In this document: one piece after another, positions 1 to 48,268 of the stretch
Layout of the letters: every line of letters starts with the position of its first letter
How positions within the stretch are numbered: position 1 is the first letter of the stretch
Assembly (NCBI GenBank): GCA_023659975.1
Contig: JAGXOI010000001.1
Location: forward strand, 1 to 48,268
Reading direction: 5' to 3'
Source: Candidatus Aenigmarchaeota archaeon LH_S4
GTDB taxonomy: Archaea > Aenigmatarchaeota > Aenigmatarchaeia > QMZS01
Length of the DNA: 48,268 nucleotides
The notes under the pieces: model-generated
Database searches by the model: none
Told to the model about the DNA's origin: nothing
The model's input: the letters and a program-made list of their open reading frames with translations, nothing else
Position numbers and translations under genes: made by a program

Positions 1-74
1 TCAGCAACCCCGTCTTCCAAGATATACCCAGAAGACAATACAGGACATGTCCGTCTATATTTAATTATGTTTTT

Positions 75-142
75 AAACTATTTAAGGGGCAATTCATCTC
101 CACGATTTAAATCAGTAGTTTCCTTGCCTTCTGGTTAATTAT
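75..142 (+). repeat. Solo nested-hairpin element related to the left end of the TnpB IS (inverted partner at 48080-48145)
   Basis: The sequence aaactatttaagg(gg)caattcatctccacgatttaaatcagtagtttccttgccttctggttaattat matches the reverse complement of 48080-48145 at roughly 60 of 68 positions. The outer stem GGCAA/TTGCC encloses an inner hairpin, the same layout as the IS left ends at 7172-7214 and 35516-35558. Confidence 0.6.
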
Positions 143-189
143 AAACCAAAAAATACAAAAAAAACCGAAGCCTGAAGTTAAAAATAAAT
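141..189 (+). repeat. 49-nt dispersed repeat (second copy 34142-34189)
   Basis: The sequence ataaaccaaaaaatacaaaaaaa(a)cc(g/a)aagcctgaagttaaaaataaat occurs at both sites with one indel and one substitution. Both copies could encode KPKNTKK..PKPEVKNK. Confidence 0.6.
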
Positions 190-298
190 ACAACTGGATT
201 AATGAAACCAGAGATACTATAGGGGGGAGATTTAATCAATGTCTGGCCAATTAGAACACGATGAGAGAGTAAACAAAATACAGGATTTTTTATCAAAT

Positions 299-586
299 TT
301 AATTAGCAGATATTTTCTTTAAATGTTCTGGGGTTGTAATTATCTGTTTGGACTTATTCCCTGTCCTGACCTCAACAATATAACCTCTTCCTCTTTTCTC
401 CTTAATATCCCCAATTAAACCATGATACCTTGGATGAGGATAATTCTGGGAAGTAGAATCTATCTTTACCACAACCTTTTCTCCTTTTTCAAAACTTCTC
501 AGATATTTTGTTATTCCTTCTTTCTTCTTAGTCTTTTTTAATTTATCCCTTGATTTACTGATTTTTCCATGTCCAAATCTTGCCAT
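299..586 (-). CDS. rpl21e: 50S ribosomal protein L21e (eL21)
   Basis: 95 aa and basic. The PHPRYHGLIGDI...GRGYIVEV...PEHLKK pattern is typical of eL21. Confidence 0.85.
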   Translation of the reverse strand: MARFGHGKISKSRDKLKKTKKKEGITKYLRSFEKGEKVVVKIDSTSQNYPHPRYHGLIGDIKEKRGRGYIVEVRTGNKSKQIITTPEHLKKISAN

Positions 587-634
587 AATATCTTTAATTT
601 TAAATTTATTAGTTGTTTATATTTACACCAATTT

Positions 635-1900
635 ATGCGCTGGCTGAAAAATTTATTTAAAAAAACTAAAGTTGGGCAGATAAATAAACCAAAAGAAAAA
701 CAGATAGTTAGTTTTGATAAGATTAGTGATTTTCTTGAAGAAGAAACAAAAGAAAAGAAAGCTGAATTTGACTCAAAAATTAAAGAATTTAGATCTCTTT
801 TCATTGATTATTTGAGGAGGCTAAATAAAGAGTTTACAGAACTTGAAACAGCTAAATTTGATAGGATAATCTTAGAAGATAAGAGAGATATTTCAAACAT
901 AATAAAAACCAGTAGGAAAAACTATTGCTACAATTCAAAAAAAATGTTTGTTTTGGCTTTGGACTCTCTACAGAAAGAGAGTGATCCATATCAAATGAAA
1001 TCTATTATTTCGGAACTTTTTGATAGATTGAATAAGTTTTCAAGAGATGCTCAAATTCTTCTGAATCCTTTTCAAAAACAAATGAAAAAAATATCTTCTG
1101 ATCTAAAAAAACTCAGGAAAGAACTTGATGATTTTGACCTCTTTCTTACTGGGGAATATTCACTAATCCAAAAAGAGAAAAAAGCAAGAGAACTCTTAAG
1201 TAAAATAACAAAATATAGATTAGACAATAAACAAAAAGAAGATAAAAAGAAAGAAATTGATGAAAATATAGAAAAATTGAAGAAAGAAATTAAAGAGCAA
1301 AACTCTAAAATTCTGAAAATCCAGAATTCTAATGAAGCCAAAGAACTTAGGAATCTGGAAAAAAAACAAATTTCTCTAGAAAGACAAATAGAAAATATTA
1401 TCTCGGATACAACCTATTCTGTAAATTCGATAAGTAGGCAAATCAGAGAATATCTGTATATCGCCAATAAAAAAGAGAGGGCAGGTATCAAGGCTTTTTT
1501 GGAAAATCCTGAAATTTTACTTGGAAGAGAACAAAGGTTTTTTGAAGAGATTGCGAAGAAAGTAAAAAATAACATAAAAAAGATAGAAAGCAATGAAAGA
1601 AAAAGAAAAAAATTTTTGGAAATTGAAAAGAGGGTTGTACTCTCATTAAATAAAAATAAAAGGGAATACAAAATAATTTCAGATAGATTAAGAGAGAATA
1701 TAAGAAAAATTAAAAAACTGAAACAGGAAATAACCACAGAAAAAGAAGAGCAGGAAATTGCAAAATTAAGAGAACAGATACAACACTTGGAAAAAAATAA
1801 AAAAGAACTTGAATCAGAAGAGGTTAATAGGAAGGGATTATTAGAGGATTTAGAGAAAATACTTTCAGATATTTCTGGGAAAGAAATTAGAACAAAATAG
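635..1900 (+). CDS. Lys/Glu-rich coiled-coil protein, function unknown
   Basis: Long ORF with heptad-like K/E-rich composition. The start is moved to ATG 635 (MRWLKNLFKK) to avoid overlap with rpl21e. Confidence 0.5.
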   Translation: MRWLKNLFKKTKVGQINKPKEKQIVSFDKISDFLEEETKEKKAEFDSKIKEFRSLFIDYLRRLNKEFTELETAKFDRIILEDKRDISNIIKTSRKNYCYNSKKMFVLALDSLQKESDPYQMKSIISELFDRLNKFSRDAQILLNPFQKQMKKISSDLKKLRKELDDFDLFLTGEYSLIQKEKKARELLSKITKYRLDNKQKEDKKKEIDENIEKLKKEIKEQNSKILKIQNSNEAKELRNLEKKQISLERQIENIISDTTYSVNSISRQIREYLYIANKKERAGIKAFLENPEILLGREQRFFEEIAKKVKNNIKKIESNERKRKKFLEIEKRVVLSLNKNKREYKIISDRLRENIRKIKKLKQEITTEKEEQEIAKLREQIQHLEKNKKELESEEVNRKGLLEDLEKILSDISGKEIRTK

Positions 1901-2033
1901 CCCCGCGCGGATTCGAATACCGCCGAACTTCAAAAAGTTCGATCATTTACACTATCTTCGACTTCGTCTCAATAGGCTCTCCGCGGTCTTGAGATCCAGG
2001 GTCTCAAATGCTTGGCCACTACACTACGGGGCT
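1898..2033 (-). tRNA. tRNA-Gln(CUG) with a 63-nt intron in the T-arm (1918-1980, position 53/54)
   Basis: Minus strand reads AGCCCCG TA GTGT AGTGGCCAA GCAT T TGAGA CCCTGGA TCTCA AGAC CGCGG [intron] TTCGAAT CCGCG CGGGGCT A. It has A1:U72, and the cloverleaf closes only after removing the insert. Confidence 0.8.
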
Positions 2034-2089
2034 ATAATTTAATTAATATCTAATTATTTATTTCAAATCTAAAATTATTTCTTATTTGT

Positions 2090-2707
2090 TTGCTAATATT
2101 GAGCTTTGTTGGTTTAGTATTCTTAAGTGGTTGTATTAATAGAGAAGGTATAAGTAAAGAAATAAAACCTAATATAAATATGAGTGGAAAGAAAATTTTG
2201 ATGGTAGTTGCCCCAGTTAATTTTAGGGATGAGGAATTTTTAGAACCAAAAAAGGTTTTTGAGAATAGTGGAGCAAGTCTTGAGGTTGCTTCGAAGGATG
2301 TTAAAGAGGCAACTAGCATGATAGAGAAAATAAAAGTAAAAGTAGATTTAGATATAGAAGAAGTTAATGTGACAAACTATGATGCAATTGTATTTATCGG
2401 AGGTAGTGGAGCTTCAGTTTACTATGATGACCAAACAGCTTTAGATATTGCCAGAGAATCTTATGAAAAAAGTAAGATTGTGGCAGCAATTTGTATTGCT
2501 CCGGGAATTTTGGCTAAGTCAGGAATTTTAGAGGGAAAGAAAGCAACAATTTGGGATCCCGGAGAGGGGAATTTTATAGAAATTCTAAAAGAGAGTGGAG
2601 CAACCTATACTGGAGCAGATGTTGAGCAGGATGGGAAAATAATCACAGCAAATGGTCCAAAAGCTGCTACTAAATTTGGAGAAAGAATTTTAGAAAATTT
2701 GAAGTGA
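2090..2707 (+). CDS. DJ-1/PfpI family protein with lipoprotein-type signal (LSGC)
   Basis: The AAICIAPGILAKSG nucleophile-elbow motif and overall DJ-1/PfpI pattern. N-terminal hydrophobic segment ends in a Cys. Confidence 0.75.
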   Translation: MLILSFVGLVFLSGCINREGISKEIKPNINMSGKKILMVVAPVNFRDEEFLEPKKVFENSGASLEVASKDVKEATSMIEKIKVKVDLDIEEVNVTNYDAIVFIGGSGASVYYDDQTALDIARESYEKSKIVAAICIAPGILAKSGILEGKKATIWDPGEGNFIEILKESGATYTGADVEQDGKIITANGPKAATKFGERILENLK

Positions 2708-2718
2708 TTTTTTATTTT

Positions 2719-3678
2719 TTAAACTTTTTCTAACTTCTCCAATTTTTCCTCAAGTCTTTCAAAGATAAATTTTTTAATCTCTTCTTTTTTGTCTTTTTCT
2801 GGAGTGTTTAAGGAACCAGCTGCATCATGACCCCCACCACCTCCTCCAGAAATCTCTCTTAATTTTGAGAAAATATCCCGACTTAAATTCAGGTTTTTAC
2901 TTGATACAATTCTTTTATTTGCTCTTGCAGAGATTCTTAATTCATTTTCTTTTTCTATGAAAACAATTGAGACATCCGCGCCCAAGGAGAGAAGACCCCT
3001 TGCAACTGCAGCCTCATGGCTTTGAACTTCTGAAAACACTATTAAATAATTTTTAGACCTATAGATTTCTAAATTTTCAGAACCTTTTAGTTTTGCAAAT
3101 CTTTCAGAGATCTTTGGAGGATTATTAACTAAATTCAGCACAAATCTCAAATCAGCTTTATAATTGAGAAGTTCAACAACAATTTTAAAGGTTATTTTGT
3201 CTCCAAAAATAAAGTGATTTGTATCAGAAACAATTCCTGCAAGTAGCAAATCTGCAATTTTTTTGTTAATTCTCACATTGTTATCTTTTAGCACTTTCAG
3301 GAGCATTTCACAGGTTGCTTTCCTCCTTGGACTTATATACTCTTCTGTTCCTCTAATTCTCGTGTTCTCGTGGTGGTCTATAACATAGATTTCTTTACCC
3401 TTAGGAATTTTTATTGGATATAACTGCTCCAGAACTGGAGTATCCAATATAAAAATTACATCATAATCTTCCAAATTAAGATTTATTTTTACTTTACTCT
3501 CACTATAAATTAATAATTTTCTTGCCTGTCTCGCTACGGAGTTAGGAACCCCAATAGTTGCCCTGATATTTTTTTGCCTAAACCCAAATAAAAGAGCTGT
3601 TGCTGAGCCAATCGCGTCTATATCCGCGTTGTGGTGAACCAGAATAGCGATTTTCTTTCCTTTTGGAAAAGAGATCAT
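2719..3678 (-). CDS. DHH/DHHA1 family phosphoesterase (NrnA-like)
   Basis: Motifs HHNADIDAIGS, DHH and a GGGGGGH DHHA1 motif. Confidence 0.8.
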   Translation of the reverse strand: MISFPKGKKIAILVHHNADIDAIGSATALLFGFRQKNIRATIGVPNSVARQARKLLIYSESKVKINLNLEDYDVIFILDTPVLEQLYPIKIPKGKEIYVIDHHENTRIRGTEEYISPRRKATCEMLLKVLKDNNVRINKKIADLLLAGIVSDTNHFIFGDKITFKIVVELLNYKADLRFVLNLVNNPPKISERFAKLKGSENLEIYRSKNYLIVFSEVQSHEAAVARGLLSLGADVSIVFIEKENELRISARANKRIVSSKNLNLSRDIFSKLREISGGGGGGHDAAGSLNTPEKDKKEEIKKFIFERLEEKLEKLEKV

Positions 3679-4022
3679 CCGGCTTGTTTAGAACTCTGAA
3701 CGAAAGACCTTAGTTTTTTCTGGCCTTCTTCCAACTCTGTTTTTAACTGGTTTTCTTTTTCTTCAACCTGTTTTTTTCTGACAGAAATTATTTCTTTTTG
3801 TTCTTCAAGTTCCTCCTCAACCTTTTTTTTATCTGTTTTTATCAATAATCCTGCAACTCCTTTATAAATTTCTTCCTTGTCTTTTATCTCTTTTTCCGCT
3901 TCTTCAATCTCCTGTCTCTGTTTCTCTATATTCTGTTTTTGTGCAATCAACTCTTGTAACTGTTGGTTTTGGGTTTGGACTTTTAATAATAGTTCTTGAG
4001 CTTCATTCGATAGTTCTACCAT
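3675..4022 (-). CDS. pfdB: Prefoldin beta subunit
   Basis: 115 aa with coiled coil, beta hairpin (GVAGLLIKTDK), coiled coil. There is a 4-nt overlap with the downstream DHH gene. Confidence 0.75.
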   Translation of the reverse strand: MVELSNEAQELLLKVQTQNQQLQELIAQKQNIEKQRQEIEEAEKEIKDKEEIYKGVAGLLIKTDKKKVEEELEEQKEIISVRKKQVEEKENQLKTELEEGQKKLRSFVQSSKQAG

Positions 4023-4066
4023 AATATATTTAATAAATTAATATATAAAACTTACTATAATTACCC

Positions 4067-4348
4067 TTAAATTCCTAAATATTTTATTTTGAATGATTTA
4101 AATTCTCCAGAGGCTGGCATAAACTTTACTTTTAATTCCTGGACATTAATCAAATTTTCCTTTAATTTTACTGCTTTAGCAAAGTTTCTTAAAACTTTTT
4201 CTTCCCCTTCTGCAACAATTTTTACTTCCCTATTTTCTAAGTTTTCTACATAACCAACAACTCCAAATTCTTCTGCGATTTTCCTGACTCTACTCCTATA
4301 ATTTACTCCTTGAACTTCACCTTTTGCAATAATTTCTATTCTTTGCAT
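4067..4348 (-). CDS. acyP: Acylphosphatase
   Basis: 93 aa with the GEVQGVNYRSRVRKIAEEFGVVGYVENL signature. Confidence 0.85.
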   Translation of the reverse strand: MQRIEIIAKGEVQGVNYRSRVRKIAEEFGVVGYVENLENREVKIVAEGEEKVLRNFAKAVKLKENLINVQELKVKFMPASGEFKSFKIKYLGI

Positions 4349-4550
4349 AATGTCTTTTATTGTTTAAACAATATTATAAGTTTTGAACTTTTTAATTTTT
4401 AACTATGACATATAATTATTTGGTGATTTAGTAGCAGATATATCTTTAATTCCTGTTTATCCAAATTTTAACAAGGTTTGTTTTAATCACTTGTTAGGTA
4501 TATAACTTAAAAAGGGAAAAAATTTTATTAAAAAACTAAAATATAAAAAA

Positions 4551-5630
4551 TTACTTAAATTTTCCTCTGAGTTTTTTCATAACGGCGGGCATTGTTGTAT
4601 ATTCCATCTCATCGTCGGGTAATCTGTGTGGCTGGAAAGGTCCATGCCTTCTCATGTAATCTGCAGTTTCACCAGATTTTTGTCTTGCCAAATCAAAAGC
4701 AGGGTCATCAAATAGGTCCTGATGTCCAATTATTTTTCTGTTTGTAACCTGAAAACCAACACCTATTACTCTTGGGGGTCCATCAAATCTTGTGCATCTT
4801 GCATTTCCTTGTGAAACTGGAGTAAAAGGTCCATTATGTGAGCCCCTCATCCATCCAGAAACTAAGAAGGGAAAAGCAAAAGGTTCAAGAACTTCTCCAA
4901 CTGCTGGAAAACCACTCTGTGCTCTGCAAACCATCACAGGGTCATCTTTACCAACATATCTTCCTGCCATCTGTGAAAGTTTTTGTGTTGAAGTTACCGA
5001 AGCAATATCTTTTTTCTTTGAGTACACCGCCTTTATTATATATCTACTTGGAGAGCCAATTAAAGCGAGTAAGTCATATATTTCTTCTGGTGAAGTTAAG
5101 TTAACTGTTTTTCCTGTTCTTGCATCTAAAACTTCGAAGATAAATCCATCATGCATGTGTGGATCTATTACCAAACCTGCTGTATTAAAAGGGTCTGCAA
5201 AAATTTTATACAAAGGCAAATTCCACGCTCCAGATTCTGTCTTATCAGCCATAAAAACCAAGACAGGATCACTCTTTCTCTCTTCAAATTCCATTTCAGC
5301 AACTCCAGGACCCATTCCTTTAACATTACCGGAAAAAGCACTTTTCAGTAAATCCTGACCTGCCCCATAATATTTCTCTTTTTTTGAAATTTTATCTGTC
5401 AAACCCTCAAAAACATTCCAGGCCAATTTATGAATCTCTTTATTGTTAACCCCTTTACCATGAGTCATTATCAATTCTAAATCATCTCCACAATGAGTCA
5501 CATAGGAGTCATTGATTACCCTTGACTTCTTTAGAATCTTTTTTGCATTGTCAATTAACTTCTGGTTACAGGTTGAATGTCCAGGACAACCACCGATATC
5601 CGCTTTTATTACAGAAACACTTGTTTTCAT
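4551..5630 (-). CDS. fbp: Fructose-1,6-bisphosphate aldolase/phosphatase (class V FBPase)
   Basis: The N-terminus MKTSVSVIKADIGGCPGHS and the ~360 aa length are typical of archaeal FBP aldolase/phosphatase. Confidence 0.9.
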   Translation of the reverse strand: MKTSVSVIKADIGGCPGHSTCNQKLIDNAKKILKKSRVINDSYVTHCGDDLELIMTHGKGVNNKEIHKLAWNVFEGLTDKISKKEKYYGAGQDLLKSAFSGNVKGMGPGVAEMEFEERKSDPVLVFMADKTESGAWNLPLYKIFADPFNTAGLVIDPHMHDGFIFEVLDARTGKTVNLTSPEEIYDLLALIGSPSRYIIKAVYSKKKDIASVTSTQKLSQMAGRYVGKDDPVMVCRAQSGFPAVGEVLEPFAFPFLVSGWMRGSHNGPFTPVSQGNARCTRFDGPPRVIGVGFQVTNRKIIGHQDLFDDPAFDLARQKSGETADYMRRHGPFQPHRLPDDEMEYTTMPAVMKKLRGKFK

Positions 5631-5909
5631 AATATTATTTTTTAAATAAAAGAAAAGAATAAAATTTTTTATGAAAGAAACTATCGGATTTATTTTTTTA
5701 TTGGGATAATTCTTATTTTATCCTCATTGGTTTCTAATTCCGAAGGAAAAGCTAAATTCGCATTTGGTGGTTTTATTGGTCCAATCCCTTTTGGATTTGC
5801 AAATTCTCCTAAGATGCTGAAAATTGTGGTTATAATTTCTGTTATTGCCTTAATTGGTTTTCTCTTACTTCTGTATCGGTAGAATTATTGTTTTGACACT
5901 CTCCCCTCA

Positions 5910-7052
5910 CTAAAATCGGGAGATTCTGAGATCGCACTCTGAACCACAAAAGCTTGCTGACTTCTTTATATCCTCTGCCTCAGTTACGGGCTGTGCCAAA
6001 ACAGCCCCTGATTTAGACATATAGCCTAAACCTCGTTTGCAGATATTTATACTTCCATTTCTATCTGCATTTTCTTCTTTTCTACATTCAGGACACCAAA
6101 ATAATCCTTGAGTTTTTCTTATTCCTTCATTTCCACACTTCCAACACAGTTGAGAAGTATAAGATTCATTTACTTTTACTACTGAAATCCCTTCCCAGTT
6201 TGCTTTGTATTCTATAAATTGTGATAGCTGATAGCTTGGCATAGAGTTCAACTTTCTGTTAAACTTCTTTCCTTTATAGTTTTTGTTATTCTTCTTTCTT
6301 ATTCCATTCTTTCTAATTCCTTTCAAATCACCAATTACTATTGCTGAATTTGTGTTTTTAGCCCAACCCACAACTCTCTTTGCTATTTTGTGCATTTGGT
6401 CTTTTGTTATTCTTTTTTCTTTGCTGTTCTTTATCTTTTTGTAGAAACCCCTGATTTTCTTCCCTGCTAACTTCCCTCTCAAGTGGAAGTAGTGTCCTCT
6501 TGTTTCTCTGATATCCTTCCCATAGAACTTGGTTTTCTTGTTGGAATACTGCACCACGGACGCAATATTTTTTACTCCAAGATCTATAGATAAGGTATCA
6601 GTATAATGAGTCTTTAATTTCTGCTCTTTCTGAACAGTTATGTTTAAGAACCAGTCTTTTTTAGTTTTGATTAATTTTGATTCAGATAATTCATAATCTA
6701 ATAAGTTTTGTTGTTTGTTTGAAAAATTAACCGCAACCCAGATTGATTTGTTATAAACAGGAACTCTTACCCAATATTTAGATAGTTTATTATTTGTTTT
6801 TTTGACCTTAATTAAGTCTTTTCTGATTATCAAAGGTTGCTCTTTTTTAGGATTTGTTCTCTTTGCTAATCTCTCTGCCTGTTGTTTCGTCGCAGAATAG
6901 AGTTTTATATCTTTGTATAATGGAAGAAAATCTAATCCTTTAGAATCTAATTGCAAGAAATCCTGAAAATTAGAATATTCTTTCTCAAGTTTTTCTCTCT
7001 TAATATTAGTTGGTCTAATAATCTTAGTTTGAATTGTTTTTTGTAGTTTCAT
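5910..7052 (-). CDS. tnpB: TnpB (OrfB) RNA-guided nuclease-like transposon protein
   Basis: 380 aa from MKLQKTIQTK. Shows SIDLGVKN (RuvC-I), YTSQLCWKCG...CPEC zinc ribbon and NADRNGSINI (RuvC-III). Paralog at 34229-35365. Confidence 0.85.
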   Translation of the reverse strand: MKLQKTIQTKIIRPTNIKREKLEKEYSNFQDFLQLDSKGLDFLPLYKDIKLYSATKQQAERLAKRTNPKKEQPLIIRKDLIKVKKTNNKLSKYWVRVPVYNKSIWVAVNFSNKQQNLLDYELSESKLIKTKKDWFLNITVQKEQKLKTHYTDTLSIDLGVKNIASVVQYSNKKTKFYGKDIRETRGHYFHLRGKLAGKKIRGFYKKIKNSKEKRITKDQMHKIAKRVVGWAKNTNSAIVIGDLKGIRKNGIRKKNNKNYKGKKFNRKLNSMPSYQLSQFIEYKANWEGISVVKVNESYTSQLCWKCGNEGIRKTQGLFWCPECRKEENADRNGSINICKRGLGYMSKSGAVLAQPVTEAEDIKKSASFCGSECDLRISRF

Positions 7053-7143
7053 AATAATCATATCTTTTACATCTTGGACAACACACAGGTTTTTTAACTC
7101 TTGGTTTCCATTCATAACCACATCTTTTACACTTAATCTTCAT
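7024..7143 (-). CDS. 39-aa zinc-ribbon mini-protein overlapping the tnpB start
   Basis: Manual translation gives MKIKCKRCGYEWKPRVKKPVCCPRCKRYDYYETTKNNSN, with CxxC...CPxC. It lies between the IS left end and tnpB. It is too short for the ORF track. Confidence 0.4.
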   Translation of the reverse strand: MKIKCKRCGYEWKPRVKKPVCCPRCKRYDYYETTKNNSN

Positions 7144-7190
7144 AATAATATTAATAAAAAAACTTTAGTATCCCAATTCATCTACCCTCA

Positions 7191-7622
7191 CTAAAGTTGG
7201 TAGCTTTCTTGGGGCTTTATCTGTAACTTCTGTAATTCAAGTACCTGTTTCTGGATTTCATTCTGTAGTTCTTCCTTCCTCTTTGACACCTGCGAAATTA
7301 CAGATTTAAAATCTTCAGATTTTTTTTCCAAATACTTTTTAACTTCTTCTTTATTCATTTTTACAAAAATTTTTCTGCCAACGTTGACCAAAAAAATATT
7401 ATTGCTTGTAACCTCTGAAGGTACAAAAATTCCTGGACCTAATTGAGAAAAACCCGGGCCTTCCTGGATCTTATCTATCGAATCTTTAAGAGTTAGCGAC
7501 TCATTTAATTCAGAATTTAATAAATTAAATTGGTTAGAAACCTGCTCAAATTCTTTGTTTAGCGATTCAACTTGCGAATATTTCTCTTGTGCTTTCTTCT
7601 TTAATTCTTCTTTCTCAACCAT
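7191..7622 (-). CDS. pfdA: Prefoldin alpha subunit (3' end supplied by the IS left end)
   Basis: Coiled coil, double beta hairpin (IFVPSE...FLVNVGRKIFVKM), coiled coil. The last ~10 codons and the stop lie inside the IS (7191-7222). Confidence 0.75.
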   Translation of the reverse strand: MVEKEELKKKAQEKYSQVESLNKEFEQVSNQFNLLNSELNESLTLKDSIDKIQEGPGFSQLGPGIFVPSEVTSNNIFLVNVGRKIFVKMNKEEVKKYLEKKSEDFKSVISQVSKRKEELQNEIQKQVLELQKLQIKPQESYQL

Positions 7623-7701
7623 AATATCTAAAGATTATAAATAAGGAGTAAGATTTAAGAGTATAATCAAAAAAATAGAGTTGATAGCAATTTCCTCAAA
7701 T

Positions 7702-9720
7702 TTAGGCAGGGGGAGCCATCCCTACTTTTATCATTTCCAAAAATGGTGCAAATATCATTAGTGAAATAACAGAAACTGCGATATAAATCAGTCCCCCAAT
7801 AATCAAATTTTTTGAAATATTATTGTGTAGGGTTGTTTTGTCAACCCCAACCTGGATCCCGGTCATAAACCAGGAAAGAATCATTATTGTTTCAAGAGCA
7901 TAGAAACCTATAGCCAGCTGAAATGTTGCTGGAGAAATAGTAAGACCCTCCCACATAGATAAAAAACCTGTATAAGCTGCAGTAGAGCCTTCAACTGATA
8001 TTCCACCAAAGGCTTTTTCCAGAAAATTTACCATCTCAATAATCATATAGGTTAAAGTATTCATAATTCCACAAATCAAAGGTAATAAAATTCTTCCCTG
8101 CATCTGCATGCTTGAAACTACTTCTGAAAACTTGTCCTGAACTGCTTCTTGTGTCTTGTGAAGGTTAGTTAGATATTTGGAAATGGAAATCATTATCTGT
8201 GAAACAATTTTTGTTCCCTTATTTGCAGCGTCAATAACTGCTTTCAAAACCGAGTACATTAATTTTGAAGGAAAATAATTTATTGCTCCTTCCTTTTTAT
8301 CAAAAATTGCCTGCTCAGTAGTCATATTTTTGTATTTAATATTGGAAATAATATTCCTAAGTAAATTTATTGAGTAATTCCCTCTCAAGGTAGGCATTAT
8401 TTTTTCTATTGCAACCTCCAGAGGCACTCCCCTATCTATTTCCTGTCCTAACCCAAACAAAACTTCCCTGAATTCATCTTCCATCTCAATAATGTCTTTC
8501 CTAAATTTAATCTTCTGGAAAGAATTTAGCATGAAAAATATGGCAATTGAAATAAAAAAGCCCAAGATAACCACATAAGACTGTTTTAAGGATAAGGAGT
8601 AAAAATTAATATACCAATAATATAAAAAAGGGATTAAGATAATAATAGATGGTACATAAGATTTTATAAAAAAATTTCTTAATTTAAAAGTATTTTCCGG
8701 GGGTAAATCTGGATGTAAGGATAAGTCAGGTTCAGGTAAAGTTACCATTCTCTTGTCTAAAATATTTTTAATTATAAAAACTAACACAATTGGAAGTAAA
8801 ATATCATAAAATCCAAAAATCAAACCTGGTGGTATCTCCTGACCTAAAAAAATAGTCATTATTGGAAGCATTGTCAAAATCAGGGTTGGAAGTAAAATCC
8901 CCAAAGCGTTTATCATTGTAGCAGGGGTTTTCAACTTTAAAACATAAGAATTTGACTTTTCATTTAAAGAACTCAAAATAATCTCAACAGATTCATCCAA
9001 CAACTCAATCCTTCTTTCTCCGCTTGTGTAAAGAGAATATATAATTGAATTTATAGAATCAGCAAAAGCCTTGAAAGAATCTTTCCATCTCTGGGAAAAT
9101 GAGAGGAGAGCCTGTTCCATTGAGTTATAAGTTCCTATGTCTACATCCCACATCAATTTTTTCATGTCCAAAGCCAAAGGTCCTGTCAAGTTAGCAGCTG
9201 CAAATTTTAGTGCTCCCTCTAGATTTGGAAAATTCCTCATGTAAATTACAATGTGCAAGATCAACATTACAATTTCTGAACCTGCTCTTAATTCATAAAT
9301 TTTTTTGAGTCTGAGTGGATAAGAGTATAAATAATAAGCAAAGGCAGCAATAATAGAAATACAAATAATACCTACAAGCAAATCCAAAAATCCGAATAAA
9401 ATCAAAAAGAGAGTAGCAAGACAAAAAGACATTGCAGCTAATATTGTAAGAGAGGCAACTCCTTTTGGGGTAACCTTTAAATGAGCAAAACTAATTGCTT
9501 CTTCTATCTCCTTTTTTGTTGTCTTATCTGGTTCTACTGGTAAAATTTTCTCTGAAATATGAGTCAACTTCTCATAGATTGTTCTTGGGATTGTTGACAA
9601 TTTCTCTTCTTCCTGAAAAACAGCATATTGGAGTGATTTTATATCTTCTTTCGGTTTTGATGGGAACCGAATTCTTTCTTTCTTTTTTTTAAATTTGATG
9701 AAAAAATCAAGTAGTCCCAT
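7702..9720 (-). CDS. Polytopic membrane protein with T2SS-F-like (PilC/TadC/ArlJ) platform domains
   Basis: Many TM helices. Two cytoplasmic helical segments fit the T2SSF pattern (e.g. GLGQEIDRGVPLEVAIEKI...YFPSKLMYSVLKAVIDAANKGTK). The start is set at MGLLDFF (9720) to avoid overlap with the divergent gene. Confidence 0.5.
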   Translation of the reverse strand: MGLLDFFIKFKKKKERIRFPSKPKEDIKSLQYAVFQEEEKLSTIPRTIYEKLTHISEKILPVEPDKTTKKEIEEAISFAHLKVTPKGVASLTILAAMSFCLATLFLILFGFLDLLVGIICISIIAAFAYYLYSYPLRLKKIYELRAGSEIVMLILHIVIYMRNFPNLEGALKFAAANLTGPLALDMKKLMWDVDIGTYNSMEQALLSFSQRWKDSFKAFADSINSIIYSLYTSGERRIELLDESVEIILSSLNEKSNSYVLKLKTPATMINALGILLPTLILTMLPIMTIFLGQEIPPGLIFGFYDILLPIVLVFIIKNILDKRMVTLPEPDLSLHPDLPPENTFKLRNFFIKSYVPSIIILIPFLYYWYINFYSLSLKQSYVVILGFFISIAIFFMLNSFQKIKFRKDIIEMEDEFREVLFGLGQEIDRGVPLEVAIEKIMPTLRGNYSINLLRNIISNIKYKNMTTEQAIFDKKEGAINYFPSKLMYSVLKAVIDAANKGTKIVSQIMISISKYLTNLHKTQEAVQDKFSEVVSSMQMQGRILLPLICGIMNTLTYMIIEMVNFLEKAFGGISVEGSTAAYTGFLSMWEGLTISPATFQLAIGFYALETIMILSWFMTGIQVGVDKTTLHNNISKNLIIGGLIYIAVSVISLMIFAPFLEMIKVGMAPPA

Positions 9721-9743
9721 AAATCTATTTAGATATTGAATAT

Positions 9744-10415
9744 ATGGAAGTAGTCTGTTTATCTTCTGGAGGGAAAGACTCAACTTTTGCTGCTTATTAT
9801 GCAAAGCAAAAGAGTAAATTAAAATATTTAATCACAGCAAAGCCAAAGGAAGAGAGCTATATGTTTCATTATCCAAATATTGAACTAACAAAAATTCAGG
9901 CCAACTTGATGGGTGTCAAACAAATTTTCTATGAAAGTTGCAGTGAAAAAGAGAAAGAAGTAGAGGAATTAAAACAAGTTATTTCAAAGTTAAAAATTGA
10001 TGGAATTATAGTAGGGGCAGTTGCTTCAGAATACCAGAAAAAAAGAATTTCAAAAATAGCAAAGGAATTAAATCTGAAATTAATAAGTCCTCTCTGGAAA
10101 ATAAATCAGGTTGAATATTTAAAAAAATTGATAAGTTTAGGTTTTAAAATAATAATTACTAGGGTGGCTGCCGAGGGTTTTAGTAAAGACTGGCTTGGAA
10201 GGAAAATCGATGAAGAGTGTTTAAAGGAATTAATTAAATTAAACAAAAAATATAAAATAAGTGTTGTTGGGGAAGGAGGAGAATATGAAAGTTTTGTTCT
10301 TGATTGCCCTATTTTTAGTAAAAAAATTGAAGTTGAAAAAAGCAGTAAAATTTATGATGAAAAAAACCACTGTGGAAGATTGGATATAGAAAAAGTCAGG
10401 GTGCTTAAGAAGTGA
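9744..10415 (+). CDS. PP-loop ATP-binding protein, diphthine-ammonia ligase (Dph6/MJ0570 family)
   Basis: SSGGKDS PP-loop and GEGGEYESFVLDCP motif. Confidence 0.75.
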   Translation: MEVVCLSSGGKDSTFAAYYAKQKSKLKYLITAKPKEESYMFHYPNIELTKIQANLMGVKQIFYESCSEKEKEVEELKQVISKLKIDGIIVGAVASEYQKKRISKIAKELNLKLISPLWKINQVEYLKKLISLGFKIIITRVAAEGFSKDWLGRKIDEECLKELIKLNKKYKISVVGEGGEYESFVLDCPIFSKKIEVEKSSKIYDEKNHCGRLDIEKVRVLKK

Positions 10416-10485
10416 AATCTGTGCCTTTTGAATATTTAAAGATAAAGTAAATGTGACTAAAAAAATAGTAAAAATAAAATAAAGA

Positions 10486-11685
10486 CTATTTAAAAACTTC
10501 TACCCCCAAATTGTGAGGGACTTTTCCAGATTCTTTCTCTTCTATAGGACCAAGAATATATGGTGACTTTACTCCTGTTATTATGGTTATTACCTGTACT
10601 TTTCCTTCATAGTCATCCAAAATTCTTGCACCCCAGATTGTCTGCGCTTCTGGAGCTAAATATTTTGTTACTGCTTCACCAATTTCATTTACTTCTTCTA
10701 ACTTCAAATCAGGACCCCCAACTATCTGTATTAAAGCTCCTGATGCTCCTGAATAATCAACTTGCAACAAAGGATGTTTTAATGCCTTTGCCACTGATTC
10801 TTTTGATCTTTCTGAAGAATCTGAAAAACCAATTCCTATTGTTGACACTCCTCCTGACTTCATTACTGTTCTTACATCTGCATAATCCAGATTTACTAGA
10901 GATGGTTGTGAAATTGTTTCAGTAATTCCCTTTACCATCTTTGAGATTACTTCATCTCCTAACTTAAAAGCCTGTTTTAGAGGAAGATTTCCCCCGTACT
11001 CTAAGAGTCTTTGATTCTCTATTACAATTGCTGTATCACAACTCTGTCTCAACTGGTAAAGACCATCCTCAGCCTTTGAAATTCTTGCTCCTTCTATTTT
11101 GAAAGGTAAAGTCCCTGTAGCAATAACAAGAGCTCCCTGCTCCTTTGCAATCCTTGCTATAATTGGGACTGCTCCTGTTCCTGTTCCGCCACCCAATCCA
11201 GTAATTAGGAATACCATGTTAGCATCTTTTAACATTTCCTTTAATTCATTTCTGCTTTCTTCTGCTGCCTTTTTCCCTATTTCTGGCTCTCCACCTGTAC
11301 CAAGACCTTTTGTAAGATCTCTACCTAATAATACTTTCTTATCTGCTTTGGTCATAACCAGGTGTGCTGCATCTGTGTTTATTGCAACTGTTTCAGATCC
11401 CTTAATTTTCATCTCTGTTATTTTCGTCATAACATTAGAGCCCATTCCACCAACGCCTATTATCAAAATCTTTGCTTTATATCCATCCAATCCAAATTCT
11501 TCCTTCATCTTTTGTTGTAGGTCTTCTGTTGACACCTTCTCTTTTTCATATATGTCTATTTTTTCCTGGCTTTGCTTCTGTGTTTCTACTCTATTCTCTT
11601 TTATTTCTTTTGTCTCACTTCCGAAAGTCGATTCGAATAGATTTTGTATGCTCATTTTTCTTACCTTGAACTGCATAACTACCAA
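10486..11685 (-). CDS. ftsZ: Cell division GTPase FtsZ
   Basis: GVGGMGSN and the tubulin signature GLGGGTGTGAVP. The true start may be the internal MSIQNLF (11655). Confidence 0.9.
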   Translation of the reverse strand: MVVMQFKVRKMSIQNLFESTFGSETKEIKENRVETQKQSQEKIDIYEKEKVSTEDLQQKMKEEFGLDGYKAKILIIGVGGMGSNVMTKITEMKIKGSETVAINTDAAHLVMTKADKKVLLGRDLTKGLGTGGEPEIGKKAAEESRNELKEMLKDANMVFLITGLGGGTGTGAVPIIARIAKEQGALVIATGTLPFKIEGARISKAEDGLYQLRQSCDTAIVIENQRLLEYGGNLPLKQAFKLGDEVISKMVKGITETISQPSLVNLDYADVRTVMKSGGVSTIGIGFSDSSERSKESVAKALKHPLLQVDYSGASGALIQIVGGPDLKLEEVNEIGEAVTKYLAPEAQTIWGARILDDYEGKVQVITIITGVKSPYILGPIEEKESGKVPHNLGVEVFK

Positions 11686-12019
11686 TTTTTTTAGGTTTCA
11701 TAGTTACACAGTTCATTATAGAGTCAAAACTATATATTTGATTACCGAAATCTATATATAGTTTTAAATCTCTATATATTTATAGAATTTAGCCCTGAAA
11801 TTTAAGCTTATTCAAAATCAGCAGTCTGCCAACTGCTTTTTTAAGCCTATATATATTAGAATTAATTTATATATAAAGATTCTTGTGTTTTATTATATAT
11901 TTTTGTTTATATTTATAAAATAATAGAAGGTTATTTTCCTATAGAATCAGGATTTTTCCTGTGGAGAATTTTAGGGGTATTTCGTTTAATAGTTGTTATG
12001 TCTAATTGCTCGGCGGCGC

Positions 12020-13045
12020 TTAGAAATTCTTAAATTGTTTCTTAAGTTCAGAAAATCCTTTTTTAGGTTCTAGTTTATTCTTGTAATTTTTTGTGATCCC
12101 AAAACTATTTATATCAAATTTTACTAAAAATGGTTTGACCAAAACATAGCAAAAACAACCATCAACTCCAACTTCTCTAAAAATCCTAAATGATTCCTTT
12201 ATAGCTTTTACCTGTTCATCCTGGCTGTATTTTAGTTTCTTTTTAATTCTAAAGTACATGCCTGCTGCTCCGCCACCATATTCAAACGCACCTTCATATG
12301 TACAACAGCCAAATTCAGAAACGATTAAGGGTTTCCCAAACTTTTTCAATTCTAACAAATGATTCTTACATATCTCTTGGTTTTTTGCAGAAATATATTC
12401 ATTGCTACAGATATAATCAAAATTAAAACTTCTCCAATCAACATTTTCCCACATGGCTGCACAATAGGTTACTTTTCCTTTAAATTGATCTCTAACAGTA
12501 CTTGTTGCCTGCTTAAGAAAACTATTTAATTTAACATCTATACTATGGAGATATTTTTCTGCTTCATTTATTATGCTAACATTTCCGAGTGCTTGTTTAT
12601 TATAAAGTAATGATTTTATCTGAAAGATAAAACTAATACAATTATCTGCTCTCCAAGGATGTATTTTAATTGGAAGTTGCGGTAAAAGACCCGCAGTATC
12701 TAATGTAAATTCGTTTCCGACAACAAAAACCAATTTCTCATCAAAGCCCTTTCGTAATTTTTCAGCATCTTTAGCGACAATTCTAAGTTTCTTTAAAGTT
12801 GATTTTTCATTATCATTAATAAATCGAGGAGACATCCAAACATACAAGCTGTTGTCTAAAGCCACTTTTGTAGCTCTGATCAGCTGTTTGGAGTCCGAAC
12901 AATGAATTCTAACGGCGTTAGCTCCAGCCTCCTTTATCAATTTGAAATCTGTAGACAATTGTTTAGCAGTCAAATTGGCTCTTTCTGGCCTATCCGGAAA
13001 ATAGTTAATAGAAATCTCGTCATTTATACCTTTTACTTTTGTCAT
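12020..13045 (-). CDS. Putative clan GH-A (TIM-barrel) glycoside hydrolase
   Basis: VVGNEFTLD (acid/base NE) and PLIVSEFGCC (nucleophile E) are spaced as in GH5-like enzymes. This is a weak, pattern-only call. Confidence 0.35.
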   Translation of the reverse strand: MTKVKGINDEISINYFPDRPERANLTAKQLSTDFKLIKEAGANAVRIHCSDSKQLIRATKVALDNSLYVWMSPRFINDNEKSTLKKLRIVAKDAEKLRKGFDEKLVFVVGNEFTLDTAGLLPQLPIKIHPWRADNCISFIFQIKSLLYNKQALGNVSIINEAEKYLHSIDVKLNSFLKQATSTVRDQFKGKVTYCAAMWENVDWRSFNFDYICSNEYISAKNQEICKNHLLELKKFGKPLIVSEFGCCTYEGAFEYGGGAAGMYFRIKKKLKYSQDEQVKAIKESFRIFREVGVDGCFCYVLVKPFLVKFDINSFGITKNYKNKLEPKKGFSELKKQFKNF

Positions 13046-13061
13046 AAATTAATAGAGTATA

Positions 13062-13140
13062 TTTATATAAAGAAAAAACAAATATCTTAATGAACAAAAA
13101 ACCTTTATATAAAGAAAAAACAAATATTTTAATGAACAAA
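13062..13140 (+). promoter_or_regulatory. Tandemly duplicated TATA-box-plus-start-codon module of the giant gene
   Basis: The 37-nt unit tttatataaagaaaaaacaaatat(c/t)ttaatgaacaaa occurs at 13062-13098 and 13104-13140, with a 42-nt period and one mismatch. In each unit TTTATATAA sits ~25 nt upstream of an ATG. Confidence 0.5.
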
Positions 13141-16100
13141 GTTTCATTGTTTGTCTTGGCACTTTTTATACTTTCATTACCTGTAGGTTTAGCTTCTGAT
13201 AATCTTACTTTTAGTGAAGAACAGTCTCTTCGTGATTTAAATTTAAAGGGGATTAGTCCTGAACATTTTGTTACTTTAGGGGATACAAAGGAATTAGACT
13301 TTAGTTTAGATACTTCGGATTGTAAATTATATAAAATAAAAAATTTTGATTATGTTAAAGTTTCTGATTTAAAACCATCAACAGCTCCTGGAGAGCCACA
13401 ACTACCAATGAAAACTTTTGTGGTTAAGTTGCCTTTAAATTCTACAGTCAGTGATGTAAATATTACATCTGGAGAGTTTGTAAAAATTAAAAATAAACTA
13501 AACATTGCACCAACACCTGAGCCCTTAAAATGGCATCAAGGAGTTCAACAAAAAATAGAATATAATCCAGACGAAGATGTTTATAGCTCAGAAGAAAATT
13601 TTACAGGGAATGCGCTTTCTTATGAGGTTGGCAAGGATAACCATAATACTTATGTTTATGTTAGGCTATACCCTCTACAATATAGTCCGAAAAAGAAAAA
13701 AGCTATTTTGATAACTAAGGCTAATATAAAGGTTTATTATTCTGAAGGTGAAAATTTTTTTTATTCCTCTCAAAACTCTTATCAATCCTCTTCGGATGGT
13801 TCTGAGGCTATTATCATAACACCACCAGAATTTTATAATCAATCCTTGGAATTAGCAGATTTTCATGAACAACAAAATGAATCAATAAACACAACGGTTA
13901 TTAACACAACCTGGATTTATGCTAATTATAATAACACCATTGATCCACCCATTGAGGGTTGTGCTGATGGCTGTGAAGATTTGATTTCAAAGGGATATAA
14001 TTACACTCTTGCAAAAAGAATAATTGCTTTCCTAAAAAATGAAACTACTACAAATCAGAATTTAAAATATGTTACTCTTTTTGGAAATACACTTTATGTA
14101 CCACCAAGCTATTATGTAGATAACTATATTGTGACTGATTTCTTCTATTCATCTCCAGATTATGATGCAACTGACATAGATCCAACTCCAAATTATATGG
14201 TTGGTAGGCTACCAGTTGATAATGAAACAGAAGCAGAACACGTAGTCCAGAAGATTATTAATTGGCGGGGTAACTTGAGTGAAGAGTGGTTTAATAACTC
14301 TGTGGTTGCTGGTGGCAAACCATTTGGAACCTCACTTTATATGGGAGAACTGATTATCACAGATGCAATAAATAAAGGATATTTCAATGGAATGAATATA
14401 ACCAAGCAATTCAGAACTGATAATAATTTCAATAAACAAAATATGAGTGATACTCTTTCTAGTGGCAATACTGGTTTTATTTATCATATTGGTCACGGGG
14501 GTGGGAATGGAATGGAATTAAAGAGAGGCCCAGAAAATAGAATATATGTAGAAGATGTGATGAATTACTCGGAAAATCCAAATACTTCTATCTTAGTTTC
14601 GATAGCTTGTTCTAATGGTCAGTACGATATAGATATATTTGGTGGTATTTATGGTGATTATAATAAATCATTTGCAGAAGGAGTTTTGCTTTCAAAGGCG
14701 GGATCAGTAGCGTATATAGGTGGAGCAAGAACTAACTATGGTTATGTAGATAGCTACTTAGATAAAGGGTATTTGATACCTATCAAAGAGTACTGGATGG
14801 CAGGAATGCTAACTAATGTATTCAAAGCATATTCTGAAGGAGGAAGTACATTAGGAAATATAACAACAGAGGCTATGAAAAGTTATTATGAGAATAACAC
14901 AATTACAGGCATTGATAAATTAACATTCTTTGAGTTTACTTTGTTAGGAGACCCTGCATTAAAAATACCAGCAAAGGGAGAAGGAAAAAGTTATCAGCAA
15001 CCAAATTTGACTGCAGTAAGCCCAGATTTCTATGAGAATATCACATGGGGTATGGAAACTCCGATATATAATTTAGATACTGGAGAAAGTGTAACAGTTA
15101 ATTCTGAGACAAATTCATCAATTGAGACAAAATTAATCAATACAAAGAAATGGGAAAATGAAACCATAAATAGAACTCAAAATCAGTTTGATTACACATT
15201 TGTACCTCCTGAAAATTCATTGTATTTGATAAGAACAATTTCAGATGATGAAAAAGAAGGTTGGTTATATACTTACACTCAGTTTGTACCTGAAAATGCT
15301 AATTTGTATTTATCAACTCCTACAACTGTGAGAGAAGGTGATCAGGTTTGGATTCATGGTGAGGTTGAACCTAATTTAGCTATGAATTTTAGTGCAACTT
15401 TAATCTTTCCAAATGGAAGCCAAGAAGATCTTGGTTCCATTAATTCAAATCAATATGGTTGGTTTTACTTTAATTTTGGCACTCAAGGTTATTCCTCTGG
15501 AGAATATAAGGTTATAGTTCAAGGGCAATTGGAAGATTTATCTTTGGAGGGGACCGTCAAATTTAAGATATTAGATTATGATGAGCTTGAAATCTTACCT
15601 TTGACCTCAAAGAAGTTTAATACAACTAAGTGCAAGCAATATAATTTTAGTGAATGCAAGATTTGGCCAATAAAAACTACAGGAATAATTGACAACGATA
15701 CTTGCCAGCCTAATAACTGCGATATTTTAGAAATTTCTAAATCAGGAGAAGTTCACAATGCTACTATAGATACCCCAGATGGACTTAGACATATAGCAGT
15801 TGTTGATACAAATTACCCTAATACTTATGATATGGTTTTCATAGATGATGATTCTGTTTTCATGCAAACTTCTGGCCAAGAATTTAATATATCAGAGAAA
15901 GGATTCTTAACTGAGGGAAGCATAGCTGGAGACATAGAAACAAAAGAAGGTGAAAAAATAGATATAAAAATTGCAAAAATAGCAAGAAATGGTAGTTCTA
16001 TTTTGTTGATAACACCTCCAGCTAGAGATGAGATTCCTTATGATAGAGATGATGAGGTTAATTTTGTGGTTTTAGCTTTAGATAGTGGAAATCCAAAGGA

Positions 16101-19100
16101 GGGGATTAGTGTCTATCCAGAGTACCACTATCAAGGTAATTATCCATATGTCTATTCTCAATTATCAAATTCTACAACGGATGAGTTTGGTTTAAGTTCA
16201 AGTTATTCTTTCCCTGTTTACAAGACAGGGATTTATAGAATAGACGTGAATGAAGAATGGTCTACTACAATTAAAGTAAGACCTCCTTTTGATACTAAAT
16301 ATTCTATAAAAGATGTTGATACTGAAAAAGAGAAATCATTCTTCAAGCGTGGAGATAAAATTAAGTTTGAAGTTTCTGCTAAGGATAGACAAAGTGGTTC
16401 TTTAATATCTCTCAAAAAGGTTTACCTTAAATTGAGAGACCCAGAAGGGAATCTTTATTCTGTAAGTATGGATGATACTACTGATAGTGACTATGTTTAT
16501 GAAGGAACTTATACTCTAGGAGAGAATGCACCTACAGGAAAATGGTCTGTTAATATAGAAGTTGAATCAGAAGAAGGAATCCGGGATTATGTTAGAACTT
16601 CCTTTGAAGTTAAGAGCTTTGAAGTCAAAACATCTAGTCAAGAAAGATTTGCACCAAATGAATCTGCCTGGGTTTTAGTTACAGCTGTAGAACTTGGATC
16701 TGGTGGAGATTACTATAAAATGCCTGAGTTTTATCCTATAGATGATCCTAATACAACAGAAATAGATGAATGTTCAAAAGATGAGTTAGGAAACTATAGG
16801 AATGTTATAATAAATTCTGTAAAGGATAAAGAAGGAAATAAGTTAGACATATCTAGTTGGAATATAACAAATGTTGAAACATTTTTAGAGGAACCTCCAT
16901 ATAACTCAAAGTATTTTCAAGAATTTGAGCAGCATACAACTGAGTTACCAGATTCTTTCTTGAGACAATGTGTGATTCAATTTAATGCTCCGGTTAAGCA
17001 AAGTGTTTATTCTGGTGATTTGAATGTTAAAAGAGCTAATGTTGATGAAAGGGAAACAGGAAGCTTTATGTTTTCTGTTCAAGTAATAGATGCCTGGGCA
17101 TATCCTTGGGATCCAGATGAAGGCTGGAAATGGGCATCCTCCCCAGGTAGTAATGTGACTTTGAAACTTAATGCATATGATCTATACAATCAGAAAAGAA
17201 TTCCTATATCAGATATAATAGATGCAAAAATAACAGAGATTAGGGGGGAGCAGGGTGTAGTTGATATTTTAAATCAAAGTTTTGTTAAAAATCTTAATAC
17301 TAGTAACTCCTATGCTTTACTTAACTTTATAGCTCCAAATCAAACAGGTTGGTATAATGTTAAGTTTATGCTAACTGCTCAGATAAATGAGTCAGGAACT
17401 TTGAAAAATGAAACTGGCTTGGGTAGAGGATGGTTTTCTGTAAGGCTGTATGATGTTTGGGGTTGGACCGAAAAAAGGAGATATTCAACAAACGATTCTG
17501 TTCCAATAAATGTTACAGTAAGAGATTTTTCAGGGAATCCTGTATCAAATATTAACATAGAAATTGAGGAAGTGACAAATCGGAAGACAAGGGAAGATTA
17601 TACAGATAAAATAATTTGGGGATCAAGCAAAACTAATTCAAATGGAAAAGCTACTATAACTCTAGAACCAAACAGAACTTGGAAGAAAGGTCGATATAGT
17701 GTTAAATTAAAAGCAATAGACTCAGAAGGAAGATACGAATATGGCCGGGCTGGATTCGAGGTTAAAAATTATAGAGTTTCAGTCAAAAGGTTAGTTAATG
17801 GAGACCAGAAGTGGAAAATTTTAAAAGGAGACAACCTTACATTTATTCCTTTGGTATGGAAAGTTTCTCAGGGATGGGATGAGCCACCACTGAACTCTTC
17901 TCATTATTCAATCAATCTTGATGAATCTGTTTTGAATTATTATGGAAGTGGATGGTCACGCAGATATGAACCAGAAAAAATCAAGTTTACTGAGTTGAAT
18001 GCAACTCCTTGGAACAAAACTTATGAAGGAATTAATTTTCGTGCAGTCAATATTTCTACAAACAATAGTTTAATAAAATCTGGTAATTATGAAGCATCAA
18101 TTAAATTGAATATCGATGGAGAAGAAGAGATAGGGGAAAGTTGGCTTAATATAAGGGCATTTGAGCCTGATGCAAAAGTTTTACAAAGGGTTTATGGACA
18201 GGGTGACGAGGCTAGTATAAATGTTTCTGTAACACCAGAGCAAGAATTTAATGTAACTTTGAAGGAACTAGAGGGTGGTTATAGATATGAATATTCAGAG
18301 GTTGATATAAATGCAACAACCTTAGAATGTAATAATAGTTGCTTGTATAACTTTAGCTTACCTACAGATATTAAAGAAGGTTGGTATCATGGAACTTTAA
18401 AATTCAGCATTGGTGAAGATGTAGAATATGAAAGGATTTGGTTTGATGTAAAGAGCCTGGAATTAACTCCTCCTAAATCTGTTAGGGAGAATTTATGGGA
18501 AAAACTAACAAATAAAACTTATATTCATAGTTATGTATATCCAACAAGTCCTTGTTCAGAAATAGGTTATAACTTGACCCTACCACCAGAAATTGTAAAT
18601 GATTCTTGCAGTTTATTAAATTCTACTTTAACTCAAAGTAGAAATATAGGAATTCCAAGGAATGATTATTTAATATTGATAGATAAAGATACAAATAAGA
18701 TTTACATAGATACAAACTCTGACTTCACAGATGGTAACATAACTTATAATTCAACGATAAATGATACATTTACTGATGCGGAAGGCATAGAATGGGTTAT
18801 AAAAGAAATTAACTATTATGGTTTGGAATTAGAAGCAAAAAATGCTTTAAACAATGGAATAAAGGTCAACTTAAGTTTATCAAAATCTGGTGAGTTTAGA
18901 TTTGGTAGGTTTAATGAATCCAGATTTGGAGGATATTGGTCTAAAGAAGAAAAAATAGACTTAAACAATAATGGAAAACAGGAGAATATTTACTTGTTAG
19001 CTGTTGATACCCAAGAATCAGGAGCTTATGATGAAATTTTTGTGGAATATAATGTAACAGATCTTTCAGATAAAAACCTAACTTCAGTCGGCTCAACTAC

Positions 19101-21153
19101 TGATCTTGGCACTCCTATTTATATCATAGAATTAACAAAAACAACTTATGGGAACTTAAGAGCTTATTTAGCAATACCAGAAGCAGGAAATCATTATCCA
19201 TGGTTTGGAACAAGAAGAACTAACACTAATATAACATTCCCTGTTTTACTTACTTATCCAAATGGAACTGCTATCCAAGGAGCAAATGTTTCTATTTACA
19301 AAGTTATATTAAGAAATTTAGAAACAGAAGAATTAGAGGACTCTACTATAAAACTGACAGACAAAAATGGAATTGCTATCTTTACCTACAATCTAACCAA
19401 TTCTGGAGACTATACTATAATACCAGAAGCCCAAGTTGAGGATAAACAAACTATAATGAAAAGATGGACCTCTCCACATGTTGAAGCTAAAGCTTTCCGT
19501 ACCTGGAGTGATACTTATTCAAAGCTTGCTGAGTTAAGTGACTTTGAAGAACAAACACCAACTAAATTAGAGACAATCCGATTCCCAAGGCAGGGCAGAG
19601 AAGTTTATCTAAAGAGGAATAACTCAGATGTTACTCCACCAGATGGAGTAATAGATTATTACGCTGATTACACTGAGATGGATGAGGATAAGTGGTGGTT
19701 TTTGATTGATAATAATACAGAAAGGATTTACGTAGATAACGATGCTTTATTCAATGAATCAGATGATTCAGAAATGCAAGAAATTAATATTAGTGATGAC
19801 TTCTGGCTTAATTGGACAGAATCTGGATATAACCTAACCTTTAAATTATTAAGCAGACCAGATAAAGATAGAATTGTTTTTGGGTTTGAGCTTGGAAAAT
19901 ATAAAGGCAGGAGTTTAAATTTGAGTGGAAATTCAAATATAACAATAAATAATAAGCAATACAAATTTATATTGAATAATATAACATCAGAAAATCAAGC
20001 GAACTTAACTGTTATAGACTTTAAAAATAACAGCAGAACTAGAATAGTTTCAGAAGGAAACTGGAAGTTATTCTACCCACTCAACATTTATGTTGAAAAC
20101 ATTACTCTAGATAACATAGATATATCAATAAGTACAGGAGATTTGGAAATAGCAAATTATACAGATAATAATCTTGTAGTTTTGGATAACACCACCTATC
20201 CAAATGGATTTGATTTAAGTAGGTGGAGTGGGGTATCTTATGATACAGTTTTAATTTCAACAACTGGAAATGCTACAGAATTACATCCTGGAGATGAATG
20301 GCTAAACACTGGAGAATATGTTTCAGCAATTAGCAGACGGGGAGATAATATAATATTGTTGAACGGAACTAAAGTTTTATACCCACCAGAAACTGGATCG
20401 GACTATCTTGTTAAGCACATTAATGAAACAAGTTTAGGAAGTAATGGAACTGACCTAAATGAAGATGGAGATTTAGGAGATGAGTTTTACTTTGTGATTT
20501 ACGATTCTCCTTGGGATGATGTAACCGAATATACAAGAATGATAGTAGATGATGATAATGATTTGCTTTATAGTTGGCTTCCAGTAGATTTTAAAGGTAA
20601 TGAAACTGGTGTAAGAGAAGACATAACAAGTTTGCCAAGTGATTACGTGTGGACTTTGGGATCTAGCATATTCTTCAACAATCAAACAAATAATTTAACT
20701 TTATTAGAGGATAAATGGCGATTTGAACAAGAAGAGAATATAACTGTTTGGGTTGAAGCAAATGACTTTGATGGGTCTGCAATTAAAGGTAATTTAAGTA
20801 TTATTAAAATAAAAACCTGGGAGCAGGAGTTTAACGCTAGCGAAAAACTCAAAACAGAATTAGTAGATGGTTATGGTTTGATAACTGTAGCCCCACAAAA
20901 CTTTAAAAATGAAACCACTAATCGAACTAAATGGCCATCAGATTTCAGAATCATAGGAAATATAACCTCAACTGATGGAAGAGAAGAGATAATAACGATA
21001 TGGTCGGATACAGGTACATCATCAGTAGGCACTTCTGGTGGAGGTCTTGTAGGTACATCATCAGTAGGCACTTCTGGTGGAGGTGCTGGGGTATCTCCAG
21101 AATCTTCGTATAAAGTAACACAAACTAAAACATTTGAGGTTGGTAGAAAATGA
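13132..21153 (+). CDS. Giant secreted surface protein (2673 aa) with peptidase C25 (gingipain-like) domain
   Basis: A signal peptide (VSLFVLALFILSLPVGLA) follows the second ATG. His/Cys dyad motifs are YHIGHGGGNG and LVSIACSNGQYD. There are very many N-x-S/T sequons and a C-terminal GTSSVGTSGGG tandem repeat (2 x 39 nt, 21013-21090). Confidence 0.65.
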   Translation: MNKVSLFVLALFILSLPVGLASDNLTFSEEQSLRDLNLKGISPEHFVTLGDTKELDFSLDTSDCKLYKIKNFDYVKVSDLKPSTAPGEPQLPMKTFVVKLPLNSTVSDVNITSGEFVKIKNKLNIAPTPEPLKWHQGVQQKIEYNPDEDVYSSEENFTGNALSYEVGKDNHNTYVYVRLYPLQYSPKKKKAILITKANIKVYYSEGENFFYSSQNSYQSSSDGSEAIIITPPEFYNQSLELADFHEQQNESINTTVINTTWIYANYNNTIDPPIEGCADGCEDLISKGYNYTLAKRIIAFLKNETTTNQNLKYVTLFGNTLYVPPSYYVDNYIVTDFFYSSPDYDATDIDPTPNYMVGRLPVDNETEAEHVVQKIINWRGNLSEEWFNNSVVAGGKPFGTSLYMGELIITDAINKGYFNGMNITKQFRTDNNFNKQNMSDTLSSGNTGFIYHIGHGGGNGMELKRGPENRIYVEDVMNYSENPNTSILVSIACSNGQYDIDIFGGIYGDYNKSFAEGVLLSKAGSVAYIGGARTNYGYVDSYLDKGYLIPIKEYWMAGMLTNVFKAYSEGGSTLGNITTEAMKSYYENNTITGIDKLTFFEFTLLGDPALKIPAKGEGKSYQQPNLTAVSPDFYENITWGMETPIYNLDTGESVTVNSETNSSIETKLINTKKWENETINRTQNQFDYTFVPPENSLYLIRTISDDEKEGWLYTYTQFVPENANLYLSTPTTVREGDQVWIHGEVEPNLAMNFSATLIFPNGSQEDLGSINSNQYGWFYFNFGTQGYSSGEYKVIVQGQLEDLSLEGTVKFKILDYDELEILPLTSKKFNTTKCKQYNFSECKIWPIKTTGIIDNDTCQPNNCDILEISKSGEVHNATIDTPDGLRHIAVVDTNYPNTYDMVFIDDDSVFMQTSGQEFNISEKGFLTEGSIAGDIETKEGEKIDIKIAKIARNGSSILLITPPARDEIPYDRDDEVNFVVLALDSGNPKEGISVYPEYHYQGNYPYVYSQLSNSTTDEFGLSSSYSFPVYKTGIYRIDVNEEWSTTIKVRPPFDTKYSIKDVDTEKEKSFFKRGDKIKFEVSAKDRQSGSLISLKKVYLKLRDPEGNLYSVSMDDTTDSDYVYEGTYTLGENAPTGKWSVNIEVESEEGIRDYVRTSFEVKSFEVKTSSQERFAPNESAWVLVTAVELGSGGDYYKMPEFYPIDDPNTTEIDECSKDELGNYRNVIINSVKDKEGNKLDISSWNITNVETFLEEPPYNSKYFQEFEQHTTELPDSFLRQCVIQFNAPVKQSVYSGDLNVKRANVDERETGSFMFSVQVIDAWAYPWDPDEGWKWASSPGSNVTLKLNAYDLYNQKRIPISDIIDAKITEIRGEQGVVDILNQSFVKNLNTSNSYALLNFIAPNQTGWYNVKFMLTAQINESGTLKNETGLGRGWFSVRLYDVWGWTEKRRYSTNDSVPINVTVRDFSGNPVSNINIEIEEVTNRKTREDYTDKIIWGSSKTNSNGKATITLEPNRTWKKGRYSVKLKAIDSEGRYEYGRAGFEVKNYRVSVKRLVNGDQKWKILKGDNLTFIPLVWKVSQGWDEPPLNSSHYSINLDESVLNYYGSGWSRRYEPEKIKFTELNATPWNKTYEGINFRAVNISTNNSLIKSGNYEASIKLNIDGEEEIGESWLNIRAFEPDAKVLQRVYGQGDEASINVSVTPEQEFNVTLKELEGGYRYEYSEVDINATTLECNNSCLYNFSLPTDIKEGWYHGTLKFSIGEDVEYERIWFDVKSLELTPPKSVRENLWEKLTNKTYIHSYVYPTSPCSEIGYNLTLPPEIVNDSCSLLNSTLTQSRNIGIPRNDYLILIDKDTNKIYIDTNSDFTDGNITYNSTINDTFTDAEGIEWVIKEINYYGLELEAKNALNNGIKVNLSLSKSGEFRFGRFNESRFGGYWSKEEKIDLNNNGKQENIYLLAVDTQESGAYDEIFVEYNVTDLSDKNLTSVGSTTDLGTPIYIIELTKTTYGNLRAYLAIPEAGNHYPWFGTRRTNTNITFPVLLTYPNGTAIQGANVSIYKVILRNLETEELEDSTIKLTDKNGIAIFTYNLTNSGDYTIIPEAQVEDKQTIMKRWTSPHVEAKAFRTWSDTYSKLAELSDFEEQTPTKLETIRFPRQGREVYLKRNNSDVTPPDGVIDYYADYTEMDEDKWWFLIDNNTERIYVDNDALFNESDDSEMQEINISDDFWLNWTESGYNLTFKLLSRPDKDRIVFGFELGKYKGRSLNLSGNSNITINNKQYKFILNNITSENQANLTVIDFKNNSRTRIVSEGNWKLFYPLNIYVENITLDNIDISISTGDLEIANYTDNNLVVLDNTTYPNGFDLSRWSGVSYDTVLISTTGNATELHPGDEWLNTGEYVSAISRRGDNIILLNGTKVLYPPETGSDYLVKHINETSLGSNGTDLNEDGDLGDEFYFVIYDSPWDDVTEYTRMIVDDDNDLLYSWLPVDFKGNETGVREDITSLPSDYVWTLGSSIFFNNQTNNLTLLEDKWRFEQEENITVWVEANDFDGSAIKGNLSIIKIKTWEQEFNASEKLKTELVDGYGLITVAPQNFKNETTNRTKWPSDFRIIGNITSTDGREEIITIWSDTGTSSVGTSGGGLVGTSSVGTSGGGAGVSPESSYKVTQTKTFEVGRK

Positions 21154-22697
21154 GAAAGGTAAGTTTAAGTTTGGTGATGATGATGGTTTTTGTTTTGATG
21201 AGTGTTGCCTATGCTCAATCCATTTCTATAACAATAGACCCTTCATCTATAACAGAGGTAAAAAATCGAGAATTTTTCACAAAAGTTAGTTATGATATAA
21301 CAGGTACATTTGATTCTTGTTATTTAAAAGTTGATGAAAGTAGTTTGCCACCTGAATGGCAATTGAAAGAGAAAAATCCTAAGGAAATAGATTGCTCTTC
21401 TGGAACAACTAACCTACCAAAAATATTGGCAACAAGTACAGATAGTAATGTTCCTATAACAATTATAGTTAAAGGTGAGGGAACTCCCTCTAAACAAGAT
21501 ACTGAAACTCTTTATGTAACAGTAGAAGAGGGAGCTATTTTAGATGCAAGGTTGATACCTTTAGCATCGAGCATAACAGTAGAAAAAGGTAAAACTTACA
21601 AAATAGAATTTAATGTTGAAAATATTGGAGATGTAGATTCAGAAAGTGCTGCAGCAAGTATAAATTGTCCCTCTGGTTATTCTTGCCCTCCAACTTTAAC
21701 TTTAAAAGGGGCAGGACAAAGTGAGGGTGTAATAACAGCAGGTAACAGTATTTATGGTTCTTTTGATGTAAAGGCTAGTGACAATCCAACTTCTAGAAAT
21801 TTAGAGATTATAGTCTCCGCTGCAAATTCTCAAGTATCGGACACAATTAGAGTACCTTTATCATATTCTGCTCCAGATGGAGGAGATGGTGAAGGAACTC
21901 ATCCTTCTCCAACAGGACCATCTATTCCACCACAAAAACTAAAAAATGCAACAAAGAAATTAGAACTAGTTCCTGGAGTTGGCTTAAGGAATAACACAAA
22001 GTTGCAGGCAGCAATAGAAAAAGTTCTTGCTAAGGGAAAAATGAGTGAACAGGCAAGGGAAAATATGTTGAGATTATCTAAAAGCATAACTTCAGATTTA
22101 GAAGTTGAAAGGAAATTTGAAGCAAAAGAAAATAAATCAACCCTTAAAACGAAAATTAGATACAAAGGAAACAAGACAGCAAAGAACTTTATTGTTTATG
22201 ATTCTGTTCCAAAGAGATTTGCAAATTCATCAGATTTAATTAAAGTAACAGCAGCAGGGGCTACAGTAGAAGTTGTTGAACCAGACCCAGAGTATTTGTT
22301 TAATTACCCAGAAGTCTCTACAGACCAGGATTTGGAAATAATTTATGAGGTTTCCGGAGAGAAAGATGCAAGTTTGATAAATGAGACCTCTGTGGAATTC
22401 TATGCTGAGAGTTTGGAGGAAGTTGTCCCTGAAGAAGAAAAAGTTTGTACTCAAGGAGAAAAAAGATGTTTGGATAATAAACTACAGGAATGCAAAGACA
22501 ATACTTGGACAACAATAGAAACCTGCGAATATGGTTGCAATTCAACTTCTCTAACATGTAATCTAGAGCCTGAAGTAGAAAAACCAGAAGAAAAACCACT
22601 AAATTGGACACCTATAATTATAATAATAGTAGTAATTGCTTTAGCTGGTTTAGGTTATTATTTTGGAGTTTATAAGAAGAAAAAATTAGAAGTTTAG
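21150..22697 (+). CDS. Secreted protein with C-terminal TM anchor, CARDB-like fold and Cys-rich module
   Basis: ATGA overlap with the giant gene. It has a signal peptide, an NVENIGDVDSES segment, a CTQGEKRCLDNKLQECKDN...CEYGCNSTSLTC module, and a C-terminal IIIIVVIALAGLGYYFGVY helix followed by KKKK. Confidence 0.55.
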   Translation: MRKVSLSLVMMMVFVLMSVAYAQSISITIDPSSITEVKNREFFTKVSYDITGTFDSCYLKVDESSLPPEWQLKEKNPKEIDCSSGTTNLPKILATSTDSNVPITIIVKGEGTPSKQDTETLYVTVEEGAILDARLIPLASSITVEKGKTYKIEFNVENIGDVDSESAAASINCPSGYSCPPTLTLKGAGQSEGVITAGNSIYGSFDVKASDNPTSRNLEIIVSAANSQVSDTIRVPLSYSAPDGGDGEGTHPSPTGPSIPPQKLKNATKKLELVPGVGLRNNTKLQAAIEKVLAKGKMSEQARENMLRLSKSITSDLEVERKFEAKENKSTLKTKIRYKGNKTAKNFIVYDSVPKRFANSSDLIKVTAAGATVEVVEPDPEYLFNYPEVSTDQDLEIIYEVSGEKDASLINETSVEFYAESLEEVVPEEEKVCTQGEKRCLDNKLQECKDNTWTTIETCEYGCNSTSLTCNLEPEVEKPEEKPLNWTPIIIIIVVIALAGLGYYFGVYKKKKLEV

Positions 22698-22755
22698 TGT
22701 ATAATTATAAAGTGTATAAAATTAACAAATTCTGCTGAGGAAGCAATTTAAACCA

Positions 22756-23172
22756 TTAAATATCACAACTCACAGTTGCTTTATACTCTCTACTTCTCTC
22801 AATTTTGAATTTGTAGTTTGTGATTCCTTTCACAACAGTCCCGCCTTTTTCAGGGGTTATTTTTTCCCCTAAGGCAACAACCTTCCCTTTATATCCTTCT
22901 TCAGATTCCTGAATTTCAACCTCAAATTTACACAGAAAAACTTCGTTTATCTCGCTTTCAGCGAGCAGATTGGAGAGAAAATAGTAAAGAGCATCCTCTA
23001 AATTTTTTCCTTCAAATTCAAATTCTATCTTTTCCTTAGGCTCAATTTTGTCAATTTCACAGATAACAGAAAACAGAGCCTCTGCAGAATTCTCAAACAA
23101 TTCCTCTAAAGTTGACCCATAGGACTCAAATAGCACATCAGAAGTTAAATCCTCAAGAAAGCGGTATTTCAT
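22756..23172 (-). CDS. Archease (activator of RtcB tRNA-splicing ligase)
   Basis: 138 aa. Shows MKYRFLEDLTSDV...LEELFENSAEAL...VKGITNYKFKI...SCDI, the typical archease pattern. Confidence 0.8.
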   Translation of the reverse strand: MKYRFLEDLTSDVLFESYGSTLEELFENSAEALFSVICEIDKIEPKEKIEFEFEGKNLEDALYYFLSNLLAESEINEVFLCKFEVEIQESEEGYKGKVVALGEKITPEKGGTVVKGITNYKFKIERSREYKATVSCDI

Positions 23173-23174
23173 AG

Positions 23175-24002
23175 TTAGATAGTAATTAAAAGAACTTTTG
23201 TCACAGTTGCATAAGTTTTATGTCCAAACTCAAATACAATTTCATCATTTGCTGAAATAGAAGTTGTATCAAAAAATTTATCTATTTCACTAAAAACCAA
23301 TTTAAAATTTCTTTTTAGTTTCCAACTTTCTTCAGGATTTTTTGTATTTAGTAGTATAACAAATAATCGATTATCTGCACCAAATCTTTGTGCCCCTTGA
23401 TTTTCGTACATCCATACTGCCAGATTCTTTGGATTTTCAATTGCTTCTTTCACAGAATAATTTTTTGGTAGGTAAGTAGTTTTTAAATCAAAGGGCTGAT
23501 TTCCAAAGAATATATCTACACCTTTTATACTTTTCAAAGTTGGTATAACTTTTGGATGTTGAGCTATATGCTCCTCAATTAAAACAGTAGTCCAATGATT
23601 ATACCAAGTACAAACAACATAGTTTGTTATTTCATCATGCAGTTTATCTTTTACTTTATTTACAATATCATCATACCTAAAAATTTTCCTTACGTATTCT
23701 GTTTGGATTTTCTGATCAAGTTGACCTTGAATAACACTCCACGAAAAGTTTTCCACCTTAAGAAGTTCATGTTTCAGCTCTTCATCAGAGATTAATTTTT
23801 GACGCGCCAAAACTAAATTTTTATATTGCTTTTTAATAAATAGATTTATCCGTTCATCTGGCACATCCATTAAATTTTTAATCAACTCTGATGAACTGCC
23901 TTTTTGAGGAAACCCCGTTAATTTGGAAAGTTCTTTAAGTTTAGGGGAAAGTATTGATTTTAATTTCAAGTTTTTTAATTCTATCTGACTAACTAAAGGC
24001 AT
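23175..24002 (-). CDS. Putative type II restriction endonuclease (PD-(D/E)XK)
   Basis: It lies 5 nt downstream of the methyltransferase on the same strand. GVDIFFGNQPFDLK fits a D...(D/E)xK catalytic motif. Confidence 0.45.
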   Translation of the reverse strand: MPLVSQIELKNLKLKSILSPKLKELSKLTGFPQKGSSSELIKNLMDVPDERINLFIKKQYKNLVLARQKLISDEELKHELLKVENFSWSVIQGQLDQKIQTEYVRKIFRYDDIVNKVKDKLHDEITNYVVCTWYNHWTTVLIEEHIAQHPKVIPTLKSIKGVDIFFGNQPFDLKTTYLPKNYSVKEAIENPKNLAVWMYENQGAQRFGADNRLFVILLNTKNPEESWKLKRNFKLVFSEIDKFFDTTSISANDEIVFEFGHKTYATVTKVLLITI

Positions 24003-24007
24003 TTTAT

Positions 24008-25216
24008 TTACCTTTTTTTGTTTTTCTTAAACAACATAATATATTCATGTTTAAAAATATAGAATCCCCCTACCAAAGCACGATAACGCCATAGTTCCTT
24101 CTGATTTCTTTTACTTCTAGTCTCTTCAAAGTTTTTTACAATTATACTTTTTAATAGATAACCCCTTTTTAAAACTTCCTGCATTGTTAAAAATCCTAGA
24201 GGTATCCATTCTCCTTGTGAATATTTATCACCGATGATAAGAGCGAAATATCTACCATTTTCCAATAAATCATAAGTATTATCCACAACTTCGCCAAACA
24301 TTTTTAAAAATTTAGAAACTGATTGTGCATTTGAAAGGTCATTAAAATTTTGACTGAATTTTATAATATCATGATATGGTGGATGCATTATCAATAACTG
24401 AACTTTGTTTATATTTAACCCTTCAAAAATTTCCTTCCTATTTATCTTTTTGCTATCTCCAACGATAACCTTTGTAATTACCTTATTCAGATTTTTCTCT
24501 TTTTCAATAAATTTTTTTGCCTCGTCTGCAACAGTAGGATTCAATTCAATACCTAACCCATTTCTTCCCAACTTTTTAGATTCAATTAATGTTGTACCAC
24601 TACCAACAAAAGCATCCAAAACCCAATCTCCTTTTTTTGTGTACCTTAACATCATTTGGCGAGGAATTTGTGGAACAAAATTACCCCAATACCAACCCAA
24701 ATGTGCTCCAGAAGTATCTCTTTTATCTAAAACCCACAAACTATCTGTAAGTATATTTTCATATTCTTTCCATCTATTTAAATTTATATCATTGATTTTA
24801 CTGGTTTTAACCTCACTAATTTGTTTATTTAATCTATTTAAATAATATTTTGCTCTCTCTAGAGTTAGCGCTTCTTCAATCTGTGATAAATTATCTAATA
24901 AAATTTTTTCATCAATTTTTATTGTATCTCCATTATGTATTATGTTCAAAATACCAAATTTATCTAATTTTGGATAATTGATAATCTTTTTTATTTCTCT
25001 AATTTTCTGTCTTAAAGAAGTTATATCTGTCATTTGCTCAAGTTCTGCTATTCTTTTTATAATATACTCTTTGTTGAGTATTATAACCTTTTTTTCCAGC
25101 CCAAAATCTTTTAAAATTGCGGTTGAAATTCCAACCTCTCTTTCTCTTCTTGCCAAATCATCCAGTTCAGAAAAATCATCTAATTCTTTATCCAAATTAT
25201 CAAAATCAATTGCCAT
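24008..25216 (-). CDS. DNA methyltransferase (N6-A/N4-C type)
   Basis: AdoMet motif DAFVGSGTTLIE and catalytic (D/N/S)PPY-like motif MHPPYHD. The start is set at MAIDFDNL (25216). Confidence 0.75.
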   Translation of the reverse strand: MAIDFDNLDKELDDFSELDDLARREREVGISTAILKDFGLEKKVIILNKEYIIKRIAELEQMTDITSLRQKIREIKKIINYPKLDKFGILNIIHNGDTIKIDEKILLDNLSQIEEALTLERAKYYLNRLNKQISEVKTSKINDINLNRWKEYENILTDSLWVLDKRDTSGAHLGWYWGNFVPQIPRQMMLRYTKKGDWVLDAFVGSGTTLIESKKLGRNGLGIELNPTVADEAKKFIEKEKNLNKVITKVIVGDSKKINRKEIFEGLNINKVQLLIMHPPYHDIIKFSQNFNDLSNAQSVSKFLKMFGEVVDNTYDLLENGRYFALIIGDKYSQGEWIPLGFLTMQEVLKRGYLLKSIIVKNFEETRSKRNQKELWRYRALVGGFYIFKHEYIMLFKKNKKR

Positions 25217-25241
25217 AATTGTAAATAAAATAAATAAACTT

Positions 25242-26336
25242 ATGGAACTTCTCAAAAAATACAAACCAAAAAAAATTGAAGAATTTATTGGAAACAAGAG
25301 AGCAATAGAAGAAAGTCTGAAAAATTTCGGGAAAAAACCATTGCTTTTTTCTGGGGATCCAGGGGTTGGAAAAACTCTTTTATCTTATCTTATTGCAAAA
25401 AAACTCAACCTTGAAACTTATGAGATAAATGCTTCTGATTATAGGGATTTGGAAAGCCTTAAAAAAGTTTTGTTGATTTCAAAACAATATTCCCTACTTG
25501 GAAAGAAAAGAGTTATTCTAATTGATGAAATTGATGGTCTGTCTGTACAGGATAGGAGGGCAACAACAGAACTAATAAAAATTTTCAAGGAAAGCAAAAA
25601 TCCTATTGTATTAACTGCAAACAATGCCTATTCCCCAAAGTTAAGGAGTCTAAGATCCTACTGTAAATTAATTTCCTTCAGCAAGATTCCTTACCCATCT
25701 ATTACTAAATATTTGAGAGAAATCTGTAGACAGGAAAATTTAGACTATGAAGAATCCACTTTGAAAAATATTGCACAGAGATGTAACGGGGATGTAAGAG
25801 CAGCACTTCTTGATTTGAAAAGTTTAATTAAGGAAAACAAACTACTTCGGTCAGAAATACTTTCCCCAAGAGATTTTGAAGAGAACATTTTCAATTCAGT
25901 TCGTATAATTCTGAAAACAAAAAAAATAGAAGTAGCAAGGGATGTAATGAAAAATCTGGACAGAAATCCTGAAGATTTTTTCTGGTGGATTGAGGAAAAT
26001 GTTACAAGAGAATATAAAGGGAAGGATTTAAAAAATGGTTTGGATTTTTTAAGTCTAGCAGATATTTTCAGAAGAAGGATAATAAAAAGACAGGACTGGA
26101 TTCTGCTCAGATATTATGCAGATTTTATATCAATAGGGATTGCACTGGCAAAAAAGGAAACTTATTATAAATATGTTCCTTATGGATTTCCAACTTTTAT
26201 TTCAAAGATGAGTATGATGAAATCAAAGAAAAAAGAACTGGGAGAAAAAATTGGAAAACTGCAGGAAAAAATGCATTGCTCAAGGAGAATTATAAAAGAA
26301 GAATTACCTTATTTAGAACAGTTTTTAGATTTGTGA
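25242..26336 (+). CDS. rfcL: Replication factor C large subunit
   Basis: MELLKKYKPKKIEEFIGN..., Walker A GDPGVGKT, DEIDG, and the NGDVRAAL sensor. The track ORF start at 24978 is an antisense read-through of the methyltransferase gene. Confidence 0.8.
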   Translation: MELLKKYKPKKIEEFIGNKRAIEESLKNFGKKPLLFSGDPGVGKTLLSYLIAKKLNLETYEINASDYRDLESLKKVLLISKQYSLLGKKRVILIDEIDGLSVQDRRATTELIKIFKESKNPIVLTANNAYSPKLRSLRSYCKLISFSKIPYPSITKYLREICRQENLDYEESTLKNIAQRCNGDVRAALLDLKSLIKENKLLRSEILSPRDFEENIFNSVRIILKTKKIEVARDVMKNLDRNPEDFFWWIEENVTREYKGKDLKNGLDFLSLADIFRRRIIKRQDWILLRYYADFISIGIALAKKETYYKYVPYGFPTFISKMSMMKSKKKELGEKIGKLQEKMHCSRRIIKEELPYLEQFLDL

Positions 26337-26532
26337 ATTTGGTGTTTTTGTGGTGATAAATACCACATAGCTAAACCTTTTTCCAATGTTCTTCTCTAAA
26401 TTCCTATTTTTTTCCCAAATTACTTGCTGTTGATTTTCCAATCGTAAGAAGTTTTATATAAACTTTGGTTTCATTATCTGTTAAACCAATTTTTTGGGTT
26501 AATTTAGATTCTAATAGATATGCTGATTTGAG

Positions 26533-26607
26533 GTGTCGCAAGTGAAACTGCTAATTTTATCACTTTCGCAGTCTCGCCTTGCGAGTCAACCTTTTTTAAA
26601 GGCTGAC
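26533..26607 (-). ncRNA. Structured hairpin RNA module, copy A (23S 3' trailer)
   Basis: Minus strand reads GTCAGCCTTTAAAAAAGGTTGAC then TCGCAAGGCGAGACTGC-GAAAGTGATAAAATTA-GCAGTTTCACTTGCGA. It is homologous to 30466-30523 and 44601-44669. Confidence 0.5.
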
Positions 26608-26631
26608 AAGGAATAGAGTATCTATTTGTTG

Positions 26632-29705
<3,074 letters not shown>

Positions 29706-29902
29706 GCAACAAATAGATAATACTCTCCTTACACCTATTTTAATCATTGAGTACGAATAGATACTCTTTAGAAGATTTCTTAATATCAATAAGAAACCTT
29801 TCAACATAATATGATATAAAAGTTATATATAAGAAACCTTCACTAAAAACTTAGTTAATAATATCTAATATTGATAGATATTTACAGAATTAAACTAAAA
29901 TT

Positions 29903-30349
29903 ATGCAAGAGGTAATAGATAAAATCTGGAAAGAAACAACTCATTTTGGGAGCCTATGGTTTTATTCTTTTCTTGTTGCTTTGATGTTTATTCTTGGAGA
30001 AAAAATTTTATCTTTTCAATTGTTGGTAGGATTTGTTTTATCCTATCTAATTATAGTGTGTATAAGAGTAGTATATTATAAAGAAAGACCCAATAAACAA
30101 ACCTACAAAAGGTTTATTGAAAAAATATATGTCTCTTCATTTCCAAGTTTACATTCTATTAGAGGTGCAATGCTCTTTATATTTTTCTCACTCTATTACA
30201 ATACTTTATTAGTTTCCTTACTATTTCTTATTTTATCTCTTACAATTTTCGCGAGCAGATATTTCCTGAAAAAACATTATGTTTCAGATATTGTAGCAGG
30301 AGCAATAATTGGATTTCTATTATCTTATGGAATTATTTTGATTATTTAA
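29903..30349 (+). CDS. PAP2-family membrane phosphatase (polyprenyl-diphosphate phosphatase-like)
   Basis: Motifs KERP, PSLHS and SRYFLKKHYVSD, matching KxxxxxxRP / PSGH / SRxxxxxHxxxD. Four to five TM helices. Confidence 0.75.
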   Translation: MQEVIDKIWKETTHFGSLWFYSFLVALMFILGEKILSFQLLVGFVLSYLIIVCIRVVYYKERPNKQTYKRFIEKIYVSSFPSLHSIRGAMLFIFFSLYYNTLLVSLLFLILSLTIFASRYFLKKHYVSDIVAGAIIGFLLSYGIILII

Positions 30350-30412
30350 TATGGAATTTAATTAGTGAATAATTTGGATGGAGTAGGGTGCAACTTTTTT
30401 TAAAGAGGTATA

Positions 30413-30753
30413 TGGACCTGGAGGGATTTCCAGAACCTTTTGATAACCAATATCCCTGTTTGGAGTGTCGCAAGGTGAAACAGCCAATTTTATCACTTTC
30501 GGTTTCGCAGTCTCACCTTGCAATTTGGCCCTTGCTAACCCATTTCATATTTGGGGTGCAGACCTTTTCATTTACTGCACCGAAAAGGGTTGCTTTTTAA
30601 AGGCTGACTTTGAACCCTCGGCCTCCGCCTGTTTTGGCTTGAGTTTTTAAAAGTCACACTTGCAAAGGCGGCATTCTACCAATTGCTCAAAACTACAATT
30701 TGAAAGCCTACCAAACTATTTTTTGTGTTGTAGTTTTACTGAACTACAGGCCC
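30413..30753 (-). tRNA. tRNA-Ala(UGC) with three introns: D-loop 30684-30738, anticodon 30630-30659, T-loop 30427-30608
   Basis: GGGCCTG TA GTTC AG[55 nt]ATTGGTA GAAT G CCGCC TTTGCAA [30 nt] GGCGG AGGCC GAGGG TTCAAA[182 nt]T CCCTC CAGGTCC A. The G3:U70 alanine identity pair is present. The gene is 341 nt for a 74-nt tRNA. Confidence 0.8.
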
Positions 30754-31320
30754 ATAAACTAATAATTATCTTAATTATAATTTCTCAATAACAAATAACT
30801 ATATGAAACAATAGATTCAACTTTAGGAATTCCAGTAGAATAGAAGTTTAAGCTACCTTAATTTTTTATTTATTAAGGTGATCCAGCCGCACGTTCCCGT
30901 ACGGCTACCTTGTTACAACTTAGCCCTCCTTACAAAATCCAAGGTTGATTCTCCAAAAATTGAAGAAGCTCCCTTAAGACTCTATTCAGATGGCTTGATG
31001 GGCAGTGTGTGCAAGGAGCAGGGATAAATTCATCGAACGATAATGACGTTCGATTACTAGGGATTCCGTCGTCACAGGGGCAAGTTTCAGCCCCCGATCT
31101 GAACTAGGGTTGAGTTTAGGGATTAGCTTTCTCTTTCGAGATTGCAACTCTCTGTCTCAACCATTGTTGCGCGCGTGTAGCCCAAGAAGTTCGGGCCGTA
31201 CCGACCTGCCGTCGCCCACTCCTTCCTCCTGTTTACACAGGCAGTTCTTTTAGAGTACTCTGCTAAAGCAGATCGCAACTAAAAATGTGGATCTCGCTCG
31301 TTGCCAGACTTAACTGGACA

Positions 31321-31359
31321 TTTTTGTTGAGGTTATTAGGTTTTTACTTCCTAAAAAAC
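31321..31359 (-). other. ~39-nt AT-rich hairpin insertion in 16S (helix 35-37 region)
   Basis: GTGTTGT-ATGG[GTTTTTTAGGAAGTAAAAACCTAATAACCTCAACAAAAA]TGTCCAGTTAAGTCTGGCAACGAGCGAGA. Bacterial and archaeal consensus has only ~4 nt here. Confidence 0.5.
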
Positions 31360-31503
31360 CCATACAACACGAGCTGACGACGGCCATGCAACTCCTCTCA
31401 GCTAGTCTGGTAAGCTCTTTAGACTGACCTTCATCCAGCTGTCTTCCTTGGTAAGATTCTCGGTGTTGAGTCCAATTAAACCGCACACTGCACCCCTTAT
31501 GTA

Positions 31504-31546
<43 letters not shown>

Positions 31547-31647
31547 CCCCAGGTGGCCCGCTTAATGGTTTCCCTTCGAAACTGGCTAGTTCCTACAAAC
31601 CAGCCAACATCAAGCGGGCATCGTTTACAGCTAGGACTACCCGGGTA

Positions 31648-31706
31648 CTTAGGAACCTCTCTTTAATTAATATTTTTTAAATATTCATCTTTAGAAAAAG
31701 GTTCAA
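31648..31706 (-). other. 59-nt intron in the 16S 790 loop
   Basis: The universally conserved GGATTAGATACCCGGGTAGTCC is split as GGATTAGA[59 nt]TACCCGGGTAGTCC. The insert is AT-rich with terminal complementarity GAACCT...AGGTTC. Confidence 0.8.
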
Positions 31707-32648
31707 TCTAATCCGGATTGCTCCCCTAGCTTTCATCCCTCACCGTCAGAGTTATTCTAGTTAGATGCCTTCGCCATCGGTGGTCCCCTTAGGATCAAAG
31801 GATTTCACCCCTACCCCAAGAGTACCTCTAACCTCTCCTAATCTCTAGTCTAACAGTATTTCTAGCATTTTCTTGGTTAACAAGAAATTTAACCAGAAAC
31901 TTGCTAGACCGGCTACGGATGCTTTAAACCCAATAAAAGTGGTCACTACTTGTGGCTCGGGTATTACCGCGGCGGCTGCCACCCGTATTACCCACCACTT
32001 ATTCGATAAGCTTTTTTAACTTAACAAAAGTTATTCCTTTGTGGAATAACACTTAGAGTCCCCCTATCGCACTTAAGTGCATGGTAAAGGTTTCGCGCCT
32101 GCTGCACTCCGTAGGGCCTGGATTCTTGTCTCAGAATCCATCTCCGGGCTATTGCTCTCACAACCCGTACTAATTATCGGCTTGTCGGGCTTTTACCCCA
32201 ACAACAACCTAATCAGATATAATCCTATCCTTAGTTCAGATAGATTCTTTCCAGAACTCCTATCCTATCTTCTTTTATCCTCAGTTTCCCGAGATTATAG
32301 AAGTTCTAAGGGTAAGTTAATTATACTTTACTGAGCCGTTCGCACTTCAAAACCGAAGTTCCAAAGTACTTGCATGGCTTAGTCGAACTCTAATAGCAGT
32401 GACCTCCGGCAGGATCAACCGGAATTATAGCAGGGATTTGCTCCTTACTTATATACTCCTTCTATTCTACTTTGAAAGACTAAACTTATTTAATTTCAAA
32501 GTTTAATAATCTATTTCATTAGATTACTTCATTGCCTTTAAAGACTCTTCATAATAGTAAATATATAAAATTTAAATATAACCTAATTAGTTGTAAAAAT
32601 GTAATTTATAAGTATTTTATCCTTTTATATATTAAATAAAATTAAATT

Positions 32649-34001
32649 ATGAGGAAAAACTTTAATCTATTTGTAATTATCATAACTTTTTTTTGTTTAA
32701 TTTCCATAATATCTGCAACTGAAAAAATAAGTGTTGAAGCTGGTAGTTTTGAGGAAATAAGTTTTGAGATAAAAAATGATAATCCTATTGGACTTAGATA
32801 TACAATATATTCTTTTGGTTGGCATCCTTGGATTTTGTTCTCTTATTCCCAGGTTTTTCTTCAGCCTGGAGAAAATAGAGAGGTAAAGGTATTTTTGATA
32901 CCAAATAAATTTGTAGAAAATGGAGTTCATAAAATAACTCTTATTGCAGAATCAGGAGTGGATAGAATAACAAAGGAGTTGGAGATAACAGTTTCAGGTG
33001 AAATCGAAAAATCAGGAGAAGTTGAAAAATTAAAAGTGAATAAGTTTTTGTTTGATAGAAAAAAAATAAATCTCGTTGTTGAATCTGAGGAAGAACTTAA
33101 TTTAGAAATTTTAATATATAAGGATGGAACTTTATTGAATAAAATAGAAGAGAAAATTTCAGAAGGTGAAAATGAAATTACTAAATTTTTTGATTTGGAG
33201 GTTGGAAATTATTTAGCGACGGTAAATTTTTATAAAGATAGAGAGTTAAGTTATAGTGCAAATAAATCTTACTTTGTTGAGGGAGTAATTGAAGATAAAA
33301 ATATTGTTGAGAGGAAAGAGGAATGGGACTACTTATTTATATCTGGTGCTAGAATAGTTTTTGAAAATGAAGGAGAAAAAAAAGAGAAGAAGACTTACTC
33401 TGTTTATGTTGATAAATTAGCTGACTCTTTTTTTGATTCTAAAAATTTTAAAGAAAAAATAGATGAAGGAGACAGGTATAATTATCTATGGGAATTTGTT
33501 TTATTGCCTAATCAAAAATATACTATAATTTATTCTTACAATTATTCTGCTCTTCTTATTCTTTCTTTGGCTGTGATTTTCTTTTCTTTCTTATTTTATC
33601 TTTCAAGTAAAAAGGAGATAAAAGTAAAAAAGTTTTTCACAAATAAAGTTCATGGAATCAAAGAAAAAAAAGAAATAAGAATTTGTTTGGAGGTAATAAA
33701 TAAGTCTAAGCAGGAGTTAAATAGTATTACAGTTGAAGATTTTGTTCAACCGCTCTTTAAGTTGGAGAAAAAGTTTCAGGGAGTAAAACCAAACAAGATT
33801 GTGAAAATAGGTTCTGAGGAAAAACTGGTTTGGGAAATTCCAAAATTAAGATCCAGGGAAACTAGAATCTTTACATATAAAATTATTCCAAAAATTGGAC
33901 TCAGTGAAAAATATTCTTTCTCGTTAGCAAGAGTAAAATATAAAAAAGACCAGATGAGGAGGGTTTTGTTCTCCAATTCATTGACGACTGTAGGGGATTA
34001 A
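32649..34001 (+). CDS. Secreted/membrane protein of unknown function (signal peptide, central TM helix)
   Basis: N-terminal hydrophobic signal and a TM segment ALLILSLAVIFFSFLFYL. No recognisable catalytic motifs. Confidence 0.5.
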   Translation: MRKNFNLFVIIITFFCLISIISATEKISVEAGSFEEISFEIKNDNPIGLRYTIYSFGWHPWILFSYSQVFLQPGENREVKVFLIPNKFVENGVHKITLIAESGVDRITKELEITVSGEIEKSGEVEKLKVNKFLFDRKKINLVVESEEELNLEILIYKDGTLLNKIEEKISEGENEITKFFDLEVGNYLATVNFYKDRELSYSANKSYFVEGVIEDKNIVERKEEWDYLFISGARIVFENEGEKKEKKTYSVYVDKLADSFFDSKNFKEKIDEGDRYNYLWEFVLLPNQKYTIIYSYNYSALLILSLAVIFFSFLFYLSSKKEIKVKKFFTNKVHGIKEKKEIRICLEVINKSKQELNSITVEDFVQPLFKLEKKFQGVKPNKIVKIGSEEKLVWEIPKLRSRETRIFTYKIIPKIGLSEKYSFSLARVKYKKDQMRRVLFSNSLTTVGD

Positions 34002-34141
34002 TTGTGATGAATAAAGAGATAATTAAAGAGTTTTTGACTTATAGGATGATATATTTAAAATAAATTATGTGGTAAATTTGGTGGAAAATTATTTATAGTT
34101 ACTTAATCCTTATATTATAGACTATAAATCTATAAGTTCTG

Positions 34142-34189
34142 ATAAACCAAAAAATACAAAAAAACCAAAGCCTGAAGTTAAAAATAAAT
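34142..34189 (+). repeat. Second copy of the 49-nt dispersed repeat (see 141-189)
   Basis: Direct comparison with 141-189. Confidence 0.6.
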
Positions 34190-34228
34190 TTATTGCAATT
34201 GGTGCTTTAGTATTGACACTCTCCACGA

Positions 34229-35365
34229 TTAAAATCGGGAGATTCTGAGATCGCACTCTGAACCACAAAAGCTTGCTGACTTCTTTATGTCCTCTGCCTC
34301 AGTTACGGGCTGTGCCAAAACAGCCCCTAGTTTAGACATATAGCCTAAACCTCGTTTGCAGATATTTATACTCCCATTTCTATCTGCATTTTCTTCTTCT
34401 TTACATTCAGGACACCAGAATAAACCTTGAGTTTTTCTAACTCCTTCATTTCCACACTTCCAACACAGTTGAGAAGTATAAGCTTCATTTACTTTGATTA
34501 CTGAAATTCCCTCCCAGTTCGCTTTGTATTCTATAAATTGAGATAGTTGATAGTTTGGCATAGAGTTCAACTTTCTGTTAAACTTCTTTCCTTTATAGTT
34601 TTTGTTATTCTTCTTTCTTGCTCCATTCTTTCTAATTCCTTTCAAATCACCAATTACTATTGCCGAATTTGTGTTTTTAGCCCAATCTATAATATCCTTT
34701 GCTGTCTTATGTACTTGATCTTTGGTTATTCTTTTTTCTTTATTGTTCTTTATTTTTTTGTAGAAACCTCTGATTTTCTTCCTTGCTAACTTCCCTCTCA
34801 AGTGGAAGTAGTGTCCTCTTGTTTCTCTGATATCCTTCCCATAGAACTTGGTTTTCTTGTTGGAATACTGCACCACGGACGCAATATTTTTTACTCCAAG
34901 ATCTATAGATAAGGTATCAGTATAATTTGTTTTTAATTCCTGTTCTTTTTGAACAGTTATATTTAAGAACCAGTCTTTTTTACCTTTGATTAACTTTGAT
35001 TCAGATGATTCATAATTCAATAAATCTTGTTGTTTGTTAGAAAAATTGATTGCAACCCAAATTGATTTATTATAAACAGGAACTCTTACCCAATATTTAG
35101 ATAGCTTGTTATCTGTTTTCTTAACTTTAATACAATCCTTCCTGATTATCAAAGGTTGTTCTTTTTTAGGTTTTGTTCTTTTTGCTAATCTTTCTACCTG
35201 TTGTTTTGTTGCTGAATAGAGTTTTATATCTTTGTATAATGGAAGAAAATCTACATCCTGCATTTTTAGGATACCCTGAAAATTAGAATATTCTCTCTCA
35301 AGTTTTTCTCTCTTAATATTGGTTGGTCTAATAATCTTGGTTTGAATTGTTTTTTGTAGTTTCAT
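34229..35365 (-). CDS. tnpB: TnpB (OrfB), copy 2
   Basis: 378 aa from MKLQKTIQTK. Near-identical to 5910-7052, with the same RuvC and zinc-ribbon motifs. Confidence 0.85.
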   Translation of the reverse strand: MKLQKTIQTKIIRPTNIKREKLEREYSNFQGILKMQDVDFLPLYKDIKLYSATKQQVERLAKRTKPKKEQPLIIRKDCIKVKKTDNKLSKYWVRVPVYNKSIWVAINFSNKQQDLLNYESSESKLIKGKKDWFLNITVQKEQELKTNYTDTLSIDLGVKNIASVVQYSNKKTKFYGKDIRETRGHYFHLRGKLARKKIRGFYKKIKNNKEKRITKDQVHKTAKDIIDWAKNTNSAIVIGDLKGIRKNGARKKNNKNYKGKKFNRKLNSMPNYQLSQFIEYKANWEGISVIKVNEAYTSQLCWKCGNEGVRKTQGLFWCPECKEEENADRNGSINICKRGLGYMSKLGAVLAQPVTEAEDIKKSASFCGSECDLRISRF

Positions 35366-35477
35366 AATTCTCAAGTAGTTTTCTGACAATATCCTCAAAT
35401 GTCTCTCCTTTCTTTCCCAATTTCTTTAACATATTATAGGTTGATTTCTTTAATTGTATAGTTGTTATAGTCACCAT
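35328..35477 (-). CDS. 49-aa antitoxin-like mini-protein overlapping the tnpB start
   Basis: Manual translation gives MVTITTIQLKKSTYNMLKKLGKKGETFEDIVRKLLENYETTKNNSNQDY. The pattern I.L...T...L..L...GE(S/T)F.D.I..LL resembles small archaeal putative antitoxins. Confidence 0.4.
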   Translation of the reverse strand: MVTITTIQLKKSTYNMLKKLGKKGETFEDIVRKLLENYETTKNNSNQDY

Positions 35478-35566
35478 AAATATATACAGAAAACTTTAAA
35501 TACCCTCCTTTTCAACCCAATTCATCTACCCTCACTAAAGTCGGTAGCTTTCTTGGGGATTATATT

Positions 35567-35734
35567 GTAATTTTTATAATTATCGGAATTGGAGTTTATT
35601 TTTATTCTCAAAATTGGGTTCCTCCTGAATCTGGTGAATCACCTGAAACCTCTCCTGAAACTTTTTCTTATGGAAAACCTCTTCCCCCCTCTCTCAGAAT
35701 GAAAGATATAATAAAAAGTTTTTATATAGTTTAA
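35567..35734 (+). pseudogene. 3' portion of a small membrane-protein ORF split by IS copy 2 (5' portion ends at 34212)
   Basis: Joining 34212 to 35567 gives an in-frame read ...KNKFIAIGALV|VIFIIIGIGVYFYSQNWVPPESGE..., a continuous TM helix. No canonical start codon was found upstream. Confidence 0.4.
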
Positions 35735-35756
35735 AAACAAAAAAATTCTTAACTTC

Positions 35757-38700
35757 TTACTTCACTCCTTTGATATATCCTTTAAACCAATTTAGCCACC
35801 TGTTGTAAATTTCCTTTGAATCCAAAGCACCTGATTCTTTTCTAACTTCTTCAGAGAAAGTATGAAACATAGAATTTGAGAGGATAACATTACTTGCTTC
35901 CATGATACTAGGTTTCTTTGTTTCAACTGCAGTTTTTACAATTGTATCAAGAATATCTGCTCTTAGCTTGATATTACTCCAGACAGCATCCCAATCTCCT
36001 CTCCATTCTTTAACATTTTTTGCAATAGAATTTATTATTTCACTCTCACCAGCTAAAAGAGTTGGGGTTGGCTCTAGCTCATCTTTTTTAGCATTATATT
36101 CAAGCAAATTAACAAAACCTTTTTCTTCTGCAGGATCTTTTTTCCAGTGTTTCCTAATTTCTGTAAATTCAACTGTTCTTCTAAAAGAATGTAGTCCATC
36201 AGCACTTTTTAAGGTATTGTTTATAAGTATCAGGTCTGTTGCTTTGAAACTTGTAGGGGGGACCCCCAAATCATTTACAACTCTATCAAATAAACCATAA
36301 GCACTTTCTCCATGTATAGTTCCTGCAACAACATTAGCCATTGCACCAATCCTCATTGCCTCATAAAGAGCCAAAGCTTCCTTGCTTCTTACTTCACCAA
36401 TTATCAGACAAGAATCTCCTAACCTTAAGGATACTCTCAAAACTTCTTCGGCAGGCAGTTCAGTTTCAACCATTGTAATCACTGATCTTGATTTTAATCT
36501 TGTTATATTATATCCAATTTCCCTAAATTTTTTTAAGGGTAATTCAAGAGTATTATGAGCCAAGATATTTTCACACACAAAATTCTCATTCTCAGGAACA
36601 GAAAAATCATAAACATATATCTCTGATTTTACTTTTTTTACACTAACAACTCTATCCCAAAAAATATCTGAATATGCTAATTGTTTTAGAAAAGTATATA
36701 GTTTATTTTTATCTGGTATTTTAGGGATTAATTTTTTCAAATATTCTCTTCCAATATTATTTCTCCTCTTTATATAATCATTTTTATTAAAATCTTTACA
36801 TACCCGGGCCATTTCTTTTTTTAGTTCTATAGACAAGGGTATTATATCTGCAGAGTCATTTGTAGATATTTTGGAGCAGAGCTTCTTAAGTTTTTTTCTT
36901 TTCTTTTCTATAAGTATTCCAATTTTCTCCCTAAAATTTTTCTGGGATTTTAAGCTGGAAATATCTGCATTAAATGTTCCGTCTTTTCTTCGGTTATTGC
37001 TTTTCCTGAGAATTATATCGTAATCCAGAAGTAAGGTTTGCAAGTCATATAATAGTTTTTCTGAAGTTAGAGGGATTACAATTTCTTTTTCACTCACACA
37101 CCCGTCTCCGGAGAATATTCCCCTCAAAACAAAAGATATCTGCTCTTTAGATAAATTATATATCCATTCAGGGACTTCTTTGGTATAAGCATTACCCTTT
37201 AAATTTAATACATCCTGCATAACTATTTTGAGTATATCCGAAGAGATTATTGAGGTAAAAGTATCAGAATGCATCTTAACCCTAAGATCAAGCTTTTTTG
37301 CCACGCTTCTTACAACTCTTCTTAATTCTTCTTCAACCACTGAAATTAGAACACTCCGCTTATCATAGCACCCATCTGCTATCCATAGTCCAATAAAGGT
37401 TAAAAAATCTTCATTCAGGGATATTTTTGTTGGTATGGGTTGGCCCCCACTCCTGGGTTTAATTTTGATATTTTTGAAATCAAAACTTTTTTTGTTTAAT
37501 TTTACAAAAACTTTCACAGGCAAAATACCTTTTCTTTTCCAATAGGAGCATAGTTTTTCAGAGTAACCCAACTTCCTCGAGACTTTCTTTATTTCTGTCC
37601 CCTGCTCTTTTATTAACCCCTGGATTTCTTTTCCCTTCAGATAGAAATTTTTTAATTTTTCTAAGTGTTCCAACAGATTTACTGAGTCTTTCCTTCTGTT
37701 GTTTACCCTAAATATTCTTGGAACTACAATAAAATTACCTTCTTCTAAGTCTCTAACCCTAATTTCTTCCAAAATTCTTTTGTTACCTATAGAAAAAAGG
37801 GAGTGGTCACCAGTTACTTTTATCTTCCGACCAGTTGATGTTAAAATTTCATAAATGTCTTTATTTGTCTTGTGTCTGATAAAAGAACTCACTTTTTTAA
37901 ATTCTATTTTACCTTCTTTATTAATTGAGCAAATTTCTATTTCATCTTTTATATCTGTTGCTCTGACAATATTTCTTTCATTCTCTATTCCTGGTTTATA
38001 GTTCTTAATTAGCTCATCTATCAAATTACCAATCTTTGTCTTCTCAATTTTCCTGTTTCTTTTAATCAGGATTATAGAATCTCCTGTGACACTATCCTCA
38101 ACCGAAATAATCCTTTTATTTTTCATTATTTGTGAGATTAGAGCACCTAATAAACTTGTTTTTCCTGAACTTCTTGTTCCACCAACCAACATAGATCTTC
38201 CACCATCTATTATAAACCAAAGCAGTCCACCAGCAAGAGGATTTAGCATTTTTTGGGAGATAAAGAGAGGGAAGGTCCAAGGTTTTTCCCTGTGCCTTCT
38301 CAAAGCAAAACCAAGACCTTCCGGGGATAAAGTCTGCATTATTGCACAAACTCTCGCCCTCCCACCAGGAACAGAAATTTCAGTATCCAAAACAGGGTTT
38401 GCTTCATCCAAAGGTCTTCCCGAACTTAACCTCAATCTTGTTGCTAACAATTCTGCATCCTCTTTTGTTTGAGTTATGTTTGTCTGACATTCACCATATT
38501 TCCCATGATAAAGGTAAGTTGGTGCAGAGCTTGGGGGTGAGTTGACATAGACATCCTGAACATTATCATCAGACAAAAGTAATTCCAGAATCCCGATTCC
38601 AGCAGTATATCTAACAAGAATATTTGAAATAATTTTTAGTTTTTCTTCTGGGATATTAGATGAACCTGAAAGATCTCTTAACATATCAAGACCAATATTA

Positions 38701-39539
38701 TAAAAACTTTTTCTCACTTCTTTTGAAGCAAATTCTTCTCTTTCCAGGGGTCTATGCCTTGCCATATATCTCTTTGCCTTGTCAAGTAGCTCATATTCTT
38801 TTTCTTCTAAACCAAATTCTAGCGGAATAATATGATACAAAGTTCTTATTTCATTTGGTATTTTATAAATCTCAACTTTTGCATCCTGGATTTGATAATT
38901 GTCAATTAGTTCTGCTTTTTCTGGGGGGGTTGCCTGATATTTTGTGTAAGTGAAATTTGGTCTGACAGAGGGAATAAAAAACTGCCTGTAAACTGACCGG
39001 TCTCCAACTTTATATCCGGGCAAAAATCCAAGACTTTTCTTTATTAATGTTGTTTCCTCTAATAACTCTTTTAGGGGAATTAGTGAATTGTTAAGATAAT
39101 GTTCATAACATTCCTTGCAGATTCCTTTTGTCCTCTCACCCAAAACCTTTGTGTGTCTTATTCTTCTTACTAGTAGAACGTACGCACCTACAGGGTCAGT
39201 CTTTAATTTTCCCAGAATTGTATTTTGCAAAAAATCCATTCTTTTAGAAACACACCGGTCACACTTTTCTATAACCAGATTTTTTTTGGAAAACAATTTT
39301 AGATCCCTTGTTATCTTTTCATAAAGTTTGGCAATTTCAAGCAGCATCTGTGTCTGCTCAAAGTTGTATTCATACTCTCTCTCTTTTGATAAAACAATTG
39401 ATTTGGCATCTTTAACAGCAATTAAATAGTTTATAATCTCCGACATACATTCAGGAAAATCCTCTACTGAAGAGCCGTATATACAGTTTAAGCAATCTAC
39501 TTTTAAAACACCATCTTTATAAGTGTATTTTCCAGGCAT
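35757..39539 (-). CDS. Type IV pilus/archaellum-type (GspE/VirB11/FlaI family) secretion ATPase containing an intein
   Basis: Walker A GGTRSSGKTS. The Asp-box RIISVED | TLEL is split by the intein. The C-terminal part has GEVRSKEA and the His-box region. Confidence 0.8.
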   Translation of the reverse strand: MPGKYTYKDGVLKVDCLNCIYGSSVEDFPECMSEIINYLIAVKDAKSIVLSKEREYEYNFEQTQMLLEIAKLYEKITRDLKLFSKKNLVIEKCDRCVSKRMDFLQNTILGKLKTDPVGAYVLLVRRIRHTKVLGERTKGICKECYEHYLNNSLIPLKELLEETTLIKKSLGFLPGYKVGDRSVYRQFFIPSVRPNFTYTKYQATPPEKAELIDNYQIQDAKVEIYKIPNEIRTLYHIIPLEFGLEEKEYELLDKAKRYMARHRPLEREEFASKEVRKSFYNIGLDMLRDLSGSSNIPEEKLKIISNILVRYTAGIGILELLLSDDNVQDVYVNSPPSSAPTYLYHGKYGECQTNITQTKEDAELLATRLRLSSGRPLDEANPVLDTEISVPGGRARVCAIMQTLSPEGLGFALRRHREKPWTFPLFISQKMLNPLAGGLLWFIIDGGRSMLVGGTRSSGKTSLLGALISQIMKNKRIISVEDSVTGDSIILIKRNRKIEKTKIGNLIDELIKNYKPGIENERNIVRATDIKDEIEICSINKEGKIEFKKVSSFIRHKTNKDIYEILTSTGRKIKVTGDHSLFSIGNKRILEEIRVRDLEEGNFIVVPRIFRVNNRRKDSVNLLEHLEKLKNFYLKGKEIQGLIKEQGTEIKKVSRKLGYSEKLCSYWKRKGILPVKVFVKLNKKSFDFKNIKIKPRSGGQPIPTKISLNEDFLTFIGLWIADGCYDKRSVLISVVEEELRRVVRSVAKKLDLRVKMHSDTFTSIISSDILKIVMQDVLNLKGNAYTKEVPEWIYNLSKEQISFVLRGIFSGDGCVSEKEIVIPLTSEKLLYDLQTLLLDYDIILRKSNNRRKDGTFNADISSLKSQKNFREKIGILIEKKRKKLKKLCSKISTNDSADIIPLSIELKKEMARVCKDFNKNDYIKRRNNIGREYLKKLIPKIPDKNKLYTFLKQLAYSDIFWDRVVSVKKVKSEIYVYDFSVPENENFVCENILAHNTLELPLKKFREIGYNITRLKSRSVITMVETELPAEEVLRVSLRLGDSCLIIGEVRSKEALALYEAMRIGAMANVVAGTIHGESAYGLFDRVVNDLGVPPTSFKATDLILINNTLKSADGLHSFRRTVEFTEIRKHWKKDPAEEKGFVNLLEYNAKKDELEPTPTLLAGESEIINSIAKNVKEWRGDWDAVWSNIKLRADILDTIVKTAVETKKPSIMEASNVILSNSMFHTFSEEVRKESGALDSKEIYNRWLNWFKGYIKGVK
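36552..38093 (-). other. 514-aa intein with LAGLIDADG homing endonuclease domain
   Basis: It starts SVTGDSIIL (Ser1), has block B VTGDHS, LAGLIDADG motifs FIGLWIADGCY and LRGIFSGDGCV, and ends ...ENILAHN followed by +1 Thr. Removal restores ISVED-TLEL. Confidence 0.85.
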
Positions 39540-39576
39540 AATATAATTTGATTTAAAATAGAATATTCAAACAAAT

Positions 39577-40692
<1,116 letters not shown>

Positions 40693-40707
40693 TTATTGAT
40701 AATAGTA

Positions 40708-41205
40708 TTAAGCAATCTTAACCTCAAAATTATCCTTTATAAACTGGATTGAGTCCTCAGAAGAAATCTGGTGTTTTTTCCCGATTTTTGTTTTTCCAAA
40801 CCCAGGCCTTCTCAAGGTAACACAAATATCAAGACCAAAAATCTGTATTTTAGGGTCATACTCTGCTCCTGGAATCTCAATATATTCTGGAATTCCAAAA
40901 GAGAATGTTCTTCCTGAGAAACAAGATTTATTTAATTTATTTTCTTTTGCTTTTATAAGTTTTGACAATAGTTTTTTTGCTTCTTCACGCCTAGTTGTAA
41001 CAATTACACCAATATCCCTGCCTTTGGCAACTCTAAAAGTTGTCCTTTTTTCTGTCTTTCTATAAACAGGCTTTCTGCCTGTTATTCTCTCCAAAATTGT
41101 TTTTGCGTTTTCTAAGTTTTCCCCAGGCTCCCCAACACCTATGTTTAAAATGACTTTTTCAATTTTAATTTCCCTCATCTTGTTCTCTTCAGATTTTTCT
41201 ACCAT
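40708..41205 (-). CDS. rpl5: 50S ribosomal protein L5 (uL5)
   Basis: MREIKIEKVILNIGVGE...ITGRKPV...FGIPEYIEIPG. Confidence 0.85.
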   Translation of the reverse strand: MVEKSEENKMREIKIEKVILNIGVGEPGENLENAKTILERITGRKPVYRKTEKRTTFRVAKGRDIGVIVTTRREEAKKLLSKLIKAKENKLNKSCFSGRTFSFGIPEYIEIPGAEYDPKIQIFGLDICVTLRRPGFGKTKIGKKHQISSEDSIQFIKDNFEVKIA

Positions 41206-41239
41206 TAAATTCTCTGTTTAAAATAAATTAAGGATAAAA

Positions 41240-41437
41240 TGCGGGAGGGGAGATTCCCGAAACTTGTTTTCTTTGAAGTGTTGGACTTTCTTTTTTTAAA
41301 AAGAAAAGCCTTATTCGAACTCCCGAACCGACTTACGGACAGAGTCCTAGGCCCTGCGCCTTTTTATGTAAACTTCTTCTTTTTGACCTAAAAGTTTTTC
41401 TTGAAAGAAAAAGCCTTGACCACTTGGCTACCCCCAC
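41240..41437 (-). tRNA. tRNA-Leu(UAG), type II, with two introns: D-arm ~41358-41415 (55 nt, junction ambiguous) and T-loop 41254-41313 (60 nt)
   Basis: GTGGGGG TA GCC AAGTGGTCAA GGC[intron]G CAGGG CCTAGGA CTCTG TCCGTAAGTCGGTTC GGGAG TTCGAA[intron]T CTCCC CTCCCGC A. Confidence 0.75.
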
Positions 41438-41464
41438 ATAATTTAAAATTTTAATTAGAGAATT

Positions 41465-42265
41465 ATGGTAACAGTCTATTCTATAACTGAGGGAAAAAAA
41501 GGAGCAATTAATTTGGGAGAAGTGTTTAGTTTCCCTCTTAGAGAGGATTTAATAAAAAAGGCAGTTCTTACTTCTCAGGCTAACAGAAGGCAGAAATATG
41601 GAGCAAACAAACTTGCTGGATTAAGAACAAGTGCTCACTATCATGGGGCTAGTAATGTTTATCCGCACGCCAAAATGGCTGGGAGAGGGATAGCAAGATT
41701 GCCGAGAATTCATGGTGAAGGACCATTATTATTTATGGCAAGAGAAGCTCCTCAGGTTGTGAAAGGAAGAAAAGCACACCCTCCAACACCAGACAAAAAT
41801 TTTACCAAATCAATGAATAAAAAAGAAAAAAAACTGGCCCTCTATTCTGCGCTTTCTGCTTCGATAAATAAAGAATTAATCTTGAAGAGAGGACACAAAA
41901 TTGAGAAATTAAAGGAAGTCCCTCTTGTTGTTGAAGATAAATTTACAGGATTAAAAAAAACAAAAGATGTAGCTTCTGTTTTAAATTCGTTGGGTTTGGA
42001 ATTAGAGTTAAATAGGGCAAAGGAGAAGAAGATAAGAGCAGGAAAGGGAAAAAAGAGGGGGAGAAAATATAAAAAGAAAAAGTCTGCTCTAATTGTTGTT
42101 TCAGAGAAATGCAATTTACAAAAAGCGGCAAGAAACATTCAAGGGATTGAAACATCTCTTGTTAGAAATTTGGATGTTGAAAAACTTGCTCCAGGAAATT
42201 CTCCTGGAAGATTAACTATTTTCACAAAATCTGCTGTTGAGCTATTAAATAAATTAGAAGTATGA
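41465..42265 (+). CDS. rpl4: 50S ribosomal protein L4 (uL4)
   Basis: ANRRQKYGANKLAGLRTSAHYHG...GRGIARLPRIHG pattern. Confidence 0.85.
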   Translation: MVTVYSITEGKKGAINLGEVFSFPLREDLIKKAVLTSQANRRQKYGANKLAGLRTSAHYHGASNVYPHAKMAGRGIARLPRIHGEGPLLFMAREAPQVVKGRKAHPPTPDKNFTKSMNKKEKKLALYSALSASINKELILKRGHKIEKLKEVPLVVEDKFTGLKKTKDVASVLNSLGLELELNRAKEKKIRAGKGKKRGRKYKKKKSALIVVSEKCNLQKAARNIQGIETSLVRNLDVEKLAPGNSPGRLTIFTKSAVELLNKLEV

Positions 42266-42537
42266 GTGAAGCAAAAAATTTTTGGGGGCTAATTGATTAT
42301 CCAGTTACAACAGAGAAAGCTGTCAGAATTGTTGAAGATGAAAACAAATTAACCTTTCAGTTAAAAAAGTTGAAGACAACCAGAGAAGAAATCAAGAAAA
42401 ATTTTGAGGAAGAATTTAAAGTAAAAGTAGAAAAAGTAAATGTCTTGATAAACAGAAAGGGAAAAAAGAAAATTATAGTTAAATTAAAACCAAAGTTCTC
42501 TGCTGGGGATATTGGAGTTAAATTAGGAATTATTTAG
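42262..42537 (+). CDS. rpl23: 50S ribosomal protein L23 (uL23)
   Basis: 91 aa, YPVTTEKAVRIVEDENKLTFQL..., with a 4-nt overlap with rpl4. Confidence 0.85.
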   Translation: MSEAKNFWGLIDYPVTTEKAVRIVEDENKLTFQLKKLKTTREEIKKNFEEEFKVKVEKVNVLINRKGKKKIIVKLKPKFSAGDIGVKLGII

Positions 42538-42542
42538 AATTT
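42496..42542 (+). repeat. Direct repeat DR1 (3' end of rpl23), identical to 43760-43806
   Basis: The two sites share 47 identical nt: ttctctgctggggatattggagttaaattaggaattatttagaattt. Confidence 0.85.
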
Positions 42543-42547
42543 ATCAA

Positions 42548-43078
42548 TTATTCTTTTCTATCAATTTCATAAATTAATTTTTCAATTCTGTTTACAAATT
42601 TATAAGAATCTCCTTTTATGCTAGTGGCAGCAAAATCAACTGTTTTCTTTGTTGGAGAATATTGGGCAATCTCCCTTTTATCTCTGGCAGTTCTAATCAT
42701 CTCAACATATTTGCTTTCTATTTTAACTTTTTCCAGCAATTCTAAAATTTCTTTTTCTAATAAACCTTTTTTAACAAAGAAAGTTTCTAAAGCATAAATT
42801 GTCGCTGTGTGGTTTTTGCTTTTGTAACCTATTTTAGCTAATGCTGCCAAGGCAGCCAGGTACATAGAATAGTAAGCTGTATTTATAACCCATTCGTTAG
42901 GGGAATAATCCCTAGGGATATTTAATAAATCTTTAACTTCTTTTCTTTTTGTTTCCAACAGAATACTCATTGTGATTAAATTGGTTCTCGCTTTCTTCAA
43001 GAAGTTGGAGACTAAATTTTCTATTCCTGGCATTTTTACTAAAATTCCTTTATGAATATAAAATTCTAATTTTTCCAT
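42548..43078 (-). CDS. HEPN domain protein (toxin of HEPN-MNT pair)
   Basis: AYYSMYLAALAALAKIG...H and RDKREIAQY (the RNxxxY-type HEPN motif). It overlaps the upstream MNT gene. Confidence 0.7.
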   Translation of the reverse strand: MEKLEFYIHKGILVKMPGIENLVSNFLKKARTNLITMSILLETKRKEVKDLLNIPRDYSPNEWVINTAYYSMYLAALAALAKIGYKSKNHTATIYALETFFVKKGLLEKEILELLEKVKIESKYVEMIRTARDKREIAQYSPTKKTVDFAATSIKGDSYKFVNRIEKLIYEIDRKE

Positions 43079-43680
43079 AGTCTATAAAAAGATTCTATAC
43101 CATACAAAATTATTCCAGACTCAATTAAGTCTTTATAAAAAGCAGGATTATCTTTTTTCATATTTTCAAAATCTTTTGATAAAATAACAATGGGAGTTAC
43201 TTTCTTATTATATTTATATTCCAAAGACAATGCTACTTTTTCAATATTATATTTCCTTCTTGCCACACATAGAATGTCAATATCACTACTTTTTCTTTCT
43301 TTACCTTTTGCATAACTTCCAAACAAAACTACTGAAATTAAGTTATCATTATGAATCTTTTTAATAAACTCACTTAGCATATTTTTTAGAAATACGGGTT
43401 TAAGTTCTAAAAATTTTTCTCTCCTTTTAATATGGAAGTGAACGTAAGGTAACAAAATATCTTTGTTTTTATTTACTGAAAACAAATAAGTTTTTCCTGT
43501 TTTTCTTTTTACCAGATAATTTTTATTAACCAAACTCATCAGAATTGTATAAACTCTTTCATGTGAATATTTGGATTTTTCCTCTATCTCTTTGGTTGTA
43601 TAGCTGTCTAAAAAAGGCATAAAACATATTATTATTCTTATTTCTTTTTCACTTAAACCTTTGGTTGATTTTTCAACCAT
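43066..43680 (-). CDS. Minimal nucleotidyltransferase (MNT) with N-terminal wHTH
   Basis: The LFGSYAKGKERKSSDIDIL motif (GSxxxG...SDxD) and an N-terminal winged-helix-like segment. Confidence 0.7.
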   Translation of the reverse strand: MVEKSTKGLSEKEIRIIICFMPFLDSYTTKEIEEKSKYSHERVYTILMSLVNKNYLVKRKTGKTYLFSVNKNKDILLPYVHFHIKRREKFLELKPVFLKNMLSEFIKKIHNDNLISVVLFGSYAKGKERKSSDIDILCVARRKYNIEKVALSLEYKYNKKVTPIVILSKDFENMKKDNPAFYKDLIESGIILYGIESFYRLWKN

Positions 43681-43717
43681 ATTGTTGATTTTTCAGATTA
43701 TTCATAACTATTGTAAA

Positions 43718-43806
43718 TTTAATAACAAGAAAAGAGTAATAATCAAACTCAAACCAGAATTCTCTGCTGGGGATATTGGAGTTAAATTAGGAATTATTTA
43801 GAATTT
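43718..43806 (+). pseudogene. Relic copy of the rpl23 3' end (contains DR2 43760-43806)
   Basis: It translates as FNNKKRVIIKLKPEFSAGDIGVKLGII*, compared with genuine INRKGKKKIIVKLKPKFSAGDIGVKLGII*. The last 47 nt are identical and the upstream part is diverged. Confidence 0.7.
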
Positions 43807-43847
43807 GTATTTTTTGGCTTCTTTTAACAACAAATAAAGGTCTAATT

Positions 43848-44471
43848 ATGCCAAAACTAATATTGGATATAGAAAATGATAAAGTAAAGGAGGAAGTGAA
43901 AAACCTGATTTTAAAAATTGATTATCCTCTAAGATTTGATAATATAAAAATAAGCATGACTTATAAAACAGATTTCCTGGGTGGAAAGGAAGACAAAGAT
44001 TTGGAAATTCTAATAAACCCTGAGAGCAAGTTTCTTGAAAACAGGTTTTTGTTTCATGGTTTTTTTGCAAGATTTGTCTTTCTTTTGATAAATGAAAAAG
44101 AAGGATTGAATGGAGAAATTAAAGAAAAACTGGAATTGTCTAAACTTACTGAATTTGTGCAGAATTTTTTTGCAGATTACAAAGCAGTGAAATATGGTTT
44201 TGAAAAAGATATGCACAAATTTTTCCTTGAAAAAATTTCGAGGAAGATTTATAAACACAAAAAACTTTCAAAAGAAGAATATTTAGAATTTTATTCCTTT
44301 TATCTAATCTTCAAAAAAATCGGAAAAGAGGGGGAGATAAAATCTCTTCTTGGAACAGTAAAAGTTAAAGGATTAACCAGATTATTGAGAGAATTGGAAA
44401 AACTAAATTATCCTTATTTTTTTGGTGATGAGAAATTAAAAAAGGAGTGGATAAAAGTATTTGAGGTATAA
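43848..44471 (+). CDS. Hypothetical protein
   Basis: 207-aa ORF with normal coding composition and no recognisable motifs. Confidence 0.4.
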   Translation: MPKLILDIENDKVKEEVKNLILKIDYPLRFDNIKISMTYKTDFLGGKEDKDLEILINPESKFLENRFLFHGFFARFVFLLINEKEGLNGEIKEKLELSKLTEFVQNFFADYKAVKYGFEKDMHKFFLEKISRKIYKHKKLSKEEYLEFYSFYLIFKKIGKEGEIKSLLGTVKVKGLTRLLRELEKLNYPYFFGDEKLKKEWIKVFEV

Positions 44472-44523
44472 ACAAACCAGTAGATAAATATTGGGCAGAA
44501 GTCATACTTTTGAAAAATAATAA

Positions 44524-44798
44524 TGAGCCTGGGAGGATTTTCAAATTTTGTTTCTTTTTATCTTGAGTGACTTCATTCATTTTTGCATAGCAAAAATGAT
44601 GCACCGTTTTCTGAAAGAAAACGAGTGTTTTGTCACTTTGCTCCAATGCTCGTCTTTCAAACGGCACCCATTTTGCTCTGCAAAATCAGGAACCTCAACT
44701 AAAAAAGAAAAGCCTTACTTGAACCCCCAACACCTGGATCCGAAGTCCAGTGCTCTATCCAATTGCCCAAAACTGCAGTTTTATTGAGCTACAGGCCC
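44524..44798 (-). tRNA. tRNA-Arg(UCG) with two introns: D-loop 44764-44783 (20 nt) and T-loop 44539-44718 (180 nt)
   Basis: GGGCCTG TA GCTC AA[TAAAACTGCAGTTTTGGGCA]ATTGGATA GAGC A CTGGA CTTCGGA TCCAG GTGTT GGGGG TTCAA[180 nt]AT CCTCC CAGGCTC A. Confidence 0.75.
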
Positions 44799-44856
44799 AT
44801 AACTTAAGATTGTTTTCTAAAAAACTTAACCCAAAAACATATTTTAACTTAGAATT

Positions 44857-45375
44857 ATGAACATAACTCTAATTGGCATGGCTGGAGTTGGAAAAAGTAC
44901 CCTGGGAAAAAAGTTGGCAAGAAAATTGAATTATAAATTTATAGATACAGATAAGGTAATTGAAAAAAAGGTTAATTTAAAACCTCAACAAATAATAGAC
45001 AATTTCGGTGATAATGAACTTTTAAAAATAGAGGAAAAATGTGTTTTAGAGTTAGGTAAACTTGATAATTATATAATTTCTTCTGGAGGGAGTGTAATCT
45101 ATTCTTCGGAAGCTATGAAATTTATTAAAAATAATTCTACTGTTATTTTTTTGAATGATTCATTTAAAAACATACAAAGCCGGCTTACAAATCAAAAAAC
45201 AAGAGGAATTATTGGCCTAAAAAATAATAATTTAATCCAGCTTTTTAATAATAGAGTAGTTCTCTACAAAAAATATGCAGATATAATTATTGATATTACA
45301 AACAAATTTGATGTTAAAGAGGTAATTGAGAAGATTATTAAAGGAGCTAAAAATAATAGTTATGCACTGGGCTGA
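44857..45375 (+). CDS. aroK: Shikimate kinase, AroK/AroL (P-loop) type
   Basis: MNITLIGMAGVGKSTLGKKLARKLNYKFIDTD and SSGGSVI are typical of bacterial-type shikimate kinase. Confidence 0.6.
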   Translation: MNITLIGMAGVGKSTLGKKLARKLNYKFIDTDKVIEKKVNLKPQQIIDNFGDNELLKIEEKCVLELGKLDNYIISSGGSVIYSSEAMKFIKNNSTVIFLNDSFKNIQSRLTNQKTRGIIGLKNNNLIQLFNNRVVLYKKYADIIIDITNKFDVKEVIEKIIKGAKNNSYALG

Positions 45376-46882
45376 TATTTTTTCGAAACAGGTTGTTGAA
45401 AAAAGACCTAAGGAAGAGTATGTTGTCGAAAGTGGGATCACTCCTTCAGGTGTTGTTCATATTGGAAATGTCAGGGAAATTTTAACACAGTATTTTGTTT
45501 ATCAGGGAATTTTAAAGTTGGGAAAGAAAGCTAAGTTTATTTATATCTGGGATGATTTTGACAGGTTCAGAAAAGTTCCTAAGGGGATTTCAGAGAAGTT
45601 TAAGGATTATATTGGAATGCCCCTGTCTTCGCTTCCTGACCCATGGAACTGTCACAAAAGTTATGCAGAACATTTTGAGTCAAAACTGGAAGAAGAAATA
45701 AAAAAGATAGGAATTGAAGTGGAATATATTTCAGCAACAGAGTTATATAAAAACGGAACTTTTGTTGAAAACATAAAAACCTCTCTTGAAAAAACAGAAA
45801 AAATCAAGGAAATTTTAAATAAATTCAGAAAAGAGCCTTTGCCTAAAGATTGGTTGCCTATAAATTTGTATTGTGAAAAATGTGGTAAGGATAGTACAAA
45901 AATAAAATATTTAGGTGATTATAAGTTATCTTACAAATGTAAATGCGGATTTGAGAATGAAATTGATTTTAGAAAAACAACAGATGCAGTTAATCTTAAA
46001 TGGAGGGTTGACTGGCCTTCCAGGTGGAAGTTTTTTGGAGTTGATTTTGAGAGTTCAGGAAAGGAGCATAAATCCGCTGGTGGGAGTTGGGATACTGCAA
46101 TTTTAATATCAAAAGAAGTTTTTGGTTATGAGCCTCCTCTAGGACCGATGTATGAATTTATTCATTTAAAGGGACAAAAAGAAAAAATGTCTTCATCAAA
46201 AGGAAATATTGTAACAATCTCACAATTATTAAAAATTTTTAAGCCATCGATTATTAGATTTCTATATACACAGAGACTGAATAAAACTATTTTCATTCCC
46301 TTTGATTTTGATATATATAAGGTATACAATGATTTTGATAGATGTGAGAAAATTTATTTTGGTAAGGAAGAGGGAGATGAAGAACTTAAAAGGAAATATG
46401 AGTTAAGTAAACTAGAAGATTATAAAACCTGTCCGAAAAGAATTTCTTTTTCTGAACTAACTTTTCTTGTGCAGTTTATATCCAAAGAAAAACTTAGAGA
46501 ATATTTAAAAAACTTGCTATTATCCAGAGGAGTTAAAGTAGATAAATTGGATTTAGACTTGGCCTTAGAGAGAGCGGATAGGGTAAAATACTGGATAGAA
46601 AATTATGCACCTGAAGAAATAAAAATAAAATTAAGCACAGAGAAAATTTATTTGACAGAGGAACAAAAAGAAATTATAAACAAACTCTCAGAAATTGTAA
46701 AAAAAGAAAGTTCAACAGAAGAATTGCAAAAACAGATTTTTGAATTAGCAAAAAATTATGGAAAAGGAGTTTTTGAAATTTCTTATCGGGTTTTAATTGG
46801 AAAAAATCATGGACCAAGATTAGCAATCTTAATTGATGCAATTGGAAGAGATAAAGTTTTGGAGAGATTTAGAAATTTATAA
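45362..46882 (+). CDS. lysK: Lysyl-tRNA synthetase, class I
   Basis: GITPSGVVHIGNVRE (HIGH-like) and KMSSSKG (KMSKS), with the Zn-binding CEKCGK...CKCG. The start is set at MHWADIF (45362). Confidence 0.85.
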   Translation: MHWADIFSKQVVEKRPKEEYVVESGITPSGVVHIGNVREILTQYFVYQGILKLGKKAKFIYIWDDFDRFRKVPKGISEKFKDYIGMPLSSLPDPWNCHKSYAEHFESKLEEEIKKIGIEVEYISATELYKNGTFVENIKTSLEKTEKIKEILNKFRKEPLPKDWLPINLYCEKCGKDSTKIKYLGDYKLSYKCKCGFENEIDFRKTTDAVNLKWRVDWPSRWKFFGVDFESSGKEHKSAGGSWDTAILISKEVFGYEPPLGPMYEFIHLKGQKEKMSSSKGNIVTISQLLKIFKPSIIRFLYTQRLNKTIFIPFDFDIYKVYNDFDRCEKIYFGKEEGDEELKRKYELSKLEDYKTCPKRISFSELTFLVQFISKEKLREYLKNLLLSRGVKVDKLDLDLALERADRVKYWIENYAPEEIKIKLSTEKIYLTEEQKEIINKLSEIVKKESSTEELQKQIFELAKNYGKGVFEISYRVLIGKNHGPRLAILIDAIGRDKVLERFRNL

Positions 46883-46932
46883 TAAAATAATCGTCACTAA
46901 AACAATTTAATAGGTTTATTTTGGAATTTTAG

Positions 46933-47084
46933 GGCCGGAAGTGGGACTCGATTATACTAACCTTTTTATTATATAAAAAGATTTACCCACCCTAAGGGAT
47001 TTCCATGAACATGACTAAATAGGCTCTCCACAGTCCCCTATGCTAACCTTATAGAGCCAGAAGCTTAACTACACTATCCCGGCC
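46933..47084 (-). tRNA. tRNA-His(GUG) with three introns: D-loop 47049-47067, anticodon 47001-47027, T-loop 46952-46984
   Basis: G(-1) GCCGGGA TA GTGT AGT[19]GGTTA GCAT A GGGGA CTGTGG[27]A TCCCT TAGG GTGGG T[33]TCGAGT CCCAC TTCCGGC C. The encoded G-1:C73 pair is the hallmark of tRNA-His. Confidence 0.8.
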
Positions 47085-47162
47085 ATAAAAATACTTAAAT
47101 TATTTTACTCTTTATTTTTGTAGTTTAGTTTTATCCAATCCACCACCCACACAAATCCCCTT

Positions 47163-47693
47163 TCATAATCTATCCAAAATAAACTTACCCTTTTCTTCTA
47201 TTGTCCTCATAACAGGAACTCTAACTAATTTATACCCTAAATTTGTATAAGTTTCAAATATCAGTTTGCTTATTATTTCTGCGGTTTTTTTATCTTCTAT
47301 TCTTGCATAATCTCCCTTAAATTGATATTGCTCCATGAAAAATACCTTTTTGTATTTTCTCTTTTTGGATCCTTTGATAACTTTATCCACATTCAGATTT
47401 TCTTTCTTTAAATATGCAATAGAATCAGGAATACCCCTGTCAAAAAATATTATTTGTTTTGGGTCTAATTTATTTTCAAGCTTAATTTTCATTTTAAGCA
47501 ATTTTTTCTGAAAGTTTAATTCATCTTTTCTGATTTCTTCAATTTTTCTGCCTTTTGCGATTTCTAGATCTACTAAGACTCTCGCAAGTTCAGGAAAAGT
47601 AAAGTAGCCCAGACTACTTAAATATTCCAGAGTCTTGGACTTTCCTGAGCAGGGACCTCCTGTCAAAACATACCAGTTGGTTTTTATTACCAT
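47163..47693 (-). CDS. P-loop NTPase/kinase (AAA_28 / NadR-kinase-like)
   Basis: The Walker A motif LTGGPCSGKSKT near the N-terminus, and the ~175 aa size. Confidence 0.5.
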   Translation of the reverse strand: MVIKTNWYVLTGGPCSGKSKTLEYLSSLGYFTFPELARVLVDLEIAKGRKIEEIRKDELNFQKKLLKMKIKLENKLDPKQIIFFDRGIPDSIAYLKKENLNVDKVIKGSKKRKYKKVFFMEQYQFKGDYARIEDKKTAEIISKLIFETYTNLGYKLVRVPVMRTIEEKGKFILDRL

Positions 47694-48046
47694 TATAACC
47701 CAAGTTCTTTGGAAATAGATTGCAATCCTTTTATACCAATCTCAAAAAACTTATCTTCATCTATTCCCAGTTTTTCACAGAACATAATCTTCTCTCTTGA
47801 AACATTCCTTGCAAAGTCTTTTTGCCTAAATTTCTTTTTTATACTTTTCACTTTTACTTCACTTAACTTTTTTGATGGCATTACCAGAGCAGTTGAGATT
47901 ATCAAACCCGAGAGGGCATCACTTGCAATCAAACCATAACTTTCTTTTTTGTCAGGGGTAATATTCAAATTCTCAAAGTTGTGAGATTTTATTATTTCAA
48001 TTATATTTGATTCAACCTTATCTTTTAAAATTTCTTCAGTAACCAA
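47693..48046 (-). CDS. Hypothetical protein (TTG start; possibly 5'-truncated)
   Basis: 117-aa ORF. An upstream ATG at 48081 is out of frame, and the solo hairpin repeat lies immediately upstream. Confidence 0.35.
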   Translation of the reverse strand: MVTEEILKDKVESNIIEIIKSHNFENLNITPDKKESYGLIASDALSGLIISTALVMPSKKLSEVKVKSIKKKFRQKDFARNVSREKIMFCEKLGIDEDKFFEIGIKGLQSISKELGL

Positions 48047-48079
48047 ACCATGTTTTTCAGGATTGTTTTTTGTTTTTTC

Positions 48080-48145
48080 ATAATTAACCAGAAGGCAAGG
48101 AAACTACCGATTTCAATCGTATAGAGGAATTGCCTTAAATAGTTT
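48080..48145 (-). repeat. Solo nested-hairpin element related to the IS left end (inverted partner of 75-142)
   Basis: The reverse complement reads aaactatttaaggcaattcctctatacgattgaaatcggtagtttccttgccttctggttaattat. Confidence 0.6.
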
Positions 48146-48268
48146 TCTTTCTAAATATATATATGGGACTTGTAAGAAAGACTTTGGTTTTAAATAGAAA
48201 AGAATTAACCTATAGAAAGATTTGTTAAATACAATAATTAAAGGATATTTAAAAATTCTAAACTTTAC

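Follow-up and report, generated by a model that had tools for sequence, protein, structure and literature searches.

Why does the trailer of a 23S rRNA begin with the same sequence as an intron in the T-loop of a nearby tRNA gene? The question arises in the rRNA locus of Candidatus Aenigmarchaeota archaeon LH_S4, on a 48,268-nt stretch of contig JAGXOI010000001.1 that is referred to here as the window. A sequence-only reading had taken the trailer for an internally deleted version of the intron with both termini conserved, and the shared element for a mobile or duplicating unit associated with bulge-helix-bulge (BHB) cleavage sites rather than with a particular host gene. The analysis described below suggests that both sequences are probably copies of a lineage-specific, non-autonomous 51-nt repeat that has multiplied in this Aenigmatarchaeota (DPANN) lineage.

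The shared sequence in the rRNA locus

The rRNA genes that frame the locus are as follows.

29717..26621, minus strand, 23S rRNA (Rfam)
32425..30873, minus strand, 16S rRNA (Rfam)

In a search of the whole window, GTCAGCCTTTAAAAA occurs without mismatch only at 26607..26593 and 30608..30594, while the remaining similar matches, four in number, have 3 mismatches apiece. The first copy lies directly 3' of the 3' strand of the 23S processing stem (26633..26608), and the second begins at base 1 of the tRNA-Ala T-loop intron, immediately 3' of GGGTTCAAA, so that the trailer and the intron do share their start sequence. The pairwise alignment that had been proposed as a check bears out the similarity, with a local score of 73 against a mean of 15.4 in 1000 shuffles (sd 2.5, maximum 31); the chained alignment scores 93.8 (shuffles 21.2±4.2), and BLAST within the window returns three collinear blocks (E = 1.7e-6, 0.007 and 0.007). 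Divergence is uneven along the alignment, the first 15 nt being 100% identical, the nested hairpin module described below 94%, and the sequence 3' of the module about 60%.

The tRNA-Ala gene and its T-loop intron

The tRNA-Ala(UGC) gene is interrupted by three introns. On the unspliced genomic sequence ARAGORN made no call; after in-silico splicing it returned a 73-nt tRNA-Ala(tgc) with G3:U70.

30413..30753, minus strand, tRNA-Ala(UGC) gene with three introns (in-silico splicing, ARAGORN)
30753-30739, 30682-30661, 30630-30609 and 30426-30413, minus strand, tRNA-Ala exons
30738-30683 (15/16), 30660-30631 (37/38) and 30608-30427 (59/60), minus strand, tRNA-Ala introns
30427..30608, minus strand, T-loop (59/60) intron, 182 nt (folds, nhmmer, BHB analysis)
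30594..30608, minus strand, intron core positions 1-15, GTCAGCCTTTAAAAA (exact 15-mer, nhmmer, fold)
30531..30593, minus strand, hairpin X, nested in the A-rich loop of the core (folds; nhmmer E=0.048 for 30569-30535)
30439..30469, minus strand, intron core positions 20-51, GACACTCCAAACAGGGATATTGGTTATCAAAA (nhmmer E=6.3e-7)

The T-loop intron consists, in order, of core positions 1-15, hairpin X, the 5' strand of helix P2, module copy B, core positions 20-51 and the tail AAAGGTT-C-TGGA-AA, which closes the intron and supplies the BHB central helix with T-loop bases 54-57. The P2 3' strand used in the pair counts, TTGGTT, lies at 30450-30445 inside core positions 20-51. Hairpin X includes a second, partial core-like motif, AAAAGGTCTGCACCCCAAAT, which is also found 3' of the core at loci L015 and L004. 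A further degenerate core 3' of the tRNA-Ala gene (30405-30391, 14/15 nt) was set aside, as it had no HMM support.

The intron is bounded by a BHB motif, GAGGG-TTCA-[AA/G] ... TGGA-[AA/T]-CCCTC (slashes marking the predicted cuts), with a 4-bp helix and two 3-nt bulges; the motif is relaxed, since a 2x1 internal loop displaces its inner helix h'. The 5' bulge has G30608 as its third base, and in the fold AGCCTTT pairs with AAAGGTT (30440-30434). Across the five tRNAs that host such an intron, the T-stem and central helix together are 97.8% paired and the central helix alone 100%, with one compensatory change from A-U to G-C (TTCA:TGGA versus TTCG:CGGA), and the covariation score was reached by 0/500 shuffles. 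The study's sole RNA run, the metatranscriptome X20, had no contigs across the tRNA or the trailer. In the proposed pre-tRNA-Ala, the repeat would form the body of the T-loop intron from that bulged G onwards, AGCCUUU would pair with AAAGGUU close to the intron 3' end, and UGGA of the tail would pair with T-loop bases 54-57 to create the 4-bp helix and two 3-nt bulges. The endonuclease would then cut at both bulges and the exons would be ligated, giving an expected junction of ...GGAAA>GUCAGCC in the excised intron.

The 23S processing stem and trailer

The flanks of the 23S rRNA form a BHB processing stem whose inner, central and outer helices measure 13-14, 4-5 and 5 bp and whose bulges are ATT and TAT.

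26608..26633, minus strand, 3' strand of the 23S processing stem: inner helix 26633-26621, central helix, bulge TAT 26615-26613, outer helix TCCTT 26612-26608 (inverted repeat, cofold)
29705..29730, minus strand, 5' strand of the 23S processing stem, AAGGA-GAGT-[ATT]-ATCTATTTGTTGCT, bulge 29720-29718 (inverted repeat, cofold)
26585..26607, minus strand, trailer core positions 1-23, GTCAGCCTTTAAAAAAGGTTGAC (exact 15-mer, nhmmer core HMM E=3.5e-4, fold)
26522..26536, minus strand, trailer core positions ~24-38, ACACCTCAAATCAGC (alignment)

This arrangement of helix, 3-nt bulge, 4-bp helix, 3-nt bulge and helix resembles the known archaeal pre-rRNA BHB, whose processing is linked to intron splicing in the passage of PMC4090602 that cites Tang et al. 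2002, and the cut is expected from the same enzyme class that would excise the tRNA intron. By the BHB rule described in PMC4090602, the 3' cut is predicted at TA/T, 6 nt 5' of GTCAGCC (ACTC-TA/T-TCCTT-GTCAGCC). The repeat thus starts past the outer helix, outside the rRNA BHB, and the fold check places the predicted cleavage site and the GTCAGCC start at different positions. No BHB coincides with the boundaries of the trailer element, the processing BHB being the only one there; in a BHB scan the best score at the trailer junction was 3, compared with a typical background of 5-7.

Within the trailer, GTCAGCCTTTAAAAAAGGTTGAC folds as a closed 10-bp hairpin abutting the outer helix, and ACACCTCAAATCAGC is a degenerate 3' part of the core from which the TTGGTYAATAAA end is missing. 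Its 3' boundary at 26522 was placed by leader pairing that is marginal against shuffles (p about 0.06); an extended leader-trailer pairing bracketing the insertion, present in the MFE structure at -10.2 kcal/mol, was rejected as a feature with the same p of about 0.06. The trailer copy is devoid of the P2 3' strand, and sister genomes show additional decay of its core motif (26530 G>A, + strand). In the proposed pre-23S, the repeat would fold into two local hairpins that branch from the stem's 3' strand 6 nt past the BHB cut, and would be lost with the trailer; the expected junctions are ...ACUCUA>UAUCUAUU for the pre-23S circle and ...GAGUAU>UUCCUUGUCAGCC... for leader-trailer ligation.

Between tRNA-Ala and the 23S gene lies a PAP2 gene. 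Its similarity search gave distant Acidobacteria matches only, and an exact-protein search found one 4-kb contig covering the same locus.

The nested hairpin module

Both copies of the core are interrupted by a hairpin, found by repeat alignment and folding.

26538..26582, minus strand, module copy A, hairpin GCAAGGCGAGACTGC-GAAAGTGATAAAATTA-GCAGTTTCACTTGC, nested with core sequence GGTTGAC on its 5' side and ACACCT on its 3' side
30470..30521, minus strand, module copy B, 15-bp hairpin at the same point of the core

The two copies are identical at 46/49 aligned positions; a 6-nt tandem duplication (CCGAAA) and a 1-nt indel set them apart. A third copy was not found in the window, and the module pattern had 0 matches in species genomes and 0 in viral contigs. 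The sequence 3' of the module is as originally read, ACACCTCAAAT in the trailer and ACACTCCAAAC in the intron. The conclusion that both termini are conserved fails at this point, as ACACYYCAAA is an internal motif: the intron extends 40 nt more to ...TTGGTTATCAAAAGGTTCTGGAAA, and this 3' terminus is missing from the trailer. With the 5' terminus alone in common, the trailer does not qualify as an internally deleted intron. As aligned, the two are better described as one 51-nt core interrupted at an identical internal point by a common nested hairpin, the intron differing by its second nested insertion, hairpin X. Because both hold the module at that position (between GGYYRAC and ACACYY), the two window copies are, on this placement, each other's closest relatives.

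In sister single-cell genomes, a CT>TA double change in module B (30483/30482) closes a U.U mismatch and takes the hairpin from -24.0 to -26.6 kcal/mol, and the trailer has no module substitutions across four single-cell genomes. The uneven divergence of the window copies is not what one clean duplication predicts, and the module may be under selection or may have been inserted separately. Like the box C/D RNA hosted in an archaeal tRNA-Trp intron (PMC4090602), it is a structured RNA nested in a long tRNA intron; unlike that RNA, it has no C/D or H/ACA boxes, K-turn, Rfam match or identifiable guide target. An H/ACA guide was rejected on the continuous stem without a pseudouridylation pocket, although an ACA does follow the module. 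C/D box RNA and K-turn/K-loop identities were discarded in the absence of a RUGAUGA/CUGA box pair and tandem GA, and the best antisense target of the module loop in the window was no better than 3 mismatches.

A dispersed repeat in Aenigmatarchaeota

The repeat unit is 51 nt long, GTCAGCCTTTARAAAAGGCCRACACYCCAAACARGG…TTGGTYAATAAA, with the consensus GTCAGCCTTTA(A/G)AAAAGGCC(G/A)ACAC(C/T)CCAAACA(G/A)GG-nnn-TTGGT(C/T)AATAAA. The pattern CAGCCTTTARAAA-N1-5-CCRACACYCCAAAC occurs at 8 loci in 185,579 species genomes, and 8/8 are in Aenigmatarchaeota MAGs. Two further patterns contributed L016 and L027 as well as bacterial chance matches, and a regex over the fetched loci added a truncated second copy in L015 (at 6409). 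The family has at least 12 copies in five genomes. One metagenome scan matched only three copies of the tRNA-Asn orthologue. The single-cell runs X1 and X21 contain the rRNA locus of the window (~99% identity) together with repeat copies of the LH_S6 type.

The copies occupy several kinds of site. In tRNA-Ala, Val, Tyr, Arg and Asn the core starts at the splice site of a T-loop intron, and in tRNA-Lys it is internal to a D-loop intron, 20 nt in. Three copies lie 1-10 nt 3' of a stop codon, the ORFs concerned being ferredoxin-like, TFB and Zn-ribbon. In LH_S6 the copy behind TFB is truncated, and in X2 and X21 a second core stands in tandem behind it. X2 and X3 also carry a paralogous T-loop intron in a different tRNA, shorter by 62-63 nt that include the module. 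With six tRNA genes, the 23S trailer, three post-stop sites and two ORFs as hosts, the proposal of a duplicating, dispersed unit independent of any one host gene holds.

The core is conserved at ~90% or more between MAGs of separate studies, and every copy whose host transcript is unambiguous lies in the sense direction. Pairing in the 5' hairpin of the core reaches 81%, an A.C mismatch there being constant, and helix P2 (GGCCRA:TTGGTY) is 98% paired with every substitution compatible with pairing; the P2 covariation is not significant, 144/500 shuffles reaching the observed score. Every copy begins at the same G, and the 3' ends are ragged, at 51, 43, about 38 and 30 nt.

Two copies lie inside protein genes. 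The dephospho-CoA kinase of L017 has a unique insertion of 17 aa (51 nt) relative to 11 homologues, and the G1P dehydrogenase of LH_S6 and a 94%-identical relative share one of 10 aa (30 nt) that is not present in 10 homologues (70-80% identity); these ORF copies provide both of the filled-versus-empty comparisons (n=2). The filled L017 site has a 5-nt ATAAA repeat or microhomology at its 3' junction, and AATAAA belongs to the element in all copies. The two insertions are translated in different frames, and since their lengths of 51 and 30 nt preserve the frame, they look translated rather than spliced. BHB scores at the ORF and post-stop copies were 4-6, like random positions, with a scanner that is poorly specific in AT-rich DNA.

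The association with BHB sites therefore stands in part. Core base 1 is the predicted 5' splice site in five T-loop introns; the repeat is nevertheless not tied to BHB cleavage sites generally, because the trailer copy is offset by 6 nt from the cut, the tRNA-Lys core lies 20 nt inside its intron and the ORF copies keep the frame.

Comparison with known elements

Several known identities were considered for the repeat. As in a MITE, dispersed copies with filled and empty sites are present (at least 12 copies in five genomes; two comparisons); its 5' end GTCAGCCTTT is not the inverted copy of its 3' end TTGGTCAATAAA, and the analysis turned up neither terminal inverted repeats nor a transposase nor a consistent target-site duplication. 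An IS200/IS605 derivative (PATE, TnpB end, omega-RNA) was rejected, as the 3' ends of both TnpB ORFs of the same genome (...GTTCAGAGTGCGATCTCAGAATCTCCCGATTTTA...) are unlike the core or the module. Rfam 15 gave no family at the gathering threshold, only chance matches at E up to 10, the best of them (E=0.09) far below the gathering score. A viral or plasmid origin was dismissed on 0 viral-contig matches for core and module alike, and an internal promoter with TTTAAAAAA as TATA box on spacing to plausible starts that varies between copies.

Two known systems come closer. Rickettsia palindromic elements (RPE) and the protein-coding palindromic repeats of M. jannaschii, described in PMC2229807 (Ogata 2000/2002, Suyama 2005) as short selfish repeats that are tolerated rather than functional, likewise occur between genes, fused in frame to conserved protein genes and inside stable RNA genes, as the present repeat does in two enzymes and in its tRNA and rRNA-flank copies. 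It differs in measuring 51 nt, compared with palindromic stem-loops of about 100-150 nt, in its fixed 5' end and 3' truncations with no terminal inverted repeats, and in that its insertions in stable RNAs would be made harmless by BHB splicing or trailer removal. In Thermoproteales, according to PMC4090602 (citing Fujishima et al. 2010), "intron transposition" has spread paralogous BHB-bounded introns among tRNA genes. Similar BHB-bounded introns occur here in different tRNAs (Ala, Val, Tyr, Arg and Asn at 59/60, Lys in the D-loop); the lineage is DPANN (Aenigmatarchaeota), the unit is a discrete 51-nt core found also in an rRNA trailer, at gene 3' ends and at in-frame ORF sites, and the intron of 182 nt exceeds the 11-129 nt range quoted in PMC4090602.

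Explanations for the spread of the repeat

The distribution and polymorphism of the copies indicate an element that is mobile or duplicating; given the missing transposase, terminal inverted repeats and consistent target-site duplication, "mobile" rests on these features and not on mechanism. Under the preferred account of a non-autonomous repeat, copies would persist where they do no harm, namely in spliced tRNA introns, in the discarded 23S trailer, just past stop codons and in what are presumably surface loops of proteins. One of the window copies would have been derived from, or converted by, the other within the ~4 kb rRNA locus, in whichever direction. Our best guess for the spread is microhomology-primed copying, DNA- or RNA-templated, of an existing copy, running to the fixed GTCAGCC end, which would account for the 5' end being constant and the 3' ends ragged.

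The conservation of the core across MAGs and the uniform sense orientation of the informative copies also fit a functional RNA motif and to that extent count against a selfish repeat. The core, and perhaps the module, would then be a protein-binding or processing/stability signal in introns, rRNA trailers and mRNA 3' ends, in keeping with the three copies just past stop codons, the pairing-compatible substitutions of the 98% paired P2, the location of the nested insertions in loops, the pairing-restoring double change in the module and the unchanged trailer module in four single-cell genomes. Such a signal is hard to reconcile with in-frame copies in two enzymes, with truncation to 30 and 43 nt, or with a trailer copy that is without the P2 3' strand and is decaying in sister genomes. 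The P2 covariation is matched by 144/500 shuffles, and neither an Rfam family, C/D or H/ACA boxes and a K-turn nor a convincing antisense target of the module loop in the window came to light; this explanation is rather unlikely.

The start of all copies at one G, the predicted first intron base in five tRNAs, could alternatively point to RNA. The dispersed copies would be DNA copies of RNAs whose 5' ends are made by the splicing endonuclease, either the excised T-loop intron (5' end GUCAGCC) or the BHB-cut 23S trailer (5' end U-UCCUU-GUCAGCC), and priming at internal microhomology with run-off at the RNA 5' end would yield fixed 5' and variable 3' boundaries. The 3' ends at 51, 43 and 30 nt and the ATAAA microhomology of the filled L017 site agree with this, and upstream of GTCAGCC the 23S trailer and the ferredoxin-side copy (L015, X1, X21) both read TCCTT, so that their similarity starts 1 nt from the predicted 23S BHB cut. 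TCCTT is, however, 5 nt only, permuted (circle-derived) copies are absent, the informative orientation comes from 4 copies, which is too few, and neither a reverse transcriptase nor any other RNA-templated activity came to light. A DNA polymerase could also be halted at the same base by a 5'-terminal hairpin, leaving the same pattern without RNA, and spread by way of endonuclease-released RNAs is unlikely.

An isolated duplication or gene conversion that involved just these two sites, the tRNA-Ala intron and the 23S trailer, and had no wider significance, or chance similarity, is highly improbable even though the copies lie 4 kb apart in one rRNA locus and share a private module not found elsewhere, for chance is excluded (z about 23) and the shared 5' part belongs to a family of at least 12 copies in five genomes; a purely local event is refuted as a complete explanation, and local duplication is still part of the account for the module-bearing pair.

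Significance

A single, sharply bounded 51-nt unit makes up the 5' body of introns in six tRNA genes, branches from an rRNA processing stem, lies at mRNA 3' ends and has recently entered two housekeeping enzymes as an in-frame insertion, which ties intron gain to an ordinary selfish-repeat process. Its filled and empty sites, its fixed 5' end at a splice site and its ragged 3' ends make the family a tractable system for distinguishing spread at the DNA level from spread at the RNA level. Multi-intron tRNAs of the kind found here escape standard tRNA finders, and the tRNA sets of DPANN genomes will consequently be under-called. The mechanism by which archaeal tRNA introns spread is called unknown in the review PMC4090602; if RNA copying proved true, BHB introns and rRNA spacers would be retro-copied into new sites, including protein genes, and this would be the first concrete mechanism for archaeal intron spread.

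The rRNA locus and its interrupted tRNA-Ala gene

The AT-rich window (G+C 32.7%) carries an archaeal rRNA locus. ARAGORN, which is blind to a tRNA-Ala with introns at 15/16, 37/38 and 59/60, called no tRNA in the window, and the gene was located by hand.

16S rRNA: 32425..30873, minus strand
23S rRNA: 29717..26621, minus strand
tRNA-Ala gene with three interruptions: 30753..30413, minus strand
tRNA-Ala intron 15/16: 30738-30683, minus strand
tRNA-Ala intron 37/38, canonical position: 30660-30631, minus strand
tRNA-Ala intron 59/60, T-loop: 30608-30427, minus strand, 182 nt
PAP2-family membrane phosphatase gene (Pfam PF01569), between tRNA-Ala and 23S: 29903-30349, plus strand

Joining the four exons yields a 73-nt tRNA-Ala(tgc) with the G3:U70 identity pair. 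Because the opposite-strand PAP2-family gene separates tRNA-Ala from the 23S gene, the latter is probably transcribed separately, the usual 16S-tRNA-Ala-23S operon being divided into two transcription units. The tRNA-Ala D-loop intron (TAAAACTACAAC...TTGTAGTTTTGAGCAA) has a homologue in the tRNA-Arg D-loop intron of L016, one of the public Aenigmatarchaeota loci (L numbers) fetched for their repeat copies, and the tRNA-Lys of L020 has an additional intron at 53/54.

Sequence common to the 23S trailer and the tRNA-Ala intron

The shared start sequence and hairpin module reported by the sequence-only reading were confirmed. GTCAGCCTTTAAAAA occurs exactly twice in the window (26607..26593 and 30608..30594), with the ~50-nt module downstream of both at different spacing (copy A, 26582-26538; copy B, 30521-30470). 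The module copies are identical at 46 of 49 aligned bases and differ by one 6-nt tandem duplication and one 1-nt indel; directly after them follow ACACCTCAAAT in the trailer and ACACTCCAAAC in the intron. Pairwise local alignment of trailer and intron scores 73, against 15.4±2.5 (maximum 31) for 1000 shuffles.

Both copies can be described by positions of a 51-nt core repeat:

Trailer: core 1-23, TC, module A, G, core about 24-38
Intron, 5' part: core 1-15, hairpin X (63 nt), P2 5' strand GGCCAA, ATT
Intron, 3' part: module B, G, core 20-51, tail AAAGGTT-C-TGGA-AA

The trailer was earlier read as an intron with an internal deletion and two conserved termini; in fact the two sites have the 5' terminus alone in common, the ACACYYCAAA sequence being core-internal. 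The trailer copy is without the core's TTGGTYAATAAA end, and in its core 1-23 a CC>TT change perfects a 10-bp hairpin. Since the module interrupts the core at an identical point in both, the two copies are each other's closest relatives and would most simply be related by copying or conversion within the locus. Within hairpin X, a nested insertion, lies a core-like motif that is only partial (E=0.048). Another short motif, AAAAGGTCYGCACCCYAAA, recurs in three genomes either beside the core or nested within it (window 30535-30569; L015 1475-1511; L004 after the core), an arrangement suggestive of core half-copies in tandem and of recurrent rearrangement.

The 51-nt core family and its genomic contexts

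Pattern scans covered one genome for each of 185,579 species. TCMWWGTCAGCCTTTARAAAR gave 13 matches, comprising 4 Aenigmatarchaeota MAGs and otherwise bacterial chance matches, while all eight matches of a more specific two-half pattern were Aenigmatarchaeota. A 3'-half pattern added one copy, and a regular expression over the fetched loci revealed a second, truncated copy in L015. Viral contigs gave no match, and a metagenome collection only three copies, all of one tRNA-Asn orthologue. The consensus is GTCAGCCTTTA(A/G)AAAAGGCC(G/A)ACAC(C/T)CCAAACA(G/A)GG-nnn-TTGGT(C/T)AATAAA (core alignment A3). An HMM made from the core copies recognised three window segments:

30470-30439, intron: core positions 20-51, E=6e-7
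26607-26584, trailer: core positions 1-24, E=3.5e-4
30608-30594, intron start: core positions 1-15, E=0.14

The sister single-cell-like runs X1, X2, X3 and X21 carry the window's rRNA locus at about 99% identity, together with copies known from 'Candidatus Aenigmarchaeota archaeon LH_S6'; the window's organism is a member of the repeat-bearing Aenigmatarchaeota lineage. The core occurs in the following contexts, host tRNAs having been identified by ARAGORN on sequences spliced in silico:

T-loop 59/60 introns, core from the splice site: tRNA-Ala (window), tRNA-Val (L004), tRNA-Tyr (L007), tRNA-Arg (L016), tRNA-Asn (L019, L021-23)
D-loop intron, core 20 nt inside: tRNA-Lys (L020)
1-10 nt after a stop codon: ferredoxin-like ORF (L015), TFB ORF (L018), Zn-ribbon ORF (L027)
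23S trailer: window

Additionally, two copies lie in frame within proteins. In L017, dephospho-CoA kinase contains a unique insertion of 17 aa, KSAFKKGRHPKQGNWSI, whose 51 nt are the entire core and which is missing from 11 homologues of 58-70% identity (alignment A2). G1P dehydrogenase from LH_S6 shares with a 94%-identical relative a 10-aa insertion, QPLEKADTPK, whose 30 nt correspond to core positions about 1-30 in a frame unlike that of the kinase copy and which is missing from 10 homologues of 70-80% identity (alignment A4). The TFB-side copy is truncated in LH_S6, but in X2 and X21 a second core follows it in tandem. Another tRNA of X2 and X3 (3' exon ...CCCCTCTCGTCCA) carries a paralogue of the T-loop intron, without 62-63 nt that include the module.

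Predicted cut sites and RNA structure

The 23S flanks form a textbook bulge-helix-bulge (BHB) motif, defined by a 4-bp helix with flanking 3-nt bulges (PMC4090602):

5' strand: AAGGA-GAGT-[ATT]-ATCTATTTGTTGCT
3' strand: AGCAACAAATAGAT-ACTC-[TAT]-TCCTT

The BHB central helix of pre-tRNA contains anticodon bases 34 and 35 (PMC4090602), so that cleavage falls after the second base of the bulge; the predicted pre-23S 3' cut is thus TA|T. The tRNA-Ala T-loop geometry, GAGGG-TTCA-[AA|G]TC-AGCCTTT ... AAAGGTT-C-TGGA-[AA|T]-CCCTC, makes the G of GTCAGCC the intron's first base. Its central helix is paired in all five host tRNAs compared, with an A-U to G-C compensatory change (TTCA:TGGA vs TTCG:CGGA) and a covariation score reached by none of 500 shuffles. 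GTCAGCC thus stands in a different relation to the cut at the two sites: it coincides with the tRNA cut, but in the trailer it starts 6 nt past the predicted cut, directly after the outer helix. At the non-tRNA core copies, BHB scores from our own scanner, of poor specificity here, did not exceed background. The 23S 3' processing strand has another complement, free of bulges, ~35 nt upstream of the leader strand that forms the BHB (29753-29767 with 26615-26629; 15 nt, 93% complementary), and this alternative pairing would mask the 23S BHB.

The core 5' hairpin (GTCAGCC/GGCCGAC) is 81% paired with a constant A.C mismatch and shows no covariation. The alternative helix P2 (GGCCRA:TTGGTY) is 98% paired and every change is pairing-compatible; its covariation lacks statistical significance (144 of 500 shuffles score at least as high). 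An intron fold within 1.2 kcal/mol of the MFE combines the T-stem, AGCCUUU:AAAGGUU and P2 around the module, placing both nested insertions in loops. Module B of the sister genomes has a CT>TA change, by which U-A replaces a U.U mismatch and G.U replaces a G-C pair, shifting the fold energy from -24.0 to -26.6 kcal/mol. Cofolding of the 23S leader and trailer gives the repeat as two local hairpins, after which the leader pairs again with 26521-26507; this weak extra pairing (-10.2 kcal/mol, p about 0.06 vs shuffles) is merely suggestive of the 86-nt element 26607-26522 as a branch inserted into a longer 23S stem.

Other features of the window

Within 23S domain V, an intervening sequence of ~120 nt (27037-27159, minus strand) lies between conserved CATA and TCGACGG. 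It consists of two ~48-nt units in tandem, with the palindrome GAAGCCTTTTAAAAAAAGGCTTC, shows indel differences among X1, X2, X3 and X21, and is weakly similar to the core (nhmmer E=0.2); a BHB drawn by hand (TACA/TGTA) would leave behind two additional bases. The 54-nt 23S segment at 28025-28078, present in the window, is skipped by the X1, X2 and X21 sequences. In the study's one metatranscriptome (X20), an RNA contig spans 27993-28425 gap-free, so the segment is seemingly kept in the rRNA and seems a strain-variable expansion, not an intron. Downstream of the trailer, X1, X2 and X21 have 28 extra bases at 26490-26494 that supply a minus-strand ATG (ATGGAACTAAAAGAATTCCTTGG), which would start a TrmB-like HTH ORF (…LTDNETKVYIKLLTIGKSTASNLGKK*) at about 26490-26405 (minus strand); the window version has no start codon and looks truncated.

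5910-7121 and 34229-35398, both minus strand: TnpB ORFs, Cas12f1-like TNB domain
39577-40680: SepSecS-family gene (PF05889)
4551-5630: class V fructose-1,6-bisphosphatase
45326-46882: class I lysyl-tRNA synthetase
35757-39539, minus strand: 1260-aa secretion/FlaI-type ATPase-like ORF

The two TnpB ORFs are near-identical at their 3' ends and in the sequence beyond (...GTCAGCAAGCTTTTGTGGTTCAGAGTGCGATCTCAGAATCTCCCGATTTTA...) and are probably copies of one IS200/IS605-type element including the omega-RNA region. The SepSecS-family ORF may be SepCysS; with the bisphosphatase and synthetase genes, it indicates an organism less reduced than many DPANN archaea. The ATPase-like ORF appears, from translation only, to hold a large intein, an endonuclease-like block preceding ...ENILAHNT.

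Origin and spread of the repeat

The best-supported reading is that the core is a short selfish repeat multiplying in this Aenigmatarchaeota lineage, which supports the earlier proposal of a mobile or duplicating unit, though not its specific tie to BHB sites. Copies would be retained where harmless, namely in introns removed by the splicing endonuclease, in the discarded rRNA trailer, at gene ends and, in frame, in tolerant protein loops. The core resembles the paralogous 'transposed' tRNA introns of Thermoproteales (PMC4090602) and the selfish repeats known from protein-coding genes of Rickettsia and M. jannaschii, repeats that likewise insert into RNA genes (PMC2229807).

The constant 5' end and ragged 3' ends (51, 43, about 38 and 30 nt), microhomology at one insertion junction and the coincidence of the core 5' end with the splice site are compatible with two copying models. 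Template-primed copying might halt at the base of the core's 5' hairpin. More provocatively, copies could be DNA copies of endonuclease-released RNAs: the ferredoxin-side copy and the 23S trailer share TCCTT upstream of GTCAGCC, so that the former's similarity begins 1 nt from the predicted rRNA cut, a hint in favour of this second model, though one of 5 nt only.

A functional RNA motif is also possible, in keeping with strong core conservation, sense orientation of the copies and uneven divergence of the two window copies, but copies that are in frame, truncated or decaying speak against it. The repeat and module have no Rfam match, no C/D or H/ACA boxes and no K-turn, the module loop yielded no antisense target, and the core is unrelated to the ends of the window's two TnpB elements.

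For archaeal RNA biology, the family offers a concrete, testable object for studying how archaeal introns spread.

Follow-up and report, generated by a model that had tools for sequence, protein, structure and literature searches.

The hairpins that lie in the tRNA and rRNA genes of this 48,268-nt stretch of DNA (the whole of which is hereafter called the window) are probably young insertions in excised or otherwise tolerated parts of stable RNAs rather than copies of a new RNA gene. Sequence comparison places one of them (copy B) in an intron of tRNA-Ala and a second (copy A), which would be its duplicate, in the 3' trailer of the 23S rRNA, while the third (copy C), in an intron of tRNA-Arg, is a palindrome made of a different mini-repeat that we call R. 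That the hairpins lack a function, and the way in which the copies arose, are deduced below from comparisons with closely and more distantly related strains.

The locus and the relatives compared

The window is AT-rich (~31% G+C) and contains, according to Rfam, an archaeal 16S gene (32425-30873) and an archaeal 23S gene (29717-26621), both on the minus strand. Those homologues of the flanking RFC large subunit that carry a source name are from Aenigmarchaeota or Aenigmatarchaeota, and the window is therefore that of a DPANN archaeon. Read by eye, the processing stem of the 23S rRNA is a textbook 3-4-3 BHB, in which the leader strand AAGGA-GAGT-[ATT]-ATCTATTT (29711-29730) pairs with the trailer strand AAATAGAT-ACTC-[TAT]-TCCTT (26608-26627, minus strand). 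ARAGORN called no tRNAs on the unspliced window, where the multi-intron tRNA genes are visible only by reading the sequence, and called clean cloverleaf tRNA-Ala(TGC), tRNA-Arg(TCG) and tRNA-Leu(TAG) once they had been spliced in silico.

Contigs of relatives were reached through homologues of neighbouring proteins (RFC, shikimate kinase and PAP2). Synteny with RFC led to the 23S trailers of strains with 98% RFC identity and of one 82% relative (L082), and did not extend to trailers at 71-79% identity. Synteny with shikimate kinase led to the tRNA-Arg gene in the 99% strain (L075) only, there being no tRNA at that position in L076, whose shikimate kinase is 78% identical and which is the same MAG as a 79% RFC match. 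PAP2 led to a 67% relative that retains the PAP2-23S arrangement but is without the tRNA-Ala gene, and the orthologues of the tRNA-Ala intron that we compared are those of 99% strains. All strain comparisons are between metagenome assemblies, in which palindromes are prone to misassembly, and each of the indels reported here was seen in at least two contigs. Indels between strains lie at 28026-28078 and 27045-27081 in the 23S gene and at 44574-44627 in the Arg intron. One of the sister strains, L077, carries a 436-nt insertion in the spacer that has no Rfam matches and no convincing ORF.

The tRNA-Ala gene and its T-loop intron

The tRNA-Ala(UGC) gene (30413-30753, minus strand) was delimited by reading the sequence, its spliced form being called as a cloverleaf by ARAGORN, and it carries the G3:U70 pair. 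Its exons (30753-30738, 30682-30661, 30630-30609 and 30426-30413) are separated by three introns, one in the D-loop (approximately 30737-30683), one at 37/38 (30660-30631) and one in the T-loop (30608-30427). A preliminary description of this DNA had drawn attention to the interval 30427-30608 and had assigned hairpins to tRNA-Ala and tRNA-Arg; sequence reading and a splicing check show this interval to be exactly the T-loop (59/60) intron of tRNA-Ala, the host genes are those that had been named, splicing in silico yielding tRNA-Ala(TGC) with G3:U70 and tRNA-Arg(TCG), and every sequence quoted there lies on the minus strand where it had been placed.

The junction of the T-loop intron, GAGGG-TTCA-[AAG]...TGGA-[AAT]-CCCTC, contains the 4-bp helix TTCA/TGGA between two bulges of 3 nt, AAG and AAT, which put the splice at 59/60, and this BHB is stacked on the T stem (GAGGG/CCCTC). 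Because the outer helix of the intron is imperfect, we regard the motif as a relaxed BHB. The geometry, which was read by eye, is the same at the junctions of the T-loop introns of tRNA-Arg, of tRNA-Leu and of the tRNA-Asn of L076, and from it we infer that the tRNA-Ala intron would be spliced in vivo.

Inside the intron, the minimum-energy fold contains the two additional hairpins that had been reported, as a nested domain (30534-30593, minus strand) in which GCAACCC...GGGTTAGC encloses GGTGCAG...CTGCACC. This domain, 60 nt long, was found in the intron of copy B only, being present neither in copy A nor in the tRNA-Asn intron of L076. The remaining landmarks of the intron are a 5' block, GTCAGCCTTTAAAAA (30594-30608), a 3' block, CGACACTCCAAACAGGGATATTGGT (30446-30470), and between them copy B of the hairpin hereafter called hairpin 2.

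Homologous hairpins in the tRNA-Ala intron and the 23S trailer

Copy B (30468-30523, minus strand; fold, R1 score 72 bits) has a 17-bp stem, which includes two G.U and one U.U pair, and a 22-nt loop with AAAGTGATAAAA. Copy A (26536-26584, minus strand; fold, R1 score 85.6 bits) is located in the 3' trailer of the 23S rRNA, in a region that starts immediately past the TCCTT of the BHB trailer strand. Between the outer helix of this BHB and copy A, and directly after the helix, is a smaller hairpin (hairpin 1, GTCAGCC TTTAAAAAA GGTTGAC, 26585-26607, minus strand) whose sequence is the 5' start of the T-loop introns of tRNA-Ala and of L076 tRNA-Asn. Copies A and B are predicted to fold at -21.8 and -23.9 kcal/mol, respectively, with z around -5.5, and none of 200 shuffled sequences folded as strongly.

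The preliminary description had treated A, B and C as three copies of one module. Exact AAAGTGAYAAAA does occur in the window at the loci of A, B and C only, against 0.11 occurrences expected per window, and the 12 nt of the loop motif are the same in A as in B, with 11 of the 12 positions matching in C. For A and B the grouping stands: both are strong hairpins, their local alignment scores 68 where shuffled sequences reach at most 24, and the homology runs through three blocks that are ~90% identical. It extends into both flanks, with GTCAGCCTTTAAAAA identical on the 5' side (26593-26607 and 30594-30608) and ACACYYCAAAYCAG..ATAT in common on the 3' side. We therefore take A and B, on this alignment evidence, to be true paralogues. 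The inclusion of C fell away, its similarity to the others being at the level of chance and its arms being copies of R (see below). When a covariance model of the A/B pair (R1) was run over the window with filters off, it recovered A (86 bits) and B (72 bits) and nothing else, copy C not being reported at E<=10; over ~150 kb of relatives' DNA it found only orthologues of A and B.

The compensatory base changes on which the idea of a selected RNA structure had been founded were those between the stems of B and C. Among the secure homologues (A, A of strain L072, B, and B of L077, L078 and L079), none of the 16 stem pairs changes on both sides; in 10 of them nothing varies, in 3 only one side does, and the pairing of another 3 is broken in one or other of the sequences. 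In L072 (RFC 98%), copy A has two substitutions in the loop, one of which turns AAAGTGAT into AAACTGAT, and one A-U pair of its stem has become A.C, and the U.U in copy B of the window is a U-A pair in three sister strains. The divergence between the window and L072 is 4.0% in the trailer, 5.5% in the hairpin and 3.6% at the third codon positions of RFC; on these small counts, the hairpin diverges no more slowly than RFC third codon positions. The 12-nt loop motif and a long stem are nevertheless retained by A and B in four to five strains, and compared with A, copy B has gained two stem pairs by a C-to-U change and an inserted C, which could reflect some selection for pairing.

Absence of hairpin 2 from relatives and the T-loop-intron family

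In L082, where the RFC-23S synteny and the 23S BHB are retained, the trailer contains neither hairpin 1 nor hairpin 2 (fold z -0.8, no R1 match). The 23S sequence and the BHB trailer of this relative can be aligned with those of the window as far as ...TATTCCTT, and beyond that point the sequence differs.

The tRNA-Asn(GTT) of L076 has a 71-nt T-loop intron, GTCAGCCTTTAAAAAAGGCCGAC followed by ACCCCAAACAGGGATATTGGTCAAT...CGGAA, and is called as Asn(gtt) by ARAGORN after splicing. This intron consists of hairpin 1 plus the 3' block, and in a multiple alignment hairpin 2 is represented by one clean gap. It is identical to the start of the copy A region at 18 of 18 positions, to the 5' block of the tRNA-Ala intron at 15 of 15, and to the 3' block that follows copy B at 24 of 25 (E 2.5e-6). 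Because the tRNA-Asn of L076 contains the same intron-type sequence without the hairpin, hairpin 2 appears to be a species-level insertion, and since A and B both carry it, they would descend from one copy that had already been modified. Such agreement of the flanking blocks (18/18 and 24/25) at a protein identity of ~78% suggests that part of the intron family is either constrained or recently mobile.

Together, these sequences define a T-loop-intron family that, as judged by alignment, occurs in different tRNAs in different species and, here, also behind the 23S gene. The T-loop introns of tRNA-Arg and tRNA-Leu in the window share their first 16 nt (16/16 identical) and look like diverged members of the same family; the D-loop introns of tRNA-Ala and tRNA-Arg are likewise homologous to each other. 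The direction of the transfer between A and B is ambiguous, the 5' block of copy A belonging to the T-loop-intron family and its 3' flank having the motifs CTCCAAATC.G and TATTA in common with the trailer of L082. The pair could have arisen by duplication or gene conversion at the DNA level within the rRNA region, or by transposition of an intron-type sequence.

Scans for the hairpin in wider sequence collections with strict loop and arm patterns returned 12 matches in a genome collection, all of them bacterial chance matches, and 53 in a metagenome collection, none of which folds like the module; because the patterns were strict and the collections are without this genome, these scans are a weak test of absence elsewhere.

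Copy C and the mini-repeat R

The tRNA-Arg(UCG) gene (44524-44798, minus strand) has a D-loop intron besides its T-loop (59/60) BHB intron (44538-44717, minus strand; sequence reading and splicing check), which contains copy C. The fold of copy C is weak (z -2.4). When the Arg intron is aligned locally with the Ala intron or the trailer, the best result consists of the 12-mer only and is equalled by 20-34% of dinucleotide shuffles, and under permissive scoring p ranges from 0.04 to 0.7. In the tRNA-Arg intron of L075, 54 nt corresponding to 44574-44627 of the window, the entire 3' arm of copy C, are missing, and the loop motif sits there in a small hairpin, AGTGAC-AAAAA-GTCACT. Both arms of copy C are copies of R, inverted relative to one another. 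Copy C is thus a palindrome derived from two head-to-head R copies, one of them strain-private, and not a homologue of A and B. The apparent compensatory pairs between B and C are what an alignment of any two stems would give, whether or not the hairpins are related, and this part of the preliminary description has to be abandoned.

R is a two-hairpin unit of ~55 nt (53-57) with the order (A)CACTCG, Y hairpin, CGGTGC and X hairpin (TTTTTGC NNN GCAAAAA). We aligned the 54-nt piece of the window, the arm upstream of it (as reverse complement), a 53-nt insertion in the 23S gene and four sequences from L076, and built from them a second covariance model (R2). In the window, R2 identifies the left copy of the tRNA-Arg intron (44645-44694, plus strand, antisense to the tRNA; 46 bits, E 1e-9), which forms the 5' arm of copy C and occurs in every strain seen, L075 and L084 among them, the right copy (44572-44629, minus strand; 68.8 bits), which is the 3' arm, and a copy in the 23S gene (28024-28081, plus strand, antisense to the rRNA; 61.3 bits). 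The latter corresponds to the 53-nt insertion (28026-28078), which is private to the strain of the window and not found in L072, L077, L078 or L079. R2 does not match A or B.

Outside the sequences used to build it, R2 matched an intergenic copy in L082 (44 bits), a site within the 23S gene of the same relative (32 bits) and, in L076, the ORF of class-I LysRS (35 bits), an enzyme that has an insert there of 35 residues (105 nt, in frame) relative to its counterpart in the window. Weaker matches, one each, were obtained in L003 and L005, which are overlapping contigs of the same region, and R was also found in a tRNA-His intron. The window has three copies, L076 at least five and L082 two, and two of the insertions are strain-private. 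The copies are dispersed, occur in both orientations and differ in presence between strains, and the edges of the insertions have 0-2 nt of ambiguity and no clear target duplication. In a scan of viral sequences for R, none of 13 pattern matches passed R2. The idea that the 23S insertion and the Arg indel are circular permutations of each other was discarded, the 23S copy being the reverse complement of R, and an occurrence of CAGGGATATTGGT within coding sequence (41008-41020) was treated as chance.

Eight of the 17 pairs of the R family change on both sides and 88% of the cells pair, values above those of shuffled and slid controls. What survives of the structural constraint proposed for these loci is that hairpin repeats are present at them and that covariation is seen, though within the R family only (8/17) and not in A and B.

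Tentatively, R may be counted, perhaps along with hairpin 2 and the intron-type sequence of the T-loop, among undescribed ~50-nt hairpin mini-elements of Aenigmarchaeota that would actively insert into stable-RNA genes (23S rRNA, tRNA introns and rRNA trailers) and even into ORFs, a possibility to which we give some but not much weight. Such elements would persist by landing in RNA that is excised at a BHB or tolerated at the surface of the ribosome; some inserts, for example the 105 nt in the LysRS gene of L076, might be removed at the RNA level, and the covariation in the R stems would reflect a hairpin, of RNA or single-stranded DNA, that is needed for propagation. Searches of open-access text turned up no account of elements like these from DPANN.

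Proposed origin of the hairpins and alternative explanations

According to the explanation that we favour, hairpin 2 would have entered as a palindromic insertion of ~50 nt between the blocks GTCAGCCTTTAAAAAAGG..GAC and ACAC.CCAAACAGGGATATTGGT of a T-loop intron. An intron-type sequence already carrying it would then have been duplicated within the rRNA region, giving rise to copy A directly 3' of the 23S BHB. In the pre-tRNA-Ala, hairpin 2 would fold on itself, and the splicing endonuclease would cut at both 3-nt bulges that flank TTCA/TGGA, so that the hairpin leaves with the whole intron; in the pre-rRNA, copy A would be discarded with the trailer at the 23S BHB. Because it is removed with either intron or trailer, hairpin 2 would be of low cost and would not be needed. 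The palindrome of copy C would have arisen independently of these steps, from two head-to-head R copies in the T-loop intron of tRNA-Arg.

A view that overlaps with this explanation, and that we consider rather unlikely, is that hairpin 2 is itself the active unit, a small non-autonomous mobile element of the MITE or PATE kind. Its clean insertion of ~49-56 nt relative to the L076 intron is near the size of R (53-57 nt), the R elements of the same genomes show strain-specific insertions, a TnpB-type ORF is found nearby in the window, and the TGAC...CGAC on either side of copy A corresponds to one CGAC in L076, which may represent a 4-nt duplication. Copy B, however, has no TGAC upstream, hairpin 2 could not be linked to a transposase partner, and no copies of it were found near the TnpB-type ORF. 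There are, moreover, two copies only, both within the same flanking blocks, for which a single insertion followed by duplication of a larger segment suffices.

In our judgement it is very unlikely that the hairpin functions as a structured domain of RNA, protein-binding or regulatory and possibly released as a stable or circular RNA, and nothing points to its acting in trans. Consistent with such a role are the strength of the hairpins, a loop shared in full by A and B and at 11 of 12 positions by C, the location of both A and B in RNA released by BHB cleavage, and the lack of matches to known families: as had been stated beforehand, the hairpin belongs to no RNA class that we could recognize, the Rfam search (gathering and E-value thresholds) giving no match near threshold. 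The best matches to C/D models reached 15-17 bits against gathering scores of 38-70, and the only box-like sequence is GUGAUAA in the loop (CUGAUAA in L072), with no paired D box. An H/ACA match scored 19.9 bits (gathering score 45) and fell on a different part of the intron; copy B is a continuous 17-bp helix and copy A has only a 2/1-nt internal loop, so that an ACA follows the stem with no pocket. A K-turn or K-loop (the site of L7Ae) was also rejected on reading the sequence, as the loop starts with GA and its 3' end is UA in A and UG in B, not GA. Against a functional RNA, besides the lack of C/D boxes, an H/ACA pocket or tandem G.A pairs by reading, stand the absence of covariation among secure homologues, the loop and stem changes within a 98% strain, the absence of the hairpin from L082 and L076, and the fact that C is not homologous and that its hairpin is absent from a 99% strain. 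Nor did we find support for the suggestion that A, B and C together represent a new class of RNA or a conserved gene for one, hairpin 2 being absent from L082 and L076 and the 3' arm of C from L075.

It is hardly credible that the 5' arm of B and the 3' arm of A form a long-range helix bracketing the 23S rRNA, or that the hairpins act on the opposite strand as terminators of the convergent PAP2 and RFC transcripts before these run antisense into rRNA and tRNA: B and A do lie upstream and downstream of the 23S gene on the same strand, each is 120-200 nt past the stop codon of a convergent plus-strand gene, and on the plus strand runs of T come after the hairpins, but a helix spanning 3.9 kb would be at a kinetic disadvantage against local hairpins, the canonical 23S BHB stem is already in place, no terminator-like site was called, a T7 run directly follows the PAP2 stop, and the hairpin is absent from L082 despite the same RFC-23S arrangement. 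The insertion of hairpins into excised or tolerated RNA remains the explanation that we prefer.

Relation to known systems and significance

Short palindromic or miniature repeats include the bacterial REP and BIME sequences, MITEs (such as the SM elements of Sulfolobus) and the PATEs derived from IS200/IS605. The sequences described here resemble them in being ~50 nt long, hairpin-forming and non-coding, and R resembles them further in its dispersed copies in both orientations, its strain polymorphism and its compensatory stem changes. They differ in that, for R, neither a transposase link nor any clear target duplication or terminal inverted repeats were found, in that the insertion sites include a 23S rRNA gene, tRNA introns and an ORF, and in that hairpin 2 has only two copies.

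tRNA genes with several introns, including non-canonical BHB introns, are known from several DPANN lineages and from the Thermoproteales (PMC5829648), and the genes of the window are like them in that one tRNA is interrupted by several introns, which lie at non-canonical positions and have junctions of the BHB type. The 'intron transposition' reported for the Thermoproteales (Fujishima et al. 2010, as summarised in PMC4090602) is recognized by the presence of almost the same intron in tRNAs that are not related. Near-identical introns are found here too in non-orthologous tRNAs (Ala in the window and Asn in L076). In contrast to the Thermoproteales, however, the host lineage is that of the Aenigmarchaeota, one copy is located outside introns, in the 23S trailer beside the rRNA BHB, and the introns grow by nested hairpin insertions that vary between strains of 98-99% identity.

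Archaea also produce small RNAs from introns and spacers, among them a C/D box sRNA in the tRNA-Trp intron, stable RNAs of the rRNA spacers and circular introns (PMC3326292). Hairpin 2 is like these in being located in BHB-released RNA that could in principle circularise, but neither C/D nor H/ACA features are recognizable in it, Rfam gives no match, and it is not conserved outside the species.

As a candidate for a new RNA class, the module is not upheld, which saves effort on experiments with L7Ae or other RNPs. Its remaining value is for the evolution of BHB introns in a DPANN lineage, in which one T-loop-intron sequence is found in different tRNAs, in different species and in a 23S trailer. 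R, which is apparently mobile, is the more novel lead. If it is truly mobile, R would account for tRNA and rRNA genes that are missed or mis-sized by standard annotation tools, and it would offer a workable system in which to address an old problem, the gain and spread of those archaeal introns that are spliced by proteins.

Insertions in the 23S rRNA and LysRS genes

The 23S rRNA gene of the window was found to carry two insertions, one of 53 nt at 28026-28078 and another at about 27045-27081, where about 34-38 nt stand in place of 4 nt. Both are missing in four near-identical sister strains, represented by contigs L072, L077, L078 and L079. The 53-nt insertion is a copy of R, the apparently mobile two-hairpin mini-repeat, lying antisense to the rRNA (match to R2, the covariance model of R, at 28024-28081 in + orientation), and it folds into two tandem hairpins. 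A relative with 82% identity in the replication factor C large subunit (RFC), L082, has its own R copy within the 23S rRNA gene (7458-7507) at a site that differs from that of the window. This copy sits nested within a longer hairpin with the arm CCCTTTTTTCGCTTCGCTC, which is found again in the 23S 3' trailer of the same relative (5240-5290).

An R-like element was also located inside the open reading frame of the class-I lysyl-tRNA synthetase (LysRS) gene of another relative (L076 8438-10066, element at 9460-9565). It consists of CACTCGTCGTTCCGACGGTGCA followed by two A/T-rich hairpins and amounts to 35 extra residues, in frame, which the enzyme of the window lacks. The element could be an insertion that is translated or else an intron removed at the RNA level.

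Further multi-intron tRNA genes

The window contains more multi-intron tRNA genes, all on the minus strand and all missed by ARAGORN. These include tRNA-Leu(UAG) at 41240-41437, with one intron in the D region and another, of 60 nt, in the T loop (41254-41313), tRNA-Arg at 44524-44798, and a gene with several introns at about 46935-47085 that resembles tRNA-His of L076. The D-loop introns of tRNA-Arg (AAAACTGCAGTTTTGGGCAA in the Arg version) and tRNA-Ala are homologous, the latter comprising the tRNA-Arg hairpin plus a 35-nt loop insertion.

Organization and divergence of the rRNA region

The usual 16S-tRNA-Ala-23S unit is split in the window by a PAP2-family phosphatase gene (29903-30349, plus strand; Pfam E 3e-14), which lies between tRNA-Ala and 23S on the opposite strand. 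The PAP2-23S arrangement is retained in L081, a 67% relative, with tRNA-Ala absent from that position. Upstream of 16S, an ORF at 34229-35398 (minus strand) encodes a TnpB/Cas12f-like protein with Cas12f1-like TNB and OrfB_IS605 domains; no copy of R or of hairpin 2, the hairpin shared by the tRNA-Ala T-loop intron and the 23S trailer, was found beside it. Elsewhere, a single ORF of 2687 residues occupies 13090-21153 on the plus strand.

Just 3' of the 23S trailer, at about 26400-26500 on the minus strand, is a remnant of a TrmB-like helix-turn-helix gene, probably a pseudogene; it spans 40 codons in L072 (11186-11308), and deletions of about 30 nt disrupt the window copy further.

The 16S-tRNA-Ala spacer of L077 carries a 436-nt insertion (8636-9073) directly behind CCTAAAGTT, within which the promoter-like sequence ATTGAGAAATTATAA is partly repeated; neither an Rfam match nor a convincing ORF was found in the insertion. 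The RFC gene (25242-26336 in the window), which flanks 23S, shows 2.6% divergence between the window and L077, and 4.9% when third codon positions are taken alone, compared with just 0.2-0.8% for PAP2, tRNA-Ala and the trailer, and this disparity in sequence divergence suggests that the strains recombined around the rRNA region.

Follow-up and report, generated by a model that had tools for sequence, protein, structure and literature searches.

The window, i.e. the whole stretch of 48,268 nt that was analysed, is an entire contig of the 779-kb genome of Candidatus Aenigmarchaeota archaeon LH_S4 (G000 in the following), an archaeal genome with a G+C content of 32% that is 72% complete. Among public sequences, its class I LysRS is closest to those of metagenome-assembled genomes (MAGs) labelled Candidatus Aenigmatarchaeota, with at most 85% identity. 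The rRNA operon is located on the minus strand in the order 16S, tRNA-Ala(TGC), 23S, and the match to the LSU model exceeds the model length by about 110 nt, the 23S rRNA having an insertion in the conserved domain V. Five tRNA genes were identified in the window, all on the minus strand and with 11 introns in sum. The features are as follows.

30413–30753, minus strand: tRNA-Ala(TGC) gene with three introns in the 16S-23S spacer (parser; recognised by ARAGORN as tgc once spliced)
30683–30738, minus strand: D-loop intron of tRNA-Ala after nucleotide 15, 56 nt, D15 family with terminal inverted repeat (central 4-bp and outer 10-bp helix)
30631–30660, minus strand: canonical 37/38 intron of tRNA-Ala, 30 nt (absent from the orthologues of G002, G004 and G007)
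30427–30608, minus strand: T-loop intron of tRNA-Ala at 59/60, 182 nt (mosaic of repeat modules)
26523–26568, minus strand: module in the 23S trailer that is also contained in the T-loop intron of tRNA-Ala (the two copies 87% identical over 47 nt)
27077–27150, minus strand: two copies of the hairpin repeat ('A-unit') in the domain V insertion of the 23S rRNA (found when the rRNA operon was searched with the tRNA introns by BLAST)
44524–44798, minus strand: tRNA-Arg(TCG) gene with two introns, upstream of lysS (parser; recognised by ARAGORN once spliced; lysS synteny)
44763–44783, minus strand: D-loop mini-intron of tRNA-Arg, 21 nt (the two terminal D15 arms and the exon-pairing tail only)
44538–44717, minus strand: T-loop intron of tRNA-Arg, 180 nt (first 16 nt equal to the start of the tRNA-Leu T-loop intron)
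41240–41437, minus strand: tRNA-Leu(TAG) gene with two introns (parser; recognised by ARAGORN once spliced)
41364–41417, minus strand: D-arm intron of tRNA-Leu, 54 nt (common to tRNA-Leu(CAA) and a second tRNA-Leu gene on contig C26)
41254–41313, minus strand: T-loop intron of tRNA-Leu, 60 nt (identical in the tRNA-Leu gene of C26)
1898–2033, minus strand: tRNA-Gln(CTG) gene with one intron (parser; recognised by ARAGORN once spliced)
1918–1980, minus strand: T-arm 53/54 intron of tRNA-Gln, 63 nt (4-bp central helix; near-identical in tRNA-Gln(TTG) of contig C55 and in G010)
46933–47083, minus strand: tRNA-His(GTG) gene with three introns at 47049–47066, 47001–47027 and 46952–46984 (parser; recognised by ARAGORN once spliced)
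47001–47027, minus strand: anticodon-loop 37/38 intron of tRNA-His, 27 nt (first 10 nt equal to the start of the tRNA-Gln intron)

The T-loop intron of tRNA-Ala (30427–30608) is 96% identical over 114 nt to an intron of tRNA-Ala(GGC) on contig C70, and one of its modules is multi-copy across the genus.

The tRNA genes were detected with an intron-aware cloverleaf parser, which looks for paired acceptor strands within 720 nt of each other and then fits the three inner arms (D, anticodon and T), each with at most one excision, provided that at least three of the four central pairs of a bulge-helix-bulge (BHB) motif form. As the final parser demands a perfect 7-bp acceptor stem, T8 and G10, some tRNA genes are missed, and the 31 genes detected in G000 are a lower bound. 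All 31 are interrupted. They contain 57 introns with a total of 4,030 nt, 12 genes having one intron, 12 having two and seven having three. The favoured sites are position 15/16 of the D-loop (seven genes), positions 17–23 of the D arm, 37/38 of the anticodon loop, 53/54–55 of the T arm and 59/60 of the T-loop. Removal of the introns restores the canonical cloverleaf, and after splicing in silico ARAGORN recognises 31 of 31 genes with the expected anticodon. Without splicing, standard tools recover none of the five genes of the window (ARAGORN and Rfam on the raw sequence) and, of the 31 or more genes in the genome, five (ARAGORN; the Rfam tRNA model gives eight matches above threshold), so that tRNA-based completeness estimates and inferences on codon usage are badly biased for such genomes.

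The BHB criterion applied was two 3-nt bulges with a 4-bp helix between them at the exon-intron junctions, in strict or relaxed form. In the geometry used, the final six bases of the exon, and likewise those of the intron, consist of four helix bases and two bulge bases, the two sets of helix bases being complementary. All four central pairs are present in 44 of the 57 introns, of which 41 additionally have an outer helix of at least 2 bp; random excisions have four central pairs in 3.7% of cases, and the high score of the catalogue is partly circular because at least three of these four pairs had been required by the parser. Splicing and the exact cut sites are predictions from the BHB geometry and from intron-less orthologues, with which the predicted joins agree. 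Folding of an intergenic array of the repeats described below gave z = -1.95 with no obvious BHB, and the fold of the tRNA-Arg precursor was likewise not decisive.

The enzymes for splicing are encoded, as judged by homology. The splicing endonuclease EndA is a single-unit, alpha-type protein of 221 amino acids with N and C domains. Its closest solved relative is 1a79, the homotetramer (alpha4) of M. jannaschii, and it carries a 6-residue insertion near the catalytic region. The RtcB ligase was identified with 572 bits. A role of the shared intron modules as C/D box guide RNAs, such as the one encoded in the tRNA-Trp intron of other archaea, was also considered and rejected: no snoRNA or sRNA family exceeded the threshold in the window, and on inspection the modules are plain hairpins.

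A preliminary description of this DNA had reported three pairs of introns with shared termini. The D-loop introns of tRNA-Ala and tRNA-Arg are indeed inserted at the same site, after mature nucleotide 15, and agree in 9 of the first 10 nt and in 10 of the last 11 nt. The boundaries given were one base short at the 3' end. They were corrected to 56 nt (30683–30738) and 21 nt (44763–44783) from the BHB geometry and from the intron-less tRNA-Arg orthologues of G002 and G004, which read exactly as the predicted join. An A in the 5' arm of one intron where the other has G is offset by T versus C in the 3' arm, and the helix of 9–10 bp is kept. The exon contexts had been called non-homologous, which is wrong for this pair, since the D-arm flanks of tRNA-Ala, tRNA-Arg and tRNA-Phe are nearly identical. 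Moreover, the last six intron bases are constrained by pairing with the exon, so that the shared 3' terminus (its GRGC-AA part) is partly not independent evidence.

The two other pairs were recovered as described: the T-loop introns of tRNA-Leu(TAG) and tRNA-Arg begin with 16 identical nucleotides, and the 53/54 intron of tRNA-Gln(CTG) and the anticodon-loop intron of tRNA-His begin with 10. The His/Gln link thus amounts to 10 nt. A 12-mer from this intron start was found within a tRNA gene only in G010, the remaining exact matches in the family genomes being coding sequence. By local alignment alone, the Ala/Arg and the His/Gln pairs score within the range of shuffled introns; they are supported by the anchored matches and, for Ala/Arg, also by the relatives of these introns in other tRNA genes.

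Such relatives were found in G000 itself and in ten congeneric genomes, which were searched and the matches parsed; all genomes compared are incomplete MAGs. A third member of G000 is the 130-nt intron of tRNA-Phe(GAA) on contig C11, located at the same position. It has its 10 starting bases in common with the tRNA-Arg intron and its 12 ending bases in common with the tRNA-Ala intron. Across the genus the family, here called D15, always lies after nucleotide 15 and was found in no fewer than seven tRNA species, which belong to the isotypes Ala, Arg, Phe, Lys and Thr. It occurs in tRNA-Ala(TGC) of G002, G004 and G007, tRNA-Ala(GGC) of G001 and G007, tRNA-Arg(TCG) of G001, G008 and G009 besides G000, tRNA-Arg(CCT) of G010, tRNA-Lys(CTT) of G006 and tRNA-Thr(GGT) of G005. 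In the tRNA-Arg(TCG) orthologues the intron is 33 nt (G001), 36 nt (G009) or 128 nt (G008) long.

All members share one layout, which consists of a bulge base, an arm of 9–10 nt, a middle that varies, a second arm complementary to the first, four bases pairing with the D stem and two bulge bases. In this layout the inverted repeat of the element itself is the outer helix of the BHB and the D stem provides the central helix, with 4 central and 6–10 outer pairs. Before its last two bases the intron has four that pair with the 5' strand of the D stem, and this pairing is kept in hosts with GTTC as well as in hosts with GCTC. The ends and several blocks are conserved across genomes, while the middle varies by insertion or deletion of further hairpins. 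One short palindrome is present at both ends of the long forms, and the 21-nt intron of tRNA-Arg may be a remnant of recombination between two copies of the arm. A 14-mer from the start of the intron was counted 51 times in the 11 genomes when one mismatch was allowed (reversed control, 1), and 12 of 30 sampled copies lie at D-loop position 15/16. Further copies include a full one in antisense inside the anticodon intron of tRNA-His of G008, a 5' fragment with continuing family sequence in an intergenic region of G002 and a diverged one on contig C59 of G000.

Similar termini could also arise by convergence, from the AT-rich composition together with the need of the intron ends to pair with the exon in the BHB. 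The last six intron bases are in fact dictated by the exon, suffix matches of at least 7 nt are frequent among T-loop introns, and in local alignment, as stated, the Ala/Arg and His/Gln pairs do not stand out. All 1,596 intron pairs of G000 were aligned locally after trimming of one base at the start and six at the end, these being tied to the exon, and compared with 20 dinucleotide-shuffled replicates (31,920 pairs). Thirty intron pairs exceed the maximum of the 31,920 shuffled pairs; 20 of them join different isotypes and 14 join different arms of the tRNA. The 99.9th percentile is exceeded by 51 pairs, with 1.6 expected. At the threshold above every shuffle, 21 of the 57 introns (37%) have a partner in another isotype. 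Examples across arms are the D-arm intron of tRNA-Leu (41364–41417) with the T-loop intron of tRNA-Val(TAC), and the anticodon intron of tRNA-Gly with T-loop introns of tRNA-Gly or tRNA-Val. Intron starts are not constrained by the exon, yet seven cross-isotype pairs share identical starts of at least 10 nt, compared with a mean of 0.013 and a maximum of 1 in 300 shuffle sets. The supposition, set out beforehand as a possible refutation, that the termini are no commoner than composition and BHB constraints predict is thus at odds with the shuffle controls. Together with the internal blocks conserved across genomes, these controls practically rule out convergence.

The distribution of the introns among orthologous genes was determined at two D-loop sites. 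The gene of tRNA-Arg(TCG) adjoins lysS in G000 and in eight relatives, and these genes are accordingly positional orthologues. Four orthologues carry D15 (G000, G001, G008 and G009), and five have no D-loop intron (G002, G004, G005, G006 and G007). In tRNA-Arg of G003 this site is occupied by a 63-nt intron of a different family, which is found in tRNA-Thr(TGT) and tRNA-Tyr of G000. In a tree built from two proteins, LysRS and RFC, with weak internal support, the carriers of D15 in tRNA-Arg fall in both main clades of the genus. The polarity is ambiguous, as 3–4 gains or 2–4 losses plus replacement would be about equally parsimonious. The 15/16 intron of tRNA-Phe is present in G000 and absent from its sister G010, whose RFC protein is 95% identical, as well as from G004 and G013. 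The tRNA-Phe genes of G010 and G004 contain instead an intron of 12–14 nt, common to both, further along the D arm, and that of G013, a member of another genus, has no D-arm intron. The simplest reading is that the D15 intron of tRNA-Phe was gained in the lineage of G000 after its split from G010.

The comparison with sister genomes, which the preliminary description had proposed, has thus revealed empty, filled and differently filled orthologous sites, and the tRNA-Phe case reads as a gain. In the anticodon loop, the 37/38 intron of tRNA-Ala was absent from the three orthologues examined (G002, G004 and G007). Orthologues of tRNA-His were not recovered by DNA similarity or in the vicinity of lysS; one was encountered in G008.

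These observations bear on vertical inheritance, in which an ancestral tRNA gene already had the intron when it was duplicated and changed its identity to Ala, Arg and Phe. This is the best account of pairs within one isotype, i.e. the three tRNA-Leu genes, the two tRNA-Gln genes and the T-loop introns of tRNA-Ala and tRNA-Glu, and the first seven bases of tRNA-Ala and tRNA-Arg are alike. For the cross-isotype pairs, ancient paralogy of the host genes is contradicted by the tRNA identities and by the orthologues. Mature tRNA-Ala, tRNA-Arg and tRNA-Phe are 68–70% identical, which is in the ordinary cross-isotype range (median 63%, 95th percentile 73%), and their other introns are unrelated. The ends of their D15 introns, by comparison, match almost completely, so that the introns resemble one another more than the host tRNAs do. 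D15 is missing from five tRNA-Arg orthologues and from the tRNA-Phe of the sister genome. In addition, a 30-nt block at the intron start is identical between tRNA-Ala of G007 and tRNA-Arg of G008, whereas orthologous introns diverge strongly. Common descent by gene duplication is therefore highly improbable as the explanation of D15, and the earlier preference for intron spread over vertical inheritance is upheld, both by the occurrence of D15 in at least seven tRNA species and by its presence and absence among the tRNA-Arg and tRNA-Phe orthologues.

The similarity of the Leu/Arg and His/Gln introns appears to trace to a second module, a hairpin repeat of 50–65 nt that begins many introns at D, anticodon and T sites. 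Most introns of the catalogue start, at most three bases from the splice site, with purine-GCC (or GGC) followed by a run of T. This arm pairs downstream with a run of A followed by GGC, and represents one arm of the hairpin repeat. In G008 the full arm stands at the start of the anticodon intron of tRNA-His, and the 10-mer shared by tRNA-His and tRNA-Gln in G000 can be read by comparison as a shortened arm, as this 10-nt match suggests. A profile made from three copies of the repeat gave 41 matches. Seven lie within tRNA introns, each of them in the sense direction (two in Gly(TCC), three in Trp, and one each in Met and Lys(TTT)), and 34 are outside tRNA genes. Tandem arrays of at least three units lie between protein-coding genes on contigs C8, C10, C43 and C71, the array on C8 being flanked by a direct repeat of 15 nt, and numerous outside copies are located at contig ends. 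A third module occurs in introns of tRNA-Ala, tRNA-Phe, tRNA-Gly and tRNA-Val, is multi-copy throughout the genus, and was also found upstream of two genes of G000.

Because the hairpin module is found outside tRNA genes as well, the Leu/Arg and His/Gln introns may share cargo instead of descending from one intron. Extended to all families, this would mean that old and unrelated introns were later invaded by hairpin repeats like any other non-coding DNA, and that the shared sequences are silent on intron gain. The mainly intergenic location of the repeat (34 of 41 matches) fits such an account, as do the several tandem units in long introns (two in Gly(TCC), three in Trp) and the D15 element that lies within an existing anticodon intron in G008. 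So does site 59/60 of the tRNA-Arg T-loop, which is filled in 10 of 10 orthologues, with introns of 54–180 nt belonging to at least three unrelated sequence families. In D15, however, the common sequence is the intron's own terminal helix, and the intron-less orthologues are bare at the site, so that the whole intron must have come or gone. Single units can likewise make up an intron: the T-loop intron of tRNA-Lys(TTT) corresponds to about one hairpin-repeat unit, and so, essentially, does the 15/16 intron of tRNA-Phe in G008, where G004, G010 and G013 have an empty site. Shared cargo as the sole explanation is consequently considered unlikely.

The best explanation, with a probability of roughly 0.7, is that the shared termini reflect homology and derive from small inverted-repeat hairpin elements, which would multiply in the genome and become tRNA introns, or parts of such introns, that EndA excises. 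The vehicle of intron spread looks like small mobile hairpin modules. New copies would arise at the DNA level, and their arrival at the same D-loop site may be eased by the near-identical D-arm sequences of many tRNAs. A tRNA gene that already has the intron may pass it on by recombination over short homologies or by gene conversion, or the element itself may prefer this target. Survival would be limited to insertions able to fold into a cleavable motif. The middle of the intron is free to lengthen by further hairpin insertions or to shorten.

A bolder proposal is that the D15 element and the hairpin repeat are an undescribed kind of mobile element whose inverted repeat serves as the outer helix for EndA, that tRNA introns are born by its insertion and that the intergenic arrays act as a reservoir. 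With the inverted repeat in this role, insertions into tRNA loops and rRNA would be repaired at the RNA level by the splicing machinery of the host. This proposal is put forward tentatively and is on balance doubtful.

A mobilising enzyme was sought among the IS200/IS605 transposases. The sole tnpA gene (Y1 transposase, C5:20139–20507) has unrelated end hairpins and was rejected as mobiliser; its locus has no match to either module, and no transposase with matching ends was found in the 72%-complete genome. No consistent target-site duplication was observed at the tRNA sites. The modules resemble MITEs, REP/BIME and IS200/IS605-derived elements in being short, non-coding and multi-copy, in their inverted repeats or hairpins, and in their dispersed and tandem copies and their location at contig ends. 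Unlike these elements, they have no matching transposase ends and no clear target duplication. Also unlike MITEs and REP, many copies lie at one exact tRNA position in one orientation, and the inverted repeat doubles as a part of the splicing substrate.

Intron spread among tRNA genes is a known phenomenon of one other archaeal order, which is reported here from a new lineage. In Thermoproteales, the occurrence of similar introns in different isodecoders, at sites both canonical and non-canonical, was termed intron transposition, its mechanism being unknown (PMC4090602, citing Fujishima 2010; Sugahara 2008 as summarised there). For the arrival of archaeal tRNA introns at new sites, Thermoproteales supplied the first sequence evidence of copying. 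Both lineages share, as far as the summary in PMC4090602 goes, genes with as many as three introns, variation among closely related species, splicing that depends on the BHB and a mechanism thought to act at the DNA level. They also agree in that introns are related across isotypes (20 pairs in G000), that members of one family lie at different tRNA positions and that presence varies among close relatives. They differ in lineage, the genus belonging to DPANN, in the single alpha-type EndA as opposed to the crenarchaeal heterotetramer, and in the interruption of each detected tRNA gene in Aenigmatarchaeota. Modular hairpins in intergenic arrays, in a 23S insertion and in antisense within introns are a further difference, for which the search was made on the Aenigmatarchaeota side alone.

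A 2026 preprint (10.64898/2026.10.13.758758) used Thermoproteales as positive control, with 28% of introns in cross-type families, and found such families near absent in a census of Asgard archaea (1.5%, compared with 0.6% in shuffled data), leaving the route of arrival open. The present genome resembles the Asgard archaea in its approximately two introns per gene, in D-arm introns missed by standard finders and in repeated gains at BHB-competent sites. It differs in the 37% of introns with a cross-isotype partner above every shuffle, as against 1.5%, the metrics of the two studies being different and the comparison only indicative.

No paper on tRNA introns of Aenigmatarchaeota was found in the literature searched. 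New are the modular hairpin families with copies outside tRNA genes, and the empty, filled and differently filled orthologous sites among close relatives. The genus offers donor-like elements, one exact site in many tRNAs and an apparent gain that postdates the separation from a sister genome with 95% identity, which makes the mechanism testable by population metagenomics and in vitro cleavage assays. Kaneta 2018 (PMC5829648), whose scope does not extend to Aenigmatarchaeota or to intron sequence families, reported more disrupted tRNA genes and incomplete tRNA predictions for DPANN lineages with a loop-bearing alpha4 EndA. The EndA of G000 is similarly a single-unit enzyme with a 6-residue insertion, which is not equated with loop L3, and its tRNA genes are likewise missed by standard tools.

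In the 23S rRNA gene of the window (minus strand), about 110 nt are inserted in the conserved domain V region. Two units of the hairpin repeat, the 50-65 nt module with which many tRNA introns start, lie within this insertion, which is therefore probably an rRNA intron that is spliced out. The 16S rRNA gene is also interrupted, in the conserved 790-loop region, by an AT-rich insert of 59 nt with complementary ends. The insert begins in a way similar to the tRNA introns of this genome, which start with purine-ACC/GCC and a T run.

Window 26621-29717, minus strand: 23S rRNA gene
Window 27077-27150, minus strand: two hairpin-repeat units in the 23S insertion
Window 31648-31706, minus strand: AT-rich 59-nt insert in 16S rRNA

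The hairpin repeat also forms intergenic arrays in the LH_S4 genome, with at least three units in tandem and a period of 51-66 nt. A direct repeat of 15 nt flanks the array on contig C8. The hairpin repeat is often located at contig ends and therefore probably breaks assemblies. Within tRNA genes, the hairpin repeat occurs three times in the anticodon intron of tRNA-Trp (343 nt as assembled), which also includes 96 consecutive N. In the relative G008, the tRNA-His anticodon intron (approximately 190 nt) is a composite of both modules: a single arm of the hairpin repeat comes first, and after it the D-loop element, the terminal-inverted-repeat intron family of tRNA D-loop site 15/16, in antisense orientation.

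C8:3228-3379: hairpin-repeat tandem array
C10:13888-14059: hairpin-repeat tandem array
C43, about 4100-4350: hairpin-repeat tandem array
C71:12-190: hairpin-repeat tandem array
C56:1059-1472: tRNA-Trp gene
G008, contig C54 (locus L195), about 1340-1600: tRNA-His

tRNA-Arg adjoins lysS (class I LysRS) in eight congeneric genomes as well, and this conserved adjacency is therefore a handy anchor for comparing orthologues.

Window 44524-47083: cluster of tRNA-Arg(TCG), class I lysS and tRNA-His

In three tRNA genes, anticodon-loop position 33 is C, where U is nearly universal. The anticodon of the second Leu gene (contig C26) reads AAG.

C23:7109-7251: iMet tRNA gene with C33
Window 41240-41437: tRNA-Leu(TAG) gene with C33
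Window 1898-2033: tRNA-Gln(CTG) gene with C33

The ORF of a secretion-type ATPase harbours an intein, which in turn includes a homing endonuclease domain of the LAGLIDADG type.

Window 35757-39539, minus strand: secretion-type ATPase ORF, 1260 aa

Follow-up and report, generated by a model that had tools for sequence, protein, structure and literature searches.

The 16S rRNA gene in the 48,268-nt stretch of DNA analyzed here (hereafter, the window), which comes from a tiny Aenigmatarchaeota (DPANN) archaeon, is interrupted in the 790 loop by a 59-nt insert that is very probably a short intron of the archaeal bulge-helix-bulge (BHB) type, without an ORF, in the pre-16S rRNA, as judged from sequence and structure comparisons; the presence of a second BHB-like mini-intron in the same gene supports this reading. 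The mechanism is not new, the archaeal BHB rRNA intron being a known kind of element; what is added are two sites, 793, which is widely used, and 1079/1080, both of which are absent from the published 13-locus map of archaeal 16S introns. The gene and the insert are located as follows:

30873-32425, minus strand: archaeal 16S rRNA gene (cmscan match to Rfam SSU_rRNA_archaea, RF01959, 1304.6 bits, model positions 1-1478)
31647-31705, minus strand: predicted intron 1, 59 nt, in the 790 loop of helix 24, between U793 and A794 in E. coli numbering (placed by the cmscan alignment and the BHB rule)

The gene, which is the only 16S match in the whole genome, a metagenome-assembled genome (MAG) of 103 contigs that is 72% complete, forms an archaeal rRNA operon with a 23S gene at 26621-29717 on the same strand (Rfam search); ARAGORN found no tRNA genes in the window. 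The length of the 16S gene is 1553 nt with the inserts and 1455 nt without the two mini-introns, compared to 1455-1460 nt in intron-less relatives. In the cmscan alignment, 61 gene bases stand between GGAUUAGAU and CCGGGUAG, where the model has 2, leaving an insert of 59 nt; the Rfam alignment thus confirms the presence of an insert of exactly this length in the 790 loop, as stated in an earlier note on this DNA, and places it at U793/A794 (E. coli numbering was taken from rrsA, in which GGATTAGAT corresponds to positions 785-793). The context reads ...CCGGAUUAGAU/UGAACC...GGUUCCUAAGU/ACCCGGGUAGUCC or, with more of the intron ends shown, ...CCGGAUUAGAU/UGAACCUUUUUC...GAGAGGUUCCUAAGU/ACCCGGGUAGUCC. 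A T is repeated at the junction, so that excision of 31648-31706, the span originally proposed, and of 31647-31705, the span that follows from the BHB rule, yields one and the same spliced product, and the original boundaries are right within this one-base ambiguity. The description of the insert as AT-rich, with complementary ends and no ORF, held as well: its GC content is 0.22, compared to 0.47 in the exons, its ends pair in the RNA fold as a 10-bp helix, GAACCUUUUU/AGAGAGGUUC, and 59 nt is too short for a meaningful ORF.

A BHB prediction, which the earlier note had suggested along with a comparison to related MAGs, yields a motif that falls on the conserved exon junction. In transcript order, its elements are:

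31713-31717, minus strand: 5' strand of the outer helix, UCCGG; this helix is the native terminal stem of helix 24 (partner 31640-31644)
31708-31711, minus strand: exon strand of the central 4-bp helix, UUAG, at positions 788-791 (partner CUAA, 31649-31652)
31705-31707, minus strand: 5' bulge (A, U, U), which has no pairing partners in the BHB-constrained fold; predicted cut after U31706
31695-31704, minus strand: 5' strand of the inner helix, GAACCUUUUU, paired over 10 bp with 31653-31662 in both the minimum free energy (MFE) and the centroid fold
31653-31662, minus strand: inner helix, 3' strand AGAGAGGUUC, directly abutting CUAA
31649-31652, minus strand: intron strand of the central 4-bp helix, CUAA, spanning 6 to 3 nt upstream of the 3' junction
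31646-31648, minus strand: 3' bulge G, U, A; predicted cut after U31647
31640-31644, minus strand: outer helix, 3' strand CCGGG (partner 31713-31717)

Two 3-nt bulges, AUU and GUA, lie on opposite strands with the 4-bp helix UUAG/CUAA between them, and both are flanked by helices (hBHBh'), the inner one of 10 bp and the outer one of 5 bp. If each bulge is cut behind its second base, 31647-31705 would be removed and GGAUUAGAU/ACCCGGGUAGUCC exactly restored; the predicted spliced product, GGAUUAGAUACCCGGGUAGUCC, agrees with the Rfam consensus and has no mismatches to primer 806R. The motif is near-canonical, not strictly canonical, with C31645 facing A31712 in an A.C mismatch (A787.C795) next to the 3' bulge; because the outer helix begins with this mismatch, an alternative reading of the 3' bulge is 4 nt facing a 1-nt bulge, the form in which RNAfold renders it. 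In the MFE fold computed without constraints, UUAG and CUAA do not pair, and the BHB-constrained fold lies just 0.4 kcal/mol above this fold. With loose thresholds, a BHB scan reports 29 candidates for such a motif in this 16S and another 31 in the 23S, so that the motif alone is weak evidence; the intron 1 candidate has the longest inner helix among those in the 16S. What carries weight in the BHB case is the comparative data and the exact register of the motif with boundaries that the covariance model sets independently.

The comparison with related MAGs revealed inserts with covarying helices at the same site. Altogether, 45 distinct inserts of 31-76 nt were found at this position in other archaea, including DPANN phyla, Bathyarchaeota and Asgard archaea. 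A 16S match was obtained in 22 of 41 related genomes, and among the 20 in which the site is readable, it holds an insert of 35-76 nt in 8 and is empty in 12. A pattern scan over one genome per species added 41 more genuine cases of 31-61 nt, the size range to which the scan was limited, so that longer introns at the site are under-sampled; within the range of insert sizes searched, no homing endonuclease was seen at site 793. The records of these cases are labeled Aenigmatarchaeota, Micrarchaeota, Parvarchaeota, Nanoarchaeota, Woesearchaeota, Pacearchaeota and Bathyarchaeota, and two are labeled Asgard archaea; the names of short contigs are MAG labels that may be wrong, and the Asgard case rests on one of the two (Borrarchaeum, L045), which is on a 443-kb contig. 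One match, from a Sulfuricurvum MAG (L054), was dropped for having no rRNA context, and another, labeled Deferrimicrobium (L052), is flanked by 16S sequence of the archaeal type, its contig probably having been assigned to the wrong bin.

The pairing between the exon UUAG and the intron is retained in all 45 inserts, in two of them as U-G, with the proviso that 39 of the 45 were first gathered with a pattern that required CUAA. Because the first scan made this demand, a pattern free of it was run as a check on 371 genomes of the phylum; it recovered 21 inserts, each of which carries CUAA or CUAG at -6 to -3, the CUAG variant being compatible with wobble pairing, in that its G still pairs with U. 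Across the alignment of the 45 distinct inserts, 91.1% of the cells pair, compared to 69.7% in shuffles, and the covariation score is 0.534, compared to 0.134 for shuffled alignments (none of 500 reaches the observed value) and 0.04-0.14 when the partners are slid; a separate count of pairing agrees with these figures. All six pairs tested in the inner helix vary on both sides, the first of them being kept in 45 of 45 inserts with five pair types; in the outer helix, two columns covary, and in the central helix, 100% of the cells pair.

Five of the introns at this site, which belong to one subfamily (L022, L050, L055, L074, L003), carry a stretch of 8-11 nt that is a perfect complement of the exon junction as ligated (for example, GGUAUCUAAUC, opposite GAUUAGAUACC), and in these five, the free MFE fold is 2-11 kcal/mol below the BHB-constrained one. 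Such an element is absent in intron 1, where the longest complement is 5 nt, a length equalled or exceeded by 39% of shuffles.

The identical 59 nt are found in the separately deposited genome of Aenigmarchaeota LH_S6, which represents a different species of the genus and the 16S of which is 99.3% identical to that of the window; together, the shared intron and this identity place the window's genome in the LH_S6 group. An artefact of assembly or binning might be suspected in a MAG of 103 contigs and 72% completeness, and the occurrence of the identical insert in another deposited assembly, and of a homologous one in two more species, speaks against it. With respect to a self-splicing (group I or II) intron, 59 nt is much too short for either ribozyme, and an Rfam search with intron 1 alone returned only matches with E > 0.3 (best 0.38), with scores far below the gathering thresholds. 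We therefore assign hardly any probability to an artefact or a self-splicing intron. A box C/D guide RNA within intron 1 was considered separately and dropped: there is no CUGA (box D), and the CD-box families of Rfam score 13.6-16.8 bits against cut-offs of 55-70. A blastn-short search of the whole genome with both 16S introns yielded no second copy at E <= 0.001, that is, no sign of paralogous spread inside this genome.

The two further species of the genus contain a diverged, 75-76-nt version of intron 1: the exons are 92% identical, compared to approximately 67% of the aligned columns in the intron, the ends of which are kept despite many indels. Such fast divergence of the intron relative to the exons fits a sequence that would be absent from the mature rRNA. 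In a tree of 17 sequences from the class, the genus is represented by four full-length sequences, all with the intron, which group together with full support, and the distribution of the intron requires at least 4 changes; the partial 16S of another member of the genus (G007), in which the site is empty, was left out of this tree. These data bear on the possibility that the insert is a lineage-specific hairpin retained in the mature 16S as an expansion segment. The insert does form a stable hairpin, and the rRNAs of DPANN archaea are unusual in many respects, but a retained segment provides no reason for an invariant CUA(A/G) located exactly 2 nt before the junction and pairing with 788-791, and it sits poorly with a length that ranges from 31 to 76 nt, an interior that diverges fast through indels, and a site that is vacant in most of the readable relatives and changes state repeatedly on the tree. 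Furthermore, the 790 loop is located at the interface between the ribosomal subunits, where one would expect a 59-nt hairpin to clash. We give very little credence to retention.

The genome encodes one tRNA-splicing endonuclease (EndA; G000:C14, ORF at L031:1135-1797), a 221-aa, alpha-type protein with both Pfam domains, PF02778 and PF01974, the closest solved relative of which is the alpha4 enzyme of M. jannaschii (E 7.6e-27). The Tyr, His and Lys that we take to be the catalytic residues of the M. jannaschii enzyme align with this EndA, and between the Tyr and the His, the latter has a Lys-containing, 6-residue insert, LKRGPK, compared to its M. jannaschii counterpart. The ligase RtcB, which joins the products of EndA in the splicing of archaeal tRNA and rRNA introns, is encoded as well (G000:C10, E 2e-172), so that the host possesses both the endonuclease and the ligase that a BHB intron calls for. 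The intron interpretation proposed in the earlier note is accordingly backed by a near-canonical BHB in exact register, by covariation across the 45 inserts, and by EndA and RtcB in the genome.

Given the observed motif, its register, its conservation and covariation, and both enzymes, we infer the following route for cutting, ligation and release of a circular product. In the transcript, CUAA near the 3' end of the intron would pair with the loop bases 788-791 (UUAG), so that a 4-bp helix with two 3-nt bulges would stack between the native stem of helix 24 and the 10-bp intron hairpin. EndA would then cleave each bulge behind its second base, and the exons would be joined by RtcB, restoring the universal loop sequence AUUAGAUAC, whereas the freed intron would probably be a circle. 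The structural and comparative evidence bears on recognition and cutting alone, not on ligation, and would equally suit a scheme, raised in the earlier note as a fragmented mature rRNA, in which EndA excises the insert and the exons stay unjoined, so that the mature 16S is broken within the 790 loop, its pieces being kept together by ribosomal proteins and helix 24. However, RtcB is present in the genome, and the excision register restores the loop exactly, a property that a nick would neither require nor forbid; we consider fragmentation to be very unlikely, and splicing with ligation remains the favored outcome.

It can be further speculated that the 793 mini-intron is more than a selfish passenger, with CUAA, paired with 788-791, masking the 790 loop until splicing by EndA and thus imposing a late-assembly checkpoint, given that the loop is needed in subunit joining and initiation; we regard both the masking and the checkpoint as unlikely. 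Were masking real, it could explain the occupancy of the same site across DPANN, Bathyarchaeota and Asgard archaea, and the subfamily with 8-11 nt of junction antisense would hold the loop still tighter.

The second putative intron of the gene is located as follows:

31324-31362, minus strand: predicted intron 2, 39 nt, in the tetraloop of helix 36, after position 1079 (41 bases compared to 2 in the model)

Here, the central helix is GUUG/CAAC, the 5' bulge is UAU, and a flush inner helix, GGGUU/AACCU, is combined with a weak outer helix; owing to the latter, the BHB is of the relaxed kind, and the MFE fold displays the helix-bulge-helix arrangement. Excision would produce GUU-GUAA-AAU, with GUAA as the GNRA tetraloop where GUGA is usual. 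Among the sampled relatives, intron 2 is shared only with LH_S6 (G010). In metagenome contigs, 24 of the 27 distinct inserts in the helix 36 loop, the two from the window and LH_S6 included, conform to the helix-bulge-helix rule, and most inserts in this loop are positioned one base further on.

More generally, mini-inserts occupy at least 5 different sites in the 16S genes of this genus, and the occupied sites differ by species. Three of these have no counterpart in the window: 60 nt that follow GGGUAAU and lie a short way 5' of the 515F site, in G004; 39 nt after GGUGGAA, in the region of the 690 loop, in G007; and 38 nt at approximately E. coli position 907/908 in both G002 and G004. By our reading of the alignments, each mini-insert of the genus has a 4-bp exon-intron helix in BHB register. 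These data show a rapid turnover of ORF-less mini-introns from species to species within a single DPANN genus, a finding relevant to the spread of BHB introns that lack homing endonucleases.

BHB introns, including short, ORF-less 'hairpin' forms, have been described in the 16S genes of Thermoproteales, Desulfurococcales and Aigarchaeota (Jay & Inskeep 2015, PMC4496867), at 13 loci: 374, 548, 722, 781, 803, 901, 908, 919, 978, 1093, 1205, 1213 and 1391. Intron 1 resembles these in having a BHB at the exon-intron junctions, in its presumable removal by the tRNA-splicing endonuclease and RtcB, in residing in a highly conserved, loop-proximal part of the 16S, where it breaks 'universal' primer sites, and in its patchy distribution among close relatives. 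The introns in the window differ in position, with intron 1 at 793/794, between loci 781 and 803, and intron 2 at 1079/1080, both unlisted, and in their hosts, which are mesophilic DPANN archaea, with the 793 site also used in Asgard archaea and Bathyarchaeota, as opposed to the thermophilic TACK hosts of the earlier set. We found no paper describing 16S intron site 793, and the present data add two sites, 793 and 1079/1080, to the map.

In DPANN archaea, BHB and group I introns have been reported from the rRNA genes of Woesearchaeota, Pacearchaeota, Micrarchaeota and Aenigmarchaeota (Nawrocki, Jones & Eddy 2018, PMC6125680). Those genes share with the one described here the presence of rRNA introns and the co-occurrence of BHB introns with others in one gene; however, that study is a catalogue of group I introns, mostly in the LSU, which shows BHB introns only schematically and contains no SSU 793 site or analysis of mini-introns. 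Kaneta et al. (2018, PMC5829648) deal with the BHB introns, both canonical and relaxed, of archaeal pre-tRNAs and with the types of EndA that cut them; in DPANN lineages that have many disrupted tRNA genes, they describe EndAs of the alpha4 type that carry an additional loop. The motif of 3-nt bulges and a 4-bp helix is the same, and the single alpha-type unit of the EndA described here is like that of the DPANN alpha4 enzymes, whereas the substrate in our case is rRNA and the motifs of intron 2 and of an insert in the 23S gene (see below) are relaxed. In this EndA, the 6-residue LKRGPK insert is the only candidate seen for a counterpart of the 'L3' loop of the DPANN enzymes. Insertions in the 16S were previously reported only in Crenarchaeota, Aigarchaeota and Micrarchaeota (Sakai et al. 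2022), and intron-containing 16S genes have been named as one reason why DPANN archaea escape primers (He et al. 2020).

The claim of the earlier note that the insert defeats standard amplicon primers proved correct. Primer 806R and its variants have four mismatches on the gene, all within the six bases at the primer 3' end, and none on the spliced sequence; for 785F, the gene offers no usable site, and 515F has one mismatch on the gene and on the spliced sequence alike. DNA-based V4 surveys with 806R or 785F would therefore miss this organism and other archaea with a site-793 intron, including approximately 6% of the sampled Aenigmatarchaeota genomes and a higher share of those with an assembled 16S, whereas RNA-based surveys would not miss the carriers of this intron.

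Several other features of the rRNA genes are worth mentioning. The 3' end of the 16S in the window (30873-30892, minus strand) reads ...GGAUCACCUUAA, whereas relatives end in ...CCUCAA, and the usual end is ...CCUCCU; because of this deviation, the anti-Shine-Dalgarno core is incomplete. In several relatives (G031, G018, G023, G035, G028 and G027), the 16S gene is 1.7-5.3 kb long, indicative of many or long further insertions. Finally, the 23S gene contains an insert at 27028-27164 (minus strand; 137 bases compared to 2 in the model) in the region of the helix 89 loop, after GAGAGUACA, with a possible central helix GUAC/GUAU and an inner helix that is not flush. Parts of this insert recur on contigs C6, C31, C26 and C97, so that it looks like a mobile mini-repeat.

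What the first reader, a model, noticed from the sequence alone, without database searches (positions are those of the whole stretch)
35366..35515. Swapped mini-gene cassette between the IS left end and tnpB in two otherwise near-identical elements
The two IS copies are collinear through the left-end hairpin (...GATGAATTGGG) and again from TATGAAACTACAAAAAAC (the tnpB start). The segment between differs completely. Copy 1 (7053-7171) encodes a 39-aa CxxC...CPxC zinc-ribbon peptide. Copy 2 (35366-35515) encodes a 49-aa peptide with an antitoxin-like pattern (TIQLKKSTYNMLKKLGKKGETFEDIVRKLLE). Both mini-ORFs read ~30 nt into tnpB in another frame and share the tail YETTKNNSN, which suggests translational coupling. 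Accessory small genes in the position normally occupied by tnpA are not a described feature of these elements as far as I know.
Basis: partly seen in the sequence, partly recalled or inferred. Interest (0 to 1): 0.6.

Follow-up and report, generated by a model that had tools for sequence, protein, structure and literature searches.

The report
Swappable mini-genes ahead of tnpB
Two copies of one jumping gene in a tiny DPANN archaeon carry different 40-50-residue genes (a zinc-ribbon protein or a ribbon-helix-helix protein) exactly where the transposase gene normally sits. The ribbon-helix-helix kind was recently shown in bacteria to switch such elements off, while the zinc-ribbon kind appears undescribed.

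Summary
Two IS200/IS605-type elements on the minus strand (5893-7222 and 34213-35566) share the left end, tnpB and the right end. They differ in the roughly 100-130 bases before tnpB.

Both mini-ORFs are real genes. One is a 39-aa CxxC...CPxC zinc ribbon. The other is a 49-aa ribbon-helix-helix (RHH) protein that passes the Pfam DUF7557 cut-off and resembles VapB/CopG. Homologues of each sit in the same position before tnpB genes only 35-49% identical in other DPANN genomes.

A same-genus relative carries a Y1 tnpA in exactly this slot, starting at the same ATG as the RHH gene. On a TnpB tree the slot content changes at least 7 times in 30 rows.

A TATA-like box 23-31 bases upstream suggests a leaderless first cistron.

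Elsewhere, both protein families sit before, or fused to, DNA-handling genes such as toxins, DNA methylases and ParA. The most likely role is therefore a small DNA-binding repressor of the element's own promoter.

RHH "Arc" genes in IS605 elements (bioRxiv 2026) and archaeal RHH-TnpB pairs (PNAS 2023) are already described. I found no paper on the zinc-ribbon alternative or on the exchangeable slot. An earlier scan note reports a zinc-ribbon gene in an IS607 element on other DNA.

The parts
5893..7222 (-). IS copy 1 (1330 bp): left end, zinc-ribbon mini-gene, tnpB, right end. It is preceded by TTAC (7223-7226) and ends in ...TCAA.
Evidence: Alignment of copies, own-genome BLAST and hairpin folds.
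7172..7222 (-). Left end of copy 1, with an imperfect subterminal hairpin (CCCAA...TTGGG outer stem).
   Evidence: Conserved in at least 12 places of the genome. DNA fold -5.7 kcal/mol, z -1.6.
7163..7171 (-). Degraded TATA-like box of copy 1. A 12-base deletion relative to the C21 copy removes the upstream half.
   Evidence: Comparison with C21, the G360 copies and copy 2.
7024..7143 (-). Mini-gene 1: a 39-aa zinc-ribbon protein (CxxC-x3-W-x9-CPxC, 'ZnR2' subtype) that overlaps tnpB by 29 bases.
   Evidence: ORF list. Pfam Zn_ribbon_PF0610 at 22.5 bits, below the cut-off of 26. Alignments A2/A8 show invariant C5, C8, W12, C22, P23 and C25. AF2 model pLDDT 76.
5910..7052 (-). tnpB copy 1 (380 aa). 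RuvC-I D is present (IDLG), RuvC-II E is replaced by G (IGDL), RuvC-III is NADRN and the C4 zinc finger is present.
   Evidence: Pfam Cas12f1-like_TNB 6.8e-22, PDB matches to Cas12f/TnpB and motif columns.
5893..6040 (-). Right end plus the tnpB 3' part that is retained in the gene-less mini elements. This is the presumed omega-RNA scaffold region and right-end hairpin.
   Evidence: The gene-less mini elements (MITEs) at C13, C37 and C22 keep only this part plus the left end. Hairpin fold. No Rfam family matched, so the RNA is inferred, not shown.
34213..35566 (-). IS copy 2 (1354 bp): left end, RHH mini-gene, tnpB, right end. It is preceded by TTAC (35567-35570).
35516..35566 (-). Left end of copy 2 with the subterminal hairpin.
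35495..35502 (-). TATA-like box (TATTTAAA), 17 bases before the mini-gene ATG. This is the presumed IS promoter.
   Evidence: The same box at the same spacing precedes tnpA in the relative L032, the mini elements, and the zinc-ribbon genes of distant IS relatives L042/L043. The promoter function is inferred.
35328..35477 (-). Mini-gene 2: a 49-aa ribbon-helix-helix protein (DUF7557 / VapB- and CopG-like) that overlaps tnpB by 38 bases.
   Evidence: Pfam DUF7557 5.3e-7 (29.4 bits, cut-off 25) and VAPB_antitox 1.1e-5. 205 homologues. AF2 strand-helix-helix model, pLDDT 87.
34229..35365 (-). tnpB copy 2 (378 aa), 91% identical to copy 1.
   Evidence: dN/dS 0.16 between the two copies.

Best explanation
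The window holds two non-autonomous copies of one IS200/IS605-type (IS608-like) element of an Aenigmarchaeota (DPANN) archaeon. In both, the Y1 transposase gene has been replaced, ORF for ORF, by a very small gene. Copy 1 carries a four-cysteine zinc-ribbon protein. Copy 2 carries a ribbon-helix-helix protein.

The proposed order of parts is: left-end hairpin, TATA-like box, leaderless mini-gene, overlapping tnpB, omega-RNA / right end.

I propose that both mini-proteins are small DNA-binding regulators that sit on the element's own promoter. They would hold down transcription of the mini-gene-tnpB-omegaRNA unit, as shown experimentally for the RHH protein 'Arc' of bacterial IS605 elements. 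Because the promoter is shared, they probably also act on sister copies and on the gene-less mini elements. The zinc ribbon would then be a functional stand-in for the RHH protein.

The slot is refilled repeatedly by recombination between related elements.

Shown here:
- the anatomy of the elements;
- that the ORFs belong to conserved protein families;
- that they recur before divergent tnpB genes;
- that tnpA occupies the same slot in a relative;
- that slot content switches many times on the TnpB tree.

Inferred, not shown: the promoter, the leaderless start, DNA binding and repression.
For: Slot identity:
- A same-genus relative (L032) has tnpA beginning at the very ATG used by the RHH gene and ending 4 bases from the tnpB ATG.

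Real genes:
- The RHH ORF passes the Pfam DUF7557 cut-off, has 205 homologues of 36-74 aa, and gives a strand-helix-helix model with pLDDT 87.
- The zinc ribbon has invariant C, C, W, C, P, C.

Recurrence:
- RHH or zinc-ribbon genes stand directly before tnpB genes 27-49% identical to ours. These are in G179, G296, G301 and G320, in two other tnpB types of the same genome (C6, C16), and in metagenome contigs.

Selection:
- For a zinc-ribbon/tnpB pair at 78% TnpB identity, the mini-gene has the same dS as tnpB (0.63 versus 0.61) and a lower dN/dS (0.12 versus 0.20).

Exchange:
- At least 7 label changes occur on a 30-row TnpB tree.
- Two starred sister pairs have different slot content, at 91% and 74% TnpB identity.
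- Haplotypes in the tnpB 5' region are mosaic.

Promoter:
- A TATA-like hexamer starts 23-31 bases before the mini-gene start in most DPANN elements, including ones only 35% identical in TnpB.

DNA-regulator character:
- RHH relatives are named CopG-family antitoxins.
- Zinc-ribbon relatives lie directly upstream of DNA methyltransferase genes in 10 of 24 DPANN loci.
- They lie upstream of ParA-like ATPases in 9 of 39 metagenome loci.
- They occur fused to DNA methylases, HNH and Vsr-like nucleases.

Precedent:
- Arc binds and represses the IS605 promoter (doi 10.64898/2026.09.24.754181).
Against: - No binding site was identified, and no expression data exist for this uncultured organism.
- The two families are not specific to tnpB. 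Only 3 of 30 (zinc ribbon) and about 6 of 30 (RHH) of the best DPANN matches have tnpB downstream, so the genes could be passengers.
- One copy in a related genome (L155) has lost the zinc-ribbon start codon and three conserved residues. Copy 1 of the window shares with it a deletion that destroys the TATA-like box.
- Between near-identical copies there are too few substitutions to show selection: 2-4 non-synonymous against 0-2 synonymous.
- Fold matches for both models are weak, with Foldseek E > 0.1.
- Arc was tested only in bacteria, with a different gene order (arc and tnpA divergent from tnpB).
Confidence: 0.55

Rival explanations
1. The mini-proteins act on the TnpB protein rather than on DNA, as antitoxin-like inhibitors. 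In this view they bind TnpB or its RNP and block guide/target engagement, so that the pair behaves like a toxin-antitoxin or addiction module.
For: Altae-Tran et al. 2023 (PMC10691335) proposed exactly this for archaeal RHH/MazE-TnpB pairs, from AlphaFold cofolds. The RHH here hits VAPB_antitox. The gene order, small gene first and overlapping the nuclease gene, is that of type II toxin-antitoxin pairs. All DPANN tnpB genes linked to a mini-gene have a rearranged RuvC-II site.
Against: Two unrelated folds (RHH and zinc ribbon) and two zinc-ribbon subtypes replace each other in front of nearly identical TnpBs. That is hard to reconcile with a specific protein-protein interface. The described clade has His in RuvC-III, no zinc finger and is non-mobile, and none of this holds here. 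No fusions of the zinc ribbon to TnpB were found among 55 longer relatives.
Confidence: 0.2
2. The mini-genes are passenger or filler DNA. In this view, small genes common in DPANN genomes were captured by illegitimate recombination when tnpA was lost. They persist because the slot provides a promoter and a ribosome path into tnpB, and their own products have no role in the element.
For: Both families are mostly found outside IS elements. One copy is decaying. Close copies show no clear selection signal.
Against: Only two protein types (RHH and zinc ribbon) fill the slot in independent lineages, rather than a random sample of small genes. The replacement is precise, from start codon to tnpB start. 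One zinc-ribbon/tnpB pair shows co-divergence and purifying selection.
Confidence: 0.17
3. The mini-ORF is fused to TnpB by a programmed frameshift or by transcriptional slippage at the A-run (ACAAAAAAC) in the overlap, giving TnpB an extra N-terminal domain.
For: A run of six A lies in the overlap in the window copies. Loss of one A would join the frames.
Against: The tnpB frame is +1, not -1, relative to the mini-ORF, so the classical A-AAA-AAC -1 slip leads to the third frame. The overlap length and frame vary among relatives (4, 23, 25, 29, 31, 38 bases, or a gap). One relative has AAAAGAC instead. No zinc-ribbon-TnpB fusion proteins were found.
Confidence: 0.03

Closest known systems
Arc (ribbon-helix-helix) accessory repressor of bacterial IS605-family transposons (Moon, Zedaveinyte, Wiegand, Sternberg, bioRxiv 2026, doi 10.64898/2026.09.24.754181; first noted in doi 10.1101/2023.11.20.567912)
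   Same: A protein of at most about 50 aa with a predicted RHH fold, encoded inside an IS200/IS605-type element next to tnpB. Many of its relatives sit beside toxin-antitoxin and other mobile-element genes. It is a small, often unannotated gene. Its proposed role is repression of the element's own promoter.
   Different: Here the host is a DPANN archaeon, and the promoter would be a TATA-box type with a leaderless transcript. The gene is co-directional with tnpB and replaces tnpA, instead of lying with tnpA divergently from tnpB. Its best Pfam families are DUF7557/VAPB_antitox, not Arc/CopG models. Membership of their Arc clade was not tested, because no reference sequence was available. A zinc-ribbon gene can take its place.
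RHH/MazE-TnpB pairs of archaea (branch RIIIr-4; Altae-Tran et al. 2023, PMC10691335)
   Same: Archaeal, with a small RHH-type gene directly upstream of tnpB. The TnpB has a non-canonical catalytic site.
   Different: That branch has His for the RuvC-III Asp, lacks the C4 zinc finger, and is described as immobile and as a toxin-antitoxin pair. Here RuvC-III Asp and the zinc finger are kept and the change is Glu to Gly in RuvC-II (as in their RIIr-5 description). The element is also multi-copy, with ends, mini derivatives and a tnpA-bearing relative.
IS608 / ISDra2-type IS200/IS605 elements (tnpA + tnpB)
   Same: TTAC target 5' of the left end, TCAA at the right end, imperfect subterminal hairpins, tnpB with the guide-RNA region at its 3' end, and gene-less mini derivatives. 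A relative has tnpA directly before tnpB.
   Different: In the window copies tnpA is absent and its place is taken by a 39- or 49-aa gene. The TnpB has Gly at the RuvC-II position.
Controller (C) proteins and N-terminal regulatory domains of restriction-modification methyltransferases; small centromere-binding/regulatory partners of ParA ATPases (comparison from general knowledge)
   Same: Relatives of the zinc-ribbon mini-protein stand directly upstream of, or fused to, DNA methyltransferase genes, and upstream of ParA-like ATPase genes. That is the position of small autoregulators in those systems.
   Different: Known C proteins are helix-turn-helix proteins and ParA partners are RHH or HTH proteins. 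A zinc ribbon in this role has not been tested, so the analogy is positional only.

Membership tests
IS200/IS605 family insertion sequence (IS608-like) | TnpB with a RuvC-like fold and a zinc finger (OrfB_IS605 / TNB domain) | tested here: met
   Pfam PF07282 6.8e-22 and 8.2e-22. PDB sequence matches to Cas12f and TnpB.
IS200/IS605 family insertion sequence (IS608-like) | Imperfect subterminal hairpins at both ends, no terminal inverted repeats, and insertion 3' of a fixed tetranucleotide | tested here: met
   Hairpins at the left and right ends. TTAC precedes the left end in all copies read, and the element ends in TCAA.
IS200/IS605 family insertion sequence (IS608-like) | Y1 (HUH) transposase TnpA encoded in the element or supplied in trans | tested here: met
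   Absent from both window copies. Present in the same slot in relative L032. A solo Y1_Tnp gene lies at C5:20139-20507 of the same genome (1.6e-35).
IS200/IS605 family insertion sequence (IS608-like) | Multiple copies and gene-less derivatives in one genome | tested here: met
   Three tnpB copies, at least 12 left ends and three mini elements made of left end plus right end. Many contigs end in these repeats.
Arc-like RHH repressors of IS605 elements | Ribbon-helix-helix fold | tested here: met
   AF2 model: extended N-terminus, helix 11-20, helix 27-45, pLDDT 87. Pfam DUF7557 above its cut-off. Best Foldseek rows are SeqA-N, ParD2 and PrpA RHH domains, but with E > 0.1, so the fold assignment rests mainly on the profile match and topology.
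Arc-like RHH repressors of IS605 elements | Encoded inside the IS boundaries next to tnpB/tnpA | tested here: met
   The gene lies between the left-end hairpin and tnpB in copy 2 and in two copies of a related genome.
Arc-like RHH repressors of IS605 elements | Binds the element's promoter and represses it | not testable with these tools
   Needs ChIP/EMSA and reporter assays. Only a conserved TATA-like box was found.
Arc-like RHH repressors of IS605 elements | Sequence membership of the published Arc clade | not tested
   No reference sequence of that clade was available as a tool result. The Pfam Arc/CopG models did not appear among the hits.
RHH/MazE-TnpB (RIIIr-4) of Altae-Tran et al. 2023 | RuvC-III Asp replaced by His | tested here: not met
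   The RuvC-III motif is NADRN in both copies, and NAD is kept across the clade.
RHH/MazE-TnpB (RIIIr-4) of Altae-Tran et al. 2023 | Loss of the C4 zinc finger | tested here: not met
   CxxC...CxxC is present. The TNB domain matches over its full length.
RHH/MazE-TnpB (RIIIr-4) of Altae-Tran et al. 2023 | Immobile locus | tested here: not met
   Multi-copy, with intact ends and mini derivatives.
Type II toxin-antitoxin VapB (PF02697) with a PIN toxin | Passes the family cut-off and is paired with a PIN-domain gene | tested here: not met
   26.6 bits against a cut-off of 27.9. The downstream gene is tnpB, not a PIN gene.
PF0610-type rubredoxin-like zinc ribbon (PF23470) | Passes the family cut-off; four metal-binding Cys | tested here: inconclusive
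   22.5 bits against a cut-off of 26. Four Cys are invariant in 22 relatives. The model matches many generic zinc ribbons, including PDB 2gmg (PF0610), at E about 0.8.

The most novel reading that the evidence does not exclude
DPANN IS200/IS605 elements have an exchangeable 'regulator slot'. Copies that have lost the transposase instead encode a trans-acting repressor, which is either an RHH protein or a zinc-ribbon protein of a kind not yet described as an IS regulator. This repressor would act on a promoter shared by autonomous copies, tnpB-only copies and gene-less guide-RNA mini elements. Repressor-bearing copies would then set the activity of the whole IS family in the cell. The same zinc-ribbon family would act as a general controller in front of archaeal DNA methyltransferase and ParA genes.
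Probability: 0.3. Interest if true: 0.65.

Novelty: new variant of a known kind. Interest (0 to 1): 0.5.

Why it matters
TnpB elements are the ancestors of Cas12 and are used as compact genome editors. How their expression is held in check is only now being worked out, with Arc described in 2026.

This locus shows three things:
- The accessory-regulator idea extends to archaea with the smallest known genomes.
- The regulator can take the place of the transposase gene itself.
- An unrelated zinc-ribbon protein of about 40 residues can fill the same slot.

If the zinc ribbon is a DNA-binding controller, it would also annotate a widespread family of unannotated archaeal micro-proteins. These sit in front of DNA methyltransferase and ParA genes. 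The locus also gives a natural pair of near-identical elements in which the two regulators can be compared.

Tried and rejected
- Mis-defined boundary: rejected. The left-end hairpin and TTAC lie upstream of the cassette in every copy.
- Remnant of tnpA: rejected. Neither peptide resembles the TnpA of the relative L032, and each has its own family.
- Frameshift fusion at the A-run: rejected. The frame is wrong for a -1 slip, the overlap is variable, and no fused forms were found.
- dN/dS between the near-identical copies: uninformative, with 2-6 substitutions.
- Rfam search of copy 1: no family, so the omega RNA is not confirmed.
- PDB sequence searches with both profiles: nothing significant.
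- Foldseek for both models: only weak, generic rows.
The contexts of the database homologues could therefore be read only through the search for related loci and the genome search.
The scan that ran used only the 'YYATCPRC' subtype, not the window's own subtype.
- The single-protein genome-contig scan found only three close relatives.
- The sigma-70 promoter scanner was not used, because the organism is an archaeon.

Full report
**Observation**

On the minus strand the window holds two copies of one element, at 5893-7222 and 34213-35566. Aligned in element orientation, they are near-identical from the TTAC target through the left-end hairpin. Identity resumes three bases before the tnpB ATG and runs to the right end (...TCAA). 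The stretch between (7053-7171 versus 35366-35515) cannot be aligned, except for a short island that is the remnant of a TATA-like box.

One is a 39-aa CxxC...CPxC peptide at 7024-7143(-). The other is a 49-aa peptide at 35328-35477(-). They run 29 and 38 bases into tnpB in another frame. The shared tail is the tnpB 5' sequence read in that frame, so it is no independent evidence of coding.

**Organism and element**

The window is contig C15 of a 779-kb, 72%-complete genome in 103 contigs. Close relatives are records named Candidatus Aenigmarchaeota. Genome G+C is 31%.

The element behaves as an IS608-like IS200/IS605 member:
- TTAC lies 5' of the left end and TCAA at the right end.
- Both ends carry imperfect hairpins.
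- tnpB has a TNB domain.
- There are three tnpB copies and at least 12 left ends.
- Three gene-less elements of about 350 bases keep only the left end, the promoter region and the last ~130 bases of tnpB plus the right end. This agrees with earlier scan notes on this genome.
- Many contigs end in these repeats.
- A solo Y1 tnpA lies on contig C5.
- The two window tnpB copies are 91% identical, with dN/dS 0.16.
- RuvC-I Asp and RuvC-III (NADRN) are kept, and the RuvC-II Glu is Gly.

**The slot is the tnpA slot**

A same-genus genome (L032) carries the same left end and tnpB (87% aa) with a 129-aa Y1 tnpA in between. That tnpA begins at the very ATG used by the RHH gene of copy 2. The gene-less elements also have an ATGG at this point. 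The tnpA ends 4 bases from the tnpB ATG. The RHH gene is therefore an ORF-for-ORF replacement of tnpA. The zinc-ribbon cassette diverges about 15 bases further upstream, just after the TATA-like box.

**Are the mini-ORFs genes?**

The RHH peptide:
- It passes Pfam's cut-off for DUF7557 and nearly passes VAPB_antitox.
- Its profile finds 205 proteins of 36-74 aa, several named CopG-family antitoxin.
- It folds as extended strand, helix, helix with pLDDT 87.
- Foldseek rows (SeqA-N, ParD2, PrpA RHH) are weak.

The zinc-ribbon peptide:
- It has invariant C, C, W, C, P, C across 22 relatives.
- It gives only a generic zinc-ribbon model.

The decisive evidence is position. Homologues of one or the other stand directly before tnpB genes 27-49% identical to ours:
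- RHH in G179 and G301;
- zinc ribbon in G320 and G296;
- two other tnpB types of this same genome (zinc ribbon on C6, RHH on C16, both with ATGA overlaps);
- metagenome contigs.

For one zinc-ribbon/tnpB pair at 78% TnpB identity, the mini-gene has the same dS as tnpB (0.63 versus 0.61) and dN/dS 0.12 against 0.20. This indicates co-inheritance under purifying selection.

Two points count against constant selection. Close copies differ by too few substitutions to judge. One copy in genome G360 (L155) has lost the start codon and three conserved residues of the zinc ribbon. Window copy 1 shares with that copy a 12-base deletion that destroys the TATA-like box.

**Exchange**

On a maximum-likelihood tree of 30 full-length TnpBs, the labels none / RHH / zinc-ribbon type 1 / zinc-ribbon type 2 need at least 7 changes. 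Two strongly supported sister pairs differ in slot content. One pair is window copy 1 and copy 2 (91% identity). The other is L042 and L043 (74% identity), which carry two different zinc-ribbon subtypes.

The L042/L043 alignment shows the same plan as the window. The hairpin and TATTTAAA are shared, the cassette is not, and identity resumes at the tnpB start. Genome G360 also holds both RHH and zinc-ribbon versions. Variable sites in the tnpB 5' region form mosaics that do not follow cassette type. I read this as recombination between copies. No formal test was run.

**Promoter**

A TATA-like hexamer starts 23-31 bases before the mini-gene start in most DPANN elements examined. No Shine-Dalgarno motif precedes the mini-gene or tnpB. 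From general knowledge of archaeal promoters, where the TATA box is centred near -26, this fits a leaderless mini-gene mRNA with tnpB as a coupled second cistron. This is inference only.

**What the two families do elsewhere**

Neither family is specific to tnpB.

RHH:
- Of the 30 best RHH matches in 371 DPANN genomes, five have tnpB downstream. The C16 copy adds a sixth, though its tnpB carries one in-frame stop.

Zinc ribbon, window subtype:
- Of the 30 best matches, three have tnpB downstream, all from this IS clade.
- Of 24 others, ten lie directly upstream of DNA methyltransferase genes.

Zinc ribbon, second subtype:
- It has at least 259 metagenomic relatives.
- Of the best 80, 68 are free-standing small genes and 12 are N-terminal fusions.
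- Of 39 sizeable downstream genes, nine are ParA/MinD-like and three are tnpB.

Longer relatives are fusions to DNA methylases, HNH and Vsr-like nucleases, NuoE and anaerobic ribonucleotide reductase. None is a fusion to TnpB.

**Mechanism**

The most economical reading is that both mini-proteins are small DNA-binding regulators borrowed from the common pool of mobile-element controllers. Placed as the first cistron behind the element's promoter, they would repress it. This is what Moon et al. showed for the RHH protein Arc of bacterial IS605 elements by ChIP-seq and reporter assays.

The RHH version keeps the tnpA-type promoter, which is also present in the gene-less elements. Its product could therefore act in trans on the whole family.

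The main rival is direct inhibition of TnpB, the toxin-antitoxin model of Altae-Tran et al.. The interchangeability of two unrelated folds before near-identical TnpBs weakens this rival, and none of that branch's defining features holds here. A passenger-gene reading and a frameshift-fusion reading are less likely, for the reasons given under rival explanations.

**Comparison and novelty**

These features are already published:
- RHH accessory genes in IS605-family elements;
- archaeal RHH/MazE-TnpB pairs.

I found no paper on a zinc-ribbon gene in this slot, or on repeated exchange of the slot among tnpA, RHH and zinc-ribbon genes. It has no sequence likeness to ours by the word look-up.

I file the finding as a new variant of a known kind.

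**Limits**

- All function is inferred.
- The genomes are incomplete MAGs, so copy numbers are lower bounds.
- Kin genomes are not independent samples.

Noticed in passing
G000 contigs C13:10234-10600, C37:8793-9160, C22:3701-4076 (loci L004/L011, L005/L014, L006/L020): Gene-less mini elements of about 350 bases. They keep the left end, the same TATA-like box and 'ATGG' as the RHH/tnpA versions, a ~120-base piece of unknown origin, and the last ~130 bases of tnpB plus the right end. They look like promoter-driven guide-RNA carriers.
   Followed up: partly
window 5910-7052 and 34229-35365 (-); relatives L031-L060, C6: Every DPANN tnpB linked to a mini-gene has Gly in place of the RuvC-II catalytic Glu (IGDL-type motif), while most tnpB genes without a mini-gene keep Glu. 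The two metagenome zinc-ribbon-linked TnpBs (L102, L132) keep Glu. The link is confounded with phylogeny and was not tested further.
   Followed up: partly
window 7191-7622 (-): A prefoldin alpha-type gene (Pfam Prefoldin 2.1e-11) ends with a stop codon inside the left-end hairpin of IS copy 1. The insertion therefore rewrote its last codons, and read-through from this gene could drive copy 1, whose own TATA-like box is damaged.
   Followed up: no
L155 = G360:C11:78673-80804: A copy of the zinc-ribbon version in a related genome is decaying. The start ATG is now ATA, and Trp, Pro and the Pro of CPxC are replaced. It shares the promoter deletion seen in window copy 1.
   Followed up: yes
G000:C16:10995-11609 (L010) and G000:C48:2-106: A second RHH subtype (about 39 aa, highly conserved in metagenomes) precedes a different tnpB type behind the same kind of left end. 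That tnpB has one in-frame TGA. A further RHH remnant lies at the start of contig C48 without a tnpB.
   Followed up: partly
L040 and L061 (genome G204): Two IS copies of a related tnpB carry a conserved 53-71-aa ORF with no family match. It overlaps the tnpB start by 25 bases, and coding status is unknown.
   Followed up: no
L156-L182 (DPANN genomes): Small zinc-ribbon genes of the window's subtype, often with a 15-40-residue N-terminal extension, lie directly upstream of DNA methyltransferase genes in 10 of 24 loci. They may be an unannotated family of restriction-modification controller-like micro-proteins.
   Followed up: partly
window 35757-39539 (-): A 1260-aa secretion-type ATPase gene lies beside IS copy 2. 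Its ORF translation shows a large insert with LAGLIDADG-like motifs that looks like an intein. I judged this by eye only.
   Followed up: no
L050 (G217:C8): A 560-aa TnpB-like gene is preceded by a 167-aa ORF whose N-terminus looks Cas4/RecB-like by eye. Not checked.
   Followed up: no

Follow-up and report, generated by a model that had tools for sequence, protein, structure and literature searches.

tRNA and rRNA genes with multiple candidate BHB-type introns in a 48-kb stretch of an Aenigmatarchaeota genome

Multi-intron tRNA genes are known from the Thermoproteales, from ARMAN-1/2 and from a small number of other archaea, with at most three introns reported per gene, and in some archaeal genomes over half the tRNA genes are multiply interrupted (PMC4033280). 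The archaeal pathway for their removal employs the splicing endonuclease EndA, which cuts both bulges of a BHB motif, and the ligase RtcB, which joins the exons together with archease (PMC4090602, PMC4033280, PMC12397907). For the Thermoproteales, we rely on the data for Pyrobaculum, Thermofilum and Caldivirga (Sugahara 2007-2009, Fujishima 2010) as they are relayed in PMC4033280. As far as this account goes, the introns carry BHB or relaxed BHB motifs, number up to three per gene, reside in the D-, anticodon- and T-arms and affect most genes, and similar introns in different tRNA species are ascribed to intron transposition; in all these respects they resemble those of the window, i.e., the whole 48,268-nt stretch of DNA analysed here. 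According to the same account, the EndA of Thermoproteales is an (alpha-beta)2 enzyme with a Crenarchaea-specific loop. The window stems from a DPANN lineage (Aenigmatarchaeota) with a small, AT-rich genome (33% GC), while the Thermoproteales belong to TACK. Unlike theirs, its introns strongly favour T-loop position 59/60 and D-loop positions 15/16-17/18 and consist of nested hairpin modules, and tRNA-Leu genes of its relatives reach four introns, compared to the reported archaeal maximum of three.

Non-canonical tRNA introns of ARMAN-1/2 (Ca. Micrarchaeum) are cut by an epsilon2 EndA (PMC3239211, PMC3488258, PMC12397907). The host of the window is likewise an ultrasmall member of the DPANN whose tRNA introns are non-canonical and multiple, with bulge-helix-loop or hBH motifs in some of them, but it belongs to another phylum and its per-gene intron density (2.2 per tRNA gene) appears high. 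Split and permuted tRNA genes, as found in Nanoarchaeum equitans, Caldivirga and Thermofilum (PMC3218864), have the BHB, EndA and ligase machinery in common with such introns; in contrast to them, the exons of the window are colinear in each locus (136-341 nt), and neither trans-splicing nor permutation is needed. In the available part of their text, Kaneta et al. 2018 (PMC5829648) describe more tRNA disruption in several DPANN lineages and take incomplete DPANN tRNA sets as pointing to unidentified disrupted genes. Their survey comprised 46 species. In that part of the text, the four new DPANN genomes mentioned belong to Pacearchaeota, Woesearchaeota, Nanohaloarchaea and Ca. Mancarchaeum, and the Aenigmatarchaeota figure only within the DPANN acronym. 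Our literature search found no account of tRNA introns in Aenigmatarchaeota. New here are the maps of exons and introns, the families of introns and the mini-introns in the rRNA genes; the mechanism is not new.

The window is AT-rich (32.7% GC) and archaeal. Besides the 16S and 23S rRNA genes, it encodes class I LysRS, archease, FtsZ, a class V FBPase and SepCysS, as well as TnpB (two genes) and an ATPase with an intein. For its LysRS, L4 and DHH proteins, the best relatives were all Candidatus Aenigmatarchaeota MAGs. Its nearest relative is Ca. Aenigmarchaeota LH_S6, with 96% protein identity and a nucleotide identity of 96.4-97.8% over 7.7 kb.

ARAGORN detected no tRNA on the 48 kb with its canonical-intron mode on or off, and Rfam detected none at the gathering score or at E<=10; the intron mode of ARAGORN with lowered thresholds gave spurious matches in coding regions only. 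With standard tools finding zero tRNAs, the window is a case of the prediction by Kaneta et al., as worded in the available text (PMC5829648). Scanning for acceptor stems of 7 bp with U8, R9 and G10 behind them, plus a T-stem, yielded five loci outside coding sequence, each on the minus strand (Table 1). A looser scan for further genes ('TTAT plus acceptor') produced noise, and the stricter one returned the five only. Deletion of 11 inserts of 18-182 nt gave products of 73-85 nt, which ARAGORN called under default settings as His(GTG), Arg(TCG), Leu(TAG), Ala(TGC) and Gln(CTG). Conserved nucleotides (G53:C61, TTCRANT in the T-loop, G18G19) are kept in these products, as are the identity elements. 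Thus, five interrupted genes with 11 introns, two of them at the canonical site 37/38, are recovered as an earlier note on this DNA had proposed; the intron positions agree in all five genes, the His locus was returned with exactly the coordinates given there, and the sequence shows every identity element that it listed: G3:U70 in Ala, G-1:C73 in His, encoded in the gene, and A1:U72 in Gln.

An invariant TTAT lies directly 5' of every tRNA 5' end; a TATA box at a fixed distance upstream of the tRNAs was not resolvable, the flanks being AT-rich. In tRNA-Gln and tRNA-Leu, the anticodon loop carries C33 at a position where U33 is near-universal, which could hint at impaired function. The C33 of Gln recurs in an independent genome.

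Table 1 Features of the window, with helix lengths of BHB motifs given as outer/central/inner base pairs.
Feature	Position	Strand	Evidence or motif
tRNA-His(GTG) gene, encoded G-1 (47084), C73 (46933)	46933-47084	minus	acceptor-stem scan, ARAGORN after splicing
tRNA-His exons	47084-47067, 47048-47028, 47000-46985, 46951-46933	minus	
His intron 1, D-loop 17/18, 18 nt	47049-47066	minus	strict BHB (4/4/4)
His intron 2, canonical 37/38, 27 nt	47001-47027	minus	strict BHB (7/4/4)
His intron 3, T-loop 54/55, 33 nt	46952-46984	minus	BHB not recognisable
tRNA-Arg(TCG) gene	44524-44798	minus	acceptor-stem scan, ARAGORN after splicing
Arg intron 1, D-loop 15/16, 21 nt	44763-44783	minus	strict BHB (2/4/5)
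Arg intron 2, T-loop 59/60, 180 nt	44538-44717	minus	strict BHB (5/4/2), outer helix = T-stem
tRNA-Leu(TAG) gene, long variable arm, C32-C33 in anticodon loop	41240-41437	minus	ARAGORN after splicing
Leu intron 1, D-arm, 55 nt	41358-41412	minus	BHB absent in every register
Leu intron 2, T-loop 59/60, 60 nt	41254-41313	minus	strict BHB (5/4/3)
16S rRNA gene	30873-32425	minus	Rfam
16S rRNA mini-intron, 59 nt	31647-31705	minus	BHB-like (central 4 bp, inner 10 bp)
16S rRNA mini-intron, 39 nt	31324-31362	minus	BHB-like (central 4 bp, inner 5 bp)
tRNA-Ala(TGC) gene, G3:U70, in 16S-23S spacer	30413-30753	minus	acceptor-stem scan, ARAGORN after splicing
Ala intron 1, D-loop 15/16, 56 nt	30683-30738	minus	strict BHB (2/4/10)
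Ala intron 2, canonical 37/38, 30 nt	30631-30660	minus	strict BHB (5/4/2)
Ala intron 3, T-loop 59/60, 182 nt	30427-30608	minus	outer and central helices, no inner (5/4/0)
23S rRNA gene	26621-29717	minus	Rfam
23S rRNA domain V mini-intron, 135 nt	27029-27163	minus	BHB-like (2/4/1)
Archease, RtcB RNA ligase cofactor	22756-23172	minus	Pfam PF01951 3e-31; NCBIfam 4.8e-28
tRNA-Gln(CTG) gene, A1:U72, C32-C33	1898-2033	minus	acceptor-stem scan, ARAGORN after splicing
Gln intron, T-arm 53/54, 63 nt	1918-1980	minus	outer and central helices, no inner (2/4/0)

To pick those deletions that yield a tRNA is circular. We therefore applied two independent tests, namely BHB geometry and comparison with relatives. 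The geometry was taken from the canonical junction, in which the four nucleotides of the exon that precede the 5' bulge are paired with the four of the intron that precede the 3' bulge, and the cut falls after the second bulge nucleotide on both strands. Every cloverleaf-defined junction was scored in all sequence-equivalent registers. A strict hBHBh' motif is present at 7 of the 11 junctions (His 17/18 and 37/38, Arg 15/16 and 59/60, Leu 59/60, Ala 15/16 and 37/38). Ala 59/60 and Gln 53/54 possess the outer and the central helix without the inner one, the central helix of Gln being G+C-rich (CCGC:GCGG). At all nine BHB-bearing junctions, a single register fits, and this register restores the cloverleaf. 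Of 9368 decoy pairs of junctions near the same sites, only 10 showed a strict BHB (0.1%), and 0.6% fitted the relaxed criterion; given the decoy rate, the chance of finding a strict BHB at 7 of 11 junctions is P ~1e-15. Introns at 37/38 and 59/60 are located between the sixth and the seventh nucleotide of a 7-nt loop that is closed by a 5-bp stem, and the outer helix is thus supplied by the anticodon stem or the T-stem. For introns at 15/16, the central helix consists of the D-stem's 5' strand paired with the 3' end of the intron. The final two intron nucleotides are AA at 9 of the 11 junctions.

No BHB was found at His 54/55 or in the Leu D-arm in any equivalent register. The best arrangement at His 54/55 comprises 1 bp in the outer, 3 of 4 in the central and 0 in the inner helix, and no register of the Leu insert goes beyond 3 of 4 pairs in the central helix, the flanking helices being absent. 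The Leu junction itself slides over 6 nt (by up to 5 nt, as far as 41363-41417), because AAGGC is repeated. A search for two-step or alternative BHBs at these two junctions gave none with the right product. The prediction of a BHB at each junction, suggested in the earlier note as a check, therefore succeeds in strict or reduced form at nine sites and fails at these two, which would count as BHB-type introns judging from their context. Whole-precursor minimum-free-energy folding was dropped as a junction classifier, being too noisy. Group I and group II introns had no Rfam match in the window even at E<=10.

Relatives provide the second test. The syntenic tRNA-His of one of them (L001) has a contiguous D-loop, GTGTAGTTGGTAGCAT, at the site of the 18-nt insert of the window, and that of another (L003) carries an insert of 117 nt at the same point. 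Nine orthologues exist for the Arg gene upstream of LysRS (L002-L006, L097, L098, L113 and, outside synteny, L026). The D-loop is contiguous in four of them (L002, L004, L097, L098) and reads GCTCAAYTGGATAGAGC, identical to the predicted splice product; the remaining ones contain a D-loop intron of varied length and sequence, and the exons are nearly invariant throughout. Orthologues of tRNA-Leu were found as well (L097, L098, L100, L101), and all four tRNA-Gln orthologues found (L173-L176) carry an interruption at 53/54. In LH_S6, the Gln exons match the window with 100% identity, as do ~90 nt of flanking sequence, and the interior of the intron is replaced. Overall, exons are near-identical between genomes with only 66-85% LysRS identity, and introns differ in both length and sequence. 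Ten more genes of relatives became ARAGORN-positive once spliced, and nearly all of their introns possess a 4/4 central helix. Intron-less orthologues confirm only 2 of the 11 window junctions; the other nine rest on exon conservation and BHB geometry.

The earlier note had called the interruption of 100% of the genes extreme. This stands for the window, a small sample in which 5 of 5 tRNA genes are interrupted, and LH_S6 agrees with 3 of 3 (Gln, Ala-GGC and Ile-GAT, the first being the same gene as in the window). It does not stand for the clade: the MAG B34_G15, a more distant member with 85% LysRS identity, has an intact tRNA-Ser(CGA), and interruption of every tRNA gene is thus not clade-wide.

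In Thermoproteales, rRNA genes also bear BHB introns, and the same holds true for the window. Compared to the Rfam models, its 23S gene contains an extra segment of 137 nt in domain V and its 16S gene two of 61 and 41 nt, of which BHB-like cuts take out 135 nt and 59 and 39 nt, respectively. Each removal restores the universal sequence exactly. For the 59-nt insert of the 16S gene, GGAUUAGAU is joined to ACCCGGGUAGUCC (GGAUUAGAU to ACCCGGGUAG), for the 39-nt insert GUGUUGUA to AAAUGUCC, and for the 23S insert ...ACAU to AUCGACGGGG (...ACAU to AUCGACGG). With five tRNA genes and both rRNA genes interrupted, 7 of 7 stable-RNA genes in the window are therefore affected, with 14 inserts.

Several introns share sequence modules. 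His 37/38 and Gln 53/54 begin with AGAGCCTATT, Leu 59/60 and Arg 59/60 with TAAGGCTTTTCTTTTT, and the D-loop introns at Ala 15/16 and Arg 15/16 are similar (repeat family D20). A two-stem module, GCAACCC..GGTGCA..TGCACCCCAAA, occurs at Ala 59/60 of the window and Ala(GGC) 59/60 of LH_S6 and also in relatives at His 37/38 and 59/60 (L003) and at Arg 59/60 (L004). The 23S intron contains two copies of a hairpin-plus-CAGCCAAAA module (repeat family D16), which is related to modules of the relatives' 59/60 introns. Within the Ala 59/60 intron lies a 62-nt nested insertion (~30462-30523), apart from which it is ~95-97% identical to the Ala(GGC) intron of LH_S6; a related copy of this insertion is found directly 3' of the 23S gene. 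An intron within an intron was considered here and rejected, as no BHB surrounds the 62 nt, and an insertion or hairpin expansion fits instead. At E<=10, Rfam contained no intron or small-RNA family matching the loci or the intron modules. An exact 18-mer of one module, searched in genome contigs, was present in two Aenigmatarchaeota genomes only, plus chance bacterial matches, and a gapped-pattern scan of metagenome contigs gave five matches, all of them by chance in unrelated higher-GC DNA. Related intron sequences thus occur in different tRNA species and at different positions, as expected of transposing intron families. Judging from these sequence likenesses, the introns may owe their spread to shared modules that were transposed or copied by gene conversion. 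This sharing fits the 'intron transposition' picture drawn for Thermoproteales (PMC4033280).

The archease reported in the earlier note is confirmed by its domain match (Table 1); EndA and RtcB are not among the ORFs of the window. A tblastn search of the relatives' loci with an M. jannaschii EndA sequence as the query returned nothing. A 275-aa ORF adjoining archease was considered as EndA and set aside: it has no family or PDB match and, lying beside a DNA methylase, is more likely a restriction enzyme.

Our preferred reading, to which we assign a probability of roughly 0.9, is that the window contains five functional, colinear tRNA genes, each with one to three protein-spliced introns of the BHB type. 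Splicing of these introns is probable by analogy with the described archaeal pathway. The precursor would be transcribed whole, and the exon would pair with the 3' part of the intron to form a 4-bp helix between two 3-nt bulges. EndA would then cut each strand past the second bulge nucleotide, and RtcB, stimulated by archease, would join the exons. The relaxed junctions, and those at His 54/55 and in the Leu D-arm most of all, would presumably require an EndA of broad specificity. Relaxed and BHB-less junctions call for either a broad-specificity enzyme or ordered refolding, and here the model is at its weakest.

A rival to this model is a mixed case, in which nine inserts are spliced by EndA and those at His 54/55 and in the Leu D-arm are not removed by it. 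We regard this as unlikely, and its variants share the same low probability jointly: the two genes might be inactive with copies elsewhere, or the inserts might be removed differently or stepwise, e.g., by refolding after the other introns are gone. Apart from the missing BHB in all registers, and minimum-free-energy folds that show no bulge geometry at either junction, comparison with relatives speaks for such a case. Their His T-loop intron is located at 59/60, not 54/55, and has a good BHB, and their Leu D-loop intron is an 11-nt bulge-helix-loop to which the window version is no longer similar. However, the exons of His and Leu are intact and their spliced products are normal cloverleaves, the His locus is reproduced by an independent Logan contig, and archaea have just one tRNA gene for most anticodons (PMC4307357). 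Moreover, broad-specificity EndAs have been reported to cleave relaxed bulge-helix-loop substrates (PMC4033280, PMC12397907).

Alternatively, the five loci might be tRNA pseudogenes split by small mobile (MITE-like) repeats, with intact functional copies elsewhere. Modules common to several loci, one of them outside tRNA and 3' of the 23S gene, would suit such elements, as would the two TnpB elements active in the genome and the turnover of the Gln intron interior between near-identical genomes. Against this, exons are perfectly kept across species and inserts diverge; instead of decay, we observed exons 100% identical to LH_S6 and near-identical in other relatives. In addition, the inserts sit in BHB registers far above chance, many genomes have these genes interrupted at identical sites, the identity elements are intact, and neither the 48 kb nor the LH_S6 loci hold a single uninterrupted tRNA. 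An assembly or chimera artefact of the metagenome bin, for which nothing specific speaks, is effectively refuted already, since the His and Arg loci are identical base for base in the independently assembled Logan contig L063, the Gln structure is the same in LH_S6 and the pattern is consistent over more than ten MAGs. BHB odds, relatives and the independent contig therefore make both the pseudogene and the artefact reading very unlikely. Functional genes, not decayed copies, and a kinship to the multi-intron type of Thermoproteales and ARMAN, both proposed in the earlier note, thus gain support from the BHB at nine junctions and from relatives that combine conserved exons with divergent introns and with presence or absence of introns at predicted junctions.

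Beyond functional tRNA genes with BHB-type introns, the lineage might host an actively mobile, modular BHB intron family that colonises tRNA and rRNA genes alike. We consider this possible but rather doubtful. It would be consistent with the Gln intron interior swapped between ~97%-identical genomes, with the nested modules, with four introns per tRNA in relatives and with at least two BHB-less junctions. If true, it would imply an EndA substrate range beyond that of any characterised type, or an extra splicing route.

For annotation, our findings explain why DPANN tRNA sets can look incomplete, as ordinary finders give zero where 48 kb hold five genes, and they extend a heavy intron load of stable-RNA genes to a phylum for which the literature searched holds no such description. 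Intron presence and absence, strain-level turnover and shared modules offer a comparative system outside the Thermoproteales, in which the proposed co-evolution of EndA specificity and intron spread can be tested, and the BHB-less junctions are ready substrates for probing the limits of EndA recognition.

Our analysis of tRNA-Leu(TAG) orthologues in three Aenigmatarchaeota relatives revealed four inserts in each gene, located in the D-loop, at the canonical position 37/38, in the loop of the variable arm and at position 59/60. The maximum given for archaea in the review literature is three introns per tRNA gene (PMC4033280). The Leu(TAG) identity was called by ARAGORN on the spliced product, and the motif at the variable-arm junction is merely of the relaxed kind. 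The D-loop insert forms a bulge-helix-loop of 11 nt.

Position 33 of tRNAs is near-universally U. The anticodon loops of the window tRNA-Gln (CC-CTG-GA, ~1999-2000) and tRNA-Leu (CC-TAG-GA, ~41349-41350) both carry a C at this position. The C33 of tRNA-Gln recurs in the closest relative, LH_S6 (locus L173), more distant relatives have U33, and C33 is also present in tRNA-Gly(CCC) of the relative LH_S7 (L101, 176-340).

Another feature of the tRNA genes is an invariant TTAT at -4 to -1, directly 5' of the mature end, observed in 26/26 tRNA genes of the clade (the five of the window and 21 in relatives). In tRNA-His it stands ahead of G-1, and the intact tRNA-Ser is likewise preceded by it. No TATA box was resolvable at a fixed distance upstream of the tRNA genes. 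TTAT could mark leaderless transcription starts, by analogy to Nanoarchaeum, or could be a determinant for RNase P.

Introns are not restricted to tRNAs. The rRNA genes contain three mini-introns without ORFs, flanked by junctions resembling bulge-helix-bulge (BHB) motifs, and their deletion exactly regains the universal rRNA sequence. Within the 23S mini-intron, two tandem copies of a module show a relationship to the tRNA introns.

A comparison to LH_S6 shows that the Gln intron (window 1918-1980, L173 5646-5787) differs in its interior between genomes of ~97% nucleotide identity, while exons and flanks of tRNA-Gln are 100% identical. The difference represents strain-level intron turnover. 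Moreover, the window Ala 59/60 intron contains a hairpin element of ~62 nt (~30462-30523), which is missing from the otherwise ~95-97% identical Ala(GGC) intron of LH_S6. Its second copy resides just 3' of the 23S gene (26533-26600); Rfam gave no hit for the element, and its borders lack a BHB. In the tRNA-His precursor, a strong BHB-shaped pairing of 14 bp (5/4/5) joins 47042-47058 with 46945-46961. The former segment comprises the D-loop intron's 3' end and G18-C23, the latter the T-loop intron's 3' end together with the T-loop itself. Cuts predicted after G18 and U55 would not yield a tRNA, and the pairing may represent an intermediate in folding or have arisen by chance.

Coordinates of tRNA, rRNA, protein-coding and mobile features (window positions unless a locus of a relative, L097, L098 or L100, is named)
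Feature	Position	Strand	Remark
TTAT, tRNA-His	47085-47088		
TTAT, tRNA-Arg	44799-44802		
tRNA-Leu(TAG) orthologue	L097 2687-2917	minus	four inserts
tRNA-Leu(TAG) orthologue	L098 2688-2917	minus	four inserts
tRNA-Leu(TAG) orthologue	L100 2735-2942	minus	four inserts
16S mini-intron	31647-31705	minus	59 nt
16S mini-intron	31324-31362	minus	39 nt
23S mini-intron	27029-27163	minus	135 nt
PAP2-family membrane phosphatase ORF	29903-30349	plus	
Type II/IV secretion-family ATPase	35757-39539	minus	
275-aa ORF and N6/N4 DNA methylase	23175-25297	minus	immediately upstream of archease
SepCysS	39577-40680	minus	NCBIfam 3e-160
TnpB (Cas12f-like/OrfB) element 1	5893-7221 plus flanks		
TnpB (Cas12f-like/OrfB) element 2	34229-35398 plus flanks		

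The two TnpB elements share ~95% identity, and the first is not present in the LH_S6 genome and was therefore inserted recently. Both window ends (88-153 and 48069-48134) carry a 66-nt inverted repeat, and the copies of an 80-nt direct repeat (42463-42542 and 43727-43806, 86% identical) are placed at an ORF's 3' end and in an intergenic region upstream of another ORF.

Among the protein genes, the PAP2 ORF runs antisense to the rRNA operon, within the 1.15-kb spacer between 16S and 23S, and adjoins tRNA-Ala. The ATPase gene is split by an intein that contains a LAGLIDADG endonuclease domain. The 275-aa ORF matched no family and no PDB entry; together with the methylase it probably forms a pair for restriction-modification, not for RNA processing. 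SepCysS is encoded as well, and Cys-tRNA is therefore probably formed through the indirect Sep-tRNA route.
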